A stretch of 64,000 nucleotides of DNA from a virus. The stretch covers positions 32,001 to 96,000 of IMG/VR virus record IMGVR_UViG_3300043570_001741; one strand, given 5' to 3'. Below the pieces are notes generated by a model. It did not search any database. It was not told the DNA's origin and was given only the letters and a program-made list of their open reading frames with translations. Position numbers and translations under genes: made by a program. The number at the start of each line of letters is the position of its first letter. Within the stretch, counting starts at the first letter, position 1. Positions 1 through 64,000 of this stretch are shown here, in pieces.

Positions 1-2
1 CT

Positions 3-257
3 AACATAGATGCTGAGTTGATTAAACAACTGAAGCGTAAATTGGATACTCAGAAGTTTTTACATTCATTCAATCCTGGTTATGATTCGTTCTTCCTAAT
101 TTCTGGTGGAAATGATTTAATGACCAATGATGGTGAAATTGAGGTTGATGGTAAACTTACAGCATCTAAGCTCAAGAATGCTTTTATGAAGTTCAATAAA
201 GGCAAACAGATTAACCGAGTGTTAGTCTCCAAGTTCATTCAAGGCATTGCTGCCTGA
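3..257 (+). CDS. C-terminal fragment of a probable CobT-like/vWA partner protein (truncated by window edge)
   Basis: Frame is open from the window edge; lies directly upstream of a CobS/MoxR ATPase, as in T4-like phages. Confidence 0.55.
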   Translation, partial: NIDAELIKQLKRKLDTQKFLHSFNPGYDSFFLISGGNDLMTNDGEIEVDGKLTASKLKNAFMKFNKGKQINRVLVSKFIQGIAA

Positions 258-259
258 GT

Positions 260-310
260 GTTGTATTAATACAACAGGGTGGTTGACAATACCTCCTGTT
301 GTGTTATAAT
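260..310 (+). promoter_or_regulatory. Sigma70-type promoter with upstream GTTG-N8-CAAC palindrome
   Basis: Palindrome 260-275; TTGACA 283-288; TGn-TATAAT 302-310. Confidence 0.8.
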
Positions 311-336
311 ATACCCTATATTATGAAAGATTTATT

Positions 337-1503
337 ATGACAGCTCGTACTGAAATCCGTGAAAAGTTTATGTCCACTCTGCAAGCACTTGGCAAAGCCG
401 AAGTGACTAAAGCAGAAATCAAATCCATTTGTGCAACTCTTGGCATTTCTGGTGCTCAATGGTTTACCAAAGAAGAATCGAACCGTGTTGGTCGTGGTAA
501 ATACCTTGTACCTAATCCCGCATTAATATCAATGCAAGCCAATGTTGTGCCTATGAAAAAACCAGTTGAACAATCAAATCATAGAATTGTTAATGTAGTT
601 ACTGACCTTGATACTACAAACTTAATTCCAACACCATATCGCAATTATGTCCCATTCGGTGACTTTGACGATATTGTTTCAATCGTGAAATCAAATCGAT
701 TCTTTCCAGTATTCATTACTGGTCATTCAGGTAATGGTAAAACAATGTCTATTGAACAGGCCTGTGCAAAGGCTCGCCGTAAATTCATTTGCGTATCAAT
801 GACACCTGAAACTGATGAAGGTGATTTGCTTGGTAACTATGTGTTGATTGATGGTAATATGGAATGGCGTGATGGTCCTGTAACAACAGCGGCTCGTCAA
901 GGCGCTGTGTTATGTATTGATGAAATCGATTATGGTGCTCAGAACCTTTCCTCTTTGCAACGTGTACTTGAAGGCAAACCTTTCATGTTGAAAAAGAAAG
1001 GTGAATTGATTACACCTGCTGAAGGTTTCACCGTGTTTGCTACTGCAAATACTAAAGGTAAAGGTTCAGATGATGGTCGTTACATGTTCACCAATGTTTT
1101 GAACGAAGCGTTCCTTGAGCGTTTCCCCAATACATACGAACAACAATGGCCACCAACTAATATTGAAAAGAAAATCATTAAGAAAGAATTGGTTTCTGTT
1201 GGTCGTGATGATGAAGACTTTGCCGACAAACTGGTAATGTGGGCAGATACCATTCGTAAAACATTCTTGGATGGTGGTTGTGATGAAGTGATTTCCACTC
1301 GCCGTTTGGTACACATTGTGAATACATTTGGTATTCATGGTGATAAAATGAAATCTATTGGCTTGTGCTTAAACCGTTTTGATGATGACACAAAGGCAAG
1401 TTTTGTTGATTTGTATACCAAGATTGATGCAGGTATTAATCCTGATGCGCCACCTGTTATTGTGCCTGAAACCACACAACAATCGGAAGAAATTCCATTC
1501 TAA
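337..1503 (+). CDS. cobS: CobS/MoxR-like AAA+ ATPase
   Basis: Walker A GHSGNGKT, Walker B LCIDEID, ATANTKGKG, LNEAFLERF, ISTRRLVH. Confidence 0.9.
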   Translation: MTARTEIREKFMSTLQALGKAEVTKAEIKSICATLGISGAQWFTKEESNRVGRGKYLVPNPALISMQANVVPMKKPVEQSNHRIVNVVTDLDTTNLIPTPYRNYVPFGDFDDIVSIVKSNRFFPVFITGHSGNGKTMSIEQACAKARRKFICVSMTPETDEGDLLGNYVLIDGNMEWRDGPVTTAARQGAVLCIDEIDYGAQNLSSLQRVLEGKPFMLKKKGELITPAEGFTVFATANTKGKGSDDGRYMFTNVLNEAFLERFPNTYEQQWPPTNIEKKIIKKELVSVGRDDEDFADKLVMWADTIRKTFLDGGCDEVISTRRLVHIVNTFGIHGDKMKSIGLCLNRFDDDTKASFVDLYTKIDAGINPDAPPVIVPETTQQSEEIPF

Positions 1504-1540
1504 TAAATGCGGCAGAGATTATTCTTTGCCGTAAAAAGTG

Positions 1541-1569
1541 TTGACACACTCACTTAAACGTGTTATAAT
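1541..1569 (+). promoter_or_regulatory. Sigma70-type promoter
   Basis: TTGACA-17-TATAAT with extended TG; preceded by hairpin 1509-1532. Confidence 0.85.
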
Positions 1570-1647
1570 ATATCATATTTTGAGAGAATGAATCTCCTCT
1601 CAAATACTTCCCCTCAATTGAGATTCGTTTTTATTATGGAGACTACT

Positions 1648-1920
1648 ATGTCCGCTAAATCTAAAGTCCTCGCCTATCTTTCCAAGACTGGTTCTTACAA
1701 CACATTGACACCTACCAAGATGCAATCTGTTTTCGGTGTTGCAAATCCTTCCGCAACCATCAATGAATTGCGTAACGAAGGCTATGCAATCTACTTGAAC
1801 AGCCGTGTTACACCATCTGGTGACAAGGTTTCGTTCTATCGTTTGGGCACACCAACTAAACGTGTAGTTGCTGCTGGCATCGCCGCAATTCGTTCACAAG
1901 GAACACGTGCTTTTGCCTAA
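1648..1920 (+). CDS. Small winged-helix/HTH DNA-binding protein
   Basis: GGAG RBS at 1638; pattern FGVANPSATINELRNEGYAI...YRLG. Confidence 0.65.
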   Translation: MSAKSKVLAYLSKTGSYNTLTPTKMQSVFGVANPSATINELRNEGYAIYLNSRVTPSGDKVSFYRLGTPTKRVVAAGIAAIRSQGTRAFA

Positions 1921-1940
1921 TTCTTTATAGAATAACACTC

Positions 1941-1978
1941 AGAGGAGGGATATATAATAGTATCCCTCCTCTTTTTTA
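1941..1978 (+). terminator. Intrinsic terminator
   Basis: AGAGGAGGGATA...TATCCCTCCTCT followed by T-run. Confidence 0.85.
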
Positions 1979-1993
1979 TTTTATGGATACATT

Positions 1994-2809
1994 ATGGAAA
2001 TTGAAGTTAAACTTGAAGAACTAAAAAAGGCAAAGTTGTTTATTGCTACACCAATGTATGGTGGCATGTCACACGGCCTTTATGTTAAGTCTTGCTTAGA
2101 CTTACAAACTACAATGGCGAAATACGGAGTTGAAACTAAGTTTTCATTCCTGTTTAATGAATCGCTAATCACTCGAGCTAGAAATTATTTGGTTGACGAA
2201 TTCTTGCGCTCTGGTTTTACACACTTATTGTTTATCGATTCTGATATTCATTACAGTCCGCAAGATGTGTTAGCACTTCTAGCACTTGATAAGGATGTTA
2301 TTGGTGGTCCTTATCCTAAGAAATCTATCAACTGGGGTAATATCGCTTCTGCGGCACGTACACATCCAGGTTTGGAACCTAGAGAGCTTGAGAACCTTGT
2401 TGGCGAATATGTCTTCAACGTTGTTAAAGGCACATCACAATTTACTGTAACAGAACCACTTGAAGTTATGGAAATTGGTACAGGTTTCATGTTGGTTAAG
2501 AGTGAAGTGTTTGAGAAAATGGAAAAACAATATCCAACTATCAAATACAAACCAGACCATGTTGGCCAAGCAAACTTTGATGGCTCACGATACATCCATG
2601 CTTTCTTTGATACAGTAATTGATACCAAAGATAGTATTACAGGCGGTGGTTCTGAACGTTATCTAAGTGAAGACTATATGTTCTGCCAAATGTGGCGCAA
2701 GATGGGTGGTAAAATCTTCTTGTGTCCATGGATGAGAACACAACACATTGGTACATATGCCTTTACTGGTAATATGCCTGCTGTTGCACAGTACACAGGA
2801 AAACTATGA
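1994..2809 (+). CDS. GT-A fold glycosyltransferase-like protein
   Basis: ATPMYGG, SLITRARN, DxD motif FIDSDI, LSEDYMFC. Confidence 0.7.
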   Translation: MEIEVKLEELKKAKLFIATPMYGGMSHGLYVKSCLDLQTTMAKYGVETKFSFLFNESLITRARNYLVDEFLRSGFTHLLFIDSDIHYSPQDVLALLALDKDVIGGPYPKKSINWGNIASAARTHPGLEPRELENLVGEYVFNVVKGTSQFTVTEPLEVMEIGTGFMLVKSEVFEKMEKQYPTIKYKPDHVGQANFDGSRYIHAFFDTVIDTKDSITGGGSERYLSEDYMFCQMWRKMGGKIFLCPWMRTQHIGTYAFTGNMPAVAQYTGKL

Positions 2810-3159
2810 CGCCAAGGTTTGATGAAGAAGATACGGATGTAGTAAAAGCTTCTCAAACCGCCACTACTGGTGGTCGCAAATTCGATGGTAACAAGCTAGA
2901 ATACGGCTTGTTACCGCCGAAGGCATTAGAAGCTACTGTTGACGTTCTTACATTTGGTGCCCAAAAGTATGAGCGTGATAATTGGAAAAAAGTACCTGAT
3001 TCAAAACGCAGGTATTTTGATGCCCTACAGAGGCATTTATGGGCTTGGAAAACGGGTGAAATTGAAGATGTTGAATCTGGCAAACATCACCTTGCTCATG
3101 CTATGTGTTGCCTCATGTTTCTATATGAACATGATACAATCCATTCTGTGAATGATTAA
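2806..3159 (+). CDS. dATP/dGTP diphosphohydrolase-like protein (DUF5664)
   Basis: GRKFDGNK, FGAQKY..DNW, ALQRHL, DVESGKHHLAHA. Confidence 0.8.
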   Translation: MTPRFDEEDTDVVKASQTATTGGRKFDGNKLEYGLLPPKALEATVDVLTFGAQKYERDNWKKVPDSKRRYFDALQRHLWAWKTGEIEDVESGKHHLAHAMCCLMFLYEHDTIHSVND

Positions 3160-3176
3160 TTTTTTTGGAGTATATT

Positions 3177-3863
3177 ATGAAACTATCGAGTGAAACCCTT
3201 TCCGTCTTAAAGAATTTTGGTACTATTAACCAAGGTCTGTTCTTTAAAACTGGTAAAACCCTAAAGACCGTATCGTCACACAAGAACATTCTTGCACAAG
3301 TGACAATCAATGAAGAAGTGCCTACAGATTTTGGTGTTTATGACCTAAACAACTTTTTGTCGGTTGTTTCTTTACACAAAGATGACCCATCATTTGAGTT
3401 TGATGAAAAACATGTTGTAATCGTTGGCAACAAAGGCCGTTCTAAGATTAAGTACCGCTTCTGTGACCCTACAATGATTAACACGCCACCAGAAAAAGAA
3501 CTGACAATGCCTGAGGCTGAAATTACTTTCAACCTAACGTCAGAAGATTTTGATTGGATTCTCCGTGCGGCATCTGTGTTGTCTTCACCACAAATTGCTA
3601 TTGAATCTGATGGTACAGAAGTAAACATTGTGACATTAGACACACAAAATGATTCTGCTCATACTGATGCATTGAAACTTGATACTGTTGGTAATGGTAG
3701 TAAGTATCGTATGATTTTCAAAACAGAAAATGTTAGCAAGATTTTGCCTGGAACATATGATGTATCCATTTCATCAAAAGGCATCTCACATTTCAAAAAC
3801 AAAAATGTAACATTGCAATACTGGATTACTACAGAACAAGGTAGTAAATTCTCCAAAGAATAA
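3177..3863 (+). CDS. 45: Sliding clamp gp45
   Basis: MKLS.ETL.VLKNF..IN N-terminus, FGVYDLNNFL; synteny with gp44/62. Confidence 0.95.
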   Translation: MKLSSETLSVLKNFGTINQGLFFKTGKTLKTVSSHKNILAQVTINEEVPTDFGVYDLNNFLSVVSLHKDDPSFEFDEKHVVIVGNKGRSKIKYRFCDPTMINTPPEKELTMPEAEITFNLTSEDFDWILRAASVLSSPQIAIESDGTEVNIVTLDTQNDSAHTDALKLDTVGNGSKYRMIFKTENVSKILPGTYDVSISSKGISHFKNKNVTLQYWITTEQGSKFSKE

Positions 3864-3902
3864 TTGTTCTTTTTTTTATTATGATTTATGTGAAAGGTTC
3901 CT

Positions 3903-4835
3903 ATGGAACATCTATTGTGGACAGAGAAGTATCGGCCTCAAACAATCGAGGATTGTATTCTACCAGAAAGGTTGAAAAAACCATTCCAAGAATACGTGAA
4001 TCAGAAAAACATTCCCAATCTTCTGCTGGCTGGTGGGGCAGGAGTAGGGAAGACAACAGTAGCGAAAGCCATGTGCAACGAAATCGGTTGCGACTACATG
4101 GTAATCAATGGTTCTGACGAATCAGGTATTGACACATTCAGAACCAAGATTAAGAATTATGCCTCGTCAATGAGTTTAACTGGTGGCCGCAAGGTCATCA
4201 TCATTGACGAAGCTGATTATTTGAATCCTAATTCTACACAACCAGCCTTACGTAATGCTATTGAAGAATTTGCAAGCAATTGTTCATTCATTTTCACATG
4301 TAATTACAAGAATCGTATCATTGAACCATTGCATTCACGTTGTGCAGTTATTGAATTCTCGTTGAAGAATGGTGAGAAAGCCAAGATGGCCTCTGCGTTC
4401 TTTAAGAGAGTTCAGAATGTTTTGCAAAGTGAAAATGTTGAGTATGAAGACAAGGTTATTGCTGAGTTAACAAAGAAACACTTTCCAGATTTTCGCCGTA
4501 TTCTAAATGAGTTACAGCGTTACTCACAGTTTGGTAAAATCGATACAGGCATTCTTGCTCAAATCGGTGATGTTTCTATTGATGAAGTTGTAAAGTTTAT
4601 CCGTGATAAGGACTTTGGTGCTATTCGTAAATGGGTTGCAACCAATGAAGTGGATTCTGGTACATTATTCCGTAAGATTTACGATTCGATGTATGATGTA
4701 ATGAAACCTCAATCTATTCCACAAGCAGTATTGATTCTTGCTGACTACCAGTACAAGTCTGCTTTTGTGGCCGACCATGAGATTAATACAGTTGCTTGCT
4801 TGACAGAAATCATGGTGAATTGTGAGTTTGTATGA
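3903..4835 (+). CDS. 44: Clamp loader subunit gp44
   Basis: LWTEKYRP, GVGKTT, IIIDEAD, SRC motif. Confidence 0.95.
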   Translation: MEHLLWTEKYRPQTIEDCILPERLKKPFQEYVNQKNIPNLLLAGGAGVGKTTVAKAMCNEIGCDYMVINGSDESGIDTFRTKIKNYASSMSLTGGRKVIIIDEADYLNPNSTQPALRNAIEEFASNCSFIFTCNYKNRIIEPLHSRCAVIEFSLKNGEKAKMASAFFKRVQNVLQSENVEYEDKVIAELTKKHFPDFRRILNELQRYSQFGKIDTGILAQIGDVSIDEVVKFIRDKDFGAIRKWVATNEVDSGTLFRKIYDSMYDVMKPQSIPQAVLILADYQYKSAFVADHEINTVACLTEIMVNCEFV

Positions 4836-5122
4836 TTTTAGATTTATTCAAACCTACAGTAGAATGGATTAAAAATGACTGGTACAGTAATCGTTTTCGT
4901 TTTGGCGTTGAGCTTATTGCTTGGGGTATCAGTATTGGGTGTTCTATTACCATGGCTCTCACAGTCCCGAATCCTCCCCTACTATATCTTTACCCTATTT
5001 GGATTGTCGGCTGTGGTCTCTACGCTTGGGCTGCTTGGACTCGCAAATCTTTTGGCATGTTGGCTAACTACATGCTTTTGGTAACAATTGATTCTGTTGG
5101 ATTGATTAGGATGCTAACATGA
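4832..5122 (+). CDS. Small membrane protein
   Basis: Three hydrophobic segments; translationally coupled between gp44 and gp62. Confidence 0.7.
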   Translation: MILDLFKPTVEWIKNDWYSNRFRFGVELIAWGISIGCSITMALTVPNPPLLYLYPIWIVGCGLYAWAAWTRKSFGMLANYMLLVTIDSVGLIRMLT

Positions 5123-5502
5123 GTCCATTTGATTATGTCAATTCAATCCTACAAAACAAGAAACAGTTAATTGTAGATGAGGCTACAGAAAAGGAATATG
5201 CACCTTTTCTAGTCAATCGCAGTCTTTCCTATCATAAAGACTGTATCATGTATGCAAATGAGATGAACCGGAGGCACTTCCTCGATAAAAAACTACAGAA
5301 TGATTTCCTTCTAAATACGGTAAGGTCACAGAAAAGACCATTTGCTAAGTGGGCTAAAGTTGAAAAAAGTGAAGATTTAGAATGTATAAAGCAAGTCTAT
5401 AATTTCTCCAATTCTAAAGCTCGTGACGCCTTGCGTCTCCTTAGCAAAGAACAAATCCAAGAATTAAAAGAAAAAACCGACACCGGTGGATTAAGGAAAT
5501 GA
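5119..5502 (+). CDS. 62: Clamp loader subunit gp62
   Basis: Y.PFLVNRSLS, ANEMN, Q.DFLLN; synteny. Confidence 0.9.
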   Translation: MSPFDYVNSILQNKKQLIVDEATEKEYAPFLVNRSLSYHKDCIMYANEMNRRHFLDKKLQNDFLLNTVRSQKRPFAKWAKVEKSEDLECIKQVYNFSNSKARDALRLLSKEQIQELKEKTDTGGLRK

Positions 5503-5503
5503 T

Positions 5504-5908
5504 ATGGTTGATTTATCAAAGTTCGTTGAGGTTATTCTTAACGAACAGGATGATTTTTTAAAGGTTCGTGAAACCCTAACAAGAATTGGTGTATCCTCTC
5601 GCAAAGAGAAAGTGTTATACCAATCTTGCCATATTCTGCATAAGCAGGGTAAGTATTATATTGTACACTTTAAAGAATTGTTTGCATTAGACGGAAAACC
5701 ATCTAATATTTCTGAGAATGATATTCAAAGACGTAATGCTATTGCCAATTTATTAGAAGAATGGGGTCTGATTAAAATCTTGAATAAAGAAATTATGACT
5801 GACAACATTGCACCATTACATCAAATTAAAATTATAGCTTTCAAAGAGAAAGACCAATGGGAACTTATTGCTAAGTATAACATTGGTAAGAAAACTCAGG
5901 ATTATTGA
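5504..5908 (+). CDS. regA: Translational repressor RegA
   Basis: DDFLKVRETLTRIG, LYQSCHILHKQGKYYIVHFKELF. Confidence 0.97.
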   Translation: MVDLSKFVEVILNEQDDFLKVRETLTRIGVSSRKEKVLYQSCHILHKQGKYYIVHFKELFALDGKPSNISENDIQRRNAIANLLEEWGLIKILNKEIMTDNIAPLHQIKIIAFKEKDQWELIAKYNIGKKTQDY

Positions 5909-5922
5909 TATGGTGATACATT

Positions 5923-6105
5923 ATGAAAACAGAACCAAAAAAAGTACAATTGAAAAACCTCTACACGGGTGATATTGTGTGGACGGATAATTATAATGAT
6001 GTTAACAAAATAAATGAAGTTGAGTTTATACTTGTCTATAAAGAGAGTAACCCACAACGAAAGTATTTTGTTAACCGCTTGGCATTCGAAACGCTAACTA
6101 AATAA
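5923..6105 (+). CDS. Hypothetical protein
   Basis: 60-aa ORF continuing the operon. Confidence 0.55.
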   Translation: MKTEPKKVQLKNLYTGDIVWTDNYNDVNKINEVEFILVYKESNPQRKYFVNRLAFETLTK

Positions 6106-6109
6106 TTAA

Positions 6110-6300
6110 ACCCACTCGGGATGGGACAAGGTGGGAGGTAACCTTGTTAAACACCTTCAACGAACCCACCTTAGGGCCGTTTGATGCTACGGTAACAAGG
6201 CGTCCGTGCAATTGAACTGCCACACGTTAGTTGGTCCAGTATAAAGTAAGCTGGATGATATGCCTTCGGGGTATCAATTTTATCAACTCGCTTAATAGGA
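6110..6300 (+). ncRNA. Candidate structured RNA/leader upstream of hsp20
   Basis: GC-rich intergenic region with several hairpins, including a C(UUCG)G stem at 6256-6276. Confidence 0.5.
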
Positions 6301-6307
6301 GAAAACT

Positions 6308-6778
6308 ATGACTCGCTTTACAACATTGTATCCTCAGTTTGTTGGATTTGACCAATTGTTTAATGAGCTCGAAAGACTCGTTGAAGGTCAAGCACCGACA
6401 CGCAACACTTCTTTTCCACCACATAACGTAATCAAAGTAGATGACAGTCATTATGTCGTTGAACTGGCCGTTGCTGGTTTTGCCAAGGATGAAATCGACA
6501 TTGAGTTGGACGATGGACTTCTTGTTGTCAAAGGTGAAAAGAAAGATAAGGACACCGAAGTAACATATATCCATCGTGGTATTGGTACTCGTTCGTTCAC
6601 AAAATCTTTAACAATTGCTGATACAGTTGAAGTCCGTGGTGCAGAATTCAAGGATGGAATTTTGCGAATTGGTTTGGAGAATGTAATTCCTGAACACAAG
6701 AAACCACGTAAAATTGAAATCGGTAATGGATTAAAGTTACCTAAACCACAACTGCTTCAAGAAAAAGAAACAGTTTAA
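6308..6778 (+). CDS. hsp20: Small heat shock protein Hsp20/IbpA
   Basis: FPPHNVIK, ELAVAGF, HRGI..RSF, DGIL.I.LE...PE.KKPRKI.I. Confidence 0.95.
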   Translation: MTRFTTLYPQFVGFDQLFNELERLVEGQAPTRNTSFPPHNVIKVDDSHYVVELAVAGFAKDEIDIELDDGLLVVKGEKKDKDTEVTYIHRGIGTRSFTKSLTIADTVEVRGAEFKDGILRIGLENVIPEHKKPRKIEIGNGLKLPKPQLLQEKETV

Positions 6779-6781
6779 TTG

Positions 6782-6802
6782 ATGGAGCTTCGGCTCCATT
6801 TT
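6782..6802 (+). terminator. Intrinsic terminator
   Basis: ATGGAGC-TTCG-GCTCCAT then TTT. Confidence 0.85.
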
Positions 6803-6810
6803 AATATATT

Positions 6811-7599
6811 ATGTCATTACTTGTTCTCAGTCATTTCCATAAAGATTTTCCAATTAACCTCAATTCGTCTTGGTTGATTCCATCCTTTGCGGGTGATAAA
6901 CTATCAATTAAGGCAGTTGATGCTACAGAAGAAATCAAAGACTTCCGACACTACTATGTTGGTGTAAGTGACGAACAATTTTATCGTGCAATGGGTGCTC
7001 AAGCAACTGAGTATATGATGTTAAAGTCTTCAACAAATCTTCCTGATTATGTTGGATGTTTAACCTATCGTAGATATCTTTTGCTGAACGACCAGATACC
7101 ACAAGATAAAGTCAATATGCCTCCGACACAAGAGGTTGCTGACCAATTTGGTACAAAAGAAGAAAAAGATTTGATTGAAGAACTATTCAAGTCATATGAT
7201 GTAATCACCAATAAGAATGTTACCTTTAATTGTTCAATCGAGCAACAATACTTAATGTATGAACTGCCTGAACATTGGTTCCTATTCAAAGAGGCTATTA
7301 CAAAATTATGTCCTGAATATGTAAATGATATGTCGTGGTTTACAGAGAACAACTCAATGCACGCTGAAACATCCTATATTATGAAACGTGAATGCTTTGT
7401 TAAGTATGCTACTGAGTTGTTCCAAATATTAAAGTATGTTTTCGATAATTGTAGTGAAGTTTATCCAGTACAAGATGGAAGATGTAGTGAAATATATCCT
7501 TGGAGATATCCTGGTTATTTGGGTGAAAGGTTTTTACCTTTCTTTGTTTATGCAAATAAATTGAAAGCGAAGCAATTTCCACTTGCTATTTTAATATGA
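6811..7599 (+). CDS. DUF4422-like glycosyltransferase-associated protein
   Basis: YVG...YRRYL and R..GYLGER motifs. Confidence 0.65.
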   Translation: MSLLVLSHFHKDFPINLNSSWLIPSFAGDKLSIKAVDATEEIKDFRHYYVGVSDEQFYRAMGAQATEYMMLKSSTNLPDYVGCLTYRRYLLLNDQIPQDKVNMPPTQEVADQFGTKEEKDLIEELFKSYDVITNKNVTFNCSIEQQYLMYELPEHWFLFKEAITKLCPEYVNDMSWFTENNSMHAETSYIMKRECFVKYATELFQILKYVFDNCSEVYPVQDGRCSEIYPWRYPGYLGERFLPFFVYANKLKAKQFPLAILI

Positions 7600-8054
7600 A
7601 ACAGAAATTTATAGATGCACACATGAAAGTGGCTGAAGTATATGCAGGATTATCTTCAGCAAAGAGACTTCAAGTTGGTGCAATTATTGTAAAAGATGAC
7701 CGCATCATTTCTATTGGCTACAATGGTATGCCAAGTGGATGGGATAACAACTGTGAATATGTTGCTGATGTTCATCCTAGTGATCCTAGATATGATTACA
7801 ATAATTTTAGCAAAGAACTTAAAACCAAACCAGAGGTACTACATGCCGAAACCAATGCAATCGCTAAATTGGCTAGGACTACTGAGAGTGGTTTAGGTGC
7901 TACTATGTTTGTAACTCATGCGCCTTGTATTGATTGTGCCAAGTTGGTTTTCCAAAGTGGTATCAATAGTGTTTATTATCGGAATAGTTATCGTGATGAT
8001 GACGGAATTGAATTTTTAAAGAAGTGTAACGTAGAGGTAATTAAATATGACTAG
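7596..8054 (+). CDS. cd: dCMP deaminase
   Basis: GYNG, HAE.NAI, PC.DC zinc motifs. Confidence 0.95.
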   Translation: MKQKFIDAHMKVAEVYAGLSSAKRLQVGAIIVKDDRIISIGYNGMPSGWDNNCEYVADVHPSDPRYDYNNFSKELKTKPEVLHAETNAIAKLARTTESGLGATMFVTHAPCIDCAKLVFQSGINSVYYRNSYRDDDGIEFLKKCNVEVIKYD

Positions 8055-8412
8055 TGTTTTTAAAGATGTTGAAACGTTTATGACGGCTGCAGGCCAAACT
8101 ACAGATACGGATAATGGTGAACAAGCATTGTTGTACCGAAGGCTAATCAATGAAGAATACCACGAATTCATTGATGCTGTTAGTAAGAATGATGATGTTG
8201 AAACCATCGATGCCTGTTTTGATACTATGTGGGTAATCATTGGGTATATGAAGTCTCGTGGTTGGGACACAAAGGGTGTTTGGGATGAAGGTTCCCTTAG
8301 TAACCTAAAGAAGATTGATAGCAAAACTAAAACGGTAATCAAACGTGAAGACGGCAAAGTTCTTAAACCTGAAGGTTGGAAGAAGCCAGATTTCACCAAG
8401 TTTGCCAAGTAA
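8047..8412 (+). CDS. MazG-like NTP pyrophosphohydrolase
   Basis: LI.EE..EF, DA..D, SN..K, REDGKVLKP.GW..PD. Confidence 0.85.
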   Translation: MTSVFKDVETFMTAAGQTTDTDNGEQALLYRRLINEEYHEFIDAVSKNDDVETIDACFDTMWVIIGYMKSRGWDTKGVWDEGSLSNLKKIDSKTKTVIKREDGKVLKPEGWKKPDFTKFAK

Positions 8413-8416
8413 AAGC

Positions 8417-8445
8417 TTGCAATTTATTAAGAAGTCTGTTATAAT
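8417..8445 (+). promoter_or_regulatory. Sigma70-type promoter
   Basis: TTGCAA-17-TATAAT with extended TG. Confidence 0.7.
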
Positions 8446-8475
8446 ACATTATCGTATATTTTTTAAGAGGTAAAT

Positions 8476-8694
8476 ATGAATTTACGTGAAGTGGCCAAAA
8501 GGTTGGTCAATGAGTACAAAATGCCTCATGCGGACAGATATGAACTGTTCTTGCGTGAGTTTGATAACAAGGTCGAGGTTGTTGGTTGGATGCAAGACCC
8601 AACCATTGATGCTCACAAGTTTAACGGCCGTGAGATGCTTATCCCAAAACGTTGGGTTACCATTGGTGTAGTTGATGCGGAGGTTCGTGTATGA
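8476..8694 (+). CDS. Hypothetical protein
   Basis: GAGG RBS, downstream of a promoter. Confidence 0.7.
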   Translation: MNLREVAKRLVNEYKMPHADRYELFLREFDNKVEVVGWMQDPTIDAHKFNGREMLIPKRWVTIGVVDAEVRV

Positions 8695-8987
8695 ATCTCC
8701 AATTAATTACTTTCAAAACAAACCACACCCTTTTGGCTGAGGTTGTGGAAGAATCAGGTTATATTCTGGTAAAGAAACCTGTTCAATGCATCATGCAACC
8801 AACTAAAGATGGCCCTATGATGGCATTCTCTCCTTTTATCCAATTCTGTGAAGAATTTGAAACTGGTATCAGAATCAATAATGAGGACATTCTTTGTACC
8901 ACAACTCCTTTACGGGAATTGATGAATCAGTATAGTGAAATGTTTGGGTCTGGCATTCAAATTGCCACATCTATTCCAAAATTCTGA
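8691..8987 (+). CDS. Hypothetical protein (Sm-like, typical upstream of gp43)
   Basis: Coupled ORF; Y...FGSGI C-terminus. Confidence 0.65.
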   Translation: MNLQLITFKTNHTLLAEVVEESGYILVKKPVQCIMQPTKDGPMMAFSPFIQFCEEFETGIRINNEDILCTTTPLRELMNQYSEMFGSGIQIATSIPKF

Positions 8988-8999
8988 TATAATGTATGA

Positions 9000-11540
9000 A
9001 TGACTAATCAATATTACACTAACGTTGTCGGTGTTGGCAACAATATTTTCTATCGTGGTGTAAAAGACGGCCGGCGTGTTAAGTATAAAATTGCTTACAC
9101 GCCGACTTTGTTTTTACGCTCTAATAAAACCACTAACTTCAAAACACTTGAAGGTGAATATCTTGAGCCTATGAAGTTCGAAGGTATGCGTGAGGCTCGT
9201 GATTTCGTTAAACGTTATGATGGTGTTCAAGGCTTTGATGTATTTGGTAATGCCAACTTTCAATATGCTTTCATTGCTGACCAACACAAAGGTATGATTG
9301 ATTGGGACATTAACCATGTTTCAATTGCAGTTATCGATATTGAAGTTGGTTCTGAAAATGGTTTCCCTGACCCATATCAAGCAAATGAACCTATCACAGC
9401 TATTTGTGTCAAGTATTTGAATGGTGTTGCAACTGTATTTGGTTGTGGTGAGTTTAGAAATGACCGTGAAGATGTTATCTACACCAAGTGTGATGATGAA
9501 TATGACCTGTGTAAAAAGTTTTTGGCCTTTTGGTCAGAAAATTGTCCAGATGTAATTTCTGGTTGGAATGTTAAGTTCTTTGATATTCCATATCTTGTGA
9601 ATCGTATCACTAAAATTCTCGGTGATGACGATGTTAAGAAACTATCACCATGGAATTATATCAATAGTCGTAAGGCTGTTGTGAACAATCGTGAGCTAAT
9701 TGCATATGAATTCACAGGTGTTTCCACATTAGATTATATTGAATTGTACAGATGGTATGCGCCAGGTGGTAAATCACAAGAGTCATATCGTTTGGATAAT
9801 ATTTCACAAGTTGAATTGGGTGAAGGTAAGATTTCATATGATGAGTTCGATAACTTGCATCAGTTGTATCGTTTAGATTACCAAAAGTTTATTGAGTACA
9901 ACATCAAAGACGTAGAGTTGATTTTCAAACTAGAGAACAAGTTGAAGTTGATTGAGTTGGGCTTGACTCTTGCTTATGATACCAAAACAAACTACGAAGA
10001 TATCTTTGCACAAACTCGTATGTGGGATTCTTTGATTTACAATTACTTGTTGGACAAAAAGATTATTGTTCCTCCTAAAGTTGTAAAGAGTAAGACTGCG
10101 GCCTTTGAAGGTGCCTATGTTAAAGACCCACAAGTCGGTATGCATAACTATGTGGCATCATTTGACTTGAACAGTTTGTATCCTCACCTGATGATGCAAT
10201 ATAACATTTCACCTGAAACATTGGTTGAGCCACATGATTATACTCCTGAGATGAGACAAATCATTTCTTCTGGTGTAAGCGTTGATAAATTGTTGCTTAA
10301 AGAAGTTAATCTATCAAATATGAGTGGTGTAACTATTACTCCAAATGGTCAATTCTTCTCAACAACTAAAAAAGGTTTCTTACCTCAGATGCTAGAAGAA
10401 ATGTATGTGGATCGTTCAAAGTTTAAGAAAATGATGATTCAAGCTAAGAAAGATTATGAAGTTGAGACTGATCCTAATAAAAAGTATGAACTGAAAAACA
10501 AGATTGCTCGTTATGATAACCTGCAATTGGCCAAGAAAGTCTCTCTCAATAGTGCTTACGGTGCTCTAGGTTCCCAGTATTTCAGATTCTATGACCTTAG
10601 AATGGCCTTGGGTGTTACTACTGCTGGTCAATTTTCTATTCGTTGGATCGAAGCTAAAATTAACCAGTACATGAACAAGTTGCTAGATAGTGATAAAGAC
10701 TATGTGATTGCTTCTGATACTGATTCGATTTACCTCCGTCTTGGTGAATTGGTTGAAAAAGTTTATGGTAAGAAAAGTGGTGTGCCTGAACAAAAGATTA
10801 TTGAATTCATGGACAAAGTTTGTGAAGAAAAACTTCAACCACACATAGATAAATCTTATACAGAGTTGGCTGATTATGTTCATGCCTATGCTCAGAAGAT
10901 GCAGATGAAACGTGAAGGTTTGGCTAACAAAGGTATTTGGACTGCCAAGAAACGTTACATTCTAAATGTGTTTAATAATGAAGGTGTGCAGTACAAAGAA
11001 CCTAAGATGAAAGTCATGGGCCTTGAGATGATTAAGTCATCTACACCTGCTGCCATCCGTGAGAAGATGAGAAAATCAATTGACATTATGATTAACGGCA
11101 CCGAATCCGATATTCATAAATTCATTGAAGATTTCAGAAATGAATTTAAGCAGTTGCCGGCTGAAGATATTTCTTTCCCCCGTGGTCTGAATGGTCTGAA
11201 AGAATACTCTGACAATGTGACTCTATATAAGAAGGGTACACCAATCCATGTGAAGGGTGCTATTCTTTATAACACCAAACTGAAAGCAATGAAACTTGAT
11301 AAAAAGTATGCATTGATTCAAGAAGGTGAGAAGATTAAATTCACATATTTGAAACAACCAAATCCCATGAAAGATACGGTTATTTCATACCCAAATAGAT
11401 TGCCAGTGGAGTTTGGCTTGCAAGAGTTTATTGATTATGATATGCAATTCAATAAGGCATTCCTTGAACCAATTAAAGTAATTTTAGATTGCATGAATTG
11501 GACAACAGAACAACAGAATTCCTTAGAGAGTTTTTTTTAA
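9000..11540 (+). CDS. 43: Family B DNA polymerase gp43
   Basis: Exo DIEV, SFDLNSLYP, K...NS.YG, DTDS; uninterrupted. Confidence 0.98.
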   Translation: MTNQYYTNVVGVGNNIFYRGVKDGRRVKYKIAYTPTLFLRSNKTTNFKTLEGEYLEPMKFEGMREARDFVKRYDGVQGFDVFGNANFQYAFIADQHKGMIDWDINHVSIAVIDIEVGSENGFPDPYQANEPITAICVKYLNGVATVFGCGEFRNDREDVIYTKCDDEYDLCKKFLAFWSENCPDVISGWNVKFFDIPYLVNRITKILGDDDVKKLSPWNYINSRKAVVNNRELIAYEFTGVSTLDYIELYRWYAPGGKSQESYRLDNISQVELGEGKISYDEFDNLHQLYRLDYQKFIEYNIKDVELIFKLENKLKLIELGLTLAYDTKTNYEDIFAQTRMWDSLIYNYLLDKKIIVPPKVVKSKTAAFEGAYVKDPQVGMHNYVASFDLNSLYPHLMMQYNISPETLVEPHDYTPEMRQIISSGVSVDKLLLKEVNLSNMSGVTITPNGQFFSTTKKGFLPQMLEEMYVDRSKFKKMMIQAKKDYEVETDPNKKYELKNKIARYDNLQLAKKVSLNSAYGALGSQYFRFYDLRMALGVTTAGQFSIRWIEAKINQYMNKLLDSDKDYVIASDTDSIYLRLGELVEKVYGKKSGVPEQKIIEFMDKVCEEKLQPHIDKSYTELADYVHAYAQKMQMKREGLANKGIWTAKKRYILNVFNNEGVQYKEPKMKVMGLEMIKSSTPAAIREKMRKSIDIMINGTESDIHKFIEDFRNEFKQLPAEDISFPRGLNGLKEYSDNVTLYKKGTPIHVKGAILYNTKLKAMKLDKKYALIQEGEKIKFTYLKQPNPMKDTVISYPNRLPVEFGLQEFIDYDMQFNKAFLEPIKVILDCMNWTTEQQNSLESFF

Positions 11541-11552
11541 AAAGAGGTTAAA

Positions 11553-12608
11553 ATGAGTTTACTTGAGAAATTGAAAAAGAATTCGACAATTAAAGATAGT
11601 GCAATTCTATCTAAGTCTAAATTCTTCACAGAAAAAGATATGATTCCGACTGCCGTGCCAATGATTAACGTTGCACTATCTGGTCGGTTAGATGGCGGCA
11701 TTACACCAGGCCTTACAATGTGGGCAGGTCCATCTAAACACTTCAAGACAGCGTTTAGTTTGTTGATGGCTAAATCTTACATGGACAAATATCCAGAAGC
11801 AATTCTATTGTTCTATGATTCAGAGTTTGGTACACCAGTTAAATACTTTGAAACATTTGGTATTGATATGGATCGTGTGTTGCATACACCATTGACCAAT
11901 ATTGAACAGTTGAAGTTTGATATTATGCAACAGTTTGAAAACATTGAACGTGGTGATAAACTTATGGTTATCCTCGATTCAATTGGCAATTTGGCTTCGA
12001 AGAAAGAAGTTGAAGATGCTCTTGAAGGCAAATCAGTTGCAGATATGTCTAGAGCAAAACAAGTTAAGAGTTTGTTCCGTATGGTAACACCACACTTAAC
12101 CATTAAAGATATTCCTATGGTTGTTGTGAATCACACATACAAAGAAATTGGAATGTTCCCTAAAGATATTGTTGGTGGTGGTACAGGTTCATATTACTCA
12201 GCTGACAACATTTATATTCTCGGTCGTCAACAAGACAAAGAAGGTACTGAAATTGTTGGTTATCATTTTATTATCAATGTCGAAAAATCACGTTATGTTA
12301 AAGAAAAATCTAAAATTCCTATCTCTGTATCTTTTGACGGTGGCATCAGCCGTTACTCTGGTCTGCTTGACCTTGCTATTGAATCCGGACATGTGGTTAA
12401 ACCTGCCAATGGTTGGTATGCAAAAGTAGACCAAGCAACTGGTGAAGTTGGTGACAAGAAACGAATTGCTGACACAACGTCAGCTGAATTCATGGAACCA
12501 ATTTTAAAAGATCCGAAATTTAAACAATTCATTAAACACAAATATGAAATCGCTTATGGCAGCATTATGGGAGAAACTCCCGTGGTCGAAGAAACCGAAG
12601 AAAGTTGA
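11553..12608 (+). CDS. uvsX: RecA-like recombinase UvsX
   Basis: GPSKHFKT, YDSEFG, DSIGNLAS, GGG.G..YSAD. Confidence 0.95.
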   Translation: MSLLEKLKKNSTIKDSAILSKSKFFTEKDMIPTAVPMINVALSGRLDGGITPGLTMWAGPSKHFKTAFSLLMAKSYMDKYPEAILLFYDSEFGTPVKYFETFGIDMDRVLHTPLTNIEQLKFDIMQQFENIERGDKLMVILDSIGNLASKKEVEDALEGKSVADMSRAKQVKSLFRMVTPHLTIKDIPMVVVNHTYKEIGMFPKDIVGGGTGSYYSADNIYILGRQQDKEGTEIVGYHFIINVEKSRYVKEKSKIPISVSFDGGISRYSGLLDLAIESGHVVKPANGWYAKVDQATGEVGDKKRIADTTSAEFMEPILKDPKFKQFIKHKYEIAYGSIMGETPVVEETEES

Positions 12609-12894
12609 GTATCGGTTCCAACAAAGTGAGTCTGATGACTCAACTTTGGTAGAAATCACATCGGGTGAATACACCGGTGTGGTTTACTCTTATGGTATGG
12701 TTAAATTGAAGCCCGAATCGGTGATACCGATACTTCAGTTTAACTATAACATTTATCATTCAGGTCAACATGACAAGCAGGCCTTGCAAAATAATGATAA
12801 TTTTGTTACAATCATAGGTGACATACTTACAGAAATTATTATACAAAATGAATCGACTAGAACAAACGATACTGAAGAATCTGATATACAATGA
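12544..12894 (+). CDS. Hypothetical protein at the gp40 position
   Basis: Lies between uvsX and gp41, overlapping both. Confidence 0.55.
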   Translation: MKSLMAALWEKLPWSKKPKKVEYRFQQSESDDSTLVEITSGEYTGVVYSYGMVKLKPESVIPILQFNYNIYHSGQHDKQALQNNDNFVTIIGDILTEIIIQNESTRTNDTEESDIQ

Positions 12895-14248
12895 GGACTT
12901 TACCCGTAAAGTTTTGCCATTCATCAAGTCGGATTACTTTGCCGACAATACAGAGAAGGTAGTATTCAAAGAAATCTTTGAGTTTGTAAACAAATACAAA
13001 AATCTACCGACTCATGAATCTCTCATCATTAATTTCACCGAGAGTAAAAAACTAACTGAACCTGAAGTAAGACAATCAATTGAACTTCTTAAAGAATTAC
13101 ATTCAAGTAAAGAAGAAAAGGTTGAGAGTAAATGGTTAATTGAGCAAACTGAGAAGTTCTGCCAAGATAAAGCCATCTACAATGCCATCATGGAATCAGT
13201 ATCAATCCTTGATGACAAACACGGAGATAAACCTAAGGGTGAGATTCCAAAACTACTGAGTGATGCTCTTGGTGTTTCTTTTGACCAACACATTGGCCAT
13301 GATTACATGGCAGATTATGATTCTCGTTTTGATTTCTATCACAAGGTAGAATCTCGTATCAAGTTTGACCTTGATATCTTCAATAAGATTACAAAAGGCG
13401 GACTGCCGACCAAGACCTTGAACATTGCACTTGCAGGTACTGGTGTTGGTAAATCATTGTTCATGTGTCACGTTGCCGCTGGTTGCTTGAATCAAGGTCA
13501 TAATGTTTTGTACATTACAATGGAAATGGCCGAAGAACGTATTGCAGAACGTATCGATGCTAATTTGCTAAATATTGATTTGAATGAACTTCACACAATC
13601 AGTAAAGAAGACTATGAACGTAAATTCAAGGTGTTACAAAACAAGGCTCATGGTAAATTGATTATCAAAGAATATCCAACTGCTAGTGCTTCATCACTAC
13701 ATTTCAGAGCATTGTTAAGTGAATTGCATCTGAAGAAGAACTTTGTTCCACATATTATCTTTATTGATTATTTGAACATTTGTGCATCTTCACGTATCAA
13801 GGCAGGTGGTTCTGTTAACTCTTATACTTACATCAAGTCTATCGCTGAAGAACTGCGTGGTTTGGCTGTTGAACACAATGTGCCAATTGTTTCTGCAACA
13901 CAAACAACTCGTAGTGGTTTCAGCAATTCGGATCCAGGCCTTGAAGATACTTCAGAATCATTTGGTTTGCCTGCAACTGCCGACTTTATGTTTGCATTGG
14001 TGACTAATGAAGAATTGCAACAATTAAACCAAATCTTGGTGAAACAATTGAAGAATCGATACTCTGACCCTAACAACTTCAAACGATTCGTTGTTGGTGT
14101 TGATAGAGCAAAGATGCGGCTGTATGATGCAGAAGATTCAGCACAGGCAGATATTGTTGATGCAGGTCAAGTTGAAGATAAACCTTTGAATACATTTGGA
14201 AACCGTGAGAAGAAATTCAGTAAGAATTTTGGTGGACTTAAAGTATGA
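12848..14248 (+). CDS. 41: Replicative helicase gp41
   Basis: AGTGVGKS, IFIDYL, SATQTTR, SESFGLPATAD, KQLKNRY. Confidence 0.96.
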   Translation: MNRLEQTILKNLIYNEDFTRKVLPFIKSDYFADNTEKVVFKEIFEFVNKYKNLPTHESLIINFTESKKLTEPEVRQSIELLKELHSSKEEKVESKWLIEQTEKFCQDKAIYNAIMESVSILDDKHGDKPKGEIPKLLSDALGVSFDQHIGHDYMADYDSRFDFYHKVESRIKFDLDIFNKITKGGLPTKTLNIALAGTGVGKSLFMCHVAAGCLNQGHNVLYITMEMAEERIAERIDANLLNIDLNELHTISKEDYERKFKVLQNKAHGKLIIKEYPTASASSLHFRALLSELHLKKNFVPHIIFIDYLNICASSRIKAGGSVNSYTYIKSIAEELRGLAVEHNVPIVSATQTTRSGFSNSDPGLEDTSESFGLPATADFMFALVTNEELQQLNQILVKQLKNRYSDPNNFKRFVVGVDRAKMRLYDAEDSAQADIVDAGQVEDKPLNTFGNREKKFSKNFGGLKV

Positions 14249-15360
14249 CATTAACTAAAGAACAAGCCGTACATTGTGCAAATGTATTCTCCAACTACTT
14301 TGATAAGTTTGGTCGTATTGATGAATACATGAGAGAACAGAAACTAAATTCAATGGCCGAAAGACCATTTACTTTGCCTGGCATGGGACCAGAAGAAGAT
14401 TTGTTTTCTGATTTCACTATGTCACCTGCTGATATGGAATTTGAAATCATGGAGTTACCACAAGATAGGTGGGACATTTATCTCAATATGATTTCAAGTC
14501 ACTCAAACATGACCAGTATTCCTGGTCGGTGTTTAAGATTGGCAATTTGGGAAAAGAAATCACAGAAGTGGGTTGGTTTTATTCGTCTTGGTTCTCCTGT
14601 TATCAATTGTAAACCACGCAACGAAATGCTTGGCCAAGTATTCACGCAACATGAAGGTGGTGCTCAATTGTTCAATCAATGTGCCGCTATGGGTTTTGTG
14701 ATTGTACCTGCACAACCATTTGGTTTCAATTATCTCGGTGGTAAATTACTTGCAGCCATTTGTACAACACATGAAGTACGTAGAATGTTGGATGAAAAGT
14801 ATAAGATGACCACCTGCTTGTTTGAAACAACCAGTTTGTATGGTTCTTCAAAGGCAGTATCACAGTATGATGGTATGAAACCTCTGATTCGTTTCAAAGG
14901 TTTAACTGATAGTGATTTCTTGCCGATGTTACATGGTAAAACTTATAGTGACCTCAAAGAATACATTGAGAATATCATTGGTGAACCACTTGCACCAGAA
15001 GGTGCTTCTTCACGCAAGTTGAAGATTTCTAATGCAATGGTGTCTATGATTAAGATTGGCCTCAAAGGCACACCAGAGGCTACTAAGTTTGCACAGACGA
15101 TTGAGAATGCCAAGAATCTGAATGAACAGAAACGTTACTTCATTTCAGACTATGGTTTTAAGAACATGGTTGATTTTGTAAATGGAAAGACTGACAAGTT
15201 AATTCCAGGTGAGAACTATGAGAAACATAATCTGGCCAATATTACAGAGTGGTGGCGTAAGAAGGCTATCAATCGATTTGAGACCTTGAAGACAGAAGGT
15301 CGTATTCGTACAGAACAAGAAGTCTGGACTGGTGATAAAGTGCTTGACATAATTCGGTAA
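14245..15360 (+). CDS. Conserved T4-like protein, DUF4338/DruA-like
   Basis: PGR, IVP.QPFGFNYLGGKLLA, ETTSLYG..SQYDG. Confidence 0.65.
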   Translation: MTLTKEQAVHCANVFSNYFDKFGRIDEYMREQKLNSMAERPFTLPGMGPEEDLFSDFTMSPADMEFEIMELPQDRWDIYLNMISSHSNMTSIPGRCLRLAIWEKKSQKWVGFIRLGSPVINCKPRNEMLGQVFTQHEGGAQLFNQCAAMGFVIVPAQPFGFNYLGGKLLAAICTTHEVRRMLDEKYKMTTCLFETTSLYGSSKAVSQYDGMKPLIRFKGLTDSDFLPMLHGKTYSDLKEYIENIIGEPLAPEGASSRKLKISNAMVSMIKIGLKGTPEATKFAQTIENAKNLNEQKRYFISDYGFKNMVDFVNGKTDKLIPGENYEKHNLANITEWWRKKAINRFETLKTEGRIRTEQEVWTGDKVLDIIR

Positions 15361-15395
15361 TTCTGGTAGGATAAATACTCCAAAAAGGAGTATTG

Positions 15396-16727
15396 ATGAC
15401 ACCAGCAGATTTAAAGAAAGAAGCCGGCAAAGGTCCATATAAAGGAATTGCACGTAGTCAAATTATTAAATTGAAAATTGCTGACGGAAAAGAGTTTACT
15501 TTAAACAATGGAGCTAAAGTAAAAGGCACCAATTGGGATGAGAAAACCTATACTCTATTTGTCGGCACTCGTAAAATTTCTTTGAAAGAGGTTAAGAAAG
15601 ACCCCGACTTTGGCGGTGGTGGTTCTGGTGCTGGTGCTGATGTTACTGCTATCGTTGAATGTGGTCAAGCATTAGTTTGTTCCTTGATTTATAATGTGAT
15701 AAAAAAAGAAATTAAATGGGAAGATTTGACGTATGATGGCCTACAAAAGGCAATGCAATATTGCGATTTGTCTGAAACCTTTGATACAATCATAGACCGT
15801 TCACCTCCAGAGTGGGTACAATCATATGTAAAATCAGCAAACATATTGTATAGAAATTATAAAATGTCTGGAACACCTGTGTATTTTCATAGAGGTTCTA
15901 AATTTATGAACGAAGTATATTCTGGAAAAAAGATTGTATTTGATGCTGATAAAAAATCAGATAACCCACAAGCACCAGGTTCTTTTTCTGATGACAAATG
16001 GAATCCAGGAGATATTTGGATGACCACTTTAAAAACTGTGCCAAAAATTAGTACCGATTCTTGGGCTTCATTGAACAAAGACATTTATGACTTAGCTAGA
16101 GCCAAAAAATTAGTTGGTGTGTCTTTAAAAAAGGTTGGCGCTTCAGCACACATTGAAGAATATAACGCATTATCGGCTAAACAAACAAAAGAATATCGAT
16201 ATGCCAGTTTCAGAGTAACATCTGCTTCAGAACGTGGCCCATTACCTCCATTCTTCAATTCTATTGACTTGTACATGTCCATTGGCGATAGAGAAGTACA
16301 GTTTCGAGCTACATCTGGTGAAGCCAGCTGGCAAGGAGAAATTAAAGGAGCAACAGCTGCCGGTGGTAAAATTGGTGGTGGTAATGTCAACTTCTATTTG
16401 AAAAAATATGTTGGTAAAGGTTTATTTGATAAGAGTGAAGATGAAGTTTTAAAATTCGTTAAGACAAAAGACTTTTTTCCAGAATTTTATGCACTATATA
16501 AAAAACACTTTGATGGCAAAATATTACCATATGAAGAATTTGTTATGAATGCTAATAATAAACAAAAAGATTCAAAAGGATATCTGTTCTCTAAATATAT
16601 GAACATGAAATTTATTGATATATTCCTAAGTGCAAACACGGCTACTCGTAATAAAATTGCTACCGACTTTGTGAGATATGCTGCTTCGAATACAGACCAA
16701 AGTTCCTTTTTCGTAAAAATATCCTAA
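15396..16727 (+). CDS. Late hypothetical protein, possible PD-(D/E)xK nuclease fold
   Basis: GATAAATA late-promoter-like site at 15370-15377; DKWNPGDIW...GVSLKK. Confidence 0.5.
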   Translation: MTPADLKKEAGKGPYKGIARSQIIKLKIADGKEFTLNNGAKVKGTNWDEKTYTLFVGTRKISLKEVKKDPDFGGGGSGAGADVTAIVECGQALVCSLIYNVIKKEIKWEDLTYDGLQKAMQYCDLSETFDTIIDRSPPEWVQSYVKSANILYRNYKMSGTPVYFHRGSKFMNEVYSGKKIVFDADKKSDNPQAPGSFSDDKWNPGDIWMTTLKTVPKISTDSWASLNKDIYDLARAKKLVGVSLKKVGASAHIEEYNALSAKQTKEYRYASFRVTSASERGPLPPFFNSIDLYMSIGDREVQFRATSGEASWQGEIKGATAAGGKIGGGNVNFYLKKYVGKGLFDKSEDEVLKFVKTKDFFPEFYALYKKHFDGKILPYEEFVMNANNKQKDSKGYLFSKYMNMKFIDIFLSANTATRNKIATDFVRYAASNTDQSSFFVKIS

Positions 16728-16728
16728 A

Positions 16729-17961
16729 ATGAAATTCACACAATTTTTAACCGAATCAAAAAAAGAAGGTGCTAACCTTCACCTAGAACACATTGAAGAT
16801 GAAGTTCTGAATCGTGGTGTATCTGGTGTTAGAGATGCAATCAACTTCTTGCAATCTCTCCGTGACATGCTCGCAGGCCATTCTAATTCTAAAGTGAACC
16901 TAACTACAAAATGGGATGGTGCACCTGCTATTTTCTGTGGTATTAATCCAGACAATGGCAAATTCTTTGTTGGTACTAAAGGTGTATTCAATGCCAATCC
17001 TAAGTTAAACTACACCGATGCAGACATTGATGCAAACCATGCTTCAGAAGGATTAAACTCCAAACTTAAAGTTGCATTACGTTATTTGCCAAAATTAGGC
17101 ATTAAGGGTGTATTACAAGGCGACATGATGTTTGCTAAAGGTGATATACAGAACAAAACAATTGATGGTGAAGACTACATCACATTTCAACCAAATACAA
17201 TTGTCTATGCTGTGCCTGCTGATTCTAAGTTAGCACAAATGATGTTGGCTGCTCAGATGGGTGTGGTGTTTCATACTTCATATACAGGTAAAACATTCTC
17301 TGATATGAAAGCCTCATTCAACATTGATATTAAGAATCTTACAACAACCAAAGATGTTTGGTTCCGTGATGCTTACTTTGTTGATGCTTCAGGCACTGCC
17401 TCATTTACCGAAGAAGAAACAAGAACTGTCACATCTATTCTGTCTCAAGCAGGCAGAACTTTTCAAACAATCAATTCATTAAACTTGAATCGTATTTCAA
17501 CAAGTGATGTTATTCTTACATACATTAAAACATTCAATAACACCAAAGTGCGTGAAGGTCTGAAGATTAAAGACACAAGAGCTCACACACTAGAGTTGAT
17601 TCGTTGGGTTGAGGCTAAATTGAACAAAGACATTATTGATGCCAAGAAGGAAGAAACCAGACAGAAACGTATCAAAGAGAAAACAGAGATTATGCGTTTC
17701 TTCCGTAATGCGTCAACAGACTTGAAAAACATTTTTGATTTGATGAATCAGTTGGTTGATGTTAAGAATATGATTGTTAAGAAGTTGCAACAAATGAAAC
17801 AAGTAACCAATACATTCTTACGTACTGATGATGGTTTCAAAGTTACCAATCCAGAAGGTTTTGTGGCAGTTGATAGGTTAAAAGGTAATGCTGTTAAGTT
17901 GATTGATAGACTGGAATTTGCTCATGCTAACTTTAATGCCGCTAAGAATTGGAGCAAGTAA
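16729..17961 (+). CDS. DUF6267-like protein with ligase-type motifs and capsid-targeting-like N-terminus
   Basis: HLEH.ED, KWDGAP (KxDG), EGFV; N-terminus MKFTQFLTE. Confidence 0.6.
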   Translation: MKFTQFLTESKKEGANLHLEHIEDEVLNRGVSGVRDAINFLQSLRDMLAGHSNSKVNLTTKWDGAPAIFCGINPDNGKFFVGTKGVFNANPKLNYTDADIDANHASEGLNSKLKVALRYLPKLGIKGVLQGDMMFAKGDIQNKTIDGEDYITFQPNTIVYAVPADSKLAQMMLAAQMGVVFHTSYTGKTFSDMKASFNIDIKNLTTTKDVWFRDAYFVDASGTASFTEEETRTVTSILSQAGRTFQTINSLNLNRISTSDVILTYIKTFNNTKVREGLKIKDTRAHTLELIRWVEAKLNKDIIDAKKEETRQKRIKEKTEIMRFFRNASTDLKNIFDLMNQLVDVKNMIVKKLQQMKQVTNTFLRTDDGFKVTNPEGFVAVDRLKGNAVKLIDRLEFAHANFNAAKNWSK

Positions 17962-18239
17962 TGGATAAGAAATTTGATTTAACCGAAATCTTAGCCGAGT
18001 ATGGTGAAGACGACTTTGGATTTACGGCAACTGACGAAGAAGAATACAATGCGGTTATTGCGGAAAAAGATGAAACAGTTGAAGAATACAAAGCAAGATT
18101 AGAAGCAGTTGAAAAGTTGATTCTGCCTTTCTTAACTAGGTTGTTAAAGACTGCTGACCAACCGATTATTAAGTGGCCTAACCGCAAGCCGGCATTAGAG
18201 GCACAAATTCAAAAGATATTAAACCTAACACGAGGTTGA
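17961..18239 (+). CDS. Conserved hypothetical protein
   Basis: DDFGF, P.L..L, I.WPNR. Confidence 0.7.
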   Translation: MDKKFDLTEILAEYGEDDFGFTATDEEEYNAVIAEKDETVEEYKARLEAVEKLILPFLTRLLKTADQPIIKWPNRKPALEAQIQKILNLTRG

Positions 18240-18240
18240 A

Positions 18241-18576
18241 ATGAAATTTACCGAATTCGATGAACTAATGGAAGCAGCCTATGCAGGCAATATCGGTATC
18301 ATGGAACTGATTAAGTTTAAAAGTAATGCTAGTCCAGAACAGAAAAAACAGTTTGATGACCATGTGAAGAACAAGCGCCACAAAGACGCATGGAAGATGG
18401 TCCAAGACGTTACAGGAGTCAAACTACATAAGAGTGTGCATGAAGAAATTAAACCTGATATCCTGCCTAAATCTGGCGCAGGTGCATGGGGAACAGATAC
18501 TCTGGCAAACAACTATAAAAAAGGCACGCCTGGCCAAAACATTACCTCATTTAAAGACTACAAAACAACTAAGTAA
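18241..18576 (+). CDS. Putative internal head protein
   Basis: MKFTEF..LME N-terminus; GT..L...Y...TPGQ motif. Confidence 0.55.
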   Translation: MKFTEFDELMEAAYAGNIGIMELIKFKSNASPEQKKQFDDHVKNKRHKDAWKMVQDVTGVKLHKSVHEEIKPDILPKSGAGAWGTDTLANNYKKGTPGQNITSFKDYKTTK

Positions 18577-18593
18577 ACCAACTGGAGTATATT

Positions 18594-19430
18594 ATGAAAG
18601 ATTTGATAATCGGTGCAAGTACCAACTATGATTGGGACAAATTAAAATATTGGATTAATTCCATTAATAAATCGGGATTTGAAGGTGATAAAGTCCTGAT
18701 TCTAATGAACTGTGATGCAGCCACAGTTAAAAAAGTTAACGCAGCAGGTTTTAAAGTTATTGGATTCAACCAAGATTCCGATGGTAACTTGACCTACAAA
18801 TCAGAAATGCCAATCCACGTTGAGCGATTTGGCCATATCTACGAATATCTCCGCAAAAATGAATATCGTTACGTCATTACGACAGACGTAAAGGATGTTA
18901 TTTTCCAATCCAACCCTATTGACTTCTTAGAAGCAAATTGCCTTAGACATAATCTGGTGTTTTCTTCTGAGAGCATGTTATACAAAGACGAACCTTGGGG
19001 CAACCAAAACCTGTTGGAGACTTTTGGCCCTTATGTACACGGAATTTACAAAGAAAATGAAATCTATAATGTTGGTGTTCTTGCTGGTACTGGCTCTGCG
19101 GTGCGTGATTTGGCAATTAACATCTTCACCATGGCAGCAAACTGTCCGATACCAATTTGCGACCAATCAACATTTAACTTCATGGTCTCTATGAGTCCTT
19201 ATAAAGAAACTTCTCTTTATACTCAATCAGAAACAGGTTGGGCTTGCCAGTTGGGCACAACAGCAGACCCTAGTAAGATTAATCAATTTAAACCACATCT
19301 GTTAGAACCATCTCCTTCTATGTACCGAGGTATTGTGACCACATCAAAAGGAATTCCATACCATATTGTTCATCAATATGATAGAGTGCCTGAAATGCGC
19401 CGGATGATTGAGGAGAAATACGGTGAGTAA
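18594..19430 (+). CDS. Glycosyltransferase-like protein
   Basis: TDVKDVIFQ.NP, N.G, DQ..FN, IVHQYDR. Confidence 0.65.
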   Translation: MKDLIIGASTNYDWDKLKYWINSINKSGFEGDKVLILMNCDAATVKKVNAAGFKVIGFNQDSDGNLTYKSEMPIHVERFGHIYEYLRKNEYRYVITTDVKDVIFQSNPIDFLEANCLRHNLVFSSESMLYKDEPWGNQNLLETFGPYVHGIYKENEIYNVGVLAGTGSAVRDLAINIFTMAANCPIPICDQSTFNFMVSMSPYKETSLYTQSETGWACQLGTTADPSKINQFKPHLLEPSPSMYRGIVTTSKGIPYHIVHQYDRVPEMRRMIEEKYGE

Positions 19431-20133
19431 CGCATTAGTAATGGCAGGTCATGTAAGAACCTTTAAAAGTATCGCAGAAGAACTAACACATTTTATTCGC
19501 TTCAATGAATTGGATGTGTATCTGTATATTTGGGATGAAGGCAACCAAGATGAAATTGATTTTGTTGTTAAGACTTTGAAGCCAATTAAATGGAAGGCAG
19601 AGAAGAATGAAATTTATCTGCCAGAATTCCTTGAGGCTGAACAAAGAATCGTAACAAAAAATCCAAAAGAACTTATTACACCAGATAAAAACTTTGCAAC
19701 ACTATCGATGCACTTTGCACGTAGAAAAGCATTTGAGTTGATTGAAAAAGAATATGATAATGTTGTATTCTCCAGATTTGATACACATATGAATGCCTTC
19801 AGAATCAAAGCAATTGTTTCTGAATTTCCTGATGCAGTTGTTACACCAACCAATGAGCAGTATGGTATGGTGTCTGATATCTTTGCTATTGTTCCATGGA
19901 AATATGCAGACAACTACTTCTTCTACCCACGAGCAGAAGATATCTTGTCACGTAGATTCAATAAGAAAATGAAAGAATGGTTATCAGTTAAATTCTATTG
20001 GGAAAATGCTCAAAGAGATATCCGTTTACATGATGAGAATAGATATTGCCCACACATGTTGTGTATGAGAAACTTTTTTGAAACAAACACACCATATACT
20101 GTTGTTGATTTGCCTGTATTTTTAAGAAGATGA
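19423..20133 (+). CDS. Glycosyltransferase-like protein
   Basis: AGHVRTF, YD.V...RFD, SDIFA; GAGGAG RBS before GTG. Confidence 0.55.
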   Translation: MSNALVMAGHVRTFKSIAEELTHFIRFNELDVYLYIWDEGNQDEIDFVVKTLKPIKWKAEKNEIYLPEFLEAEQRIVTKNPKELITPDKNFATLSMHFARRKAFELIEKEYDNVVFSRFDTHMNAFRIKAIVSEFPDAVVTPTNEQYGMVSDIFAIVPWKYADNYFFYPRAEDILSRRFNKKMKEWLSVKFYWENAQRDIRLHDENRYCPHMLCMRNFFETNTPYTVVDLPVFLRR

Positions 20134-20134
20134 T

Positions 20135-20833
20135 ATGAAAATTGCTTTATGTTTATCTGGCCAAGCCAGAAGTTTCAAACAAGGTTATGAATACTATAAA
20201 AGAAACCTATTAGACAAACACGATGTGGATATATTCATTCACACATGGGAAGCTGAAGGCCTTGAAGAACTCCGTCAGTTGTATAAACCTGTAAAGATGG
20301 TGGTTGAGAAACCATTGGTTGGTGATTTTGATAAGAAGTACACAAACACACCAAATGCACAGGCACACCCATCACGCTTCACGGTGGCTATGTTGTATTC
20401 TATTTTCCAAACTATGTTGTATAAGACAGAACAGGAAATGGATAAAAAGTTTCTGTATGATTGGGTTATCAAGTCACGTACAGATTATGCCTTGAATGTG
20501 GAGATTCCATTTGCAGATTTGGATCCAACTAAGTTGTATATTCCAAATTGCAGAATGGTGCCTGAACGTGATTTTGGTAATGACCAATTTGCATTTGGTA
20601 ATTCAAATGTGATGAATCGTAGAATGTCAATTTACTTGAATATGGAACACTACTATGACCAAGGTGTTCAGATGATTGGTGAAGATATGATGAGAGCTCA
20701 TCTACACCACCACAGTCTTATTGGTGAGAATCTAGTTTATGTGAACATGAACAACCCATTTCCACCTGGCCAATTTAACGGCACTTGGCATAGTTTAATT
20801 AGGGATGATGCTGCCGAATGGAAGAAAAAGTAA
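20135..20833 (+). CDS. Glycosyltransferase-like protein, paralogous to the preceding ORF
   Basis: MKIALCLSGQAR, DIFIHTW, YDWVIKSRTD, NDQFAFG. Confidence 0.6.
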   Translation: MKIALCLSGQARSFKQGYEYYKRNLLDKHDVDIFIHTWEAEGLEELRQLYKPVKMVVEKPLVGDFDKKYTNTPNAQAHPSRFTVAMLYSIFQTMLYKTEQEMDKKFLYDWVIKSRTDYALNVEIPFADLDPTKLYIPNCRMVPERDFGNDQFAFGNSNVMNRRMSIYLNMEHYYDQGVQMIGEDMMRAHLHHHSLIGENLVYVNMNNPFPPGQFNGTWHSLIRDDAAEWKKK

Positions 20834-21558
20834 TTAAAGAACTTAAAGGACATTCTGGTAGTAAAATCTATCTAATGTCTGATAAGTATAAAAAATTCAT
20901 TAGAAAAGTTGGTAACACAGAAAGAAACTACGAGAGGTTAATTTCTCTCGCTGGTTATTATCCTGTACCTAACATCTTTGAATACAAAGACCCCGTGTTG
21001 GATATGGAATATATTCATGGCCTAGACATGAAGAACTATTTGTTATCTGGTTCAACACAGAATTTAACCAATTTTCTATTAGATATATTAAGTAGTTTTG
21101 CGGATAGTGTGGTTGACAAAGACTACACAGAAGTGTATAATAAGAAGTTGGAATGGGTTGATAAAGAAGATTTGCCTTTTACCAAAGATGAATTGATTGC
21201 TAAGTTGCCTAAAATTCTACCACAGTCACAGTATCATGGTGATTTGACTTTGGAGAATATACTGCATACAAGCAACGAATTCTATATGATTGACGCAGTT
21301 ACTATTGAATATGATTCATACATATTTGATATTGCTAAACTCAGACAGGATTTAGAATGCAAATGGTTTCTACGTGATACAAACCTGATGTTAGATGTTA
21401 AGTTGTCAAGCATTCAGAAAAGAATTCTAAAAGAGTTTCCATTAGCCAACAATGATTATATTCTAATATTGATGTTGTTGCGAGTATACCTACACACAAA
21501 ACCAGGCGACATGGAAAGACAATTTATAGTGAAAGAGATTAATAGATTATGGAAGTAA
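20818..21558 (+). CDS. APH/choline-kinase-like phosphotransferase
   Basis: GHSG loop, HGDLTLENIL, MID, D.AKLRQD. Confidence 0.8.
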   Translation: MEEKVIKELKGHSGSKIYLMSDKYKKFIRKVGNTERNYERLISLAGYYPVPNIFEYKDPVLDMEYIHGLDMKNYLLSGSTQNLTNFLLDILSSFADSVVDKDYTEVYNKKLEWVDKEDLPFTKDELIAKLPKILPQSQYHGDLTLENILHTSNEFYMIDAVTIEYDSYIFDIAKLRQDLECKWFLRDTNLMLDVKLSSIQKRILKEFPLANNDYILILMLLRVYLHTKPGDMERQFIVKEINRLWK

Positions 21559-22247
21559 TTGTACCGGCCGCAGGCCTATCAACTAGGTTTCCAAATATGA
21601 AACCAAAATATCTTCTGTTAGATAAAAATGACAGAATGATGTTAGCTAAATCCATCAACCCATATTTGTCTGAGGGTCACAATGTTACTGTTGGTATTCT
21701 TCAGGCACACATTGACAAATACGATTCTTACAACCTTTTAAAGGCTCAGTTTGGTGATAAGATTAACATTATTGTTATTCCAAAAGTAACAAGTGGTCCT
21801 GCTGATACTGTTTATCAGATTATTAAGGCTGCAAATATACCTGAAGACTCTGAGTTTTTGATTAAAGACTGTGATAGTTACTTCACACATACCAATACAC
21901 CTGGCAACTATGTCTGTATTAGTAGAATTGCAAACCATTTCATGTTAAGTAATTTGGCTGCCAAGAGTTTCGTGGTTTCAAATGAACAAGGCATTATTAC
22001 TGATATCATTGAGAAGAAAGTGGTATCTGATAAGTTTTGTGTTGGTGGTTATAAGTTTGAATCCATCAAACTCTATGTTGATACATATGAGAAATTAAAT
22101 AGTAATGTACATAATGAAATTTTTGTTTCACACATCATACAAGAATGCCTAATGAACGATTGTATCTTCTTTGAGAAGGATGTACAAGGTTATAATGATG
22201 TTGGAACAATAGAAGATTGGCGAAAATATAATGAGTCTCTTACCTGA
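21549..22247 (+). CDS. Sugar-phosphate nucleotidyltransferase
   Basis: PAAGLSTRF...PKYLL, T.GPADT, DCD, EK, DVGT. Confidence 0.8.
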   Translation: MEVIVPAAGLSTRFPNMKPKYLLLDKNDRMMLAKSINPYLSEGHNVTVGILQAHIDKYDSYNLLKAQFGDKINIIVIPKVTSGPADTVYQIIKAANIPEDSEFLIKDCDSYFTHTNTPGNYVCISRIANHFMLSNLAAKSFVVSNEQGIITDIIEKKVVSDKFCVGGYKFESIKLYVDTYEKLNSNVHNEIFVSHIIQECLMNDCIFFEKDVQGYNDVGTIEDWRKYNESLT

Positions 22248-22941
22248 TAAAAACCTAATCATTGTCACATCGGCATTGGCACCAAACATAGGTGTTATTC
22301 CAAATGAAGACAGATATAAACAAACGATTGATTCGTTGGTGTCTCTACGTAAACACTTTCCAAATGATATCATTTTATTTACTGATGGTTCACCAAATGA
22401 AGTTGACCAAAAATGGTTAGAAAACATTTCAAACCATGCCGACATTATGGCAGTGTGGCACCAAGACAAAGATGTGAACCACTATGCAAGCGGTGGTATG
22501 AAAAGTCAGGCTGAACTTGTGTTGTTAATGAAAACAATTAATGTGTTGTACAACAATCCAGACTTGATGAGTATGATGCATAGTGTTAAACGTATCTTTA
22601 AATACTCGGCACGTACAGTATTGCTTGATGAGTTTGATTTAAAAGAGTATGATGGTCTATTTGGAAAGTATGTGTTTAAGAAGGCCATTCCATCTTGGAT
22701 GCCTGATGAAGCTAAGTTGATGTTAACAGACCACTTGTACATCACTAGGATGTATTCATTGTGCCCATCATTGGTGAAGGATTACATGGCAACTTTGATG
22801 GCTTGTTTAGAAAATACTAATCAAGGAATGGATACAGAACACGCACACCACATGAACATAGATAAACGATACGTGATTGAATTTGATAAACTGCATTGTT
22901 CTGGCATAATGGCCAGTACAGGCGCAACTGAGGTATATTAA
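22231..22941 (+). CDS. Hypothetical protein in glycan cluster
   Basis: Coupled ORF; IVTSA, R..QT..S, FK.S.R, EH. Confidence 0.6.
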   Translation: MSLLPDKNLIIVTSALAPNIGVIPNEDRYKQTIDSLVSLRKHFPNDIILFTDGSPNEVDQKWLENISNHADIMAVWHQDKDVNHYASGGMKSQAELVLLMKTINVLYNNPDLMSMMHSVKRIFKYSARTVLLDEFDLKEYDGLFGKYVFKKAIPSWMPDEAKLMLTDHLYITRMYSLCPSLVKDYMATLMACLENTNQGMDTEHAHHMNIDKRYVIEFDKLHCSGIMASTGATEVY

Positions 22942-22942
22942 T

Positions 22943-23626
22943 ATGGATTTAAAAGAATACTGGCTAAACAACAACGGCAAAAAGATTACAAAGTGGACTC
23001 ATTACTTTTGGGTATATGACCGACACTTTGCGGCACTACGAGATAAACCAATTAAGATGTTGGAGATTGGTGTATTGAATGGTGGTTCATTGGAAATGTG
23101 GAAGAAATACTTCCATCCTGATAGTACAATCGTAGGTATTGATATTACACCTAGTTGTAAAGACTTTGAAGATGCTGAGAATAATGTTCATGTCCGCATC
23201 GGTGACCAATCTGATCCAGAATTCTTACAAAGCCTTGTAGATGAATTTGGTGAGTTTGATTTGGTTTTGGATGATGGCAGTCACCATGTTGACCATGTGA
23301 ACAAAACATTCCAGTCCTTGTATCCAAAGATTGCTAAAGATGGTGTTTACTTCATTGAAGATACACATGCGGCATATTGGAATTCTCATGGAGGTTCTAT
23401 TGACCATCCAGATTCAATCAACAATGTGGCCAAGACCATGATTGATAAGTTGAATGCAGACCACACCAAAGGTCAAATTGCACCAGATTTCTTCACACAT
23501 GAAACAAAGTGCATGTCGTGTTATGATAGTATTGTGGTGTTTGAGCGTGGTAATGTGGGTGCTAAAATTCCACAAGAGTATGGTGGACCAAAATCTGATG
23601 AGGTTTTGATTATCAGAACTCACTAA
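22943..23626 (+). CDS. Class I SAM-dependent (sugar O-) methyltransferase
   Basis: LEIGV..GGSL, GIDI, GDQ.D, DDGSH, YFIED. Confidence 0.85.
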   Translation: MDLKEYWLNNNGKKITKWTHYFWVYDRHFAALRDKPIKMLEIGVLNGGSLEMWKKYFHPDSTIVGIDITPSCKDFEDAENNVHVRIGDQSDPEFLQSLVDEFGEFDLVLDDGSHHVDHVNKTFQSLYPKIAKDGVYFIEDTHAAYWNSHGGSIDHPDSINNVAKTMIDKLNADHTKGQIAPDFFTHETKCMSCYDSIVVFERGNVGAKIPQEYGGPKSDEVLIIRTH

Positions 23627-23666
23627 ATACTAAATAAGACATTAACAACTGCTGCAGAGGCGGGAC

Positions 23667-25853
23667 ATGAAATTTAGAGAATTTATTACTGAGAATAAAG
23701 AGAAACATGCGGTCATGGCGTTTGGCCGTATGAATCCACCTACAACCGGACATGAAGTCTTGGTCAATAAGGTTAAATCGGTTGCAAAACAAGTTGGTGG
23801 TTCCCATCACATCATTCTGTCTCATTCACAAGATGCCGCTAAGAATCCTCTTACTGCGGCACAAAAAGTAAAACATGCCAAAAGGTTCTTTCCAGATACA
23901 AACATATCTGTTGCAACCAAAGAAGAACCAAACTTCCTAACACAAGCAGCCAAGTTACACAAACAAGGTGTAACACATCTACACATGGTCGCAGGCGCTG
24001 ACCGTACCGCAGAGTACCACAAACTGTTGCACAAATACAACGGGACACATGAAGGTGCTCTTTTCAACTTCAAAAAGATAACTGTACATAACGCAGGTGA
24101 ACGTGACCCTGATGCTGAAGGTACAGAAGGCATGTCCGCTTCAAAGATGCGTAAACATGCAGGCTCTGGTAATTTTGATGACTTTAAACAAGGCATTCCA
24201 AAACATGTGCCAGAACACCATGCGAAAGAATTATTCCGTGATGTTCGTAAAGGCATGAGCATTAAAGAGTCTATTGACCTTAACGAAGAATTTGAAATTC
24301 TTTTGGAAGGCGTACACGACCAATCCATCTTCAAAGCTATCTTCTTAGCAGGTGGTCCTGGTTCTGGTAAAGATTATGTGTTAGACAATACACTTGATGG
24401 TCAAGGTTTAACAGAAATTAATTCAGACAAGGCACTTGAGTTCTTAATGGACAAAGAAGGTCTTGATAAGATGATGCCTGTTGGCGAAACAGAGAAACGT
24501 GACTTTGTTCGTGGTCGTGCAAAGAACATTACAGAGTTGCGTCAACAACTTGCACTATTAGGTCGCAATGGTTTGATTATCAATGGTACAGGTGATGATG
24601 TAGCTAAAACAAAACGCATCAAAGACCAATTAGAAAAACTTGGTTACGATACTGCCATGTTGTTGGTGAATACAAGAGATGATATCTCCGCTCAAAGAAA
24701 TATTGAACGTGGCCAACGTGGTGGTCGTGCGGTACCAGAACCAATTCGTAAAGAAAAGTGGGATAGTGTACAGTTAGCACGTACTGAATATGCTCAAATG
24801 TTTGGTGATAAGTATAAAGAATTTGATAACTCTGAAGACTTGAGGCAAGCTGATCCTGAAACAGTTAAGGCAAAGAAGTCTGAGCTGTTACAATTATATA
24901 CAGGTTTTAAAGAATTCGTTTCTACACCACCACAGTCAGAAGAATCTAAATTTTGGGTTGCTAATGAGTTGGATAAGAAAGACACTTTACCAGTTCAAAC
25001 TGATGGTGCTGAACAACTGCCTGCGTCTGATGATGCAACTGGTGAAGAAGCTAGAAAACTCGGTCTACAATACTATGGTTTTGGTAGATATGGCAGAAAT
25101 GGTAAAGTTACACATCGTTCTGTACATGGTCAATTGGTTTTGGTCAATAAAGAAGAACCAAAACAACCAAAGATTCCTGTGAGTAGTTCATCACAGAAAC
25201 CTGTTAAACCGGTTGTTAAAGAATCATCTGATTTGATATATGAAGATGGTTTGTTACGAGACAAGGCCGGTAAATTGCGTGTCTTCATGCTTAGAAATAC
25301 TGCAGCAAAAGAAGCACACACTAAAAATGGAACCATTATTAAACACAATAATGGTTATGTTGTTAAACTTAATGGAGAAAATAAAAATGCTAAATTATCT
25401 GAAGAAATTATTTCAAACCAAACCAAAAGAACAAGCTCCTTTGGTGAGTCCAGTTCTGGAAGAAATCGTAGTACCGGTGCCAGTGATAGAACCAACACCG
25501 GAACCAGTGCCAGTTCCAGTACAGGAAGTTGTTGTGGAACCAGCACCTGCACCTGTGACACCAAGCCAACCACCGAAGAAACAACCCGTAGCAAAATCAC
25601 ACTTGCAGAAATCCGCACCCGCCAAAAAGAAAAAGTAATTGAGTCTATCAATAATGGTGAATCTGGTCTTTCGATGGCTGCATCTGGTGAGAACCTTGGC
25701 CGTGATACAACAAGAATTAAGACACTAAAGAAACCATTAGAAGAACTGACTGGCGATGAAACAACCATGAGTATCGGTGACCAAAAAGAAGGCGAACTGA
25801 AACGAATTGGTATTAATCTTAAAACATTTAAATCTAAAAAGGTTATAGGATGA
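23667..25853 (+). CDS. Cytidylyltransferase-like domain fused to zeta-toxin-like P-loop kinase, with capsid-targeting-like N-terminus
   Basis: FGRMNPPTTGH, G.DR, MSASKMR; then GGPGSGK, RN..R...GGR; preceded by CTAAATA late-promoter-like sites. Confidence 0.75.
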   Translation: MKFREFITENKEKHAVMAFGRMNPPTTGHEVLVNKVKSVAKQVGGSHHIILSHSQDAAKNPLTAAQKVKHAKRFFPDTNISVATKEEPNFLTQAAKLHKQGVTHLHMVAGADRTAEYHKLLHKYNGTHEGALFNFKKITVHNAGERDPDAEGTEGMSASKMRKHAGSGNFDDFKQGIPKHVPEHHAKELFRDVRKGMSIKESIDLNEEFEILLEGVHDQSIFKAIFLAGGPGSGKDYVLDNTLDGQGLTEINSDKALEFLMDKEGLDKMMPVGETEKRDFVRGRAKNITELRQQLALLGRNGLIINGTGDDVAKTKRIKDQLEKLGYDTAMLLVNTRDDISAQRNIERGQRGGRAVPEPIRKEKWDSVQLARTEYAQMFGDKYKEFDNSEDLRQADPETVKAKKSELLQLYTGFKEFVSTPPQSEESKFWVANELDKKDTLPVQTDGAEQLPASDDATGEEARKLGLQYYGFGRYGRNGKVTHRSVHGQLVLVNKEEPKQPKIPVSSSSQKPVKPVVKESSDLIYEDGLLRDKAGKLRVFMLRNTAAKEAHTKNGTIIKHNNGYVVKLNGENKNAKLSEEIISNQTKRTSSFGESSSGRNRSTGASDRTNTGTSASSSTGSCCGTSTCTCDTKPTTEETTRSKITLAEIRTRQKEKVIESINNGESGLSMAASGENLGRDTTRIKTLKKPLEELTGDETTMSIGDQKEGELKRIGINLKTFKSKKVIG
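25387..25638 (+). CDS. Overprinted 83-aa Pro/Val/Glu/Lys-rich protein nested in an alternative frame
   Basis: GGAG at 25374 then ATG; MLNYLKKLF amphipathic start, PEPV-like repeats, basic tail. Confidence 0.6.
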   Translation: MLNYLKKLFQTKPKEQAPLVSPVLEEIVVPVPVIEPTPEPVPVPVQEVVVEPAPAPVTPSQPPKKQPVAKSHLQKSAPAKKKK

Positions 25854-26143
25854 AATCATTTAAAGCATTCATAACAGAAACGCCTGCTTGGACACGTAAA
25901 GAGGGCAAGAACCCTGAAGGTGGTTTAAACCGCAAGGGTATTGAATCTTATCGCCGTGAAAATCCAGGTTCTAAACTATCGATGGCAGTTACAACTAAGC
26001 CATCAAAATTGAAGCCTGGTTCTAAGGCCGCAAATCGTAGAAAATCATTCTGTGCTCGTATGGGCGGCATGGAAGGCCCAATGAAAAAACCTAATGGTGA
26101 ACCAACTCGCAAAGCCCTTGCACTCAAAAAATGGAATTGCTAA
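25850..26143 (+). CDS. DUF6321-like basic protein, putative internal head protein
   Basis: MKSFKAFITE; GGLN.KG...YR, RRKSFCARM, AL.KWNC. Confidence 0.7.
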   Translation: MKSFKAFITETPAWTRKEGKNPEGGLNRKGIESYRRENPGSKLSMAVTTKPSKLKPGSKAANRRKSFCARMGGMEGPMKKPNGEPTRKALALKKWNC

Positions 26144-26746
26144 ATGTCAACTAACACAACATTCAAAATCTTTACCGACAAAATGGGCGGTACAAGAGCC
26201 AACACATATATTGGTACAACTGGTGAAGTATTTTATGATGTAGACGGCACATCAGCAATGAGGCTATCTAATGGCGTAACACCTGGTGGTATACCATTTG
26301 GCGTTTCTTCTGTTAGTGCATCATATGCTCCTGAATTTAAAACTGTTTCTGGTAATACGTTACCTGGTACCGTAACAACTGGCGCTTATGTTAAACAAGG
26401 TGCAATTGTTCATTTTAGAGTCAATGTTAATTTTGCAAATACATCAGATTTTGGAAGTGCTAGTCAATATAAACTAACATTGCCTTTTCCTGCGGCAGCA
26501 ACAGTAACAATTCGTGGTGGATCATTGCACAGTAAACCTGCTAATCCAGCAAACAATGCAATATATCACATTGCTGGAATTACTGACATTGAAGAACCTG
26601 CTTCTTCAAATACGGAGATGTTACTTTATTATTCTGGTAGTACAACAGACTTAGCATGGAAATCAACTACGCCAGTTAATGCAACATCAAATGTTAGCCA
26701 TTTTGATATTAGTGGTGCTTATGAAACGTCATCACTAACCGTATAA
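26144..26746 (+). CDS. Putative virion/fibre-associated protein
   Basis: YIG..GE.FYD...R.S.G.TPGG motif followed by a beta-rich domain. Confidence 0.5.
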   Translation: MSTNTTFKIFTDKMGGTRANTYIGTTGEVFYDVDGTSAMRLSNGVTPGGIPFGVSSVSASYAPEFKTVSGNTLPGTVTTGAYVKQGAIVHFRVNVNFANTSDFGSASQYKLTLPFPAAATVTIRGGSLHSKPANPANNAIYHIAGITDIEEPASSNTEMLLYYSGSTTDLAWKSTTPVNATSNVSHFDISGAYETSSLTV

Positions 26747-26775
26747 TTTAATAAAAACAAAAACAGGAGAAACTC

Positions 26776-28317
26776 ATGTATTCAGATAACAAACAAATTC
26801 GTGATGTAGCAGATGTTGCTGCACGAATCATGGCTGGTTTACCACCACTTGAAGAAAAATTGCATCCAAATCAACAAAAGATTGATGTGGTTGACGATGA
26901 AAAGATTGATGGTAAAGATTTTGCCAAACTTCGTAAGATGAAGAAGGAAGAAATCGAGATTGAAGAAGAAAGTCATCAATCTAAGACTACAATGAAACAC
27001 ATTCCAAATCCAACACCTGCACAAAAACAAGCAGCTAAAGATATTAAACCCGGCGTTGGCGGTTATCGTGACCGTATTGATATGCTTAAAAGTGCCGGCG
27101 TTAAAGAGGAAGTTGAAGCAATCGATGAAGTTAAGATGGCTGATTTGCCATCAACTAAAGTTCAAGGTCGTGCATATGGTTCATCTAAACCAGAAGCAAG
27201 TGCATTTGATGTACTAAAAGGACCAAAAGATAAAGAATTGAAATCTATTGAGTCTGAGAAGAAGAAAAAGAAAATGTCTGAAATGGTTGCCACATATAAA
27301 GATGGCGGCATGAAGGCATTCTTTGAGTCTATTGAGAAAGAGGAAATGATTTCTGAAGAACCTGATTCTGCTCAATTTGCAAAAGAATTGGAAGACCAAA
27401 AGAAACGTGCAGCTGGTACTAAACCACAAGCTGAAGTTGCTAAACCATCCGTTCAAGCAGTTCAACAAGAAAGAATTGAAATTACCGATGAAATGATTTT
27501 TGAAGTTCTTGAAAATGCTGGTATTGATTTTGAATCATTGAGTGATGATGAATTGCAAATAGCTGCAAATGAGGCATATGAAGTTCTTCATGAAATTTCA
27601 ACAAAGACTTTAGCTAAAGCCGCTAGTGCTGCTTCTGACCCTGATGCAGACTATCATTATGGTAAGTCACACGACCCGCAAAAGTTTGCAGACCATGCTA
27701 AAAAGACTAAAGATGCAAAATCAGCAGCTGCTGTTCAAGGTGCCGCTGATGCGAAAGGCCACTATACAAGACCAGGGCATAGTCTTGGGTCCTATGATAA
27801 ACTTGCACACAGAACTCCTGCTCGTGTGACTGGTGTTGGAAAAGCAAATAAACAAGATGTTAACAAATTAAAAAAGAGTATAAGTCTAAATGCTGAAGCA
27901 ACTGAACAAGACATTTACGTTATCGATGCAGATTTGGCTAATGGTGTAGATGCTGTTAACATTGAAGAACGTACATTGACTGCCGGTGAGACAAAGAAGA
28001 AAGAAGAAATTGTTAAATCTATGAAAAAAGGTTTGGCAGGTTTCAAAGAGCGTTATGGTGACCGTGCTAAGAATGTCATGTATGCAACCGCCACTAAAAA
28101 TGCCATGAAAGAAGAAAAAGAAGACCATCATCAAAAAGGTTACGACCATGTGCGTGAGCCTATTTCTGATGAACCATATCTCGATAATGCTCGTGTAAGA
28201 TTTAACGAATTAAAAAAACAAAATCCTCATAAAAAAGGATCTCAAGAGCACAAAGATTGGCATTCTGGAGCATCAGCTGCATATGAAGAACATAAAGACA
28301 TATTAAGAGGCAAATAA
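26776..28317 (+). CDS. Modular E/K-rich putative internal head polyprotein
   Basis: Modules separated by EE/LxE linkers; AGGAG RBS. Confidence 0.55.
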   Translation: MYSDNKQIRDVADVAARIMAGLPPLEEKLHPNQQKIDVVDDEKIDGKDFAKLRKMKKEEIEIEEESHQSKTTMKHIPNPTPAQKQAAKDIKPGVGGYRDRIDMLKSAGVKEEVEAIDEVKMADLPSTKVQGRAYGSSKPEASAFDVLKGPKDKELKSIESEKKKKKMSEMVATYKDGGMKAFFESIEKEEMISEEPDSAQFAKELEDQKKRAAGTKPQAEVAKPSVQAVQQERIEITDEMIFEVLENAGIDFESLSDDELQIAANEAYEVLHEISTKTLAKAASAASDPDADYHYGKSHDPQKFADHAKKTKDAKSAAAVQGAADAKGHYTRPGHSLGSYDKLAHRTPARVTGVGKANKQDVNKLKKSISLNAEATEQDIYVIDADLANGVDAVNIEERTLTAGETKKKEEIVKSMKKGLAGFKERYGDRAKNVMYATATKNAMKEEKEDHHQKGYDHVREPISDEPYLDNARVRFNELKKQNPHKKGSQEHKDWHSGASAAYEEHKDILRGK

Positions 28318-30315
28318 ATGAAAACGTGGTCTGAGTTTCTTACTTTACGTGAAAGGTGTTGGCCTGGTTACAAATCTGTGCCAGGTAAAAAAGCATATTC
28401 ACCTGGTTCTTGCGTAAAAGAATCTCCTACTATTGAAGAAGATTTGCGTAAATGGTTTAGTAAAACGGATCCAAAAGGTGGTTGGAAAAGGATCAATAGT
28501 AAGGGTGAAGCAATTGGCCCTTGTGCAAGAGAACCTGGTGAACCTAAGCCTAAGTGTATGTCTAACGAAAAGAGAGCTTCTTTAAGTAAAAAAGAAAGAG
28601 CATCTGCCGTTGCGTCTAAAAGAAAACATGACCCTAATCCTGAAAGAAAGGGTCCACCAATAAATGTGTCTAACTTTGGAAAAGGAAAGATAAGCGAAGA
28701 TATGGAAAACTTAAACGAAAAAAATGTACCAACAAGTCCAGAAAAATGGGCTCAGGCAAAAGCACAGGCTAAATCTAAGTTTGATGTTTACCCTTCTGCT
28801 TATGCCAATGGTTGGGCTGCAAAGAAATATAAAGCAATGGGTGGCGGTTGGAAATCAGTCAATGAAGTTAAAGAAGTTGGAGATGATCCAACTGGTGATA
28901 TCCCACCTGATAATCTTGTAAGAAAAGGCACTAAGGTTGTTGCTAAGCAGACGCAATTTGAAGAAACAGAGATGCTTGATGAACTATCTAACAATTTGTT
29001 ATCTCGTTACAAATCTGCTGCTACTAAACAATCTTCAAGTCTTGGTAAAGAAATGCAATCTGATTCCAGTAAGACCAAAAAGAATACAGAACTACAGAAC
29101 AAGAGGTTTTCAGGTACTATGAAAGCAACCACTAAACAATTTGCTAACGATATGAAAAACGAAGCTAAGGATCCTGGTGAATATGACCAAGAAGGTGACA
29201 TGGCCATGACACAATTGCGTAGTATTATTTACCACGCACAAGAGTTGCATGACCAATTAGATAAGGATGACAATCTTCCAGAGTGGGTTCAGTCTAAGAT
29301 TACTTTAGCGCAAGATTATATGCAAACTGCCCATGATTACATGTACTCACAGAAGAATGTAACAGAAGAAGTTGAATTGACTGAAGGTCGTCCATCACAA
29401 CGCCATCCATTGGAAGGCCATGAGTATCACAAAAAATCTGATGAGGCTTTGGTTCACATTGCTAAAGATGCACATGCAGCCGCTGAAGCAATGAAGTCAC
29501 ACAATCCAACTGCTGAGAACAAGTATCGTGACCAAGCCAATGATTCTGCAACAGTAAGACACTATCGTAAGACACATGGTATGGCTGATTGGTACAAAAA
29601 GAAGTATGGTCACATAAATGAAAGTGATGCATACGATAAAGATGTTAAACCTTCTGATAAACCACATGATAAAGAAGCCGCTGCAAAGCGTGCTAAAATT
29701 GCCGCAGTAATGGCAAGAAAGAAAATGGCTAAAGAAGAAGTTGAACAATTGGATGAGTTGTCACCTAGTACCTTACAGAGTTACAAAGTTGCTGGCCACA
29801 AGAAGTATGATAGTATTAGAAATAATACTGATGCTGATTCGATGGCTAAGAAATCTAAATTGGAAAAAGGTATTAAAACTGCTCATGCCAAGCAATTTCC
29901 ATCTAAACCTGCAGCACCTGCACCAAAGAAAGACCCTAATAGTCGTGGTTACGAACAAGGTCGTTATATGGGCGACAGCGTTGAACATGATGAATCATTA
30001 ATAGAGGGTGAAAGTTGGAAGGTAGATACAGGTTGGAAAAAATCTAAGTCGGATGAAGTTACAGATAAGTCTGGTGCAAAACATACAGCAATGTCTAGAG
30101 CAAAACATTTGGCCAAAATGGCTGCAAAGAAAAATGCCAATCCAACTAAGTCAATGCGTGAAGATGCAGAACCTGTTGAGAAAGAACCTGAAGAAGCACC
30201 AAAGAAAAGTCGTAAGGCTCAAATTGTTAAAGATGCTAAGAAATCTAAAACCGCATCAGCTGATAAGTTTCAATCGGAACCAGAATTAGGTTCCACTATC
30301 ACTAAAAATTATTGA
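28318..30315 (+). CDS. Modular putative internal head polyprotein
   Basis: MKTWSEFLTLRE; CWPGY, PSAYANGW...GGGW, LPEWVQSKIT modules; LDELS repeats. Confidence 0.55.
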   Translation: MKTWSEFLTLRERCWPGYKSVPGKKAYSPGSCVKESPTIEEDLRKWFSKTDPKGGWKRINSKGEAIGPCAREPGEPKPKCMSNEKRASLSKKERASAVASKRKHDPNPERKGPPINVSNFGKGKISEDMENLNEKNVPTSPEKWAQAKAQAKSKFDVYPSAYANGWAAKKYKAMGGGWKSVNEVKEVGDDPTGDIPPDNLVRKGTKVVAKQTQFEETEMLDELSNNLLSRYKSAATKQSSSLGKEMQSDSSKTKKNTELQNKRFSGTMKATTKQFANDMKNEAKDPGEYDQEGDMAMTQLRSIIYHAQELHDQLDKDDNLPEWVQSKITLAQDYMQTAHDYMYSQKNVTEEVELTEGRPSQRHPLEGHEYHKKSDEALVHIAKDAHAAAEAMKSHNPTAENKYRDQANDSATVRHYRKTHGMADWYKKKYGHINESDAYDKDVKPSDKPHDKEAAAKRAKIAAVMARKKMAKEEVEQLDELSPSTLQSYKVAGHKKYDSIRNNTDADSMAKKSKLEKGIKTAHAKQFPSKPAAPAPKKDPNSRGYEQGRYMGDSVEHDESLIEGESWKVDTGWKKSKSDEVTDKSGAKHTAMSRAKHLAKMAAKKNANPTKSMREDAEPVEKEPEEAPKKSRKAQIVKDAKKSKTASADKFQSEPELGSTITKNY

Positions 30316-30327
30316 GTGGTTGACAGG

Positions 30328-30335
30328 TATAAATA
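30328..30335 (+). promoter_or_regulatory. T4-type late promoter
   Basis: TATAAATA 31 nt before an ORF with AGGAG RBS. Confidence 0.85.
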
Positions 30336-30366
30336 AACAATCAAATCAGACAAATAGGAGAACAAT

Positions 30367-30720
30367 ATGTCTTTATGGGGAAATTTAGATGCCGCTAACA
30401 ATGCGCCAAAGTTTGCTGGCACTGGCGGTATCGGCTTAACAGCCAACACACAACAATTATTTTCAAACACAACATTTGCTACAACAAGCACTTCTTTAGG
30501 TATAGCAGGCCAAGCAACTGGTGTCTTTGGCATTAGTGTTACAGAAACAGCCAACACAGGCGGCGGCAGAGCCAACACAGCTGGCGCTCATGCTGGTTGG
30601 GTAATGCGTAAAGAAGGCACTGGCGGTCGTGCTGGTCGTATTCAAACAGAAACATTGGTTGCTATGGGCTCAATGACTGGTGACTTTGCAACTGCAAACA
30701 CCACTTATCCAGGTATCTAA
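30367..30720 (+). CDS. Putative virion structural protein
   Basis: MSLWG..D, HAGWV....GGRAGR...ETLVAM; late promoter. Confidence 0.65.
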   Translation: MSLWGNLDAANNAPKFAGTGGIGLTANTQQLFSNTTFATTSTSLGIAGQATGVFGISVTETANTGGGRANTAGAHAGWVMRKEGTGGRAGRIQTETLVAMGSMTGDFATANTTYPGI

Positions 30721-31097
30721 TGCGATTCTCTGAATATATCCGTGAGATGGAAATTGGTGCGGTCTCAGGGCCTGCACCAACACCAGCACTCATGGATACA
30801 AATTTAGATAGTCTGAATAAGCGTTTGGATTATGATACTGATGAAAAGTTTTTATCTCCTGAGTCTGGTATACAAAGGATTCGTAGAGTGTTGCACTTGT
30901 ATGGTTATGACATGCCAGCACTTTACGATGCCGATCCAGAAGGAGATGAGGTGGTACTCGACCTAGATACGGATTTAGGCGTGTACATTTTATATACTCT
31001 CACCGATGATAATGATTATGAGTTTTATGCTGAGATTGGCCATGAAAGTCGTATGCAAGAGCTTTTATCGGATGAGGGAGAACCAGAAGAAGAATAA
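30720..31097 (+). CDS. Acidic protein with capsid-targeting-like N-terminus
   Basis: MRFSEYIRE; coupled to the previous ORF. Confidence 0.55.
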   Translation: MRFSEYIREMEIGAVSGPAPTPALMDTNLDSLNKRLDYDTDEKFLSPESGIQRIRRVLHLYGYDMPALYDADPEGDEVVLDLDTDLGVYILYTLTDDNDYEFYAEIGHESRMQELLSDEGEPEEE

Positions 31098-31490
31098 ATG
31101 TCCTTTGATGATTTGACAAATGAAAATATAATGATGTATGCAATGAAAGCTTATGATAGGCCTAATTGTATAATGAGTGAGTTTAAAGACGATTTAAAAC
31201 GATTTAATTACCTAAAGAGATTATTCCTTAGGTACCGTAAATATGATGAAATGAGAGAACAACTGGTAATAAACCATCTAGTCGTTCTCTATAACGTTTT
31301 TGGACCAGAAGTTGCAACAAGAATGTTGTTTTTCAAAATGTCAAAAGAAGACTATTCGGCACTTAAAACATACTTGATATTTTTAAGTATTATGCCAGAT
31401 AGAGTGAAAGGTATTAAAGGACATGATATCATATCTTCGGAGATTCCTGTAGACCAAAAAGTTGTGGATGTATTAAGGGATATCAAATGA
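31098..31490 (+). CDS. Conserved T4-like hypothetical protein
   Basis: F.DL...N...YA.K.Y, EF.DDLKRF.Y.KRL, NHL..L.NVFG. Confidence 0.75.
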   Translation: MSFDDLTNENIMMYAMKAYDRPNCIMSEFKDDLKRFNYLKRLFLRYRKYDEMREQLVINHLVVLYNVFGPEVATRMLFFKMSKEDYSALKTYLIFLSIMPDRVKGIKGHDIISSEIPVDQKVVDVLRDIK

Positions 31491-31660
31491 AACCGGTTAA
31501 AGAAGATGTTGGTGCCGGTGTACCAACAAATAATGTAAGTGGCGGCCAAGTAGCCGCTCTTGGCGTTGGCCCACAAGGTGAACCTGGCGTTAAGAAGAAA
31601 AAGAAGGGTGTTCCTTCTTTCACAACATTCATTAAGAGAAAAGCGAATGTGGCTTCTTAA
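31487..31660 (+). CDS. 57-aa hypothetical protein (not in ORF track)
   Basis: MKPVKEDVGAGVPTNNVSGG...EPGVKKKKK; ATGA overlap with the previous stop. Confidence 0.6.
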   Translation: MKPVKEDVGAGVPTNNVSGGQVAALGVGPQGEPGVKKKKKGVPSFTTFIKRKANVAS

Positions 31661-32102
31661 TTGGTTACCAAATTGGATATTCTATGCGATGGGGTTAATC
31701 GGTGTATTAACCTTGGTGGTTACATATTTCATTAAGTTCTTACCAATTCCATTCGTTTACATGTACAAAACTCCATTGCAGTTGTTATCGATTGCAATGA
31801 TTGTTATTGGCACATTCATGGCTGGTGCAATATATGATAATGAAGCATGGCTTGCCCGTGTCAAAGAATTAGAAGCTCAGGTAGCTGAATCTGAAAAGAA
31901 ATCTGTCGAGAAAAATGTAGAGATAGTAGAGAAGATTGTACATAAAGAAAAAGTCATCAAAGAAAAAGGTGACGATATCATTAAGTATATTGACCGAGAA
32001 ATAGTTAAAAAAGAAGAAGTTATTAAGTACATTGAAAACTGTCCAGTACCAAAGGACATTATTGATGCACATAACGCAGCAGCTGCAATGGGTAAAAAAT
32101 GA
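31647..32102 (+). CDS. Inner-membrane spanin (Rz-like)
   Basis: N-terminal TM segments, coiled coil, C-terminal Cys; followed by a lipoprotein. Confidence 0.7.
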   Translation: MWLLNWLPNWIFYAMGLIGVLTLVVTYFIKFLPIPFVYMYKTPLQLLSIAMIVIGTFMAGAIYDNEAWLARVKELEAQVAESEKKSVEKNVEIVEKIVHKEKVIKEKGDDIIKYIDREIVKKEEVIKYIENCPVPKDIIDAHNAAAAMGKK

Positions 32103-32365
32103 AAGCTGTTATATTAACTATTACTTTTTTGTTGTCTGGTTGCACTATGTTTGTTCCTGTCAAAAGGAATTTCCCCGAAGCACCTGTTACTTTAATGGTT
32201 AAATGTCCTCAGTTAGAAACTGTACAAGGTGATAAAGTTGCTATAACGGATATGTTGAAGACTATTGTTAACAACTACCGTTTATATTACGAATGCTCTA
32301 ATCGTGTTGAAGGTTGGGGTGATTGGTACGTAGAACAAAAGAAAATATTCGATAGTGTTAAATAA
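32099..32365 (+). CDS. Outer-membrane spanin lipoprotein (Rz1-like)
   Basis: Lipobox LLSGC; P..P..L...CP.L, NY..Y.EC. Confidence 0.75.
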   Translation: MKAVILTITFLLSGCTMFVPVKRNFPEAPVTLMVKCPQLETVQGDKVAITDMLKTIVNNYRLYYECSNRVEGWGDWYVEQKKIFDSVK

Positions 32366-32375
32366 AGGATAAGAT

Positions 32376-32639
32376 ATGAAACTAATAATTATTCCATTGA
32401 GCCTTCTATTGTTAGTTGGCTGCGCTAGTAAAGATTATGCAGTATATGTTGATGCTCAAAAGTCTATGTCTAAAGACCTAACAATCAGCGAGACCGCAAG
32501 ACTTGCCGCTTTGACAGATATGGCAAAGAATTCCGATCCAGCAGTTCGTGCTACTGGTATCATGTTACTGCAACAACTACAACAAGGTAGTAAAACTGTC
32601 ACAGTTGAACCACCTAAGAAGAATTGGTTAGGCCTTTAA
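32376..32639 (+). CDS. Lipoprotein
   Basis: Lipobox LLVGC. Confidence 0.7.
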   Translation: MKLIIIPLSLLLLVGCASKDYAVYVDAQKSMSKDLTISETARLAALTDMAKNSDPAVRATGIMLLQQLQQGSKTVTVEPPKKNWLGL

Positions 32640-32648
32640 GGATACAAA

Positions 32649-33272
32649 ATGGAATTAACAGTACAACAATTAAAACAACTATTACCAAAGAATCCATATG
32701 TGGATCATTGGCACCATGCATTAGAACAGTTATTGCCTGACTATGAAATCAATACACCAGAACGTATTGCAGCCTTCATTGCTCAATGTGCTCATGAATC
32801 TGGTGGTTTCACGGCACTCAAAGAGAATTTGAATTACAAAGCCGCATCTTTACGTAAACTATTTCCAAAGTATTTCCCTGATGATGCAACAGCAAGCCAC
32901 TATGCATCACTACCAAACAAACAAGAAGCAATTGCGAACCGCATCTATGCCAGTCGCATGGGTAATGGTGATGAGGCCTCTGGTGATGGTTATCGGTTCT
33001 GTGGTCGTGGTCTGATTCAATTGACCGGCCGTGATAACTATACATTTTTTGCAGGCAGCTTAGAAATTTCTGTAGAAGAAGCAACTGAGTATTTGGCCAC
33101 ATTTGAAGGTGCCGCTCAATCAGCATGCTGGTTCTGGGAAACAAACAAACTTAATCAATGGGCAGACAAAGGTGATATTGTTACATTGACTAAGAGAATC
33201 AATGGCGGTACTATTGGACTTGAAGACCGTATCAAACATTATGAACACGCATTACATGTCTTAGGAGTTTAA
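32649..33272 (+). CDS. GH19 endolysin
   Basis: AAFIAQ..HES, ENLNY, GRGLIQLTG..NY, INGG..GL.DR. Confidence 0.92.
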   Translation: MELTVQQLKQLLPKNPYVDHWHHALEQLLPDYEINTPERIAAFIAQCAHESGGFTALKENLNYKAASLRKLFPKYFPDDATASHYASLPNKQEAIANRIYASRMGNGDEASGDGYRFCGRGLIQLTGRDNYTFFAGSLEISVEEATEYLATFEGAAQSACWFWETNKLNQWADKGDIVTLTKRINGGTIGLEDRIKHYEHALHVLGV

Positions 33273-33273
33273 G

Positions 33274-33798
33274 ATGGCCAAAGAAGTTAAAGAAGTAAAG
33301 AAAAAAGACGAAGATTGGATGACCAAAAAGTGGCGTCCAATGATGGCGATGATGTACATGGTATGCTGTCTTTTCGACTTTGCTTTATTTCCAATCATGT
33401 TCACAGTTGTTCAGTTCTGGGAAGTTCAGGCTGCTAATGATGCATTCAGACAATGGGTTCCAATTACATTGCAAGGCGGTGGATTGTTTCACGTTGCAAT
33501 GGGTGCCGTATTAGGTGTTTCAGCATATGGTCGTACACAAGAAAAGGTTGCAGGTGCAGCAAATGTTTCAACCGGTTTACCAACAGGCGGAGTTTCAACA
33601 CCTACACTATCTTCAGCAGTACCAATGCAAACCAGTTTTAACGCACCAATGCAGTCAAATGCTTACGCACCATCATTTGGCACACCAACAGGTTTCAACG
33701 GAACTTCACAACAAGATTTCAATCAACAACCAATCTCAGTAACAGTAGGCTTTGGCGGTAAAATGGCGCCACCAGCTGCACCTCAACCATTACTCTAA
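33274..33798 (+). CDS. Putative holin
   Basis: WRP.M, two TM segments, LGV.AYGRTQEK; adjacent to the endolysin. Confidence 0.65.
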   Translation: MAKEVKEVKKKDEDWMTKKWRPMMAMMYMVCCLFDFALFPIMFTVVQFWEVQAANDAFRQWVPITLQGGGLFHVAMGAVLGVSAYGRTQEKVAGAANVSTGLPTGGVSTPTLSSAVPMQTSFNAPMQSNAYAPSFGTPTGFNGTSQQDFNQQPISVTVGFGGKMAPPAAPQPLL

Positions 33799-33807
33799 GG
33801 AACTATT

Positions 33808-34017
33808 ATGAAAAAAATTATATTTGTAGCAGGTTTATGTTTGGCATTATCAGGTCAGGCAATGGCTGAAGGTGAGACAAAGAAAGTTTGCGTTGACGTT
33901 AAAGACAAAGCAGGTAAGGTTGTCAATGACGCCAAAACAGGTAAACCAAAACAGTCTTGCAAAGAAATGAAAGTCCATAAGAAGTTGGAAGGTACTAAAG
34001 TGCCTGAGAAGAAGTAA
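33808..34017 (+). CDS. Small secreted protein
   Basis: Signal peptide ending in AMA; Cys pair. Confidence 0.65.
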   Translation: MKKIIFVAGLCLALSGQAMAEGETKKVCVDVKDKAGKVVNDAKTGKPKQSCKEMKVHKKLEGTKVPEKK

Positions 34018-34451
34018 TGTCTGACCAAGAGCTTGTTGACTTAAAGGTAGATGCTGGTGTTTTAAAGACCCAAGTATCGACAATAATCATCCTTTGTGAT
34101 AAGATGGACAAAGTTATTGAAAAGTTAGCTAACGCTCAAGAAAAGATTGTCGAACAAATTTATACCGATATGAGAAAACGAGAAGATGAAAAGGACGCTG
34201 ATGTGAAAGAATTACATTCACGAATTACCACAATCAGCCGTGAGTTATCTGATAAGGTAGAATTAACTGAGCGTAGGATTATGGATGAAATCAAATGCCT
34301 ACGCAACGACATTGCCGAACACAACAAGAAAGAAGATTCTGAACTGAAGAAGATTCTCGAATGGAAATGGATGGCTGCAGGTGGTATAGTGGCACTTGCG
34401 TGGTTGTTCTCACATGTTAACCTAGATATGCTCGGCAAATTAGTTAATTAA
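34017..34451 (+). CDS. Coiled-coil protein with C-terminal TM segment
   Basis: ELHSRITT, LEWKWM..GG then hydrophobic tail. Confidence 0.65.
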   Translation: MSDQELVDLKVDAGVLKTQVSTIIILCDKMDKVIEKLANAQEKIVEQIYTDMRKREDEKDADVKELHSRITTISRELSDKVELTERRIMDEIKCLRNDIAEHNKKEDSELKKILEWKWMAAGGIVALAWLFSHVNLDMLGKLVN

Positions 34452-34490
34452 ACTTGACAAACACCTTCGAGTGTGTTATATTATGAGTCT

Positions 34491-35522
34491 ATGTCAATAT
34501 CTACAGATTCAAAATATATCAAACTGGTGTCTTCCCGCTTGCGTAACTTCAAGCAGAAAGATGCCTATCTATGGAACTTCTCTTGCCCTATTTGTGGTGA
34601 CAGCCAAAAGAACAAATTAAAGGCAAGAGGGTATGTGTTCAAAAAAGGCAATGATTTATTCTATCGTTGCCACAACTGTGGTTCTGGAGTAAATCTTGCC
34701 AACCTTCTCAAGCATGTCGATTCAGCCTTGCACAAAGAGTACGTTCTTGAAAGATACAAATCAGGAGAATCGGGAGCGACACGCCTTCTACCAGAAGCGA
34801 TTTCAGTCCCATCTCCAAGATTTGGAAAAGTCGAGAGAGTTCGTACCTACGAAAAGGCAGAATATTGTGACCGCCTTCAAAGTGGACATTTTTGTTTAGA
34901 GTATCTCCAACGCAGGCAGATACCTGAGAAGTATTACAAATCGTTACTATTTACTAATAAGTACAGACAATTTGTAATTGAGGCATTTCCTACGAATGAT
35001 AAAGATATTGTAGATGATGCTCGTCTGGTCATTCCCTTCTATGACCAATACAATGAACTGATTGCTCTATCTGGTCGTGCATTAGAAAATTCTAGTGACA
35101 AACTACGATATGTGACAGTTAGAACCAATGATAGTACAGACAAACTTATCTATGGTTTGGATAGAGTCGACCTAACCAAACCAGTTAAGATTGTAGAAGG
35201 TCCTATCGATTCCCTTTTCCTTAATAACTGTGTTGCCTCTGGTGATTCAAGTCTAGCTATTGCTGCTAAATTTGTTGATGCAGAACAAAAAATATTATTA
35301 TTTGATAATGAACCTCGAAATAAAGAGATTGTGAAGTTAATGCAAGATGCAATCAAATTAGGTCACAATGTTGTCATTTGGCCTAATACTATGAATGGCA
35401 AGGATATTAATGAGATGGTGATGAATGGCATTTCGGTGGATGAAATAGAAAGTATTATAAGTAGTAACACCTTCACAGGTCTTGAGGCGCAAGCCAAATT
35501 TACATTTTGGAAGAAAATATGA
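34491..35522 (+). CDS. 61: DNA primase gp61
   Basis: CPICGDS...CHNCG zinc finger, EGPIDS, DNEPRN, KDINEM; promoter TTGACA-17-TATATT at 34454-34482. Confidence 0.95.
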   Translation: MSISTDSKYIKLVSSRLRNFKQKDAYLWNFSCPICGDSQKNKLKARGYVFKKGNDLFYRCHNCGSGVNLANLLKHVDSALHKEYVLERYKSGESGATRLLPEAISVPSPRFGKVERVRTYEKAEYCDRLQSGHFCLEYLQRRQIPEKYYKSLLFTNKYRQFVIEAFPTNDKDIVDDARLVIPFYDQYNELIALSGRALENSSDKLRYVTVRTNDSTDKLIYGLDRVDLTKPVKIVEGPIDSLFLNNCVASGDSSLAIAAKFVDAEQKILLFDNEPRNKEIVKLMQDAIKLGHNVVIWPNTMNGKDINEMVMNGISVDEIESIISSNTFTGLEAQAKFTFWKKI

Positions 35523-36199
35523 AGATAGAATTGATTAGTTATTCTCAACGTCCAGCTGGAGTTGACCACGATGATACGTTAACAGATTTGGTAGCATACT
35601 GTGCAAGGGTCTCAAACCCAAGTAATCAGAACAATAAAGATACCGCTGAGAAGTTGATTCGCTATTTGGTCAATAACCAACATTGGTCGCCACTTGAGAT
35701 GGTGAGTATGTGTTTAGAAATCGAAACTACACGGGATATTGCAAGGCAAATGCTGAGACACAGGTCATTTTCATTCCAAGAATATAGTCAACGATATGCT
35801 GACCCTACAAAGGACTTGGAATTTGTAACAAGAGATGCTCGCAAACAAGATAATAAAAATAGACAAAACAGCATAGACTTAGACATTCAAAATAACGATT
35901 CGGATAGGTTCCTACAATATCAATGGGAACGTATGCAAGAAAATGTTATTAAACAATCTCAAAATGCTTACGAATGGGCAATAGTAAAAGGTATTGCCAA
36001 AGAGCAGGCTCGTGCAGTATTACCAGAAGGCCTGACTGTTTCACGTTTGTATATGAACGGAACTTTGCGTTCTTGGATTCACTATATACAACTCCGTTCC
36101 GCTAACGGCACACAAAAAGAACACATGGACATAGCACTCAAATGTGCAGAAGTAATTGCCAAAGTATTTCCGATGGCAAATGAGTATATCACAAAATAA
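35519..36199 (+). CDS. thyX: Flavin-dependent thymidylate synthase
   Basis: HWSPLE, RQMLRHRSFSFQEYSQRY, EQAR.VLP, TQKEH. Confidence 0.95.
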   Translation: MKIELISYSQRPAGVDHDDTLTDLVAYCARVSNPSNQNNKDTAEKLIRYLVNNQHWSPLEMVSMCLEIETTRDIARQMLRHRSFSFQEYSQRYADPTKDLEFVTRDARKQDNKNRQNSIDLDIQNNDSDRFLQYQWERMQENVIKQSQNAYEWAIVKGIAKEQARAVLPEGLTVSRLYMNGTLRSWIHYIQLRSANGTQKEHMDIALKCAEVIAKVFPMANEYITK

Positions 36200-36216
36200 T
36201 AATAATTGGAGTAATA

Positions 36217-38007
36217 ATGAATATCATTCATGGTATTAAGGTAGACTATTCTCGGGACAATTTGTTCGATGAATTGGGTCATAAAAGATTAAAAGAAAGC
36301 TACATGAAGGAGGATGAGGTATCACCACAAGAAAGGTTTGCTTATGTTTCAAAATCGTTTGGGTCTAACGAAGCACATGCACAACGTTTGTATGAGTATT
36401 CTAGTAAGCATTGGCTTTCCTATTCTACACCTGTGCTCAGTTTTGGGCGTTCTAAGCGTGGCTTGCCTATATCATGTTTCTTACCTTATCTACACGATAG
36501 TGCAGAAGGCCTTGTCGATTGTTTGGCGGAAGTAAATTGGCTCAGTATGCTGGGCGGAGGAGTTGGAATTGGAATTGGAATCAGGTCTACAGATGATAAA
36601 AGCGTTGGCGTTATGCCTCATCTTCGCACTTATGACGCTAGTAGTTTGGCATACAGACAGGGGAGGACGAGGAGGGGGTCTTATGCTGCTTATCTTGATG
36701 TTTCTCATCCCGATATTCTTATCTTTTTAGAGATGCGTAAGCCGACTGGTGATCCCAATATGCGATGTATGAACCTACATCATGGTATCAATATTACTGA
36801 TGACTTCATGCAAATCGTTGAGAGGTGTATGCTAGATAAAGATGCTGATGATTCATGGGAACTAAAAGACCCTAACAACAATGAGGTGCGTGAAGTTGTA
36901 TCAGCCAAAGACCTTTGGCAACGTATCTTAGAAATGCGTATGCATACTGGTGAACCTTACTTACACTTCATTGATGCAAGTAATCGTGCCATGCCTGAGT
37001 TTCAAAAGAAACTAGGCCTAAGTATTAAACAATCGAATTTGTGTAGTGAAATTATATTACCGACTGATAAAGACCGTACTGCTGTATGTTGCTTATCGTC
37101 ACTAAATTTGGAGTATTATGATGATTGGAAATCTGACAAACTTTTTCTTCGGGACGTTGCTGAGATGCTTGATAACGTTCTCCAGTATTTCATTGATAAT
37201 GCTCCTGACAGCATATCAAGAGCAAAATATTCAGCTAGCCGTGAACGCTCTATTGGTATTGGCGCCCTCGGCTATCATGCTTATCTACAGAAGAATTCAA
37301 TCCCGTGGGAATCAGCATTGGCAACAGGCCGAAACATTCAAATCTTCAAATACATAAGAGAACAATTAGATGATGCAAATATCCAATTGGGTACCGAAAG
37401 AGGCGAAGCACCCGATGCGGCAGGTACTGGACGGCGTTTCTCTCATATGCTTGCTATTGCTCCTAACGCTTCTTCTTCTATTATTATGGGTAATACTTCT
37501 CCCTCTATTGAGCCCTTACGTGCGAATGCGTATAGACAAGATACTCTCAGCGGTTCTTCCTTGAATAAGAACAAGTGGCTTGATAGAATCATCAAGGGAC
37601 TTACGCAAACTCAAAATGAGTACAATGATATCTGGTCATCTATCATTGCGAATGATGGCTCTGTACAACATTTAACTTGGTTGTCAGATTGGGAGAAAGA
37701 TGTATTCAAAACCTCAATGGAAATTGACCAACGATGGGTTATTCAACATGCAGCTGATAGACAACAGTATATTGACCAGGCTCAATCATTGAACCTATTC
37801 TTTAGACCTGATGTGAACGTAAAGTATCTACATGCAGTACATTTTCAAGCATGGAAACAAGGCCTGAAAACACTATACTATTGCCGTAGTGAGAAGTTGG
37901 CCAAGGCAGATAAAGTGTCGAAGCGTATTGAACGCCAAGTTATTGAAGAAATTGACTTGAAAGCTCTTGCGGCCGATGATTCAGTTTGTTTGGCTTGTGA
38001 GGGATAA
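36217..38007 (+). CDS. nrdA: Ribonucleotide reductase class I alpha subunit (short, no evident ATP cone)
   Basis: ISCF, SNLCSEI, AIAPNASS, DQAQS.N, LYY, C-terminal CLACEG. Confidence 0.95.
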   Translation: MNIIHGIKVDYSRDNLFDELGHKRLKESYMKEDEVSPQERFAYVSKSFGSNEAHAQRLYEYSSKHWLSYSTPVLSFGRSKRGLPISCFLPYLHDSAEGLVDCLAEVNWLSMLGGGVGIGIGIRSTDDKSVGVMPHLRTYDASSLAYRQGRTRRGSYAAYLDVSHPDILIFLEMRKPTGDPNMRCMNLHHGINITDDFMQIVERCMLDKDADDSWELKDPNNNEVREVVSAKDLWQRILEMRMHTGEPYLHFIDASNRAMPEFQKKLGLSIKQSNLCSEIILPTDKDRTAVCCLSSLNLEYYDDWKSDKLFLRDVAEMLDNVLQYFIDNAPDSISRAKYSASRERSIGIGALGYHAYLQKNSIPWESALATGRNIQIFKYIREQLDDANIQLGTERGEAPDAAGTGRRFSHMLAIAPNASSSIIMGNTSPSIEPLRANAYRQDTLSGSSLNKNKWLDRIIKGLTQTQNEYNDIWSSIIANDGSVQHLTWLSDWEKDVFKTSMEIDQRWVIQHAADRQQYIDQAQSLNLFFRPDVNVKYLHAVHFQAWKQGLKTLYYCRSEKLAKADKVSKRIERQVIEEIDLKALAADDSVCLACEG

Positions 38008-38646
38008 ATGTCTCACATTATTGCAAATTTACCACCGGTAAAGTGTTTTGTGCATAAAGAATTCTTATATGATTTTGAAAAAGGATTTGGTGAACTTGTT
38101 CCTTGCTGGTGGGTAAGTATTAAATCTCTGAGAGGACAAGCCTTTCGTATTGAATCATATTTAAATGAATATGGTGCTTTGTATGATAAATTGCCAATTA
38201 GTGCATACTGTTGGAAACCAATTGAAGGCGAACCGTTACCATTAGATTGTCTGCAATTATGGGATTGTTTAAGTTATGATATTACTGTATTGAAGAAAGC
38301 ACAACTTCAATCTATGAAATGTAAATTTAAACTAAAGACAGGAGACTGGATGTACGGTGAATATATGTTCACAATAGATTCAGCTCATCCAGATTTTAAT
38401 GTTATAGATACTGGCTTCTCTGAAGATGTTGAGGACCATAAGTCATATAACTTTATTAAATGTGACAATGGACAATTTGCGTGTCAACCAAATAATAGAA
38501 TGATTGTATTTGAACCTTCAAGTAATCCTAAAGAATTAAAATATCCAGACTTTAAAGTATCAACCAAAAAATGGTCTGTTGAAACCGAAGCCAAATGGTC
38601 TCTCGGTGACACAGACACTTACATGTATGAAAGAAAAGAAAAATGA
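38008..38646 (+). CDS. Conserved hypothetical protein
   Basis: LQLWDC.SY, HKS.N....NGQFA.QPNNR. Confidence 0.7.
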   Translation: MSHIIANLPPVKCFVHKEFLYDFEKGFGELVPCWWVSIKSLRGQAFRIESYLNEYGALYDKLPISAYCWKPIEGEPLPLDCLQLWDCLSYDITVLKKAQLQSMKCKFKLKTGDWMYGEYMFTIDSAHPDFNVIDTGFSEDVEDHKSYNFIKCDNGQFACQPNNRMIVFEPSSNPKELKYPDFKVSTKKWSVETEAKWSLGDTDTYMYERKEK

Positions 38647-38888
38647 AAAAAGTAATAAGATTTACCGCCTCATGGTGCCAACCATGTAAAATGTTGGCTA
38701 AAACATTAGAAGATGTACAGACCAACTTACCAATTGAAATTGTCGATATTGATAAAGATTCTGATGTTGCAATCGAATATGGCATTCGTGGTGTGCCAAC
38801 ATTGGTTATGGTTGAAGATGGTACGATATTGAAACGCTTAGTTGGTATGCAGAACACAAAACAATTACAGGAATGGTTCAATGATTAA
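38643..38888 (+). CDS. Thioredoxin
   Basis: WCQPC, YGIRGVPT. Confidence 0.93.
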   Translation: MKKVIRFTASWCQPCKMLAKTLEDVQTNLPIEIVDIDKDSDVAIEYGIRGVPTLVMVEDGTILKRLVGMQNTKQLQEWFND

Positions 38889-39864
38889 AAAAACTAACAG
38901 CCGATTGACCGATGAGCGGTCAGCATTCAAACCCTTTAATTATCCATGGGCATATGATGCATGGTTGAAACATGAACAATCACATTGGTTGCATACGGAA
39001 GTACCAATGGCTGAAGATGTTAAAGATTGGAAAAAGAAACTATCTACAAGTGAGAAAGAGTTTTTGACCAATATTTTCCGTTTCTTTACACAAGGTGATA
39101 TTGACGTTGCAGGGGGTTATGTTAATAATTACTTGCCATATTTTCCACAACCAGAAGTTCGAATGATGTTGTTAGGCTTTGCAGCTCGTGAAGCATTACA
39201 CATTGCGGCTTATAGCCACTTGATTGAAACTCTTGGCCTGCCTGATACCACATACAACCAATTTATGGAGTATCAGGAGATGAAGGACAAACACGATTAT
39301 GTGATGAACATCTCAGCTCAGAATACTACAAAAGAAAATACAGCAACACATATTGCCGTGTTCTCAGCATTCACAGAGGGTATGCAACTGTTCAGCTCAT
39401 TTGTTATGTTGTTGAATTTCCCACGTACAGGTAAAATGAAGGGTATGGGTCAAATTGTTACTTGGTCTATTGTTGATGAAACAATGCATGCCGAGAACAT
39501 GATGAAGTTATTTAAGACCTATATACAAGAAAACAATGAAATCTGGAATGATGATTTGAAATCTAGAATCTACACCATTGCTGAAAAAATGGTTGAACTA
39601 GAAGATAAATTTATTGATTTGGCATTTAGTAGTGGTGAGATGGAAGGTCTTACAGCGGATGAATTGAAGAAATACATCCGTTACATTGCTGATAGAAGAC
39701 TCATTGGCCTTGGTATGAAAGGCATTTTTAAAGTTAAACGTAATCCACTCCCATGGGTTGAAGAAATGATTAATGCACCAACGCATACTAATTTCTTTGA
39801 GAACCGGTCTACTGACTATGCTAAGGCTGCTCATACTGGTACATGGGATAATGTGTGGGCTTAA
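38881..39864 (+). CDS. nrdB: Ribonucleotide reductase beta subunit
   Basis: EALH...Y, EG.QLFSSF, DE.MH, NFFE.R.TDY. Confidence 0.95.
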   Translation: MIKKTNSRLTDERSAFKPFNYPWAYDAWLKHEQSHWLHTEVPMAEDVKDWKKKLSTSEKEFLTNIFRFFTQGDIDVAGGYVNNYLPYFPQPEVRMMLLGFAAREALHIAAYSHLIETLGLPDTTYNQFMEYQEMKDKHDYVMNISAQNTTKENTATHIAVFSAFTEGMQLFSSFVMLLNFPRTGKMKGMGQIVTWSIVDETMHAENMMKLFKTYIQENNEIWNDDLKSRIYTIAEKMVELEDKFIDLAFSSGEMEGLTADELKKYIRYIADRRLIGLGMKGIFKVKRNPLPWVEEMINAPTHTNFFENRSTDYAKAAHTGTWDNVWA

Positions 39865-39891
39865 TTTAAATACAACAAAAAAAGGATTAAT

Positions 39892-40329
39892 ATGAAAAAA
39901 TTACTAGTTATCGCACTTATGGTGCCTTTCATTGCTTTTGCTCAGGGCAAACAAAAACCTGGTGTGACATATGATGCAGTATTGACCAGAGTGGTTGATG
40001 GTGATACAGTTGCATTTCAAGCCAACTTTCTACCTGAACCACTAAAGAAAGAACTTAGCATTCGTGTCTTTGGTGTTGATACACCAGAGAAAGGCCATCG
40101 TGCATTGTGCCCTAGTGAGGCCACAAGAGGTGAAGCTGCAAGTGCTTTCACTAAGGCAGCCGTAAATGCTTCAACTAAGCGCCAAGTTGTCCTAATGGAT
40201 TGGGACAAGTATGGTGGCCGTGTGTTGGGTGATGTATTACTTGATGGTAAAAGTTTGCGCCAAATGTTAATTTCAAATGGCTTTGCCCGTGAATACTATG
40301 GCGAGGCAAAACAAAGCTGGTGTAACTAA
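39892..40329 (+). CDS. Secreted thermonuclease (SNase-like)
   Basis: Signal peptide; VVDGDT, IR..GVDTPE, DKYGGRVL. Confidence 0.88.
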   Translation: MKKLLVIALMVPFIAFAQGKQKPGVTYDAVLTRVVDGDTVAFQANFLPEPLKKELSIRVFGVDTPEKGHRALCPSEATRGEAASAFTKAAVNASTKRQVVLMDWDKYGGRVLGDVLLDGKSLRQMLISNGFAREYYGEAKQSWCN

Positions 40330-40475
40330 TGGCTACACTACATCACGTATGCGATAACTGCGATTCACAATTCACAATCAAATATGATGTGGAAAAATGT
40401 GAAGATGATCCTCACTTCTGTCCATTCTGTAGCGAATACATACTAGAGAATGACACAGAAGATGAGGATGATTAA
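40329..40475 (+). CDS. 48-aa zinc-ribbon protein (not in ORF track)
   Basis: CDNC...CPFC with acidic tail; TAATG coupling on both sides. Confidence 0.7.
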   Translation: MATLHHVCDNCDSQFTIKYDVEKCEDDPHFCPFCSEYILENDTEDEDD

Positions 40476-40876
40476 TGTGGTTATATAACAATATAGAATT
40501 TACAGAAGACATGGTTGGTGATTGGTTTGGGTATATCTACGAAATCACCAACCTCATCGATGGCCGCAAGTATGTGGGTAAGAAATTATTCACACGAGCT
40601 GGTACAAAACAAATCAAAGGTAAAAAGAAAAAGGTTCGCCTTTCCTCTGGATGGGCGAACTATTGGTCTTCGTCCAGAGAATTGCAAGAAGATGTTAAAA
40701 AACTAGGAGAGAAGAACTTCAGTCGTAAGATATTGTACCTATGTAAAACTAGGTCAGAATGTTCATATAGAGAAACTAAGGAGATTTTTATCAGAGATGC
40801 ACTACTAACCACGGAGTATTATAATAGTTGGGTTTCGTGTAAGATACACAAGGCTCACGTATTGAATAAACTATGA
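40475..40876 (+). CDS. GIY-YIG endonuclease (EndoII/Seg-like)
   Basis: GYIYEITN....KYVGKK, Y.SSS, YYN. Confidence 0.8.
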   Translation: MWLYNNIEFTEDMVGDWFGYIYEITNLIDGRKYVGKKLFTRAGTKQIKGKKKKVRLSSGWANYWSSSRELQEDVKKLGEKNFSRKILYLCKTRSECSYRETKEIFIRDALLTTEYYNSWVSCKIHKAHVLNKL

Positions 40877-40920
40877 AACATTGTAAAGAACCTGATTCGT
40901 TACCTAAGAGAAGGAAAACC

Positions 40921-41667
40921 ATGGCTCGTAAGACAACCGCCAATACAATCATTGAAACCGAAAGAGTTTCAAGACCATCCAATCACCTCAGACTGAGGCT
41001 TGATGACCTTAAAACATTTGACCCGTTGACAGAAAATCAAAAACTATTCTTTGATGCATACAAACGTGGAGATTATTTTGTAGCACTACATGGTGTTGCA
41101 GGTACAGGTAAAACCTTTTGTGCCTTGTATAAGGCCATTGAAGAAGTCATGGACAAATCTAACCCATTTGCTAAGATTATTATTGTTCGCTCTGCCGTAC
41201 AGAGCCGTGAGATTGGTCACCTGCCAGGTGATGTAAATGAGAAGATGGAAATCTATCAACAACCGTATCGCCAAATCTGTGAGACACTATTTGGTCGCAA
41301 GGACGCATGGGATAGACTAGAGGAACAAGGCCACATTGAATTCATATCTACATCATTCATTCGTGGTATGTCCTTTGATGATGCTATCATTATCGTGGAT
41401 GAGATGCAGAATATGACCTTTGAAGAAATAGATACAGTTATGACCCGTGTTGGTTACCGCTCAAAGATTATATGGTGTGGTGATTACAGGCAGACCGACC
41501 TGAATAAGAAGAAGAATGACGTAACAGGCATTCTCAAATTCTTTGATGTAGCACACCACATGAATGCCTTCACTCGCATTGAGTTTACACCTGATGACAT
41601 TGTACGCTCATCATTGGTTAAAGATTACATTCTTGCCAAACTACAATATGAGGATGCAATGGACTAA
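40921..41667 (+). CDS. phoH: PhoH-like ATPase
   Basis: GVAGTGKT, GHLPG, RGMSF, DEMQN, GD..Q.D, DIVRS. Confidence 0.95.
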   Translation: MARKTTANTIIETERVSRPSNHLRLRLDDLKTFDPLTENQKLFFDAYKRGDYFVALHGVAGTGKTFCALYKAIEEVMDKSNPFAKIIIVRSAVQSREIGHLPGDVNEKMEIYQQPYRQICETLFGRKDAWDRLEEQGHIEFISTSFIRGMSFDDAIIIVDEMQNMTFEEIDTVMTRVGYRSKIIWCGDYRQTDLNKKKNDVTGILKFFDVAHHMNAFTRIEFTPDDIVRSSLVKDYILAKLQYEDAMD

Positions 41668-41746
41668 GGCAATAGAGTTCGGACTCTAGTGAAAAATGTT
41701 GCAGCTGCACATATATAATAGTATAATCACTAATATCGTAAACACT

Positions 41747-41905
41747 ATGTTCAAACTCTTTTCTTACCTATTATCCTTCTTTGAAGGCACCAGTTACCAA
41801 TCACGCTTGGACAGATACCTTTCCAATCGTAGTGTAACTGATGCATCACAGCTAGAATACTATGTCAGAGAGTTTGAACGTAATCAACATAAGGCATATC
41901 TGTGA
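41747..41905 (+). CDS. DUF3563-like small protein
   Basis: R.DRYL....D..QLE...R..ER pattern. Confidence 0.55.
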   Translation: MFKLFSYLLSFFEGTSYQSRLDRYLSNRSVTDASQLEYYVREFERNQHKAYL

Positions 41906-42029
41906 AAAACATTCTAAACACTATTTACAAAGCATTTGTAACCCTTGGTAGTTTCACTAAGGAATACCGAGAAACCAAATACGGTGCATACCGCACCGGC
42001 AAATAACCTATCGTCTAAGGAGATAAACC

Positions 42030-42278
42030 ATGGCCAATTCTATTTTTACACCATTATATTTTGCAAACTACTTCGTTGACCAAGTACAAGATGCAAAGAA
42101 CAAGGTCGTTGACACATTCGTGTTTGATGACAAAATCAAAGAATCTATTAAAGATTTCGTTGAAGCACAACGCTCATTCACAAAACAAGTGAACCGTACA
42201 ACCAATGAGGTGGCTGAGTTGACTACAGTAACTCTCAAAGAAATGGCTGAGAAGACAGTCAAAGCCGCTAAGATTTAA
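42030..42278 (+). CDS. Phasin-like amphipathic helical protein
   Basis: AAGGAG RBS; FVD.VQ.AK...V..FV...FV.AQ..F.K pattern. Confidence 0.45.
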   Translation: MANSIFTPLYFANYFVDQVQDAKNKVVDTFVFDDKIKESIKDFVEAQRSFTKQVNRTTNEVAELTTVTLKEMAEKTVKAAKI

Positions 42279-42314
42279 TTGTTATACATATGCTTTGGAG
42301 GATATCTGAAGCAT

Positions 42315-42569
42315 ATGAAAAAACTAGTAGCGCATCGTGCAAATAAACGATTTATGGATATAGCATTCAAATCACAATCGTGGCAACCAACTGAACGCAA
42401 TGGATGGATTATAAAATTCTCCATTTTTAATGATGACAAGATATTGTTTGTGTTTCTCTCCAGATATACAGGCCAGACAGTTATCAGAGAGTTTGGTGAT
42501 GAAGATGCCGCTGTGGACTATATCAACCTCATAACCGATTTAGATGCCGAAGAATGGCACGTACTATAA
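42315..42569 (+). CDS. Hypothetical protein
   Basis: GGAGG RBS. Confidence 0.6.
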   Translation: MKKLVAHRANKRFMDIAFKSQSWQPTERNGWIIKFSIFNDDKILFVFLSRYTGQTVIREFGDEDAAVDYINLITDLDAEEWHVL

Positions 42570-42577
42570 TCAGGTAT

Positions 42578-42604
42578 AAACCCGCTTCGGCGGGTTTTCT
42601 TTTT
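42578..42604 (+). terminator. Intrinsic terminator
   Basis: AAACCCGC-TTCG-GCGGGTTT then T-run. Confidence 0.9.
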
Positions 42605-42669
42605 GGCCACTATATAATTGTACCGCAATAAAATTATGGTTAGTATATAATGTTACATTAGGAGGAAAC

Positions 42670-42891
42670 ATGAATGATAAGTTGAAAGAGATTGCCCTAC
42701 ATGCAGGTGGCAGTCATTACCCTGTTGTTGGTGGGGAAACACTAGAGAAATTTGCCCGTCTATTGATTGCCGAGTGCATTGATGCGGTAAAGAATACACC
42801 AACAACAGCCGCATTTACTACATTTGACAAAGCTGTGGTTGATAATACGATTGCAAATAGTGTCAAAGCCATTGAGCAGAGGTTTCTATGA
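42670..42891 (+). CDS. Hypothetical protein (EKFA.L...C family)
   Basis: AGGAGG RBS; paralogous to ORFs at 50726 and 50914. Confidence 0.7.
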   Translation: MNDKLKEIALHAGGSHYPVVGGETLEKFARLLIAECIDAVKNTPTTAAFTTFDKAVVDNTIANSVKAIEQRFL

Positions 42892-43307
42892 AAATAGGCT
42901 TTACCTGTTCGGCATTTGATTTACTACATGCCGGTCACATTCTAATGCTCAAAGAGGCAAAGGCACAATGTGACCACCTGATTGTTGGGTTACAGACTGA
43001 CCCAACCATTGACAGAGCAACTAAGAATAAACCTATCCAAAGCGTCTTGGAACGATACATCCAACTGTCCGCAGTAAAGTATGTGGATGAGATAGTGGTT
43101 TATGAAACAGAGCATGACCTGTTACAAATACTCAAGGCATACAATATTGATATTCGGGTATTAGGAGAAGAATATGAGAACAAGCCATTTACTGGCCATG
43201 ACCTACGAATTGAAACACACTTCAATAAACGTACCCATAGTTTTTCCACTACCGAATTGAGAAACCGTGTCATTGACAGGTACAATGAGCAGGAGTATAA
43301 GAAATGA
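42888..43307 (+). CDS. Glycerol-3-phosphate cytidylyltransferase-like (TagD family)
   Basis: FDLLHAGH, LIVGLQ.D, YVDE, R.H.FSTT.LR. Confidence 0.88.
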   Translation: MKIGFTCSAFDLLHAGHILMLKEAKAQCDHLIVGLQTDPTIDRATKNKPIQSVLERYIQLSAVKYVDEIVVYETEHDLLQILKAYNIDIRVLGEEYENKPFTGHDLRIETHFNKRTHSFSTTELRNRVIDRYNEQEYKK

Positions 43308-43421
43308 TAGACCTCATAAATGCCTTTATGATGGGTGTATTTGCCACACTACTGTATCAAATTGTGAGAGAATTAGACCTCGTTGGTAATTTAATACAAT
43401 TATTTAAAGATTGGTCTAATA

Positions 43422-43673
43422 ATGAGCAAACAAGAAGATAAAGACAAACGAAGCAGCCGCATTCATGCCGATGAAACTGCTGTTAAGAAACAGGTTAAGA
43501 TTGCTAAAGTGCATGGCATTGAGGTGAAAGAACCTCATAAGTTTGCCAAGCACCATGCGCTAGATTGCGGCAACCCTAATTGTCCAATGTGTGCTAGTCC
43601 ACGTAGAATATACAAAGAGCCAACTATACAAGAGAAATCATTTCAACAAACTGAAAATTGGAATAAAGAGTGA
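43422..43673 (+). CDS. Hypothetical protein with C..P.C..C motif
   Basis: CGNPNCPMC.SPR. Confidence 0.65.
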   Translation: MSKQEDKDKRSSRIHADETAVKKQVKIAKVHGIEVKEPHKFAKHHALDCGNPNCPMCASPRRIYKEPTIQEKSFQQTENWNKE

Positions 43674-44017
43674 ATCATTATCAAAACTATAACATTAATG
43701 GCGATGTGTACCGAGACACCGAGGTCTATTCTGTTATAGATAACCTACAGTTGGATAAGCTTGTATTGTCTCAGGTCACCTTGCATAAGCATCAGGAGAC
43801 TAGAGGCCATGTGCATGATGGCTGTGAAGAAGTATATTTCTTCCAGTTTGGCCAAGGTCATATGGTTATTGGTACTGAGTCTGAAACCGTAACTGCTGGT
43901 TCTATTGTATTGGTGCCAGATGGCCAGTTTCATAGAGTTATCAATACAGGCCTATCCGACCTTGTATTTCATACAGTTTACAACAAGACACAAAGCAGAA
44001 CAGTATATGCAAAATAA
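43670..44017 (+). CDS. Cupin-domain protein
   Basis: GH.H...EE.Y.F..G.G, VP.G.FHRV.N. Confidence 0.85.
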   Translation: MNHYQNYNINGDVYRDTEVYSVIDNLQLDKLVLSQVTLHKHQETRGHVHDGCEEVYFFQFGQGHMVIGTESETVTAGSIVLVPDGQFHRVINTGLSDLVFHTVYNKTQSRTVYAK

Positions 44018-44189
44018 CCATTGGGGTGAACCGGATGATATCGAGCCAATGCCAGATTGGATGTTGGCTGAGACACACCGCAACCCGAACTACAGACCAT
44101 CCAGAGGCAAGAGTTTAACCGAGATGATTGAAGATGCCTTGAAGAAACCTCCAGTACCAATTATCATACAGGAACCAAGAAATGATTAA
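44007..44189 (+). CDS. Hypothetical protein
   Basis: Coupled ORF filling the gap. Confidence 0.45.
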   Translation: MQNNHWGEPDDIEPMPDWMLAETHRNPNYRPSRGKSLTEMIEDALKKPPVPIIIQEPRND

Positions 44190-44595
44190 CTTTAAAACCT
44201 TTCTTAATGAACGTGTCCGAGTTGGCCGAGTACAACGCTTTGGCGCCAAGGCACATGATGAGTGGCGTAAGAACTTTGACCCAACAGGTACCAAAGAACG
44301 AATTAAGGACAATAGTGATGGTACAAAGGGCAATATCAATGTGCCGTTTGATAAATTACATCCTGATTGGAAACGAGAAAACCTTGCCGCAGGTAAGGCT
44401 GCAATGGATGCTAACAGAATACATCCAAAAGATACTGAAAAGGCTGCAGAGCATGTCCACAATGAGTGGATGAAACGTAATCCAAAGGGTGAACACAATG
44501 CCTCTCAGCATGTACCATATAACCAACTATCTGAACCTGAGAAAGAAAAAGATAGAGTCCATGTCCGAAGAATGCAGAGGATAAAGAATAGATGA
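44182..44595 (+). CDS. RyR-repeat-like protein with capsid-targeting-like N-terminus
   Basis: MINFKTFLNE; two H.EW...VP(F/Y)..L repeats, EKEKDR. Confidence 0.55.
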   Translation: MINFKTFLNERVRVGRVQRFGAKAHDEWRKNFDPTGTKERIKDNSDGTKGNINVPFDKLHPDWKRENLAAGKAAMDANRIHPKDTEKAAEHVHNEWMKRNPKGEHNASQHVPYNQLSEPEKEKDRVHVRRMQRIKNR

Positions 44596-44798
44596 TTGAA
44601 TTCAAAGATTTACAATCGGATGATCCGATTATTCAAGGAGAACTTGATATGCTAAAAGAACTAAACCCTGTATTCCTACGCATAGAAGAACTGCCGGATG
44701 ATTATGAAATGACGCCTTACCATGACCATTGATTTCATTATTTTTATTGCAATAATAGTCGTTACCATTTGTGTAATAGCATGGGACAAGAACAAGTG

Positions 44799-45041
44799 AT
44801 GCACCAGAAGATGAGTAATCCAACCAATATTCCAACACCTCAAACCTTCCACGTTGAGATGATGATAGACCCTGTACTATTTGAAAAGATAATGAGTGAT
44901 GAGAAATACAAAGAGCATATCAAAGACAGGTTAGCCATTGATTTGGCCAAACATTTGCTTGAGAGTGCCCGTACCACATTCACCTATTCAGAGGACATTG
45001 ATAGTGATAACTACTATGTCCGTGCGAAGATAATAGTATGA
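44799..45041 (+). CDS. Hypothetical protein (start uncertain)
   Basis: Stop overlaps the next ATG. Confidence 0.45.
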   Translation: MHQKMSNPTNIPTPQTFHVEMMIDPVLFEKIMSDEKYKEHIKDRLAIDLAKHLLESARTTFTYSEDIDSDNYYVRAKIIV

Positions 45042-45538
45042 AACTAGATTTTTGTGCCGTTTGCGGTGTAACAACCGATTTACACCAACACCATATAGAA
45101 CCAGTCATTATGACCGGTGTTAAAAGAAAAAAACTAAAAGGTTATGATCCGAATAAGAAGCTGAAAGAGTGTGAACCGACTGAAGTATTTGCTTGGTTAT
45201 TTGACCAAGGCATTATATCCGATGATGGTGAGATAACCGTATGCTCATATCATCATCACCTGATCCACGGTATAGTTAAATTTCAATTAGCAGAACATCA
45301 TAAGTTAATTAGAGAAGGCCAACAAAAGGCTCGAGCAAGAGGTGTAAAATTTGGTAGACCAACTAAACAAGATGACCAAACTATATTCAAAGTAAAAGAA
45401 TTAAGAGAATCCGGTGTAGGTATTAAGAAAATTGCTAAAGAACTTAGCCTTGGTATAGGTACGGTCTATAGTATAATGGAAAAGACCAATGAACCAACCT
45501 TTGCGGACATGTATAAGGATCGGTATAATAATGGATGA
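45038..45538 (+). CDS. HNH-like domain plus resolvase-type HTH
   Basis: CAVC..HQHH...C..HH..IH; G.KFGRP and IAKEL..G.GTVY. Confidence 0.6.
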   Translation: MKLDFCAVCGVTTDLHQHHIEPVIMTGVKRKKLKGYDPNKKLKECEPTEVFAWLFDQGIISDDGEITVCSYHHHLIHGIVKFQLAEHHKLIREGQQKARARGVKFGRPTKQDDQTIFKVKELRESGVGIKKIAKELSLGIGTVYSIMEKTNEPTFADMYKDRYNNG

Positions 45539-46103
45539 AATATACCAACCAGACCACTGGCGTAGTATATCCAGACTAGTCTCCGACATTGCCTTGCCTA
45601 TCTTTCCACATATAAAAGGGAAGAAACTAAAGTCGGAGATTATGTCCAACCTGTTCGAAACCCAATCGGCCAAGTATTTCAATTCAATTAATATACCAAC
45701 CCAATCTGCTCAGAACGACCGAGAACCAGACCTATTATTCACCGACCATTCAGTTGAGATAAAGGTTTCTGGTATAGACCATCCATTCACCAAGAATGCT
45801 AAGTGGATGGGTGGTAAGTATAGTAAGAGAGAATGTGATTATATCTTTATCCTCTGGTACTACCAACAACCAACCGATAATTATATCATAGAAGAACCAG
45901 AATACCTGTCCTTTGCCATAATCCAATGCCATTCCACTATAGAGGACTGGAAGACAATAGACAACGATAAGAATAATTACTATGCCACCGTTATGTCCCT
46001 TGATAGAATCTATAGTAAACCACATAGAATACTGTTAGGGAATAAGGTGATAGATGATATAGTCCTTGAGAATACCTATGAAACCAAAAACATTCACATA
46101 TAA
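45531..46103 (+). CDS. Putative PD-(D/E)xK restriction-like endonuclease
   Basis: EPDL.....VEIK. Confidence 0.45.
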   Translation: MDEIYQPDHWRSISRLVSDIALPIFPHIKGKKLKSEIMSNLFETQSAKYFNSINIPTQSAQNDREPDLLFTDHSVEIKVSGIDHPFTKNAKWMGGKYSKRECDYIFILWYYQQPTDNYIIEEPEYLSFAIIQCHSTIEDWKTIDNDKNNYYATVMSLDRIYSKPHRILLGNKVIDDIVLENTYETKNIHI

Positions 46104-46305
46104 CGAAATAATAAAATTCTTCCTGGCCAATGGTCTGCCACTATCAGATAAACAAGTATATCTAATAGGGACAAAGGTAAAGGAAGAACTGGCCGCATTA
46201 GAGATATACCATATAGAGCAGAAGAAAAAGCGAGAGGCCAAGATGCTTAAAATGGTAAAAAGAAAAGAATCCAAACAAAAAAGTAAAACCTCTGTGGATA
46301 ACTAG
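46078..46305 (+). CDS. Basic hypothetical protein
   Basis: Lys-rich ORF. Confidence 0.45.
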   Translation: MKPKTFTYNEIIKFFLANGLPLSDKQVYLIGTKVKEELAALEIYHIEQKKKREAKMLKMVKRKESKQKSKTSVDN

Positions 46306-46323
46306 TGTATAACCTGTGTATAA
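46293..46323 (-). promoter_or_regulatory. Three tandem DnaA-box-like 9-mers with 11-bp periodicity
   Basis: Plus strand TGTGGATAA, AGTGTATAA, TGTGTATAA; two match TTWTNCACA exactly. Confidence 0.6.
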
Positions 46324-46369
46324 GTAGGTAGTAACCGACCTGTAGTAAACCAGCGAGAATCCGTGACCA

Positions 46370-46666
46370 ATGAGTGGCCAATATAAATTAAAAGAATGTC
46401 CGACCTGTAATAAAGAACACCGTAAACGTGGACTATTCTGCAGCCAATCGTGCTCTAATGTTGACCGACCTGTTACTGATAATATGCGAAGTGCTATGCG
46501 TAAGGTCGCCGTAGAGTATAATAGAACGCCTGAGGCCATCGCAAAACAGAAAATGATTGGTACCCCGTTGGCCAGTTTGACTATCGAAGATTTTGCCGTA
46601 GATATACCAGACCTGCCACCTGACCTCTCAGATTGGTCAGAGTATGATAAAGCGTCAGACTGGTAG
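46370..46666 (+). CDS. Zinc-finger hypothetical protein
   Basis: CPTC...FCSQSC. Confidence 0.6.
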   Translation: MSGQYKLKECPTCNKEHRKRGLFCSQSCSNVDRPVTDNMRSAMRKVAVEYNRTPEAIAKQKMIGTPLASLTIEDFAVDIPDLPPDLSDWSEYDKASDW

Positions 46667-46739
46667 TTGAAAACGAAAGTTCTCATTTTTCCATAGTAGC
46701 CAGCCGCCATGTCCACCCCAGCCGCTTTCGAATGGTACC

Positions 46740-46768
46740 ATTATACCCGAAACCGCTGCTTTTGTCAA
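46740..46768 (-). promoter_or_regulatory. Perfect-consensus leftward sigma70 promoter
   Basis: Reverse complement reads TTGACA-17-TATAAT. Confidence 0.8.
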
Positions 46769-46787
46769 CCCCCCCCACCGCTACGCC

Positions 46788-46844
46788 GTTGCAGGCATAC
46801 AACAGCCAAATAACGCTTGACAATCCCACTGGTTCTGTTATACT
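46788..46844 (+). promoter_or_regulatory. Early promoter with GTTG-N8-CAAC palindrome
   Basis: Palindrome 46788-46803; TTGACA-16-TATACT. Confidence 0.8.
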
Positions 46845-46879
46845 TACAGGTGTTCCGTTGAAAAGTAAAGGTTTTGGAT

Positions 46880-47098
46880 ATGGGCTGGAATAAGAATGGT
46901 TCTACTGTAATGGCTGATTATCTTGGCCAAAAGGTTACTGGTATTGTTACTGAGAGCCGTGTTAAGTATGGTGGTCAGGTACAATATACTCTGGCTGTTG
47001 ATAATATCTTTATTAATGTCCGCGGTGATTATGCCAATATCTTATTGGTTGACGAGGATAATATAATGGTTGATTTTGGAGTTATTAATGATGTTTAA
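46880..47098 (+). CDS. Early hypothetical protein
   Basis: G.V.ESRVKYGG.V motif; follows a promoter. Confidence 0.65.
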   Translation: MGWNKNGSTVMADYLGQKVTGIVTESRVKYGGQVQYTLAVDNIFINVRGDYANILLVDEDNIMVDFGVINDV

Positions 47099-47255
47099 TG
47101 AGATTAATTATGAGCTTGAGGTTATTGCTGATAGCTTGAAAATGGAGCTGGTTAATCAGCAATACCATGATATGGTGCAGGAGATAATGGCTGGTTTCTA
47201 TGAGGCCGTGGATGAAGCCTGTGAATTTGACCGAATAGTTGACCTGGCCGTGTGA
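47088..47255 (+). CDS. Early acidic hypothetical protein
   Basis: GGAG RBS. Confidence 0.5.
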   Translation: MMFNEINYELEVIADSLKMELVNQQYHDMVQEIMAGFYEAVDEACEFDRIVDLAV

Positions 47256-47271
47256 GAACCTTTTTCTACGG

Positions 47272-47325
47272 TTGACAATCCCACTGGTTCTGTTATCCTC
47301 TATCCATAGATTAAGAAAGCAAGAA
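47272..47325 (+). promoter_or_regulatory. Repeated early promoter/leader cassette
   Basis: TTGACAATCCCACTGGTTCTGTTAT is identical to 46817; leader resembles those at 47498 and 48427. Confidence 0.75.
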
Positions 47326-47475
47326 ATGAAATTCAAGTGCAAAACCTGTGATAAAAAATTCTTCAGCAATGTTGTTTTTGAGCAACACTCCTGTGTGAAA
47401 GCTTATGAGAAAATGACACTTGAGCAATTGTTGCAAGAATACAACAATGCTAAAAATAGTGCTAAAAGCGCTTGA
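47326..47475 (+). CDS. Small zinc-finger protein
   Basis: CKTC.K.F......H.C. Confidence 0.5.
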   Translation: MKFKCKTCDKKFFSNVVFEQHSCVKAYEKMTLEQLLQEYNNAKNSAKSA

Positions 47476-47499
47476 CATTCTTGCCTGTTCTGTTATACT
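47430..47499 (+). promoter_or_regulatory. Early promoter with GTTG-N8-CAAC palindrome
   Basis: Palindrome 47430-47445; TTGACA-16-TATACT. Confidence 0.75.
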
Positions 47500-47532
47500 C
47501 TATCCATAGATTGAAATTTTAAAGGAAACTAA

Positions 47533-47838
47533 ATGACTAAAGTCCTCTCCCCCCTCGCAATTGAATTAGCTTCTGCTCGTCAATCCCTCTCTTTCTTTAA
47601 GAGCGAAGTCCAGTTCTTGGCCGCAAAGGTTAAACTGGAAAGAATTGATGCTAAACTGGCAAAGGCTGATGCCCGCCGTGCTCGCCGTGATGCTGCTATT
47701 GCAAAAGCTCAGGCTAAACTTGACCGCTTAATGGCTCCCGTTGGTTCTAAAGCCACTAAGGCTAACCGCAAACCTTCAAGAGCAAAGACCACTAAATTTG
47801 CTTCCGTTGTAACCGAATTGGATACAGCGACAGCATAA
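47533..47838 (+). CDS. Basic Ala/Lys-rich early protein
   Basis: AAGGA RBS; coiled-coil, histone-like composition. Confidence 0.7.
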   Translation: MTKVLSPLAIELASARQSLSFFKSEVQFLAAKVKLERIDAKLAKADARRARRDAAIAKAQAKLDRLMAPVGSKATKANRKPSRAKTTKFASVVTELDTATA

Positions 47839-47839
47839 C

Positions 47840-47956
47840 CACTTTGAGACCGCATGAGGAACTGTGGTATTACAAAGGCCCATGCCAACATGGGCCCTCA
47901 AAGTGTAAAGCAAAGGGATCGCATCCCCGAGGCTCCAGTTGAAAAATTACTGGGAA
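47840..47956 (+). ncRNA. Candidate structured RNA (three-way junction plus two hairpins)
   Basis: CACTTTGAG/CTCAAAGTG closes ACCGCA/TGTGGT and GGCCCATG/CATGGGCC. Confidence 0.55.
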
Positions 47957-47973
47957 TTAATTTAGGATAAAGT

Positions 47974-48189
47974 ATGACCAATTTTGCTATGTTCTCCGAT
48001 GCTGGTAACCAGAAGGTTGCCGCCATTGTAGATTTCGCTTCAAAGCACCAACTGGGATGGCAAGAGGTCATGCCGTTGTTGCGTAACCTTGCTAGCTCAG
48101 ACTATGAGCTCTATGGTGAGGCTACCGATACTGCTGTGCGTGAGGCAGTTTATGAAGCCCTCCTTTTAACCACCGATTCTTACGTATGA
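47974..48189 (+). CDS. Early hypothetical protein
   Basis: F.MFS..GN..V..IV, E..DTAVRE.VY. Confidence 0.7.
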   Translation: MTNFAMFSDAGNQKVAAIVDFASKHQLGWQEVMPLLRNLASSDYELYGEATDTAVREAVYEALLLTTDSYV

Positions 48190-48404
48190 AAATTGAGACA
48201 GCCATTAGTATCCTGAATAAGGAAAGAGAATTTCTAGGCATGACCTTTTTAGGCCTGCTGGTTGATATTCAGAAGGAACAGAGCACCTTCCCAGACATGG
48301 TGTATAGCCAGAAGGTCATACAGGCCTACAATAGGTTCATGGTGGATGGACAGAATTTATTTGCACCCGTTGCAGAAAAACAACAGAGTCCAATTAGTGC
48401 TTGA
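48186..48404 (+). CDS. Early hypothetical protein
   Basis: ATGA coupling. Confidence 0.6.
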   Translation: MKIETAISILNKEREFLGMTFLGLLVDIQKEQSTFPDMVYSQKVIQAYNRFMVDGQNLFAPVAEKQQSPISA

Positions 48405-48428
48405 CATTACCACCTCCTGTGTTATACT
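48369..48428 (+). promoter_or_regulatory. Early promoter with GTTG-N8-CAAC palindrome
   Basis: Palindrome 48369-48384; TTGACA-16-TATACT. Confidence 0.75.
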
Positions 48429-48455
48429 CCATCCATACATTGAGAAAGCAAGAAA

Positions 48456-48563
48456 ATGATTGATTTTATTAACGACCACTTTGAGACCACCATCCTTCCC
48501 ATCCTGTTTGCGCTGGGTGTGGCCGTGGTGATCCTTGACCTTTTCTTTTGGAGAGCAGTATGA
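48456..48563 (+). CDS. 35-aa single-TM protein (not in ORF track)
   Basis: MIDFINDHFETTILPILFALGVAVVILDLFFWRAV, directly after the promoter leader. Confidence 0.55.
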   Translation: MIDFINDHFETTILPILFALGVAVVILDLFFWRAV

Positions 48564-48799
48564 GCAAGATGAGCAACCTAATGATAGCCATTCAGGAAGA
48601 CCTGAGTGCAGCCCGCCTGTCCTTTGCTGAGATAGCAGCCAAGCATGAGGTACCACTTGATTGGGTGGACTCTGTGGCCAATGAGATGGCCGACCATTAT
48701 GATGAGAGCATGGATGGAGACTTTGATTCAGCCATGGCCAGTGCAGGCTATGGTACGGATGAGGACTATGGTTGCTACGGTGCTGACGACTATTATTGA
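48560..48799 (+). CDS. Acidic early hypothetical protein
   Basis: DESMDGDFDSAMASAG.GTDEDYG motif. Confidence 0.7.
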   Translation: MSKMSNLMIAIQEDLSAARLSFAEIAAKHEVPLDWVDSVANEMADHYDESMDGDFDSAMASAGYGTDEDYGCYGADDYY

Positions 48800-48973
48800 G
48801 GTGGTCAAGGAAAGCCTTCCAGACAGTCCACGGGAGTCCTCTACAAGCAGACTACAATTGTCTAAGGTTGTTACCATCGCTCTAACGAAGACTTAACTAT
48901 GGTCAATCCCAGTCCATCCACAGAAATTTTCTAAATTTTTTTTTCGGCCAGGAATTGGCCTCAGGAGTTGGTT

Positions 48974-49426
48974 ATGCCGTTAGAACGGAATGTTGATTTA
49001 TGGGGTGAAGAATCTATCATAGAAACCAATGAGTGTTCTATGTCTGGTTGTACTAATCCTAGAGATAATGCAGGAAATGGAAATTATCATTCATTATGTT
49101 CAACGCACCATAAAGAAAAATATCTAATGAGTGGATGGAATTACAAGCAATATCGCAAAAATTATTGTGAGAATATTGATGGTCGTTTTGGATTTAAATG
49201 TACCACTACGATTATCATGGATGCACAATTGACGGTTGACCATATTGATGGTAATAATAAGAATAATAATCTAAGTAACCTACAGACACTTTGCTTTGAT
49301 TGTCATGTGATAAAGACTAATGTTAATGGTGATAGGCAGAAGGATCATAGGCCTACAGAAGGACAGCGAATATTACGCTGGGAAAAATTTCTAAATTCTA
49401 TGAAAGAAAAGGAAATGTTGATATGA
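48974..49426 (+). CDS. HNH endonuclease-like protein
   Basis: VDHIDGN..NN..SNLQTLC..CH..K. Confidence 0.85.
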   Translation: MPLERNVDLWGEESIIETNECSMSGCTNPRDNAGNGNYHSLCSTHHKEKYLMSGWNYKQYRKNYCENIDGRFGFKCTTTIIMDAQLTVDHIDGNNKNNNLSNLQTLCFDCHVIKTNVNGDRQKDHRPTEGQRILRWEKFLNSMKEKEMLI

Positions 49427-49444
49427 TTTTTAATTGGATATAAT

Positions 49445-49645
49445 ATGACCACTGCTATTTTTTCTAATTGCCCTATTGATACCCTCGACCATTTCCGTCA
49501 GGTAATGGCTTCCCGTGGAAAATTCTTCCGTATCCGATATAGAGGACCACGAAATACTCCCAAAGATATGGGTCGTGGATTCATGTCGAGGCAGTCTACT
49601 TGCCTCAAGGCTAATGCTAAAACTTTTTCTGTTTATACCTACTAA
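49445..49645 (+). CDS. Hypothetical protein
   Basis: RIRYRGPR...CLK..A..FSVY. Confidence 0.65.
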   Translation: MTTAIFSNCPIDTLDHFRQVMASRGKFFRIRYRGPRNTPKDMGRGFMSRQSTCLKANAKTFSVYTY

Positions 49646-49646
49646 T

Positions 49647-49838
49647 ATGAATAGCATTGAAAAGGTCTGGGCTCGTGCAACGGGTCACTTGATGGGACAT
49701 ACGGATGATGATAGACCGGATGTTCCTGTTCTTACTCTACGTGAAGCAAGGGTTGCGTTATTTCTCAAAACTTTTTGGGTTATTATACATACAGTAACTT
49801 GCTTCTTTATTATGGCTAATACAATAAGGCATTGGTGA
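49647..49838 (+). CDS. Small membrane protein
   Basis: WARA.G, C-terminal TM segment, N.IRHW. Confidence 0.65.
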   Translation: MNSIEKVWARATGHLMGHTDDDRPDVPVLTLREARVALFLKTFWVIIHTVTCFFIMANTIRHW

Positions 49839-50068
49839 TGAAGGTCTATATACTAGAAAAATATTCTCCCGAGGATGATTATGATGAGGATCGTCTGGTC
49901 GACCGTTTGACAGTTTTAAATGTTTTCTCTACAAGGGAGAAAGCAAAGGAATGGATGGATTCTTACATAAGGGAAGAATGGCAAATTGAGGATGATTTCA
50001 CGGATGACTTGGAAGATGAAGTTTATCCTGTTGAATTTTTTATTAAATCATATGAACTATTGGATTAA
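49838..50068 (+). CDS. Acidic hypothetical protein
   Basis: MKVYIL..., VFSTREKA. Confidence 0.6.
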   Translation: MKVYILEKYSPEDDYDEDRLVDRLTVLNVFSTREKAKEWMDSYIREEWQIEDDFTDDLEDEVYPVEFFIKSYELLD

Positions 50069-50070
50069 AA

Positions 50071-50301
50071 ATGACACCTAAACAAACTGCACTTAAAAAT
50101 GTATCAATCTTTGCGGCTACGGCACTTACTGTCGGTGTTGCATTGGCTTATGTAATTGCATATGTCAGCCTTGCTACTGTGGTAACTATTACCATGGCGG
50201 CTCTATTCGTTTACCTTTTGAAGGTTCTATATGATATGGAATTGTACAAGGCAGAGGCTTTGGATAAGCTGAATGGAAAGAACAATGACGATACGCTATA
50301 A
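50071..50301 (+). CDS. Two-TM membrane protein
   Basis: Hydrophobic hairpin. Confidence 0.6.
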   Translation: MTPKQTALKNVSIFAATALTVGVALAYVIAYVSLATVVTITMAALFVYLLKVLYDMELYKAEALDKLNGKNNDDTL

Positions 50302-50572
50302 TACCAACTGGATGGGTCCAATAAACATGGAGTGGATCCGGCAGAATGGTGATGGTTGGTCGGTTGGTCGCATTGATTGCCGAGGTACTGGACTGGATAT
50401 GTACGGAGAAGAACTGGATCTTCCTCCTATGAAGTCTGAGGACTGGCATAGGTTTAGTGAGTGGCTCTGGAACTTTGAAACCGAGGATCTCTGGACTCTT
50501 GAGCAATTGGTGGCGGAGTATGAAAAGACTAGCCCAAAAATTGTATGGTTAAGGAATGAATTATATGACTAA
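50285..50572 (+). CDS. Trp-rich hypothetical protein
   Basis: YNTNWMGP...W..GRID. Confidence 0.6.
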   Translation: MTIRYNTNWMGPINMEWIRQNGDGWSVGRIDCRGTGLDMYGEELDLPPMKSEDWHRFSEWLWNFETEDLWTLEQLVAEYEKTSPKIVWLRNELYD

Positions 50573-50725
50573 AGATGAAATGCTAAACGCTCTGGCACAG
50601 GCCGCTAACCAATGTTCTGATGTTTACTTTGCGGCCCGTACATCGGGTGATACTGAATTGGAAGACTTAATGTCGGCCGTGGATAGCTGTATTATGGAAG
50701 CCATAGATAAGGTCGAGGAGTTAAA

Positions 50726-50917
50726 ATGAATGAACAAATAAAAAAACTAGCAGCTAAGGCTAATTTTGGCCATATAGAAAATGGTGAGGTGGTGTATGAC
50801 CATCGATTGGAAAAATTCGCCGAGTTGATTATACTGGATTGTGCCAAGATTGCTGATATTGCGGAACCCTATAAATATTCTGACTTAATTAAAAACCATT
50901 TTGGAATTAAAGAATGA
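50726..50917 (+). CDS. Hypothetical protein (EKFA.L...C family)
   Basis: GAGGAG RBS; ends HFGIKE. Confidence 0.7.
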   Translation: MNEQIKKLAAKANFGHIENGEVVYDHRLEKFAELIILDCAKIADIAEPYKYSDLIKNHFGIKE

Positions 50918-51159
50918 ATGAGCGGATACAAGAACTAGCCGAACAATGCGGGTTTAAACCACAGCCGAGTATCTATGACCGAAACCAATCGTTTGACATT
51001 GAGAAATTTGCCAAGTTAATTATCCAAGACTGTGTTGCTCAGGTTGCGCTTGTGGGTATCAGCAATACAAGCTTCGAGAGATGGGTGGGAGAAGATATAG
51101 CATGGGGATGTAGTAAGTCCATTGAATGCATTAAAGAACATTTTGGAATTAAAGAATGA
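50914..51159 (+). CDS. Hypothetical protein (tandem paralog of 50726)
   Basis: MNE.I..LA, EKFA.LII.DC, HFGIKE. Confidence 0.7.
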   Translation: MNERIQELAEQCGFKPQPSIYDRNQSFDIEKFAKLIIQDCVAQVALVGISNTSFERWVGEDIAWGCSKSIECIKEHFGIKE

Positions 51160-51392
51160 GTGAAACACCTGCAAGCTCTAGTCCAGGCATATCGGGCTTT
51201 ATTGAAATCTTTGATGGTAGGCTTAATAAGATGAAGCTACACCTTAAAGAAGAATTGAGTAAAGCCAAACACGATAGAGACCGTAAAGCTATACGCAGGA
51301 TTATTGCTGATGCCAGGAAACTTAACAAGACACTAAAAGAAATGCGTAATGCAAATACCAAACTGTGTCCACATTGCGGAGAGAAATTATGA
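51156..51392 (+). CDS. Hypothetical protein with C-terminal CPHCG
   Basis: Coupled ORF. Confidence 0.65.
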   Translation: MSETPASSSPGISGFIEIFDGRLNKMKLHLKEELSKAKHDRDRKAIRRIIADARKLNKTLKEMRNANTKLCPHCGEKL

Positions 51393-51757
51393 AAACAGAT
51401 GATATACAACAAGAGGTTAATCGTATGACCGAAAGTAGAATGAATAAAGTTATACGTGACGGCAAAGTGGCCGTTCTAGTATCACCCGGCCATGGTGCCG
51501 GTTGGTCAACATGGAATAGTTTGGTTGAAGGCCGAGAGAACCTTCTTTTTGACCCTGAAATTGTGGAATGCGTGGAGCGTGGAGACCTGGATATGGCTCA
51601 ATACGTTGCAGCCAAAAAATACCCTAATGGTTATTGGGGTGGAGCTGACCAGCTGACTATATGCTGGGTACCAGTGGGAACACATTTTAGAATCCATGAA
51701 TATGATGGGTTCGAATCGGTGGAAATCCGTGATGATATTAATTGGGTTGTAGCATAA
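51389..51757 (+). CDS. Conserved phage hypothetical protein
   Basis: VAVL.SPG.GAGWSTWN, F.I.EYDG.E. Confidence 0.75.
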   Translation: MKTDDIQQEVNRMTESRMNKVIRDGKVAVLVSPGHGAGWSTWNSLVEGRENLLFDPEIVECVERGDLDMAQYVAAKKYPNGYWGGADQLTICWVPVGTHFRIHEYDGFESVEIRDDINWVVA

Positions 51758-52088
51758 GGTTTATATGGAAATTGATGTAGAAAAAATTGGTGGTTATATT
51801 AAGACAGGTTTTAAAATCGTCTTGTGGGTGTCTGTTCTTATGGCATTCTACTTTACCGATTGGGGCTGGGCAACCGCTTCAGCAGCACTCTTAGCAGTCC
51901 TTGAGTTGGAAGAAATTAATGGAAAACTCGACTGACGAGCAAGCCATTGAATTGTGGAATAAACTGGTAGAATATTATGGCGATAATTTACCAAGTTTTG
52001 AGCATGAGCCAATACAGTTTGAGCATTGTGTCAAGCTGTATCGGTATTACAACTAAAGTATTCATTTCCTAATGAGTATCCATGCGCT

Positions 52089-52139
52089 GTTGTTTATAGG
52101 CAACAGGGCTCTTGACATTTACTCCAGTTCTGTTAGAAT
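52089..52139 (+). promoter_or_regulatory. Early promoter with GTTG-N8-CAAC palindrome
   Basis: Palindrome 52089-52104; TTGACA-16-TAGAAT. Confidence 0.75.
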
Positions 52140-52145
52140 GGACCA

Positions 52146-52463
52146 ATGATGAATAGAAAAAAGCGCTCTGACCGCAACCACGTTTTGTATCGGGTTATTT
52201 GTACTGATACTGGCGATTCTTATATTGGCCTAACCGTAGCACAAGGCCAGGCTTTTGTTCGCTCTGTTAAAGTTCGTTGGCAAAAGCATGTTAGCCGTGC
52301 TGTGCGTGAGGACAAGGATTGGTCAATGTGCCAATTCATCCGTGATAATGCGGAAGCTGAATTCAGATATGAAGTTCTGGAAATTGTACGTGGTAGAAAA
52401 CCAGCTCACCAACGTGAGCGTGAGTTGATTGCCGAATTGGAACCAACCTTAAATACCTTTTAA
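52146..52463 (+). CDS. GIY-YIG-like protein
   Basis: LY.......YIGLT, R..KH, E..LI....P.LN. Confidence 0.7.
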   Translation: MMNRKKRSDRNHVLYRVICTDTGDSYIGLTVAQGQAFVRSVKVRWQKHVSRAVREDKDWSMCQFIRDNAEAEFRYEVLEIVRGRKPAHQRERELIAELEPTLNTF

Positions 52464-52702
52464 TGGAGGAAACTAGTATGAACGAATGGGATAGAGATAA
52501 TCTGAATTTTATTTTAAATACCGGTGAAAATGAATTCGCAAACTGGATGTTACAGGCTGATGCCGATGATATCAATTATGCCTTAGAATTGATTGATACA
52601 CACCGCATGGAATTAAACATAAAACAATCCTTGCTTCGAGAGACTGGCGAGGATATTGATATTACACAAGCGAAACAAGTATTAAATAAATTCCGCTGTT
52701 GA
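52463..52702 (+). CDS. Hypothetical protein
   Basis: D.DNL.FIL, DD..YALEL. Confidence 0.65.
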   Translation: MEETSMNEWDRDNLNFILNTGENEFANWMLQADADDINYALELIDTHRMELNIKQSLLRETGEDIDITQAKQVLNKFRC

Positions 52703-52711
52703 AAGAATAAA

Positions 52712-53185
52712 ATGAACCTTATATTAGATATGCGGAAAAGTGACCGCAGGGATTTAATTGAAGCCTGCGTTAAGTTTTATTCGCAAGAATTGAAGATTGA
52801 CAAAAAAAGGTTCACCCTTGCTGTGTTCTCTAAAAAGGATTTAGCAAAAGACCATGCAGCCAATGGAGTTGCTATGAGACTGACCGATGGAATCTATGGA
52901 ATGGATTTAGATTCACGGCTCAGTATGGAAAAATTAATTGAAGTGATTGCACATGAAATGGTGCATATTAAGCAGTTCGCCACTGGCCAATTGAAATACA
53001 AAGGCCGCAGTTTATTCTGGCGTGGCGAAAAAGTTATTAGAAGTAGGATTAACTATTATGACCATCCTTGGGAAATTGAGGCATGGTCAAAAGAAAAGGT
53101 GCTAGCAGCTAAAGTGTTTAAACTTTGGATGAAAGCCGAGGATGTTCACAATGGAAAATATAACAGAAATAAAAGCAAAGCGTAG
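52712..53185 (+). CDS. Zincin-like metallopeptidase
   Basis: AHEMVH.KQ, PWEIEA. Confidence 0.8.
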   Translation: MNLILDMRKSDRRDLIEACVKFYSQELKIDKKRFTLAVFSKKDLAKDHAANGVAMRLTDGIYGMDLDSRLSMEKLIEVIAHEMVHIKQFATGQLKYKGRSLFWRGEKVIRSRINYYDHPWEIEAWSKEKVLAAKVFKLWMKAEDVHNGKYNRNKSKA

Positions 53186-53303
53186 TATATTGTTCAAGGA
53201 CTTACGTAGCCCGAAGTATCGCCAGCGTGTGGTCAATAGCAAGAAACAATATAACCGTAATGTTGAGAAACAAAATTTTAAAAAGCAAATCGATGGAACA
53301 TGA
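53151..53303 (+). CDS. 50-aa basic peptide resembling ArfA (not in ORF track)
   Basis: GAGG RBS; KDLRSPKYRQRVVNSKKQYNR. Confidence 0.5.
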   Translation: MENITEIKAKRSILFKDLRSPKYRQRVVNSKKQYNRNVEKQNFKKQIDGT

Positions 53304-53628
53304 TGGTATCTTTTTCACCCCTGCAAATGATTACGATTTAGAGTTATCATTTTTTGATTTGAAAGAAAACCGCGGAACGCCAATTGATGGAAGTAAATAT
53401 GGTGACAAATACCATATTGCTTTCTTTAAAGGATTACCGGATGGTGAAGTGGTATTTGACGAATCATTTGAAGCTATCTTTGCCGACCCTGTGACTTATA
53501 TCAGAGGGCTGGTTGGGTGTGAATTGTTCGGATGCATTCTCAAAAAAACAACAACCTCAACAAAATGGTTCGAAGATTACCTCACAAGAACTAAAGAATC
53601 TGTTAAGCTACTTAATGAAAACTCTTAA
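53293..53628 (+). CDS. Hypothetical protein
   Basis: Coupled ORF. Confidence 0.6.
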   Translation: MEHDGIFFTPANDYDLELSFFDLKENRGTPIDGSKYGDKYHIAFFKGLPDGEVVFDESFEAIFADPVTYIRGLVGCELFGCILKKTTTSTKWFEDYLTRTKESVKLLNENS

Positions 53629-53639
53629 AGGAAACTGAA

Positions 53640-54155
53640 ATGCCTAATTGGTGTAGTAACTCTGTAAAAATTTCTGGCTCTAAAGAACAAATTGATGCCT
53701 TGGAACAATTCTTAAAAGAATCAAATGGTAAAGACTGGTTCGATTTCTTTCGACCTATTCCACCTGAATATAAAGAAGGTGAATTGTGGTATGGTTGGTC
53801 TATCAACAATTGGGGTTGCAAATGGAATTGTGATGCTCAAGATTGGTCAAGAGAAGATGTTGAGGATGAAGATGTATCAACGATTTCATTTTGGTTTGAT
53901 TCTCCTTGGGGTCCGCCAATTGCTTTATATGAAGCCGCTACTGAAGATGGTTATTATATTGAAGCATATTACCTTGAAGAAGGTATGGGCTTTGTAGGAA
54001 AGTTTGAAGATGGTTTTGATGATTATAATGAGTTTGATTTAGCAGACCCTGATTCTTTAGACCTCATTGATGATGATATTATTGAATTTTGGGATTTGAG
54101 AACACGCCTAGAAGATTGGCAAGATGAAAATCCACCGGAGGAAGATGATGAATAA
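53640..54155 (+). CDS. DUF1281/YubB ferredoxin-like domain protein
   Basis: MPNWC.N, WY.W...NWG.KW, FDSPW.PP, Y.E.GM.F.G. Confidence 0.8.
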   Translation: MPNWCSNSVKISGSKEQIDALEQFLKESNGKDWFDFFRPIPPEYKEGELWYGWSINNWGCKWNCDAQDWSREDVEDEDVSTISFWFDSPWGPPIALYEAATEDGYYIEAYYLEEGMGFVGKFEDGFDDYNEFDLADPDSLDLIDDDIIEFWDLRTRLEDWQDENPPEEDDE

Positions 54156-54348
54156 TACATTTTCTATTTTAATTGCAATTGTTGTAATTTTATTTCTCTT
54201 AATTGTTGCTCCTTTCTTAACAATTTGGTCTTTGAACACGCTTTTTCCTGTTTTGGAGATTCCGTACACATTTGAGACTTGGTCGGCAACAATTTTATTG
54301 ACAGCTGTGCTGCAATCTTCAAGCTTGAGTTTTAAAAATCGTAAATAA
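54145..54348 (+). CDS. Small membrane protein
   Basis: IWSLNTLFP...IPY.F.TW. Confidence 0.65.
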   Translation: MMNNTFSILIAIVVILFLLIVAPFLTIWSLNTLFPVLEIPYTFETWSATILLTAVLQSSSLSFKNRK

Positions 54349-54357
54349 GGTGAAAAA

Positions 54358-54633
54358 ATGAGTGAAAAATTTGAATTTAAGACAAAAAAAGAGAAAAATT
54401 GGCTTTTGAGTGCTCTCCGTGAAAGTGAAGTGACTGTAAAATTCACAAAAAAAGACGGAAGTGAACGGACAATGATTTGTACTTTGAAAGAAGACAAAAT
54501 CCCGACTGAAAAATTGCCAAAAACTGCTGAAAAACAGAAAAATGAAGAAGTTGTTCCCGTTTTTGACCTTGAGAGTCAAGGTTGGCGTAGTTTTCGCTGG
54601 GACTCAATCAAAGAAATTCATTTTACAGTATAA
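54358..54633 (+). CDS. WYL_2/SH3-like T4-family protein
   Basis: V.FTKKDG.ER.M.CTL, VFDL...GWRSFR.D. Confidence 0.75.
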   Translation: MSEKFEFKTKKEKNWLLSALRESEVTVKFTKKDGSERTMICTLKEDKIPTEKLPKTAEKQKNEEVVPVFDLESQGWRSFRWDSIKEIHFTV

Positions 54634-54646
54634 ATAGTAGCATTAC

Positions 54647-54721
54647 CGCAGGTAGGTCAAGTTGACCCGAATGGTCTCATAAGCCATATCGAGAGTGGAG
54701 CGTTACCACTACCTGCAACCA
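54647..54721 (+). tRNA. Atypical tRNA-Met(CAT), initiator-like
   Basis: Cloverleaf with CCA, C1:A72 mismatch, loop CTCATAA; TATAAATA at 54629. Confidence 0.75.
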
Positions 54722-54741
54722 CATTTTTAGTATATTATAGC

Positions 54742-55191
54742 ATGTTACATTTAATAGAATCACTAACTGATAAATTTTTTGACTTGTTGAATCAAGATCC
54801 GGTACGCCCGAATATTCCACATGTGGACCGAATTGGTCCTAATAAAGATATTTTTGTTTTCCGTGATGCTGATGATAAAGTTAAAGCTATTACATGTGTG
54901 AGTTATCAACATTCAATTCCAACAAAGGAATCTGAATTATTTGAAAATACAGACACTCCTAACGTAGCCGTATTTTACACAATCTGGTCATATGTGCCAG
55001 GTGCTGGTCGTACATTGATTTTTGATGCGGTTCGCCACATTAAAGAGACAAGGCCGGAAATTACAAGATTTGTGACTTTAAGTCCAAAGACTGAAATGGC
55101 TAAACGTTTTCATACAAAGAATGGTGCAGGTGTTTATCGTGAAAACATCGAAACTGTTAATTATGAGTATGAAAAAGTGGAAAATACTTGA
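54742..55191 (+). CDS. Conserved hypothetical protein, GNAT-like
   Basis: DPVRP, FYTIWSY..GAGR, VTLSP.T.MA..FH.KNGA. Confidence 0.65.
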   Translation: MLHLIESLTDKFFDLLNQDPVRPNIPHVDRIGPNKDIFVFRDADDKVKAITCVSYQHSIPTKESELFENTDTPNVAVFYTIWSYVPGAGRTLIFDAVRHIKETRPEITRFVTLSPKTEMAKRFHTKNGAGVYRENIETVNYEYEKVENT

Positions 55192-55221
55192 CCTTTTTAC
55201 TTGTAATACTAAAGTTTACGC

Positions 55222-55250
55222 TTGACAAATACTAAATAATAGACTATAAT
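55222..55250 (+). promoter_or_regulatory. tRNA-array promoter P1
   Basis: Perfect TTGACA-17-TATAAT; CTAAATA late-like site inside the spacer. Confidence 0.9.
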
Positions 55251-55256
55251 ACACAA

Positions 55257-55385
55257 ATGATGCAAAATTTAAGACTCTCACCGATAACGCTAAGTGCTAT
55301 GTCACCGACATGGCAGGCCAACTATCGTTGTGAGAATCATGGCTTTATTGGAACATCAAAGGATCCAGCAGAGGTTTGTGTTTAG
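55257..55385 (+). CDS. Leaderless 42-aa attenuator leader peptide containing all 20 amino acids
   Basis: MMQNLRLSPITLSAMSPTWQANYRCENHGFIGTSKDPAEVCV; ATG starts 7 nt after the -10 box. Confidence 0.7.
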   Translation: MMQNLRLSPITLSAMSPTWQANYRCENHGFIGTSKDPAEVCV

Positions 55386-55452
55386 AATAAATTAGTAAAA
55401 TAGTTTTTTAATCACAAACCTCAGACCTAAAAAATCTGAGGTTTTTTGTTTT
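55371..55452 (+). terminator. Attenuator with mutually exclusive antiterminator and terminator
   Basis: GAGGTTTGTG (55371-80) pairs with CACAAACCTC (55413-22); alternatively AAACCTCAGA (55416-25) pairs with TCTGAGGTTT (55435-44), followed by a U-tract. Confidence 0.85.
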
Positions 55453-55469
55453 GGGCATCGTCCCTTTTA

Positions 55470-55495
55470 GTTCTTTAAAAATTTGTAGAGTTAAT
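55470..55495 (+). promoter_or_regulatory. boxA-like site plus leader strand of a long-range helix
   Basis: GTTCTTTAAAAA; 55477-55495 is the exact reverse complement of 58100-58118. Confidence 0.7.
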
Positions 55496-55499
55496 ATAT

Positions 55500-55573
55500 T
55501 CCCGAATGGTGTAGTGGTAGCACAGCAGACTTTGACTCTGTTAGTATAAGTTCGATTCTTATTTCGGGTGCCA
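55500..55573 (+). tRNA. tRNA-Gln(TTG)
   Basis: Cloverleaf, loop CTTTGAC, CCA. Confidence 0.9.
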
Positions 55574-55606
55574 TATAAAAACATATTGTGAAGTGTGTTT
55601 CTATAT

Positions 55607-55694
55607 GGAAGTGTGGTCGAGTGGTCTATGGCTCTAGTCTTGAAAACTAGCGATTCGAAAGGATCCGTGAGTTCGAATCTCACCGCTTCCGCCA
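55607..55694 (+). tRNA. tRNA-Ser(TGA)
   Basis: Long variable arm, loop CTTGAAA, GCCA. Confidence 0.93.
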
Positions 55695-55698
55695 AATT

Positions 55699-55787
55699 GG
55701 AGAGTGGGCAGGATGGTAATGCAGCAGATTGCTAATCTGTCATCGGATTAAACCGGTGAGTGGGTTCGATTCCCACACTCTCCGCCA
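55699..55787 (+). tRNA. tRNA-Ser(GCT)
   Basis: Long variable arm, loop TTGCTAA, GCCA. Confidence 0.92.
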
Positions 55788-55788
55788 T

Positions 55789-55864
55789 GTAGGTGTGACC
55801 TGAAAGGCTAGGGAGCGGATTGCAAATCCGTATAATGCAGGTTCGAGTCCTGTCACCTACTCCA
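55789..55864 (+). tRNA. tRNA-Cys(GCA)
   Basis: Loop TTGCAAA, U73, CCA. Confidence 0.92.
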
Positions 55865-55882
55865 TTTGAAAACAAAAGTATT

Positions 55883-55978
55883 GTTGTATAAAAACAACGA
55901 TGCTAAAATAGTTGTTGACTAAATGTGTGGTTCATGTATAATACACACATGTTATTTAAAAAGTTGTAGAGTTAATTT
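55883..55978 (+). promoter_or_regulatory. Internal tRNA-array promoter P2 with palindrome, boxA-like site and second copy of the leader strand
   Basis: GTTG-N8-CAAC 55883-98; TTGACT-16-TATAAT; GTTATTTAAAAA 55951; TTGTAGAGTTAAT 55964. Confidence 0.7.
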
Positions 55979-55980
55979 TT

Positions 55981-56055
55981 GCTCCGTTCGTCTATCGGTT
56001 AGGACGCTGCCCTTTCAAGGCGGAAAGACCAGTTCGATTCTGGTACGGAGTACCA
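55981..56055 (+). tRNA. tRNA-Glu(TTC)
   Basis: Loop CTTTCAA, CCA. Confidence 0.92.
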
Positions 56056-56176
56056 TTTGTTTTGCTGACGTAAGCGCCTGAGTAAACGTCAACTCTAACT
56101 AACTATGTACATAAACGGTAATGCTGCAGCTAATTCCGTTGAGCATAGCAAATAGTGCGTCAGCAAAACAAATGGT
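56052..56176 (+). ncRNA. Unknown structured RNA closed by a 19-bp perfect stem
   Basis: ACCATTTGTTTTGCTGACG pairs with CGTCAGCAAAACAAATGGT; inner arm CTATG/CATAG and AACGG/CCGTT. Confidence 0.65.
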
Positions 56177-56181
56177 TGTTT

Positions 56182-56256
56182 GGAGGCATAACTTAACGGC
56201 TAAAGTAACTGGCTTTTAACCAGTAAATCAGAGTTCGATTCTCTGTGCCTCTACCA
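56182..56256 (+). tRNA. tRNA-Lys(TTT)
   Basis: Loop CTTTTAA, CCA. Confidence 0.92.
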
Positions 56257-56265
56257 GTAGAATTT

Positions 56266-56350
56266 GGAGATGCCGCCGTAATGGTATGGCAGGAGACTGT
56301 AAATCTTCCGACTTAGGTCACAATAGGTTCGATCCCTATCATCTCCACCA
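56266..56350 (+). tRNA. tRNA-Tyr(GTA)
   Basis: Variable arm, loop CTGTAAA, CCA. Confidence 0.92.
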
Positions 56351-56354
56351 AATT

Positions 56355-56429
56355 GGTTTCAAAGTGTTCACGGACGCACGCTAGCTTGTCACGCTAGAAG
56401 AAGGGGATCGTTACCCCTTGAGACCGCCA
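56355..56429 (+). tRNA. tRNA-Asp(GTC)
   Basis: Loop TTGTCAC, G73; atypical T-loop ATCGTTA. Confidence 0.85.
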
Positions 56430-56438
56430 AGTTTTTAT

Positions 56439-56513
56439 TCCACAGTAGCACAGCGGTAGTGCAGTTGACTGTTAATCAATTGGTCGTAGGTTCGATCCCT
56501 GCCTGTGGAGCCA
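56439..56513 (+). tRNA. tRNA-Asn(GTT)
   Basis: Loop CTGTTAA, GCCA. Confidence 0.93.
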
Positions 56514-56518
56514 ATATC

Positions 56519-56595
56519 GGGGACGTGATGGAATTGGTATACGTGTTGGTCTTAGAAGCCAAATTTTGTGAGTTCGAGTCTCACCGTCCCCACCA
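56519..56595 (+). tRNA. tRNA-Leu(TAG) lacking the long variable arm
   Basis: Loop CTTAGAA, Leu-type D-loop, A73, 77 nt. Confidence 0.88.
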
Positions 56596-56599
56596 ATTT

Positions 56600-56673
56600 G
56601 CCCTTTTAGTATAATGGTATTACGCCTGTTTTGTAATCAGGTTACGGCAGTTCGATTCTGTCAAGGGGCACCA
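56600..56673 (+). tRNA. tRNA-Thr(TGT)
   Basis: Loop TTTGTAA, CCA. Confidence 0.92.
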
Positions 56674-56678
56674 ATTTT

Positions 56679-56752
56679 CTCGGTATAGTTTAATGGTAGA
56701 ATTCGTGGTTTGGGACCATGTGATGGAAGTTCGATTCTTCCTACCGAGACCA
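56679..56752 (+). tRNA. tRNA-Pro(TGG)
   Basis: Loop TTTGGGA, C1:G72, CCA. Confidence 0.92.
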
Positions 56753-56757
56753 GTTAT

Positions 56758-56831
56758 GGGGAATTAGTATAATGGGATTACGGCAGCTTTGCAAGTTGTT
56801 TATGGGAGTTCGATTCTCCCATTCTCCACCA
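56758..56831 (+). tRNA. tRNA-Ala(TGC)
   Basis: G3:U70, loop TTTGCAA. Confidence 0.92.
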
Positions 56832-56835
56832 TTCA

Positions 56836-56910
56836 GGTTCAGTAGCACAGCGGTAGTGCAATTGCTTCATACGCAATAGGTCGTTGGCTCGAATCCAACC
56901 TGAACCACCA
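56836..56910 (+). tRNA. tRNA-Met(CAT), probably elongator
   Basis: Loop TTCATAC, CCA. Confidence 0.85.
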
Positions 56911-56916
56911 AGTTAC

Positions 56917-56991
56917 GGGCGATTAGTAAAATGAATATTACACAAGGCTACGAACCTTGAAGTGGGAGTTTGATTCTCTCATCGCCCTCCA
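56917..56991 (+). tRNA. tRNA-Arg(ACG)
   Basis: Loop CTACGAA, CCA. Confidence 0.88.
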
Positions 56992-56992
56992 G

Positions 56993-57192
56993 AACCAGCT
57001 AAGGTAACGCTTGGCTACTGTGACACGCAGGAAGTGAAGTGAGTTCGTTACTCAAGTGTGGTACTACTCTTACCGAAGTAGCGTTGGCAATACGAGAATT
57101 CTTTTTGGTCGGGAAGCGGGTGGAAGGTACATGGGAGAGGTATGATAGCGTCATATCTTTTCGTACTATAATTACCGCCGCAGAAAGAAAGC
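56993..57192 (+). ncRNA. Unknown ~200-nt multi-hairpin RNA within the tRNA array
   Basis: GC-rich; at least five small hairpins plus a long nested arm at about 57108-57189. Confidence 0.65.
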
Positions 57193-57195
57193 AAT

Positions 57196-57270
57196 GCCGT
57201 TGTAGCTCAGAGGAAGAGCATTCGCTTGATAAGCGAAAGGCCGACATTTCGAAATTGTCCAACGGTACCA
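57196..57270 (+). tRNA. tRNA-Ile(GAT)
   Basis: Loop TTGATAA, CCA. Confidence 0.9.
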
Positions 57271-57275
57271 ATTTT

Positions 57276-57349
57276 ATCTCGCTGGTGTAATGGCAGCACG
57301 ATGGTCTCCAAAACCATTAGTCGGGGTTCGAGTCCCTGGCGGAATGCCA
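57276..57349 (+). tRNA. tRNA-Trp(CCA)
   Basis: Loop CTCCAAA, G73. Confidence 0.9.
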
Positions 57350-57368
57350 AGTTTTAAAGGTTGTCAAT

Positions 57369-57857
57369 ATGAAAAAATTCGATATAGAAGAAGTCAAACA
57401 GTTCCTTGCAAAACAAGGACCAAACACCAAAGTATATCTTGGTGCTGATTCAGAAAGAATCAGAGTGAATGAAGTTTGGTATGCTGACTACGCTTTAGCT
57501 GTTGTAGTTCATATTGATGGTTGTCATGGTTGTAAGATTTTTGGTTTTGTTGACCGTGAATTAGATTACGACCATAAAAAAAGTAAACCTGCTATGCGTC
57601 TAATGACAGAGGTGTACAAGGTTTCAGAATTGTTCCAATCACTACAGGATGTGTTGGAAGATTATCATGTTGAAGTCCATTTGGACTTAAATAAATCAGA
57701 TGAGTTCGGTAGTTCTTGTGTTGTTCAGCAAGCAATTGGTTATATCAAAGGTACATGTAACATGACACCAATGGTTAAACCTGATGCACCTGCGGCTTCA
57801 TTCTGTGCAGACCGTTTAAAACGGATTCTAGCAGAACAAGAATTGTCAACTATATAA
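57369..57857 (+). CDS. YkuK/DUF458 RNase H-fold protein
   Basis: Y.G.DS, R...EV, EVHLD.N, KP.A.AAS..AD. Confidence 0.75.
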   Translation: MKKFDIEEVKQFLAKQGPNTKVYLGADSERIRVNEVWYADYALAVVVHIDGCHGCKIFGFVDRELDYDHKKSKPAMRLMTEVYKVSELFQSLQDVLEDYHVEVHLDLNKSDEFGSSCVVQQAIGYIKGTCNMTPMVKPDAPAASFCADRLKRILAEQELSTI

Positions 57858-57863
57858 AAATAT

Positions 57864-57937
57864 GCGGGATTAGTTTAGGGGCAAAACAGCAGATTTCCAA
57901 TCTTCGGTCATCGGTTCGATTCCGATATCCCGCTCCA
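57864..57937 (+). tRNA. tRNA-Gly(TCC)
   Basis: GCG...CGC U73 CCA, loop TTTCCAA. Confidence 0.9.
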
Positions 57938-57943
57938 GTCAAT

Positions 57944-58019
57944 GCAGTTGTTAGTGTAAAGGTTAACACCACGGATTGTGATTCCGTTAATATGGGTTCG
58001 ATTCCCATACTTCTGCCCA
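57944..58019 (+). tRNA. tRNA-His(GTG)
   Basis: G-1:C73, loop TTGTGAT; two U:U pairs in the acceptor stem. Confidence 0.87.
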
Positions 58020-58023
58020 ATTC

Positions 58024-58098
58024 ACATCGTTAGCTCAGCGGTAGAGCAGGGCCCTTACAAGGCCAAGGTCAAAAGTTCAATCCTTTTACGATGTACCA
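58024..58098 (+). tRNA. tRNA-Val(TAC)
   Basis: Loop CTTACAA, CCA. Confidence 0.92.
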
Positions 58099-58118
58099 AA
58101 TTAACTCTACAAATTTTT

Positions 58119-58193
58119 CTGGCCTTAGTATAATGGATAATACAGTTGCCTTCTAAGCAATCAATACAGGTTCGATTCCTGTAGGCCGGGCCA
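58119..58193 (+). tRNA. tRNA-Arg(TCT)
   Basis: Loop CTTCTAA, A20, GCCA. Confidence 0.92.
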
Positions 58194-58198
58194 ATTAC

Positions 58199-58274
58199 AC
58201 GCTTGTAGCTCAATGGTTAGAGCAGGAAACTCATAATTTCTTGGTTGGGGGTTCGAGTCCCTTCGAGCGTACCA
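58199..58274 (+). tRNA. tRNA(CAT), probably Ile2 (lysidine type)
   Basis: TAGCTCA.TGGTTAGAGCAGG...CTCATAA...CTTGGT resembles bacterial Ile2. Confidence 0.85.
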
Positions 58275-58284
58275 TATATAATTA

Positions 58285-59031
58285 ATGTCCGTGAAAAATC
58301 TAATCTTTTCATTTCTACTGTTAACAACAAATGCCTTTGGTGTGAGTTTAACTGCTCACACTTGGTTAGTTGCGGATGGTGACGGTAGAATCATACAAAG
58401 TGAAAATGGCCAAGAACTAAGGTCGATTGCCAGTATCACTAAACTTATGACTGCAATGGTCATAATAGATGCTGGTCAGAATCCAAAAGAGAAACTCGGA
58501 AATTTAACAAGAGAGCAACATATTCAAATGGCTCTTGTTATGTCAAGCAATGAATCTGCTATTACTTTATGTGATAATTATCCAGGTGGTAAATCAAGTT
58601 GTATTAGGGATATGAATTCTAAAGCTGTTGCTATGAATATGCCTAACACCAAATTTGTTGAAGCATCTGGACTAAGTCCGATGAATATCAGTACAGGAAA
58701 AGATTTGATTGAATTGGTGCTTGCTGCAAGTTATTATCCCGATATCATTCAGGCTAGTAAAACTGCTCAAGTGAAGATTCAAGTTAAAAAGAAGTGGTTC
58801 TTTTTCAACAATACGAATCCAATTATTGGTAAACGCCACGATTTCATAGTAAGTAAAACAGGATGGACAAATGCGGCCGGTGGTTGTATCGTAATGTTAT
58901 TGGATACTGATATTGGCCGCAGGCTTGTTGTGGTACTCGGTTCTAAGAATACTAGAACACGAATACCAGAAGCTGAGTTTATTGCTTTACAGAATAATTG
59001 GCAACCACAACCAAATACCTTGGCTCATTAA
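58285..59031 (+). CDS. Peptidase S11 D-Ala-D-Ala carboxy/endopeptidase (PbpG-like)
   Basis: Signal peptide; SITK, SSN and KTG motifs. Confidence 0.9.
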   Translation: MSVKNLIFSFLLLTTNAFGVSLTAHTWLVADGDGRIIQSENGQELRSIASITKLMTAMVIIDAGQNPKEKLGNLTREQHIQMALVMSSNESAITLCDNYPGGKSSCIRDMNSKAVAMNMPNTKFVEASGLSPMNISTGKDLIELVLAASYYPDIIQASKTAQVKIQVKKKWFFFNNTNPIIGKRHDFIVSKTGWTNAAGGCIVMLLDTDIGRRLVVVLGSKNTRTRIPEAEFIALQNNWQPQPNTLAH

Positions 59032-59535
59032 CAAAGCAGATAAAGCACCAACTACTATACTTGCCAAATACAATGCAGGTGCTACAGCTAAGATACTAGC
59101 TGATAATAGAACAATTGAAATCTGAAAACCTGATCCTGCAAATGTCATCCAAGGACCAGATTTGCGAATTTCATCACGTTCAGCTTCAAGTGCCTTTGCT
59201 TTAGCAAATAGTTCTTTTTTGCCTTCACCCGTTGCAGGTTCAGATTCATATCTATTGATTTTTGCAGTTAACTTATCTGCCTTCTCAAATTGTTTTCTGT
59301 CAATAGCATCATCTCTAGCCATTTCAGCAAGAGTCTGTTTAATTGATTTTGCCTGAAAGAATGCCCAAGTGTCATTAGCCTTAATTGTATTGTTCAGTAC
59401 CTTAGAACTATTGCCACTAGCAATATAAGTATTAATGGCCAACAAAGCAGCCAAAACGGTAATAAGCCATCCCGCTTTGTCTTTGATTTGTGCTTCTCTT
59501 TCGCTTCTACTAAGTGGTTTTTTTTCTTCCGCCAT
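58987..59535 (-). CDS. DUF4337-like membrane protein
   Basis: A.D.W.F.QAKSIKQ, QI.IVL.SASIL; AAGGAG RBS. Confidence 0.75.
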   Translation of the reverse strand: MAEEKKPLSRSEREAQIKDKAGWLITVLAALLAINTYIASGNSSKVLNNTIKANDTWAFFQAKSIKQTLAEMARDDAIDRKQFEKADKLTAKINRYESEPATGEGKKELFAKAKALEAERDEIRKSGPWMTFAGSGFQISIVLLSASILAVAPALYLASIVVGALSALLMSQGIWLWLPIIL

Positions 59536-59695
59536 TATCATCTCCTTTTGGTTGATAGTTCTTTCTTTCACGCCATTCTAAACATACCACTTTACGATTA
59601 TAAACATCACCTGTCCATGTCCATCGGATGCATTCGTGAGTTGGCCATCCATATGTCGTTGTATTTAGTGCTACTGCTAAAATAAAGGCAATCAT
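59510..59695 (-). CDS. Small secreted protein
   Basis: C.RWTWTGDVYNRKVVCLEW. Confidence 0.6.
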   Translation of the reverse strand: MIAFILAVALNTTTYGWPTHECIRWTWTGDVYNRKVVCLEWRERKNYQPKGDDNGGRKKTT

Positions 59696-60183
59696 CGAGT
59701 TAAAGCAAAGAAAGCTAAACCAACAATTGGAACAAGAATCATAAAGGTGCCAACGCCAATCAATGATAACATAATCAATTCAGCTATCTGTTCTTTTTTC
59801 TTTTTATCAGCAATTGCTTGTCTTCTAAGAAATTCTTTCTTCTCTTTAATTAATCTGGTTTGTTCAGACAACATTTCATCCCATATATCTCCATTGCCTG
59901 AATATATTAAAAGTTCTTTCAACTCTTTTGCATACATTCTAAGCTGCTTGGCCGCCATAGCAAGTTGCAAGGCTTGTTGACCAATTTGAGCATCTGTTTT
60001 ATTTGCATTGTCGGCTTTTATTTTATTAGCCGCGGCCAGCACATCATTACTAGCACTAAAAAATCTACTAAAGTCACCAATGATACCATTAATATCTTTA
60101 CCCATATTAATGGCAGCCTTGATGCCATTAACAGCACCCTGAGCAGTAGCAAATGCAACACTAATGCTTACAGGGTCTATCAT
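59692..60183 (-). CDS. Hypothetical protein with C-terminal TM segment
   Basis: MIDP.S...A, coiled coil, TM segment. Confidence 0.7.
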   Translation of the reverse strand: MIDPVSISVAFATAQGAVNGIKAAINMGKDINGIIGDFSRFFSASNDVLAAANKIKADNANKTDAQIGQQALQLAMAAKQLRMYAKELKELLIYSGNGDIWDEMLSEQTRLIKEKKEFLRRQAIADKKKKEQIAELIMLSLIGVGTFMILVPIVGLAFFALTR

Positions 60184-60184
60184 A

Positions 60185-60805
60185 TTACTTGTTAGCTAAA
60201 GGGTTATCAATAGCCTTTTGAATTTTGCTATCAACTTCTTTTTTGAGTGTCTCAACTTCACGGTTAATTTCTCTGCGAGCTGAGGTAAATTCACTGTTGA
60301 TTTCTTTGCGAGTTGTTTCCATATCCTTACGAATAGCGGCAGCTTCAGTTCTGGCTCTTTCTAGGTCTTCTCGAACTGCCTTACGCATATCACGCATTTC
60401 AGACTCAGTTTCACGTTGTGCATTTTTAACACTACGCTCAACCTGTTCGGTTACGGTTTCATTGCGGCGAATGTCATTCTTCAAATCAACTTTAATATCA
60501 CGAGTATAGTCTGCACCCTTTTGACTATTTTCTTCAATGACTGCTAGGCGTTTGTCAAATTCTGAAAGGTCTGGTGCTTCGTAGGAAGCAATCTTCTTTT
60601 TCATACCTTGATAGTCTTTGTAAACCTCAAAGGTACCATAAAGACCGCCTAGAGCGGATGAAACAAGAGTGAATGCAACCATTAGTTTGGCTGGTGTAAA
60701 TTCATACCCACCGATACTAATGACTGTATCTTTGCTTGCATACTTTTTTACTGCCGCTTCGGCTTCATCAATTTTAGCATTTACATTTTTGATTTCTTCT
60801 GCCAT
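60185..60805 (-). CDS. TM plus long coiled-coil protein
   Basis: GGLYG.FEVYKDY, ends A.DNPLAN. Confidence 0.7.
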   Translation of the reverse strand: MAEEIKNVNAKIDEAEAAVKKYASKDTVISIGGYEFTPAKLMVAFTLVSSALGGLYGTFEVYKDYQGMKKKIASYEAPDLSEFDKRLAVIEENSQKGADYTRDIKVDLKNDIRRNETVTEQVERSVKNAQRETESEMRDMRKAVREDLERARTEAAAIRKDMETTRKEINSEFTSARREINREVETLKKEVDSKIQKAIDNPLANK

Positions 60806-60814
60806 TTTCTTTCC

Positions 60815-62683
60815 TTATTTGTATTGTAAGTTGACTAATTCTTGGTGTAATCTATCAGAACTAAGTTGTCGCAAAACCATTACATTATCGATAACTTTTT
60901 GATCCTTGTAAACTTCTTTAGGTGGATAAAAAGTTGTGTCCCTTATAGTAAATGAATATAGCTCAAATCCTCTTGGTTGAGTAGCCATCGAGGCAATATC
61001 AACACCACTAGCTAAATCATTTGGTTGCACATTTCTATTAACCGATGGACCACGTTGTTCTATATTTGATTGCATCATTTCAAAATTTTGTTGCGTCATC
61101 ATCTCTGATAATGGATTACCAGGACGACTGGTACCACTAAAAGATGCTACTTGCATAGGAACTTCAACTTCAGTTTGCCGTATTGTAACTCTAGGTTGAT
61201 ACATTGCTACTGTTTGAGGTTGTTGATTGTTATTCAAAGACAATCCGTTATTGGTTGAATTGAAACCAAATGAATTGTTATTGACTGTGATTCCTGTTCC
61301 AGAACTATACTGGATTGACTGTGTGCTTGATTGTGTTGCCTGTATGTTTTGAAATGATTGTGTTGTTTGTTGTGTCGATTGTGTGGTTTGTTGTGTTTGA
61401 TTCAATTGCGTTGCCACTTGCATTGAAGATTGAGTTGTTTGACTAGAAAATTGTGCAGCTGCAGCCGCACTTGCTGAACTCATTTCATTCAATGAGGCAA
61501 TTGTAGATGTAACTGTTGCCTGTGATTGTTGTGTTGAACCCTCTACAACTTTGGCTGCATTTTGTACGGCCATTTGTTGAGTTGCTTTATCCTTCTCTTG
61601 TACAGATTTAATAATACTTAAAGCCTGACTTGTGGTCATTTTTGGACCATCATTGCTTTTTGCAGGTGATCCACTAGACGTTGGTCCAGAACTTGAAGCC
61701 GTTGCAGATTGTTGCGCTACTTGCGGAGGACCTCCAGCGGGTTGAGGACTTGTGGGTGCGGGACCTGCTTGTGTTGGACTAGGTTGTGCCGGATCCATTT
61801 GAGCAACGGATGGGTTTTGATTTACATCTTGAGTTTGCGATACTGGACCCTGTTGTGTAGGTGTAGAAACTTGTTGTGATGGTTGAATCGCAACATTGAT
61901 AGACTCAGGTAATGATTGTGTAGCAGTAGGCGTTGTATATGTGGTTGTAGGAATATAAGAAGTTGTAGGACTCAATATTGAATTTTTAATATTGGCTATG
62001 GCATATCCTGAACAAGTAGGGCTTGACAATGGATCAGCAATACAAGGATCAGGTTTAACTGAATACTTTAAACTGAAACTAACATTATAAATTTCAGGAC
62101 CGTAATTACCAGACCAGAAATTATTATCTCTACCTACAAAACCTACTTGTGCATTACCAAGGGTTGCTACTGTATATGGTGTTGTAAATGTTTCGCTAAA
62201 GTTAAACTGTGTCCAATTATATCGCCTGTTAGTTTGACTTGTGTAATCATAGTTAGCAACCTGATTACCAGTGCTCCCATACAATTTTACATATGCAGAC
62301 AAATAGTCTTGCCGGCCATCATCCCAACCGTTACCATTCTTAGCCATAAAACCAAAATTGAAACCGCTAAGTTGTACACCACTACCACCAATGGACAAAG
62401 CCTTGTTTATGCTAACAATTTGATTTAAATCTACAGTACCATACGAGAAGTTAATAACACCGTTTGGTCGTACACTAGGATTTGGCCCGCAGTTTCCAGG
62501 TTGACCATACTGAAAACACAATTGGTCAACGTACACACCATTATTCCATTTACTTGTCGTATCTGTAGGTGTACTACCGTAATTAATTAAATTGCCGGTA
62601 GTAGATATATCTTGACTGTTAGAATAACTTGTGAACAAGAACGCCGAGAACAGCGCCAATGCCAATTTTCTTATGAGTGTCAT
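60815..62683 (-). CDS. Large secreted protein with Q/S/T/P low-complexity stalk
   Basis: Signal peptide, beta-rich N-domain (G.D..FW.G.YGPE), DPC..DPL.SP.C.GY. Confidence 0.7.
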   Translation of the reverse strand: MTLIRKLALALFSAFLFTSYSNSQDISTTGNLINYGSTPTDTTSKWNNGVYVDQLCFQYGQPGNCGPNPSVRPNGVINFSYGTVDLNQIVSINKALSIGGSGVQLSGFNFGFMAKNGNGWDDGRQDYLSAYVKLYGSTGNQVANYDYTSQTNRRYNWTQFNFSETFTTPYTVATLGNAQVGFVGRDNNFWSGNYGPEIYNVSFSLKYSVKPDPCIADPLSSPTCSGYAIANIKNSILSPTTSYIPTTTYTTPTATQSLPESINVAIQPSQQVSTPTQQGPVSQTQDVNQNPSVAQMDPAQPSPTQAGPAPTSPQPAGGPPQVAQQSATASSSGPTSSGSPAKSNDGPKMTTSQALSIIKSVQEKDKATQQMAVQNAAKVVEGSTQQSQATVTSTIASLNEMSSASAAAAAQFSSQTTQSSMQVATQLNQTQQTTQSTQQTTQSFQNIQATQSSTQSIQYSSGTGITVNNNSFGFNSTNNGLSLNNNQQPQTVAMYQPRVTIRQTEVEVPMQVASFSGTSRPGNPLSEMMTQQNFEMMQSNIEQRGPSVNRNVQPNDLASGVDIASMATQPRGFELYSFTIRDTTFYPPKEVYKDQKVIDNVMVLRQLSSDRLHQELVNLQYK

Positions 62684-63779
62684 CTGCTATTACCTTGTCA
62701 AGTGCTGGAATTTTTTCTGGATTTGCTTCCCAAGATGCTTTAGCTTGAGCACCAATTTGACCTTCATACGGGCAAGGTGTGCCTGCGGCCATCATAGCGT
62801 CAAACACTCTACGGTCTTGGCACATAGTAGCAACTGCAGCTACTTTCATACCCATATCATAAAGAGTCTTGGACAACTTCAGGCGTTCGCAATTCAGGTC
62901 TCTGACAGTACCACCACTAGACACACCAAAAATCTGCGTCTGAACAGAACCAGAAGTTCCTGTTGAACACAAATCGGTATTTCCACCACTCATCATTGCC
63001 GGTGCAACAGCTGTTGGAGGAGGTTGAATAACTTTCTGAGTGATAGTTGATTCATTTATGTTACGATTCGTCATGTCACCAGAGTTAATGTTTTGGTTAA
63101 CATTAGCATTTTGGTTAACACTTGTACTGGTACTGGCTGATGTTGAAGCATTGATATTACGATTGGTCATATCGCCACTATTCACATTATTGTTTTGGTT
63201 AACACTAGTGCTTGTATTAACGTTTGTATTTCTACTATCACTGGTTGAAGCATTGACATTGTTGTTATTGTATGTCATTGTACCGGTGTTTTCACTTTTA
63301 TTGATATTGGTTGATGTACTGGTGCTATTATTGTTATTGTTAAATGTCTGAGTTCCGCTATTGACGTTGTTGTTTGTGTTTACGCTGGTAGAGGTTGAAG
63401 CATTGACATTATTGTTATTGTTGGTCATTGTGCCGCTATTGACGTTATTATTGTTAAACGTCTGAGTACCAGAATTTACGTTGTTGTTATTGTTTGTATA
63501 AGTGACTGAACCACTCATAACGTTGTTGTTGTTATTGTTGTTTGTCAGAGTACCGCTATTGACATTGTTATTGTTGTTGGTATTGGTACTTGTACTGCCA
63601 ACTGTAGTTTGGTTGATATTGGTTATAGTGCCACTGTTAACATTATTTGTGTTAACGGTACTTGTGCTGGTGCTTGTGCTATTTGTGTCTACCAGACTTT
63701 TAGTATCATATGTGGTCTGAGCGAAAGCCCCGCCACCAATCATAACAAAAAGAAGCGCAGCTATCTTTTTGCGTAGCAT
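62619..63779 (-). CDS. Secreted Asn/Thr/Ser-repeat protein with Cys-rich C-terminal domain
   Basis: Signal peptide; N(n)VNSG repeats; CERLKLSKTLYDMGMKVAAV..MCQD.RV...GTPCP. Confidence 0.75.
   Translation of the reverse strand: MLRKKIAALLFVMIGGGAFAQTTYDTKSLVDTNSTSTSTSTVNTNNVNSGTITNINQTTVGSTSTNTNNNNNVNSGTLTNNNNNNNVMSGSVTYTNNNNNVNSGTQTFNNNNVNSGTMTNNNNNVNASTSTSVNTNNNVNSGTQTFNNNNNSTSTSTNINKSENTGTMTYNNNNVNASTSDSRNTNVNTSTSVNQNNNVNSGDMTNRNINASTSASTSTSVNQNANVNQNINSGDMTNRNINESTITQKVIQPPPTAVAPAMMSGGNTDLCSTGTSGSVQTQIFGVSSGGTVRDLNCERLKLSKTLYDMGMKVAAVATMCQDRRVFDAMMAAGTPCPYEGQIGAQAKASWEANPEKIPALDKVIADDTHKKIGIGAVLGVLVHKLF
63040..63690 (-). repeat. Coding imperfect repeats (NNNNVNSG / NASTSTSVN)
   Basis: Recurrent TTG/TTA triplet tracts on the plus strand. 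Confidence 0.8.
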
Positions 63780-63835
63780 TTCTTTTTCCTTTTATGTTTT
63801 TGTTTCCTATCAAATGGTTCATTAAACTATATGGG

Positions 63836-63843
63836 TATTTATG
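63836..63843 (-). promoter_or_regulatory. Late-promoter-like site for the minus-strand operon
   Basis: Reverse complement CATAAATA about 56 nt before the ATG at 63779. Confidence 0.6.
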
Positions 63844-63864
63844 CCTCCATTGACTCCACACGCT

Positions 63865-63917
63865 GTTGTTTTGGCACAACATAGGCTCTTGATTAATTTG
63901 ACTACATATGTTATACT
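63865..63917 (+). promoter_or_regulatory. Early promoter with GTTG-N8-CAAC palindrome
   Basis: Palindrome 63865-80; TTGATT-17-TATACT. Confidence 0.65.
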
Positions 63918-63939
63918 AGAACATAAACAAGGACTTTAT

Positions 63940-64000
63940 ATGTCAGATGGAATCTACATACTAAAGACGGCTGATGGTTTTCGTGTTACTTACTCAAAAC
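63940..64000 (+). CDS. Hypothetical protein, 5' part (truncated)
   Basis: AAGGA RBS; MSDGIYILKTADGFRV. Confidence 0.6.
   Translation, partial: MSDGIYILKTADGFRVTYSK

Follow-up and report, generated by a model that had tools for sequence, protein, structure and literature searches.

In the classical attenuators of biosynthetic operons, the leader has runs of codons for one to three cognate amino acids and the genes under control encode the enzymes; these attenuators are built from four RNA segments, so that transcripts which are not translated terminate. T-box riboswitches bind one uncharged tRNA directly, without the help of translation, and their targets are synthetase or amino-acid genes. 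The reason for the presence of tRNA genes in phages, and the use made of them, is an open and active question, the proposed roles being compensation for codon usage, substitution for host tRNAs that have been degraded, and evasion of defences that cleave tRNAs.

The closest tested analogue of the element described here is the whiB7 uORF attenuator of mycobacteria, in which efficient translation leads to termination and stalling leads to read-through (PMC10274678). When its only Trp codon is removed, Trp deprivation elicits a weaker response; the amino acids sensed depend on those present in the uORF, and a single Trp codon suffices (PMC10274678). A search for a published account of leader-peptide control of tRNA genes returned none. 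The original prediction, made from the sequence of the present locus, had stated that no description of such a sensor was known; this calls for qualification, the whiB7 uORF being a tested sensor of a broad set of amino acids (PMC10274678).

The window analysed here is a stretch of 64,000 nucleotides from the DNA of a large uncultured phage (positions 32,001 to 96,000 of IMG/VR record IMGVR_UViG_3300043570_001741). It contains a tRNA array preceded by what is rather probably, judging from the sequence, a ribosome-mediated (leader-peptide) transcription attenuator; the amino acids of its leader reflect the set of tRNAs placed under its control. The features of the locus are as follows.

55222–55250, plus strand: promoter P1 (−35 TTGACA at 55222–27, spacer of 17 nt, −10 TATAAT at 55245–50)
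55257–55385, plus strand: leader ORF, 42 codons plus TAG, containing all 20 amino acids
55296–55314, plus strand: hairpin within the ORF, 7 bp, arms 55296–302 and 55308–314
55371–55380, plus strand: arm A, the 5′ strand of the antiterminator (last ORF codons), a perfect 10-bp complement of 55413–22
55413–55422, plus strand: arm B, antiterminator 3′ strand, with 55416–22 common to the 5′ arm of the terminator
55416–55447, plus strand: intrinsic terminator, stem 55416–25/55435–44 followed by a T-run
55453–55464, plus strand: small hairpin between terminator and boxA, in a boxB-like position
55470–55480, plus strand: boxA, agreeing at every position with the consensus for NusB/NusE binding, GYTCTTTAANA
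55500–58274, plus strand: tRNA array, 22 tRNA genes of 19 amino-acid types, no Phe (ARAGORN, Rfam tRNA matches)
55915–55961, plus strand: promoter P2 (TTGACT-16-TATAAT, 55915–42) with a degenerate boxA (55951–61, C4 to A)
57369–57857: RNase H-like gene inside the array (Pfam)

This anatomy agrees with the original prediction. The perfect TTGACA-17-TATAAT promoter that places its start site on an ATG without a ribosome-binding site was found at the coordinates given for it, and the 42-codon ORF from the ATG at 55257, with every amino acid and 18 residue types in codons 19–40, was verified base for base, including its varied synonymous codons (TTA/CTC/CTA, ATA/ATT, AGA/CGT, GCT/GCC/GCA, CAA/CAG, GGC/GGA). 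The perfect pairing of the last codons with a segment overlapping the 5′ arm of the terminator was confirmed, ARAGORN found the 22 tRNA genes said to follow, and the internal promoter said to bypass the attenuator for all but the first four tRNAs matches the consensus at 11 of 12 positions.

In the proposed mechanism, host RNA polymerase would initiate at P1, on or beside the ATG of the leader ORF. Arm A would be able to pair with arm B, which also serves as the 5′ half of the terminator. A ribosome translating the ORF and keeping pace to the stop codon would hide arm A, leaving arm B to close the terminator, and transcription would end after about 190 nt. A ribosome lagging through scarcity of an aminoacyl-tRNA, or failing to load, would allow arm A to pair with arm B, and no terminator would form; the polymerase would continue, gain Nus factors at boxA and transcribe the tRNA genes. 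More tRNA is probably made, on this scheme, when ribosomes read any codon slowly. That no amino acid is missing from the leader would be explained by the array, whose tRNAs serve nearly all of them; the leader itself appears to be best read as an audit of the tRNA repertoire that is gated.

P1 matches the sigma-70 consensus at 12 of 12 positions and has the top promoter score of the region. The ATG at 55257 is the seventh base past the −10 hexamer, a leaderless arrangement, and the letters upstream of it hold no Shine-Dalgarno sequence. A GCTTGAC...TATAAT promoter occupies the same place in all relatives of the leader, with the ATG 6–10 nt past the −10 hexamer; the relatives without such a leaderless start (L007 and L230) have a Shine-Dalgarno sequence and an ATG or GTG in its place. 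Like other attenuators, therefore, the element has a short ORF, predicted to be translated, with its start signals near the start of transcription.

The predicted energy of the duplex between arms A and B is −19.9 kcal/mol, compared with −6.5 ± 2.0 for shuffled sequences (z = −6.6). When the transcript is folded in full, the structure of lowest energy (−55.5 kcal/mol; z = −4.2 relative to shuffled sequences) includes the antiterminator, and when the end of the ORF is masked, as it would be by a ribosome at the stop codon, the terminator folds (−12.2 kcal/mol). A terminator lies between the leader ORF and the tRNA genes in all 29 leaders examined, and in 27 of the 29 a duplex is predicted between the end of the ORF and the 5′ arm of the terminator with its flank (z = −2.4 to −6.6 against shuffles). 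The arms were scored by the duplex energy of each sequence against shuffles, as MAFFT shifts them by one column between lineages. Between 3 and 11 of the duplex pairs are outside the terminator stem in 12 of 13 leaders counted, and the antiterminator duplex of the relatives is usually stabler than the terminator itself. Furthermore, between lineages, changes in arm A are matched by changes in the part of arm B that precedes the terminator stem, so that the search for covarying helices in relatives, which had been proposed as a check, gave a positive result.

The position of the codons relative to arm A bears on what the switch could sense. In this phage, Val codons occur exclusively inside arm A, and Lys and Asp exclusively 4–5 codons before it; a stall at arm A (at Val, and likewise at Lys and Asp) should, from this placement, favour termination, not read-through. 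Seventeen of the 20 amino-acid types are placed where a stall should keep arm A free. Measured from the first base of the stop codon, arm A ends anywhere from 19 nt upstream to 5 nt downstream, and longer, extended helices reach as far as 18 nt downstream. The stop codon of some relatives is 12–19 nt beyond arm A, so that a terminating ribosome would leave arm A uncovered. In several leaders the beginning of the ORF is a further possible partner of arm A, whereas in other lineages it is not, which makes the fate of their untranslated transcripts uncertain. A fourth segment resembling that of trp (the 5′ part of the ORF with arm A) is thus uncertain and dependent on lineage, while the three-segment design is clear.

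Each amino acid is encoded by 1–3 codons in the leader ORF, with no runs. All 20 amino acids are found in 0.46% of the 42-residue windows in the long ORFs of this genome and in 3 of its 164 small ORFs (40–50 aa), so the full set is not significant in a single genome. The count of such windows, which the original prediction had put forward, gave no significance within this genome, and the full set gains significance, on these sequence comparisons, only through related phage contigs. We collected 33 leader ORFs from such contigs (31–47 codons, 19 clusters at 45% identity). Twenty-seven of them contain 20 amino-acid types and six contain 19, where random peptides of 31–47-codon length have a mean of 15–17. 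The probability of the observed number of types is 0.0003–0.06 per leader, or at most 0.044 with the leaders' own composition. Although peptides cannot be aligned from one cluster to another, each holds 19–20 types, and the positions of His, Cys, Asp, Pro and Trp differ between lineages. When array starts were anchored on boxA alone, 22 of 27 had such a leader (read by eye) and five did not; automatic scoring of the boxA-anchored sample gave 11 ORFs with all 20 amino acids, whereas the reverse strand gave none in 98. Alignment of the regions upstream of tRNA arrays, also called for at the outset, hence revealed a conserved short ORF that keeps its full set despite divergence of the peptide. 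Judged by composition, there is selection for a complete amino-acid set in the leaders.

The leader family of the window itself (core TWQA[ND]YR...EN.G) comprises at least 18 variants in metagenomes, among the matches listed, and the frame is kept in them; their internal indels, of 3, 3, 9 and 12 nt, are all multiples of three. In a scan of 185,579 bacterial genomes, the same pattern, TWQA[ND]YR, gave chance matches only, located in other genes or frames, with no host or prophage copy. A search for related loci with the leader peptide alignment returned known members only, and blastn of cultured-phage records with three different leaders matched tRNAs only. The neighbouring 149-aa gene has one distant match, in a Pelagibacter phage, by tblastn of cultured-phage records.

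The hairpin inside the ORF shows compensatory changes at two pairs among relatives and a mismatch in six sequences; 88% of its cells pair, compared with 27–50% in slid controls. It may, by its modelled fold, be an RNA polymerase pause hairpin. These two compensated pairs, together with a transcript that folds better than its shuffles (z = −4.2), are what a structured non-coding RNA with an incidental open frame would also display. Such an RNA is nevertheless a highly improbable explanation, as the frame, the position of the start codon and the indels in multiples of three are retained across about 60% nucleotide divergence, and a Shine-Dalgarno sequence substitutes for the leaderless start in some relatives. 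The amino-acid statistics are contrary to it as well, and a scan of 55200–55500 with Rfam covariance models gave no family and no T-box, even at E ≤ 1.

Downstream of the terminator, boxA at 55470–80 agrees with the published consensus GYTCTTTAANA (PMC5725501) and is the only consensus match within the array of this genome. It is kept ahead of the first tRNA in relatives. In L056, a relative with an unrelated leader, the loop of the small hairpin preceding boxA is kept and the stem has changed on both sides. With a perfect boxA at this position, transcripts that pass the terminator would be equipped for a long untranslated operon.

P2 (11 of 12 consensus positions) resembles a copy of P1 that lacks the leader and runs straight into the boxA region. 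Eighteen of the 22 tRNAs (tRNAs 5–22) can be reached from it with the attenuator skipped, and 12 of 16 further relatives have a promoter between terminator and boxA. Since these promoters bypass the switch, the leader unit could act alone. It might then be an independent early gene, specifying a micro-protein or a trans-acting terminated RNA, with the terminator simply closing the unit and the tRNAs made from other promoters; the conserved peptide core within one family would fit, and in Sinorhizobium trans action is reported both for attenuator RNAs and for leader peptides. We regard such a gene as very unlikely. The peptides, though unalignable across clusters, each retain 19–20 types, and a plain terminator needs no 5′ flank that pairs and covaries with the end of the ORF. 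Moreover, in the window, as in several relatives, boxA follows the terminator after only about 22 nt, a gap free of promoters.

An attenuator of the tRNA array is further supported by the match between leader and array. Leaders with 19–20 types precede near-complete arrays. In a sister family, leaderless ORFs of 21–22 codons with 9–12 types stand upstream of partial arrays with 8–10 types, and the array types found in the leader number 9 of 10, 10 of 10 and 7 of 8 (hypergeometric P of about 0.005, 0.0006 and 0.001). In the lineage whose array lacks tRNA-Pro, no Pro codons are left in the leader. These 21–22-codon leaders had been considered as counter-examples and were rejected as such, their contents matching their partial arrays. 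Likewise, the tRNAs encoded in the array can read 541 of 765 leader codons, against 509 expected from synonymous choice (z = 3.8). The regulatory codons therefore correspond to what the downstream genes supply, as in other attenuators, without runs of a single codon. tRNA-Phe is absent from the phage tRNAs found by ARAGORN, although the leader has a Phe codon.

The retention of the full set, the competing antiterminator and the pairing of partial leaders with partial arrays are as a sensor of any tRNA that the array supplies would predict. The ORF, its full set, the antiterminator and the repertoire matching in relatives support in part the idea of a sensor of almost any tRNA, which is to be qualified by the placement of Val, Lys and Asp and by the promoter bypass.

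The same attenuator could instead respond to general translation capacity (ribosome availability, host shut-off, early versus late infection, or the efficiency of leaderless initiation), with the ORF serving as a ‘speedometer’. Leaderless initiation is condition-dependent, and this variation could itself be the signal. An ORF with only 1–3 codons per amino acid and no runs would suit this role, as would the ribosome-free default fold, which favours read-through in this phage; whiB7 likewise answers general translation stress (PMC10274678). We consider a signal of this kind quite unlikely, given that it needs neither a complete amino-acid set nor partial leaders matched to partial arrays and does not predict a codon bias towards the tRNAs of the array.

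As for a role in defence, phage tRNAs counteract systems that cleave tRNAs. It may be speculated that the element is an inducible counter-defence, in which a host anticodon nuclease cuts a tRNA, ribosomes stall on the leader and the array is turned on. The switch hardware and the near-complete tRNA set would suit such a role, but the sequence equally fits ordinary supply and demand (phage codon usage, decay of host tRNA during infection), and most of the tRNAs are predicted to be expressed constitutively from P2; we think the proposal doubtful. It is similarly a tentative suggestion that an audit ORF, as short as 31–32 codons but with all the amino acids that the array serves, gives many large phages an on-demand, self-tuning tRNA supply as well as an inducible answer to tRNA-cleaving defences. 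Such an ORF would gauge how each class of codon is decoded, and slowness in any one class would suffice to open the terminator.

If the leader mirrors the tRNA set, phages would express their tRNAs according to demand, with the ribosome itself as the gauge, and leader-peptide attenuation would, if the mechanism holds, extend from amino-acid supply to tRNA supply. The element would be a compact natural sensor for the decoding of all 20 amino acids, and possibly a tool. The 33 leaders in 19 clusters, with the matched partial-repertoire family, lead to clear and falsifiable predictions.

Compared with known systems, the phage element has in common with the classical attenuators (trpL, hisL, leuL, thrL, pheL and the multivalent ilvGMEDA) a leader ORF, a terminator and antiterminator and a selection between them by ribosome position, as proposed here; on this mechanism, the genes under control would, as in the classical cases, make good the very shortage to which the leader responds. 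It differs from them in having 1–3 codons of every amino acid, tRNA targets and a clear three-segment design. With T-box riboswitches it would share the sensing of tRNA status through a choice between terminator and antiterminator; unlike these, it is proposed to act through reading of a leader ORF, and no Rfam T-box match was obtained for it. The boxA resembles that of rrn-type antitermination (NusB/NusE/NusA/NusG/SuhB) in that GYTCTTTAANA occurs early in a long untranslated RNA operon with a small hairpin before it. In contrast to rrn, it is situated in a phage tRNA array, after a terminator predicted to be conditional; a boxC was not identified, and Nus binding is predicted.

The whiB7 and phage elements both consist of a promoter-proximal, diverse uORF and, after it, a rho-independent terminator that competes with an antiterminator, and the M. 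smegmatis whiB7 uORF contains 19 of the 20 amino acids. The whiB7 leader is bacterial, controls a transcription factor, is Ala-rich and longer, and has no selection for a complete set. With tRNAs downstream and Ala at 5.6% of the pooled leader residues, the phage element does not belong to the whiB7 type and would resemble it in its working only. It is distinguished by leaders of 31–47 codons with 19–20 amino-acid types, mostly leaderless, which have tRNA genes as their targets, are followed by boxA and mirror the repertoire that they gate.

The tRNA array of the window is preceded by a compact leader unit, in which a short ORF (the leader) lies between the promoter P1 and a terminator.

Features of the leader unit, in window coordinates
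55222-50 (+): promoter P1, with TTGACA at 55222-27, a 17-nt spacer and TATAAT at 55245-50; the region's sole 12/12 promoter match
55257 (+): leader start, the A of the ATG being the 7th base past the -10 hexamer; without a Shine-Dalgarno sequence
55257-55385 (+): leader ORF, 42 codons, TAG at 55383-85; peptide with all 20 amino acids
55371-80 and 55413-22 (+): arm A (codons 39-42) and arm B, perfectly complementary, together the antiterminator
55416-25 and 55435-44 (+): terminator hairpin, then a T-run
55470-80 (+): boxA, GTTCTTTAAAA, 22 bases past the terminator; a perfect match to the consensus GYTCTTTAANA
55500 (+): start of the first gene of the tRNA array, 22 tRNA genes

On re-reading the sequence, the promoter, the ATG without a ribosome-binding site, the 42-codon all-20 ORF, the arm pairing, the terminator hairpin with its T-run and the 22 tRNA genes of the original prediction were each correct, and its internal promoter (P2, 55915-42) is present after the fourth tRNA. 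The all-20 composition did not prove to be beyond chance in the phage's own genome, where 0.46% of 42-residue windows in long ORFs and 3/164 small ORFs (40-50 aa) hold all 20 amino acids; the case therefore rests on relatives.

The source record is a viral metagenome sequence of 157.7 kb, approximately 95% complete. Among its genes are those for a family-B DNA polymerase, a DnaB-type helicase and a ribonucleotide reductase, which make it a large phage of the T4-like kind; the cultured-phage collection contained no close relative. The same leader occupies the same place in three near-identical contigs. Searching the fetched loci with a nucleotide profile yielded diverged copies where the tRNA arrays of other phages begin (5' end), and pattern scans of viral and metagenome collections yielded more, among the matches listed. 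A scan keyed to nothing but the boxA motif supplied an independent sample of array starts. In total, 33 leaders of 31-47 codons were examined, which group into 19 clusters at 45% identity.

Comparison of the regions upstream of related phages' arrays, as originally proposed, revealed a conserved short ORF with high amino-acid diversity. All 20 amino acids are present in 27/33 leaders and 19 in 6/33, the missing residue being Val in three and Arg, Gln or Gly in one each. Random peptides of matched length and phage proteome composition contain on average 15-17 types; the probability of the observed type count is 0.0003-0.06 per leader and, with the pooled composition of the leaders themselves as reference, at most 0.044. 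Two all-20 leaders have just 32 codons, and one leader of 31 codons holds 19 types. All-20 members occur in 15/19 clusters, many of them mutually unalignable.

Within the alignable family, rare residues shift position rather than disappear. His occupies position 7-8 or EN[H]G, Cys TL[C] or [C]EN, and Asp QA[D]YR or another site; Pro relocates between sites via one variant carrying both, and Trp, gone from the core of a more distant homologue, is present again downstream. When the positions shared with the window leader were fixed and the rest redrawn, all 20 amino acids were obtained in just 3-11% of trials per lineage. Unbiased enumeration of every ATG ORF (30-55 codons; n = 2623) across 906 kb of related loci yielded 29 distinct all-20 peptides; the leaders are those that lie no more than 250 nt 5' of a tRNA on the same strand, and the others are scattered, mostly longer intragenic frames. 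In the boxA-anchored sample, automatic scoring of 98 regions gave 11 all-20 ORFs upstream versus 0 on their reverse strand. Once the remaining array starts had also been read by eye, the totals, on the analyst's own classification, were 16/27 with an all-20 leader, 6/27 with a 19-type leader and 5/27 with none. These sequence comparisons indicate that the amino-acid set of the leader is under selection.

One locus, L130 (623-748), lacks His, the sole His codon having become Tyr by a single C-to-T change attributable to natural polymorphism or to a sequencing error; every other examined variant of the window's leader family has the full set. Three array starts (L262, L263 and L293) have a boxA match and no leader ORF of this kind. 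A conserved hairpin and T-run lie 5' of boxA there, ~80 nt ahead of the first tRNA, the promoter context is different, and these starts may represent another type of control.

The reading frame is likewise conserved. In the window's family (peptide core TWQA[ND]YR ... EN.G) it is intact in 18/18 distinct variants examined, indels inside the ORF being of 3, 3, 9 and 12 nt; the untranslated spacer 3' of the stop codon varies freely in length. In nearly every lineage the ATG lies 6-10 nt past the -10 hexamer, and the rest have instead a purine-rich, Shine-Dalgarno-like stretch 5' of an ATG or GTG (a Shine-Dalgarno-type start behind a late-type TATAAATA promoter in L007; AAGGA and a GTG start in L230). 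The ORF is also present in leaders retrieved frame-blind, by nucleotide similarity or boxA position only.

Antiterminator complementarity was examined in relatives by pairing the 3'-terminal 40 nt of the ORF with the terminator 5' arm plus its 12-nt upstream flank, using shuffled ORF ends as controls, for 13 leaders from the first set and 16 from the boxA set. The best predicted duplex was far stronger than these controls in 27/29 (z = -2.4 to -6.6) and was weak in L012 (-1.6) and L007 (-0.9). The flank contributes 3-11 pairs outside the terminator in 12/13 leaders counted, and flank and arm A co-vary between lineages (UUUGUG/CACAAA, UUUUUGAA/UUCAAAAA, UUUUGG/CCAAAA, GUCC/GGAC). At -15 to -27 kcal/mol the duplex is usually stabler than the terminator (-10 to -18). 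The free transcript of the window was predicted to fold into the antiterminator, and masking of its ORF end, as a ribosome sitting on the stop codon would do, made the terminator appear.

Relative to the stop codon's first base, the core of arm A ends between 5 nt past it and 19 nt ahead of it, and the predicted helix, where extended past this core, reaches up to 18 nt beyond the stop. Where the stop lies 12-19 nt past arm A, a terminating ribosome would leave the arm uncovered, so that timing, not stop occupancy, must matter. In some lineages arm A can pair alternatively with the 5' part of the ORF, and an untranslated transcript could thus either read through or terminate. A 7-bp hairpin within the ORF (55296-314) has two compensatory pairs, but a mismatch in one group, and could be a pause hairpin. 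In the window, only 17 amino-acid types have a codon more than four codons 5' of arm A. Val is confined to arm A itself, and Lys and Asp to codons 35-36; a stall at these codons should mask the arm. Relatives have 17-20 types at sensing-competent positions.

In the mechanism proposed as most likely, transcription would start on the leader ATG, and a 70S ribosome would load onto the leaderless RNA and trail the polymerase. A ribosome at the ORF end in time would cover arm A, the terminator would form and a 190-nt RNA would be released. Slow decoding at any codon far enough upstream would leave arm A free as arm B emerges; the antiterminator would then form, polymerase would continue into boxA and the tRNA genes, and the array products would ease the shortage. 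The originally suggested counter-defence role is speculative.

In one family (L057, L045, L074 and L051) the leaderless ORF has only 21-22 codons and 9-12 amino-acid types, and is followed by a terminator and the tRNAs. This family looks like a counter-example at first sight, but its arrays are partial (8-10 types), and leader and array sets match. The short leaders contain 9/10, 10/10 and 7/8 of the array types (hypergeometric P, Met set aside, of ~0.005, ~0.0006 and ~0.001). In the lineage whose array is without tRNA-Pro, every Pro codon of the leader is replaced; the Leu and Gly codons fit the anticodons present. In 21 leaders, each followed by 10 or more tRNAs, 541/765 codons are readable by the leader's own array under strict wobble rules versus 509 expected from synonymous codon usage (z = 3.8, somewhat inflated by related leaders); the window leader has 33/42 codons readable by the phage's own tRNAs, versus 67% of long-ORF codons genome-wide. 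Under the proposed mechanism the leader set, full or matched, would show what is audited.

The record holds 23 tRNAs for 19 amino acids (54647-58274), with no tRNA-Phe in the whole 157.7 kb; the window leader has one Phe codon. Three tRNAs carry a CAT anticodon, one of which may be an Ile2-type reader of ATA, a codon used in the leader. An RNase H-like gene (Pfam PF04308) lies within the array at 57369-57857, and a D-Ala-D-Ala carboxypeptidase gene (Peptidase_S11) immediately 3' of the array at 58285-59031. Directly upstream of the leader unit is a 149-aa gene (54742-55191). Viral contigs contain more than 500 relatives of this gene, nearly always within or beside tRNA arrays, and it has a homologue in Pelagibacter phage Mosig (36% identity). 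Its only Pfam match, to the malonyl-CoA decarboxylase C-terminal domain (acyltransferase-like fold), is sub-threshold, and it may be a tRNA-related enzyme.

The boxA consensus was derived for NusB/NusE-dependent antitermination (PMC5725501). A boxA match is kept 5' of the first tRNA in relatives, one of which has the rrn-like form GCTCTTTAACAA. A tRNA operon that is long and untranslated must be shielded from Rho, so RNA polymerases that read through the terminator are probably modified at boxA. Two architectures were observed: in the window and several relatives ~22 promoterless nt separate terminator and boxA, and in 12/16 boxA-sample leaders together with L011, L012, L020, L052 and L007 a sigma-70-type second promoter occupies a ~60-nt gap. 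P2 resembles a copy of P1 fused directly to a degenerate boxA, the leader part being absent; across 55915-55985 the same TATAATACACA.ATG start region is joined to a boxA-like GTTATTTAAAA (C4 to A), with a shared TTGTAGAGTTAAT 5' of the next tRNA, and a 6-codon mini-ORF remains. The leader would therefore add a conditional transcription stream to a constitutive one, as with tandem rrn promoters. The second promoters restrict what the switch controls.

A small hairpin (55453-55464) lies between terminator and boxA in a boxB-like position; in L056 (~640-655), with an unrelated leader, the hairpin loop CATCGT is kept and both strands of the stem differ (GGC/GCC in place of GGG/CCC). A 43-codon all-20 leader with antiterminator and terminator also occurs in two jumbo-phage contigs (L061:642-770 and L062; 262 and 345 kb); the first gene after it is protein-coding and has a Shine-Dalgarno sequence, and the tRNAs do not begin until 440 nt later.

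The reading of the phage element as a putative leader-peptide attenuator of the tRNA array is well supported by sequence comparison and by an experimental precedent. It matched no Rfam family, T-box identity was rejected, and the literature searched did not describe leader-peptide control of tRNA genes or an all-amino-acid phage leader, an absence that is not proof. In the mycobacterial whiB7 leader, efficient uORF translation leads to termination and stalling to read-through; the M. smegmatis uORF contains 19 amino acids, and removal of its sole Trp codon blunted the response to Trp deprivation (PMC10274678), a precedent that proves the design workable with single codons. The phage element would act as the whiB7 leader does, yet lies outside that family. 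It has the structural features of the leader-peptide attenuator class and, unlike the trp and his attenuators, its leader is without codon runs and its targets are tRNA genes, not enzymes.

Follow-up and report, generated by a model that had tools for sequence, protein, structure and literature searches.

A phage tRNA array with conserved boxA-like sites and a covarying leader-trailer helix probably follows the plan of a bacterial rRNA operon

The window analysed here, a 64,000-nucleotide stretch of an IMG/VR virus record (IMGVR_UViG_3300043570_001741; 157,713 bp), carries an array of tRNA genes in which a gene for an RNase H-like protein and two small non-tRNA RNAs are embedded (Table 1). Large phage tRNA arrays are common, and their transcription and maturation as units have barely been studied. 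Two promoters serve the array. The upstream one, P1, feeds a small ORF, then an attenuator and then leader 1. The internal one, P2, has its expected start 1-3 nt upstream of boxA-like site 2, which agrees with a preliminary description of this DNA that had placed a degenerate boxA copy behind an internal promoter, and the same promoter-boxA fusion is seen in relatives. An Rfam search of positions 54000-59000 reported tRNAs and nothing else.

Table 1 Features of the tRNA array and its flanks (positions in the window)
Feature	Position	Strand	Remarks
Promoter P1	55222-55250	+	Perfect sigma-70 consensus, 12/12 matches, 17-nt spacer
Upstream attenuator (intrinsic-terminator-like hairpin and T run)	55419-55447	+	Read from the sequence; alternative pairing found
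Small hairpin, 3-bp stem	55453-55464	+	Weak; outside the window only in L005 and L006
boxA-like site 1	55470-55481	+	GTTCTTTAAAAA; perfect match to GYTCTTTAANA
Leader strand 1	55477-55495	+	Overlaps the boxA A run; stops 4 nt before tRNA-Gln
Internal promoter P2	55915-55942	+	11/12 matches
boxA-like site 2	55951-55962	+	GTTATTTAAAAA; degenerate here (C4 to A), canonical in most relatives
Leader strand 2	55958-55978	+	Stops 2 nt before tRNA-Glu
Enclosed cargo	55500-58098	+	20 tRNA genes (first Gln, last Val), plus the two entries below
Non-tRNA spacer RNAs	56056-56181 and 56992-57195	+	In cargo
RNase H-like (PF04308) gene	57369-57857	+	162 codons; inside cargo
Trailer strand	58098-58118	+	tRNA-Val to tRNA-Arg spacer
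tRNA-Arg(TCT) and tRNA-Met	58119-58274	+	Outside the closed loop

The two boxA-like 12-mers reported in the preliminary description, and the 13-mer shared behind them, are present exactly as claimed. The 13-mer, TTGTAGAGTTAAT, follows the two sites at 55483-95 and 55964-76; its exact sequence occurs three times in the window and at the same three places in the whole record, all within the array. Measured against the published boxA consensus, in which C4 is reported to be critical (PMC5725501), site 1 matches in full and site 2 fails at position 4. The consensus is matched at four sites in this one genome against 1.55 expected, a count that alone is not significant, and two of the other matches fall inside long ORFs. 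Hence it is conservation in relatives, and not the number of matches in a single genome, that gives the boxA word its weight. The small hairpin in front of site 1 does not hold up as a conserved boxB, given that its stem is only 3 bp long and that it recurs only in the two nearest relatives, L005 and L006; other relatives have a different, invariant GAAA-loop hairpin, or none, in its place.

We compared 80 related IMG/VR phage loci with syntenic arrays; L008, L035, L037, L039, L045, L059 and L068 belong to complete phage genomes with records of 160-177 kb. A boxA-like word lies 26-36 nt upstream of tRNA-Gln and tRNA-Glu at 95 sites in 58 loci; it is present, at about 27-30 nt, in nearly all arrays that cover the Gln/Glu positions, nearly invariant and fixed in position. 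Upstream of it the relatives have either an immediately adjacent -10 box or the GAAA-loop hairpin, and the sequence of promoter, hairpin and boxA is that of rRNA operons. As expected of a boxA, the word would be transcribed close behind a promoter, and what follows it is a long unit of which little is translated. Two distant cultured relatives, Stenotrophomonas phage DLP6 and Synechococcus phage BUCT-ZZ01, which among cultured phages are the closest to carry the RNase H-like gene, have tRNA arrays that lack a boxA-like word, and megablast and blastn searches of the array and leader against cultured phages returned only tRNA fragments or chance matches in coding regions. We found no published account of boxA with phage tRNA clusters or tRNA operons, or of the motif itself, in the literature.

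The bases that follow each boxA-like site have a partner near the end of the array. Positions 58100-58118 are the exact 19-nt reverse complement of 55477-55495, as first noticed, and the computed duplex energy is -21.6 kcal/mol. A 15-nt complement to the second leader had also been noted, and it corresponds to the 15 contiguous pairs within a 21-nt pairing of 55958-55978 with 58098-58118 that contains one G-A mismatch (-20.1 kcal/mol). Both leaders share the single trailer, giving two direct copies and one inverted copy, with 2.1-2.6 kb between leader and trailer. The helix is A+U-rich and, for leader 1, only 19 bp long. The trailer occupies the whole 20-nt spacer between tRNA-Val (end 58098) and tRNA-Arg (start 58119), and the other spacers in this part of the array measure 4-9 nt. 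The enclosed segment was originally called a long untranslated region, which is only partly apt: the array is mostly untranslated, but the loop also holds the translated 162-codon gene.

Covariation across related phage arrays, the check proposed in the preliminary description, succeeds. Approximately 60 related phages keep the leader-trailer pairing through compensating changes, the 12-25 nt after boxA pairing with a trailer on the same strand 2.1-7.3 kb downstream. The post-boxA bases differ between clades and form at least five helix sequence types, each with compensation on the trailer side, so that both strands of the helix change jointly. In all, 40 different combinations of leader and trailer pair over 12-25 bp, with a median of 17, whereas with reversed or shuffled leaders the runs reached only about 8 nt. 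From clade to clade the two strands change in step, and the cargo between them differs. Positions in the helices that are not Watson-Crick pairs are almost all G.U wobbles, and in L075 a U-A or U.G pair is replaced by C-G. In a type-blind census, transitions inside helices fell in 12 wobble contexts against one A.C, a bias that fits RNA pairing on the sense transcript and not a DNA site. About every second array has a trailer that also forms the -35 box and spacer of a downstream promoter, an overlap that accounts for one recurrent wobble and leaves room for a role at the DNA level; where the trailer lies outside a promoter, as in the clade of the window, an A replaces the wobble G and the pairing is perfect. 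The trailer is absent in one subclade (L072, L076 and L081) and several arrays have lost the boxA or the strand of the Glu leader, which indicates that the system is dispensable at least in part.

The closest likeness is to the rRNA operons of Comamonadaceae. A 15-mer of the phages matches, letter for letter, a genuine boxA of rRNA operons in Burkholderiales and in some Gammaproteobacteria. Of 120 genome matches sampled, 15 lie in rRNA operons (16S-23S spacer or 16S leader), and the boxA of the 16S-23S spacer is identical to it in Comamonas, Acidovorax, Limnohabitans, Hydrogenophaga and others. In the Comamonadaceae operons that were compared (Hydrogenophaga L185, Limnohabitans L150 and L182, Acidovorax L143 and Comamonas L124), the partner of the bases just after boxA is a segment located between 23S and 5S, approximately 3.2 kb away. 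As in the phages, the A run of boxA already contains the start of the 5' strand, boxA is preceded at a few nucleotides by a hairpin and the trailer is encoded further along the same strand. At its base, the Limnohabitans hairpin shares 5 bp with the hairpin of the phage relatives, and the host strand has a 7-mer in common with phage helix type A at the same offset. The phage arrays differ in that the cargo is at least 20 tRNAs, two small RNAs and a protein gene rather than 23S rRNA, the leader-trailer distance is variable (2.1-7.3 kb), two alternative leaders serve one trailer, the trailer often doubles as a promoter and the helix sequence evolves fast among close relatives. In Escherichia coli 30S biogenesis, a helix of more than 17 bp and a boxA near the leader strand are the features that matter (PMC10250234). 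The phage strands flank a stable-RNA cargo, exceed approximately 17 bp (19 perfect; 21 with one mismatch) and show compensatory change; the helix would work like the leader-trailer family of rRNA operons but, given that no rRNA is enclosed, is not a member of it. The identical boxA, with a leader strand directly after it as in the Comamonadaceae 23S helix, argues that the array copies the rRNA-operon design. We consider it probable that the tRNA array follows the bacterial rRNA-operon plan, closest to the 23S half of the Comamonadaceae operon, with boxA loading Nus factors and the helix closing the transcript. The comparison of the array with an rRNA operon, made at the outset from this one phage, thus gains support from the invariance of the boxA word, the covariation of the helix and the identity to a genuine rRNA-operon boxA, all of which are observed.

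The helix could be real RNA pairing even if the adjoining word did not load Nus factors. The word might instead be an initial transcribed sequence tuned to the promoter, a leader determinant for RNase E or RNase P, or a site for a phage protein, with processing or protection taking place without anti-termination; we judge this unlikely. In many relatives the word begins 1-3 nt past the predicted transcription start, which is unusual for a boxA, variants persist at position 5 (L028, L040, L055 and L075) and at position 4 (site 2 of the window), and tRNA arrays, being highly structured, may need no protection from Rho. However, the word is also found 10-25 nt past the start, behind the hairpin, and is hence not tied to the start site. 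Its fit to the published consensus is perfect, its 15-nt identity is with a genuine rRNA-operon boxA, and its neighbours, a hairpin before and a leader strand after, are those of rRNA operons.

If the array does follow the rRNA-operon plan, transcription would start at host-type sigma-70 promoters and the RNA would carry an rRNA-operon-type boxA among its first nucleotides, except in leader 1 of this phage, where boxA comes after the attenuator. The 12-25 nt after boxA would be the 5' strand of a long-range RNA helix; its 3' strand sits between two tRNA genes towards the end of the array, at a distance of 2.1-2.6 kb in this phage and of up to 7.3 kb in relatives. By analogy with the rRNA system, boxA would load host NusB/NusE and other Nus factors on RNA polymerase, making it fast and termination-resistant over the mostly untranslated array, and the bound factors would keep the leader at the RNA exit, where it would anneal once the trailer emerges. 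The 19-bp duplex would then close the primary transcript and would be a likely substrate of host RNase III, whose cut would release the leader and define where the unit ends on its 3' side. Genes for RNase III and NusB were not found among those encoded by the phage, so host factors would be needed. Some points count against this explanation. RNase P and 3' nucleases release tRNAs with no help from RNase III, and the need for a closing helix is therefore not obvious. In addition, RNase P should remove the tRNA-Gln leader within seconds, which means that pairing in cis kilobases later needs the leader to be held at the polymerase, as we assume here. In the window itself, site 2 carries the C4-to-A change, and leader 1 lies behind an intrinsic terminator beyond the influence of boxA; because the attenuator is 5' of boxA 1, that site is unable to help RNA polymerase past it.

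A second alternative is pairing in trans, in which the leader of approximately 30 nt released by RNase P acts as an abundant small RNA that anneals to read-through transcripts at the trailer and causes cleavage or blocks maturation of the neighbouring tRNA, with no tether to the polymerase. With the leader ending 2-4 nt short of the first tRNA, RNase P would release it, and the trailer is often found at the junction of two successive transcription units. Even so, we regard this as quite improbable, given that short 5' leaders are usually degraded fast, that pairing in trans gives no reason for a boxA fused to the strand and that the rRNA-operon parallel favours cis.

It is also possible to read the repeats as DNA, with one phage or host protein binding the word after the two array promoters and again, inverted, at the -35/spacer of the next promoter, so that these promoters would be coordinated through a roadblock or looping, and with the changes between clades reflecting co-evolution with the protein. 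The promoters that approximately half of the trailers match exactly in -35 box and spacer are well-formed sigma-70 promoters, and, relative to their own promoters, the leader copies occupy about +8 to +30. Against this, the trailer adjoins a tRNA without any promoter in the window and several other clades and is nevertheless perfectly kept, it is always inverted, on the same strand and downstream, the differences between copies nearly all preserve RNA pairing on the sense strand (12 versus 1) and in bacterial rRNA operons this arrangement takes the form of an RNA helix; we therefore find a DNA-level explanation very unlikely. The leader was also considered as an antisense promoter and rejected, its reverse complement having no usable -10 box. 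That the inverted copies are recombination scars or sites, such as an invertible segment or the boundary of a mobile cassette, or a functionless chance repeat, can practically be set aside: a 2.6-kb segment framed by 19-nt inverted repeats is a textbook sign of invertible or mobile DNA, but the tRNAs are co-oriented with the RNase H-like gene in 80/80 loci with no inverted form seen, two direct copies accompany the inverted one, leader and trailer covary while the cargo changes, and a 13-nt complement within 6 kb is expected by chance at only about 1e-4 per clade.

Among phages, the tRNA cluster of T4 is transcribed as a polycistronic precursor that contains extra small stable RNAs and is processed by host RNases, and the present array resembles it as a predicted polycistronic tRNA precursor with extra non-tRNA species. 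To our knowledge, neither a boxA nor leader-trailer pairing has been described for the T4 cluster. Use of host Nus factors by a phage, by way of a boxA on the nascent RNA, would be common to this array and to lambda-type nut sites with N protein. In lambda nut, however, boxA comes before boxB, N protein binds the boxB loop and there is no long-range helix, whereas in the phage relatives the hairpin stands ahead of boxA, the order known from rRNA operons, and in the window it is missing; in no case does a hairpin follow boxA as in a lambda-type nut site. The E. coli rrn leader (boxB-boxA-boxC; PMC10250234, PMC4807359, PMC6614797) is alike in the order of elements, the consensus boxA and a helix of more than 17 bp, and may be alike in mechanism, in that boxA-bound Nus factors would tether the leader to the polymerase until the trailer has been transcribed, after which RNase III would cut. 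In contrast to E. coli rrn, the phage array encloses no rRNA, no boxC motif was recognised in it and its boxA can be the very 5' end of the RNA. Outside rRNA operons, a consensus boxA of the suhB type, located before a non-rRNA gene, recruits Nus factors (PMC5725501), but there the effect is repression or modulation of just one protein gene downstream, and a partner helix is lacking.

A bolder version of the rRNA-operon reading, which we think doubtful, is that the lineage captured or closely mimics the boxB-boxA-leader plus trailer module that flanks host 23S rRNA, with the tRNA array replacing the rRNA, and that the host would both transcribe and process the array like ribosomal RNA. The boxA-bearing leader would stay on the Nus-modified polymerase after the RNase P cut, and the trailer, often exactly on the next promoter, would capture it and strip boxA from NusB/NusE, ending the anti-terminated state at the unit boundary. 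If this were true, the arrays would put to the test in nature, at distances of up to 7 kb, the model of a polymerase that carries its leader to the trailer.

The comparative evidence suggests that a widespread freshwater phage group reuses the control design of rRNA operons (boxA, upstream hairpin and long-range closing helix) for tRNAs. The host Nus/rRNA anti-termination machinery may thus also act on a kind of phage gene that lies outside the lambda N paradigm and is new for it. For the study of leader-trailer pairing with a non-ribosomal cargo, the arrays supply dozens of naturally occurring helix variants and one case of natural trailer loss. A freshwater Hi-C paper provided no usable host link, and the likeness to rRNA operons offers a sequence-based clue to the host, Comamonadaceae such as Limnohabitans, for phages with no cultured member. 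In the L079 clade, an apparent third complement lies approximately 240 nt upstream of the Gln leader; it is the start of the small upstream ORF, and we treat it as a coincidence.

The virus record that holds the window is 157,713 bp long (G+C 38%), and its 23 tRNA genes all lie within one region. The trailer is the entire 20-nt spacer between tRNA-Val and tRNA-Arg and is the reverse complement of the leader, pairing perfectly with leader 1 over 19 nt and with leader 2 over 21 nt with one mismatch (predicted duplex energies -21.6 and -20.1 kcal/mol). The 13-mer core has no copy elsewhere in the phage genome outside the array. The preliminary description had likened the array to an rRNA operon, and its words, 13-mer, inverse 19-mer and second-leader complement were all correct on recheck. 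The small hairpin that it placed at 55453-64 is present, but has only a 3-bp stem and is common only to the window and the related arrays L005 and L006 (L-numbers denote fetched loci, among them related IMG/VR phage arrays and bacterial rRNA-operon loci).

Features of the tRNA array (window positions) and examples from related phage loci
Feature	Position	Context
Isolated tRNA(CAT), tRNA-Met	54647-54721	778 nt upstream of array, outside both leaders
Perfect sigma-70 promoter	55222-55250	3' of isolated tRNA-Met
Small ORF, ~42 codons, start near transcription start	region 55222-55452	3' of sigma-70 promoter
Terminator-like hairpin and T run	55419-47	3' of small ORF
boxA-like word 1	55470-81	then 14 bases, then tRNA-Gln at 55500
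Leader 1	55477-55495	
Second promoter	55915-42	3' of tRNA-Cys, directly 5' of word 2
boxA-like word 2, degenerate	55951-62	then same 13-mer, then tRNA-Glu at 55981
Leader 2	55958-55978	
Perfect 19-bp stem	56052-56176	left arm takes in 3' ACCA of tRNA-Glu; 87 nt enclosed between tRNA-Glu and tRNA-Lys
Non-tRNA spacer, 204 nt	56992-57195	between tRNA-Arg and tRNA-Ile
RNase H-like PF04308 gene (phrog_11311), 162 codons	57369-57857	embedded in tRNA array
Trailer	58098-58118	
Trailer within promoter of next tRNA or gene	L013:5620-5660; L035:5521-5560; L042:5744-5780	examples

tRNA-Glu is followed by another 16 tRNAs, two spacers without tRNAs (126 and 204 nt) and one protein gene; tRNA-Val closes the unit. 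Neither spacer has an Rfam match; spacing of roughly 126 nt between tRNA-Glu and tRNA-Lys is retained in many relatives, and the 204-nt spacing recurs in L005, L006 and L035. The 19-bp stem may be a second RNase III-type substrate, since its length equals that of the leader-trailer helix. Upstream, 55371-87 with 55406-22 forms a hairpin mutually exclusive with the terminator-like one, and the pair looks like an attenuator. In relatives, a homologous promoter and small ORF precede the Gln leader (for example, L079 and L081), and the isolated tRNA(CAT) lies at a similar distance from the array.

Relatives were collected as 80 IMG/VR loci anchored on the RNase H-like protein (87-99% protein identity), whose gene lies 3' of tRNA-Trp in all 80 and has homologues in tRNA regions of Stenotrophomonas, Xanthomonas, Vibrio and roseophage genomes. 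Their arrays are syntenic, with varying content and spacing, and the tRNAs are all on the same strand. In 58 loci, a total of 95 boxA-like words lie 26-36 nt 5' of tRNA-Gln or tRNA-Glu, some of them changed at position 5 or carrying C at position 10. In relatives the word either comes straight after a -10 box, so that the RNA essentially begins with it, or has an invariant 5-bp GAAA-loop hairpin a few bases upstream; window leader 1 has neither. The hairpin lies 1-7 nt 5' of boxA in many leaders (for example, L015:2118-2131 and L053:1540-1553) and is absent from the window phage's genome. Its sequence is fixed across clades with wholly different helix strands and it is retained through a wobble change in L084, which suggests sequence-specific recognition.

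The preliminary description had looked to covariation in relatives, and this is what they display. The bases 3' of the word are not conserved between clades and fall into at least five unrelated versions; for each, a downstream spacer close to the array's 3' end carries the reverse complement, on the strand of the leader itself. Type-blind realignment yielded 40 different leader/trailer pairs (12-25 bp, with a median of 17) whose strands lie 2.1-6.6 kb apart, or 7.3 kb in L049, where the trailer lies beyond the fetched locus; reversed or shuffled leaders gave complementary runs of only ~8 nt in the same loci. Transitions within the helices leave 12 wobble contexts (11 U.G, 1 G.U) versus one A.C, alongside six transversions, and one leader of L075 turns a wobble position into C-G. 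Such asymmetry is what RNA pairing on the sense transcript predicts, and it is unexpected for a DNA site.

The trailer has two settings. In the window and several other clades it lies directly against the next tRNA's 5' end; in roughly half of the arrays it spans the -35 box and 17-nt spacer of a good sigma-70 promoter serving the unit that follows. The end of the helix and the start of the next transcription unit tend to coincide. The repeats could thus be read as DNA-level operator sites. The -35 box accounts for the commonest wobble, a G in the trailer; in arrays without a promoter there, including the window, this G is A and pairing is perfect, and complementarity to the leader is therefore the constant feature. 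Together with the wobble bias, the fixed orientation and the rRNA-operon parallel, these promoter-free trailers argue against operators and against the inverted copies being recombination sites.

There are exceptions. In L072, L076 and L081 the Gly-Gly spacer is an unrelated 10-nt sequence (L081:8008-8017), whereas the sister clade L079, L080 and L082 carries a 16-nt trailer there (L079:8002-8023), a naturally occurring trailer loss. At the Glu leader, the word or the strand has been lost from some arrays, and in the window clade C4 of word 2 is A. In the E. coli suhB boxA, a mutation including the C4 position abolished function (PMC5725501).

Site 1 fully matches the published gammaproteobacterial boxA consensus, GYTCTTTAANA (PMC5725501). 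A scan of one genome per prokaryote species with the phage 15-mer gave at least 120 matches. Among the 120 listed, 15 lie within rRNA operons: 14 precede 23S within the 16S-23S spacer (among them Comamonas, Acidovorax, two Limnohabitans, Hydrogenophaga, other Burkholderiales, Pseudomonas, Kistimonas and a Steroidobacteraceae genome), and one is in the 16S leader of Mycoavidus. In Comamonadaceae operons a hairpin lies five bases 5' of the word, and the bases after it, from inside its A run, pair ~3.2 kb downstream. Rfam mapping places this partner between 23S and 5S in L185 (Hydrogenophaga) and L150 (Limnohabitans); the pairing is therefore the 23S leader-trailer helix, and the phage design matches that of these operons in each element. 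Phage type A, one of the clade-specific helix versions, has a 7-mer in common with the Comamonadaceae strand at the same offset, and the phage hairpin base equals that of Limnohabitans. The boxA in the 16S leader of Limnohabitans is a variant that differs from the phage word, so it is the 23S module that the phage resembles. A Comamonadaceae host is plausible, not proven.

Assembly of the E. coli rRNA anti-termination complex starts at boxA, and 30S formation there requires a leader-trailer helix of >17 bp, which RNase III cuts (PMC10250234; see also PMC4807359 and PMC6614797). By analogy, the best reading is that the phage array would use the same host machinery; genes for RNase III and NusB are absent from the phage. 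Nus factors loaded by boxA would give fast, termination-resistant transcription of the array and hold the short leader at the polymerase until the trailer emerges and anneals, and host RNase III would process the duplex. That boxA is fused to the leader strand speaks for the two being functionally linked: without being held, a 30-nt leader that RNase P releases in a matter of seconds would have little chance of meeting a partner kilobases away. Less probably, the helix is real and the word has a non-Nus role, or the leader RNA acts in trans.

The comparative evidence is strong, and the system lends itself to direct tests. Literature searches turned up no account of either boxA or leader-trailer pairing in the tRNA arrays of phages, and sequence comparison found no similar leader in cultured phages; the parts are known individually, but not as a frame for phage tRNA genes. 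In a different phage, a 76.7 kb IMG/VR contig (L230:1132-1145, minus strand), an E. coli-type boxA word lies ~190 nt downstream of a sigma-70 promoter and 9 nt 5' of tRNA-His, with which a tRNA array broken by an HNH-like ORF begins; this could be chance, given that it is the only such case among 118 matches sampled.
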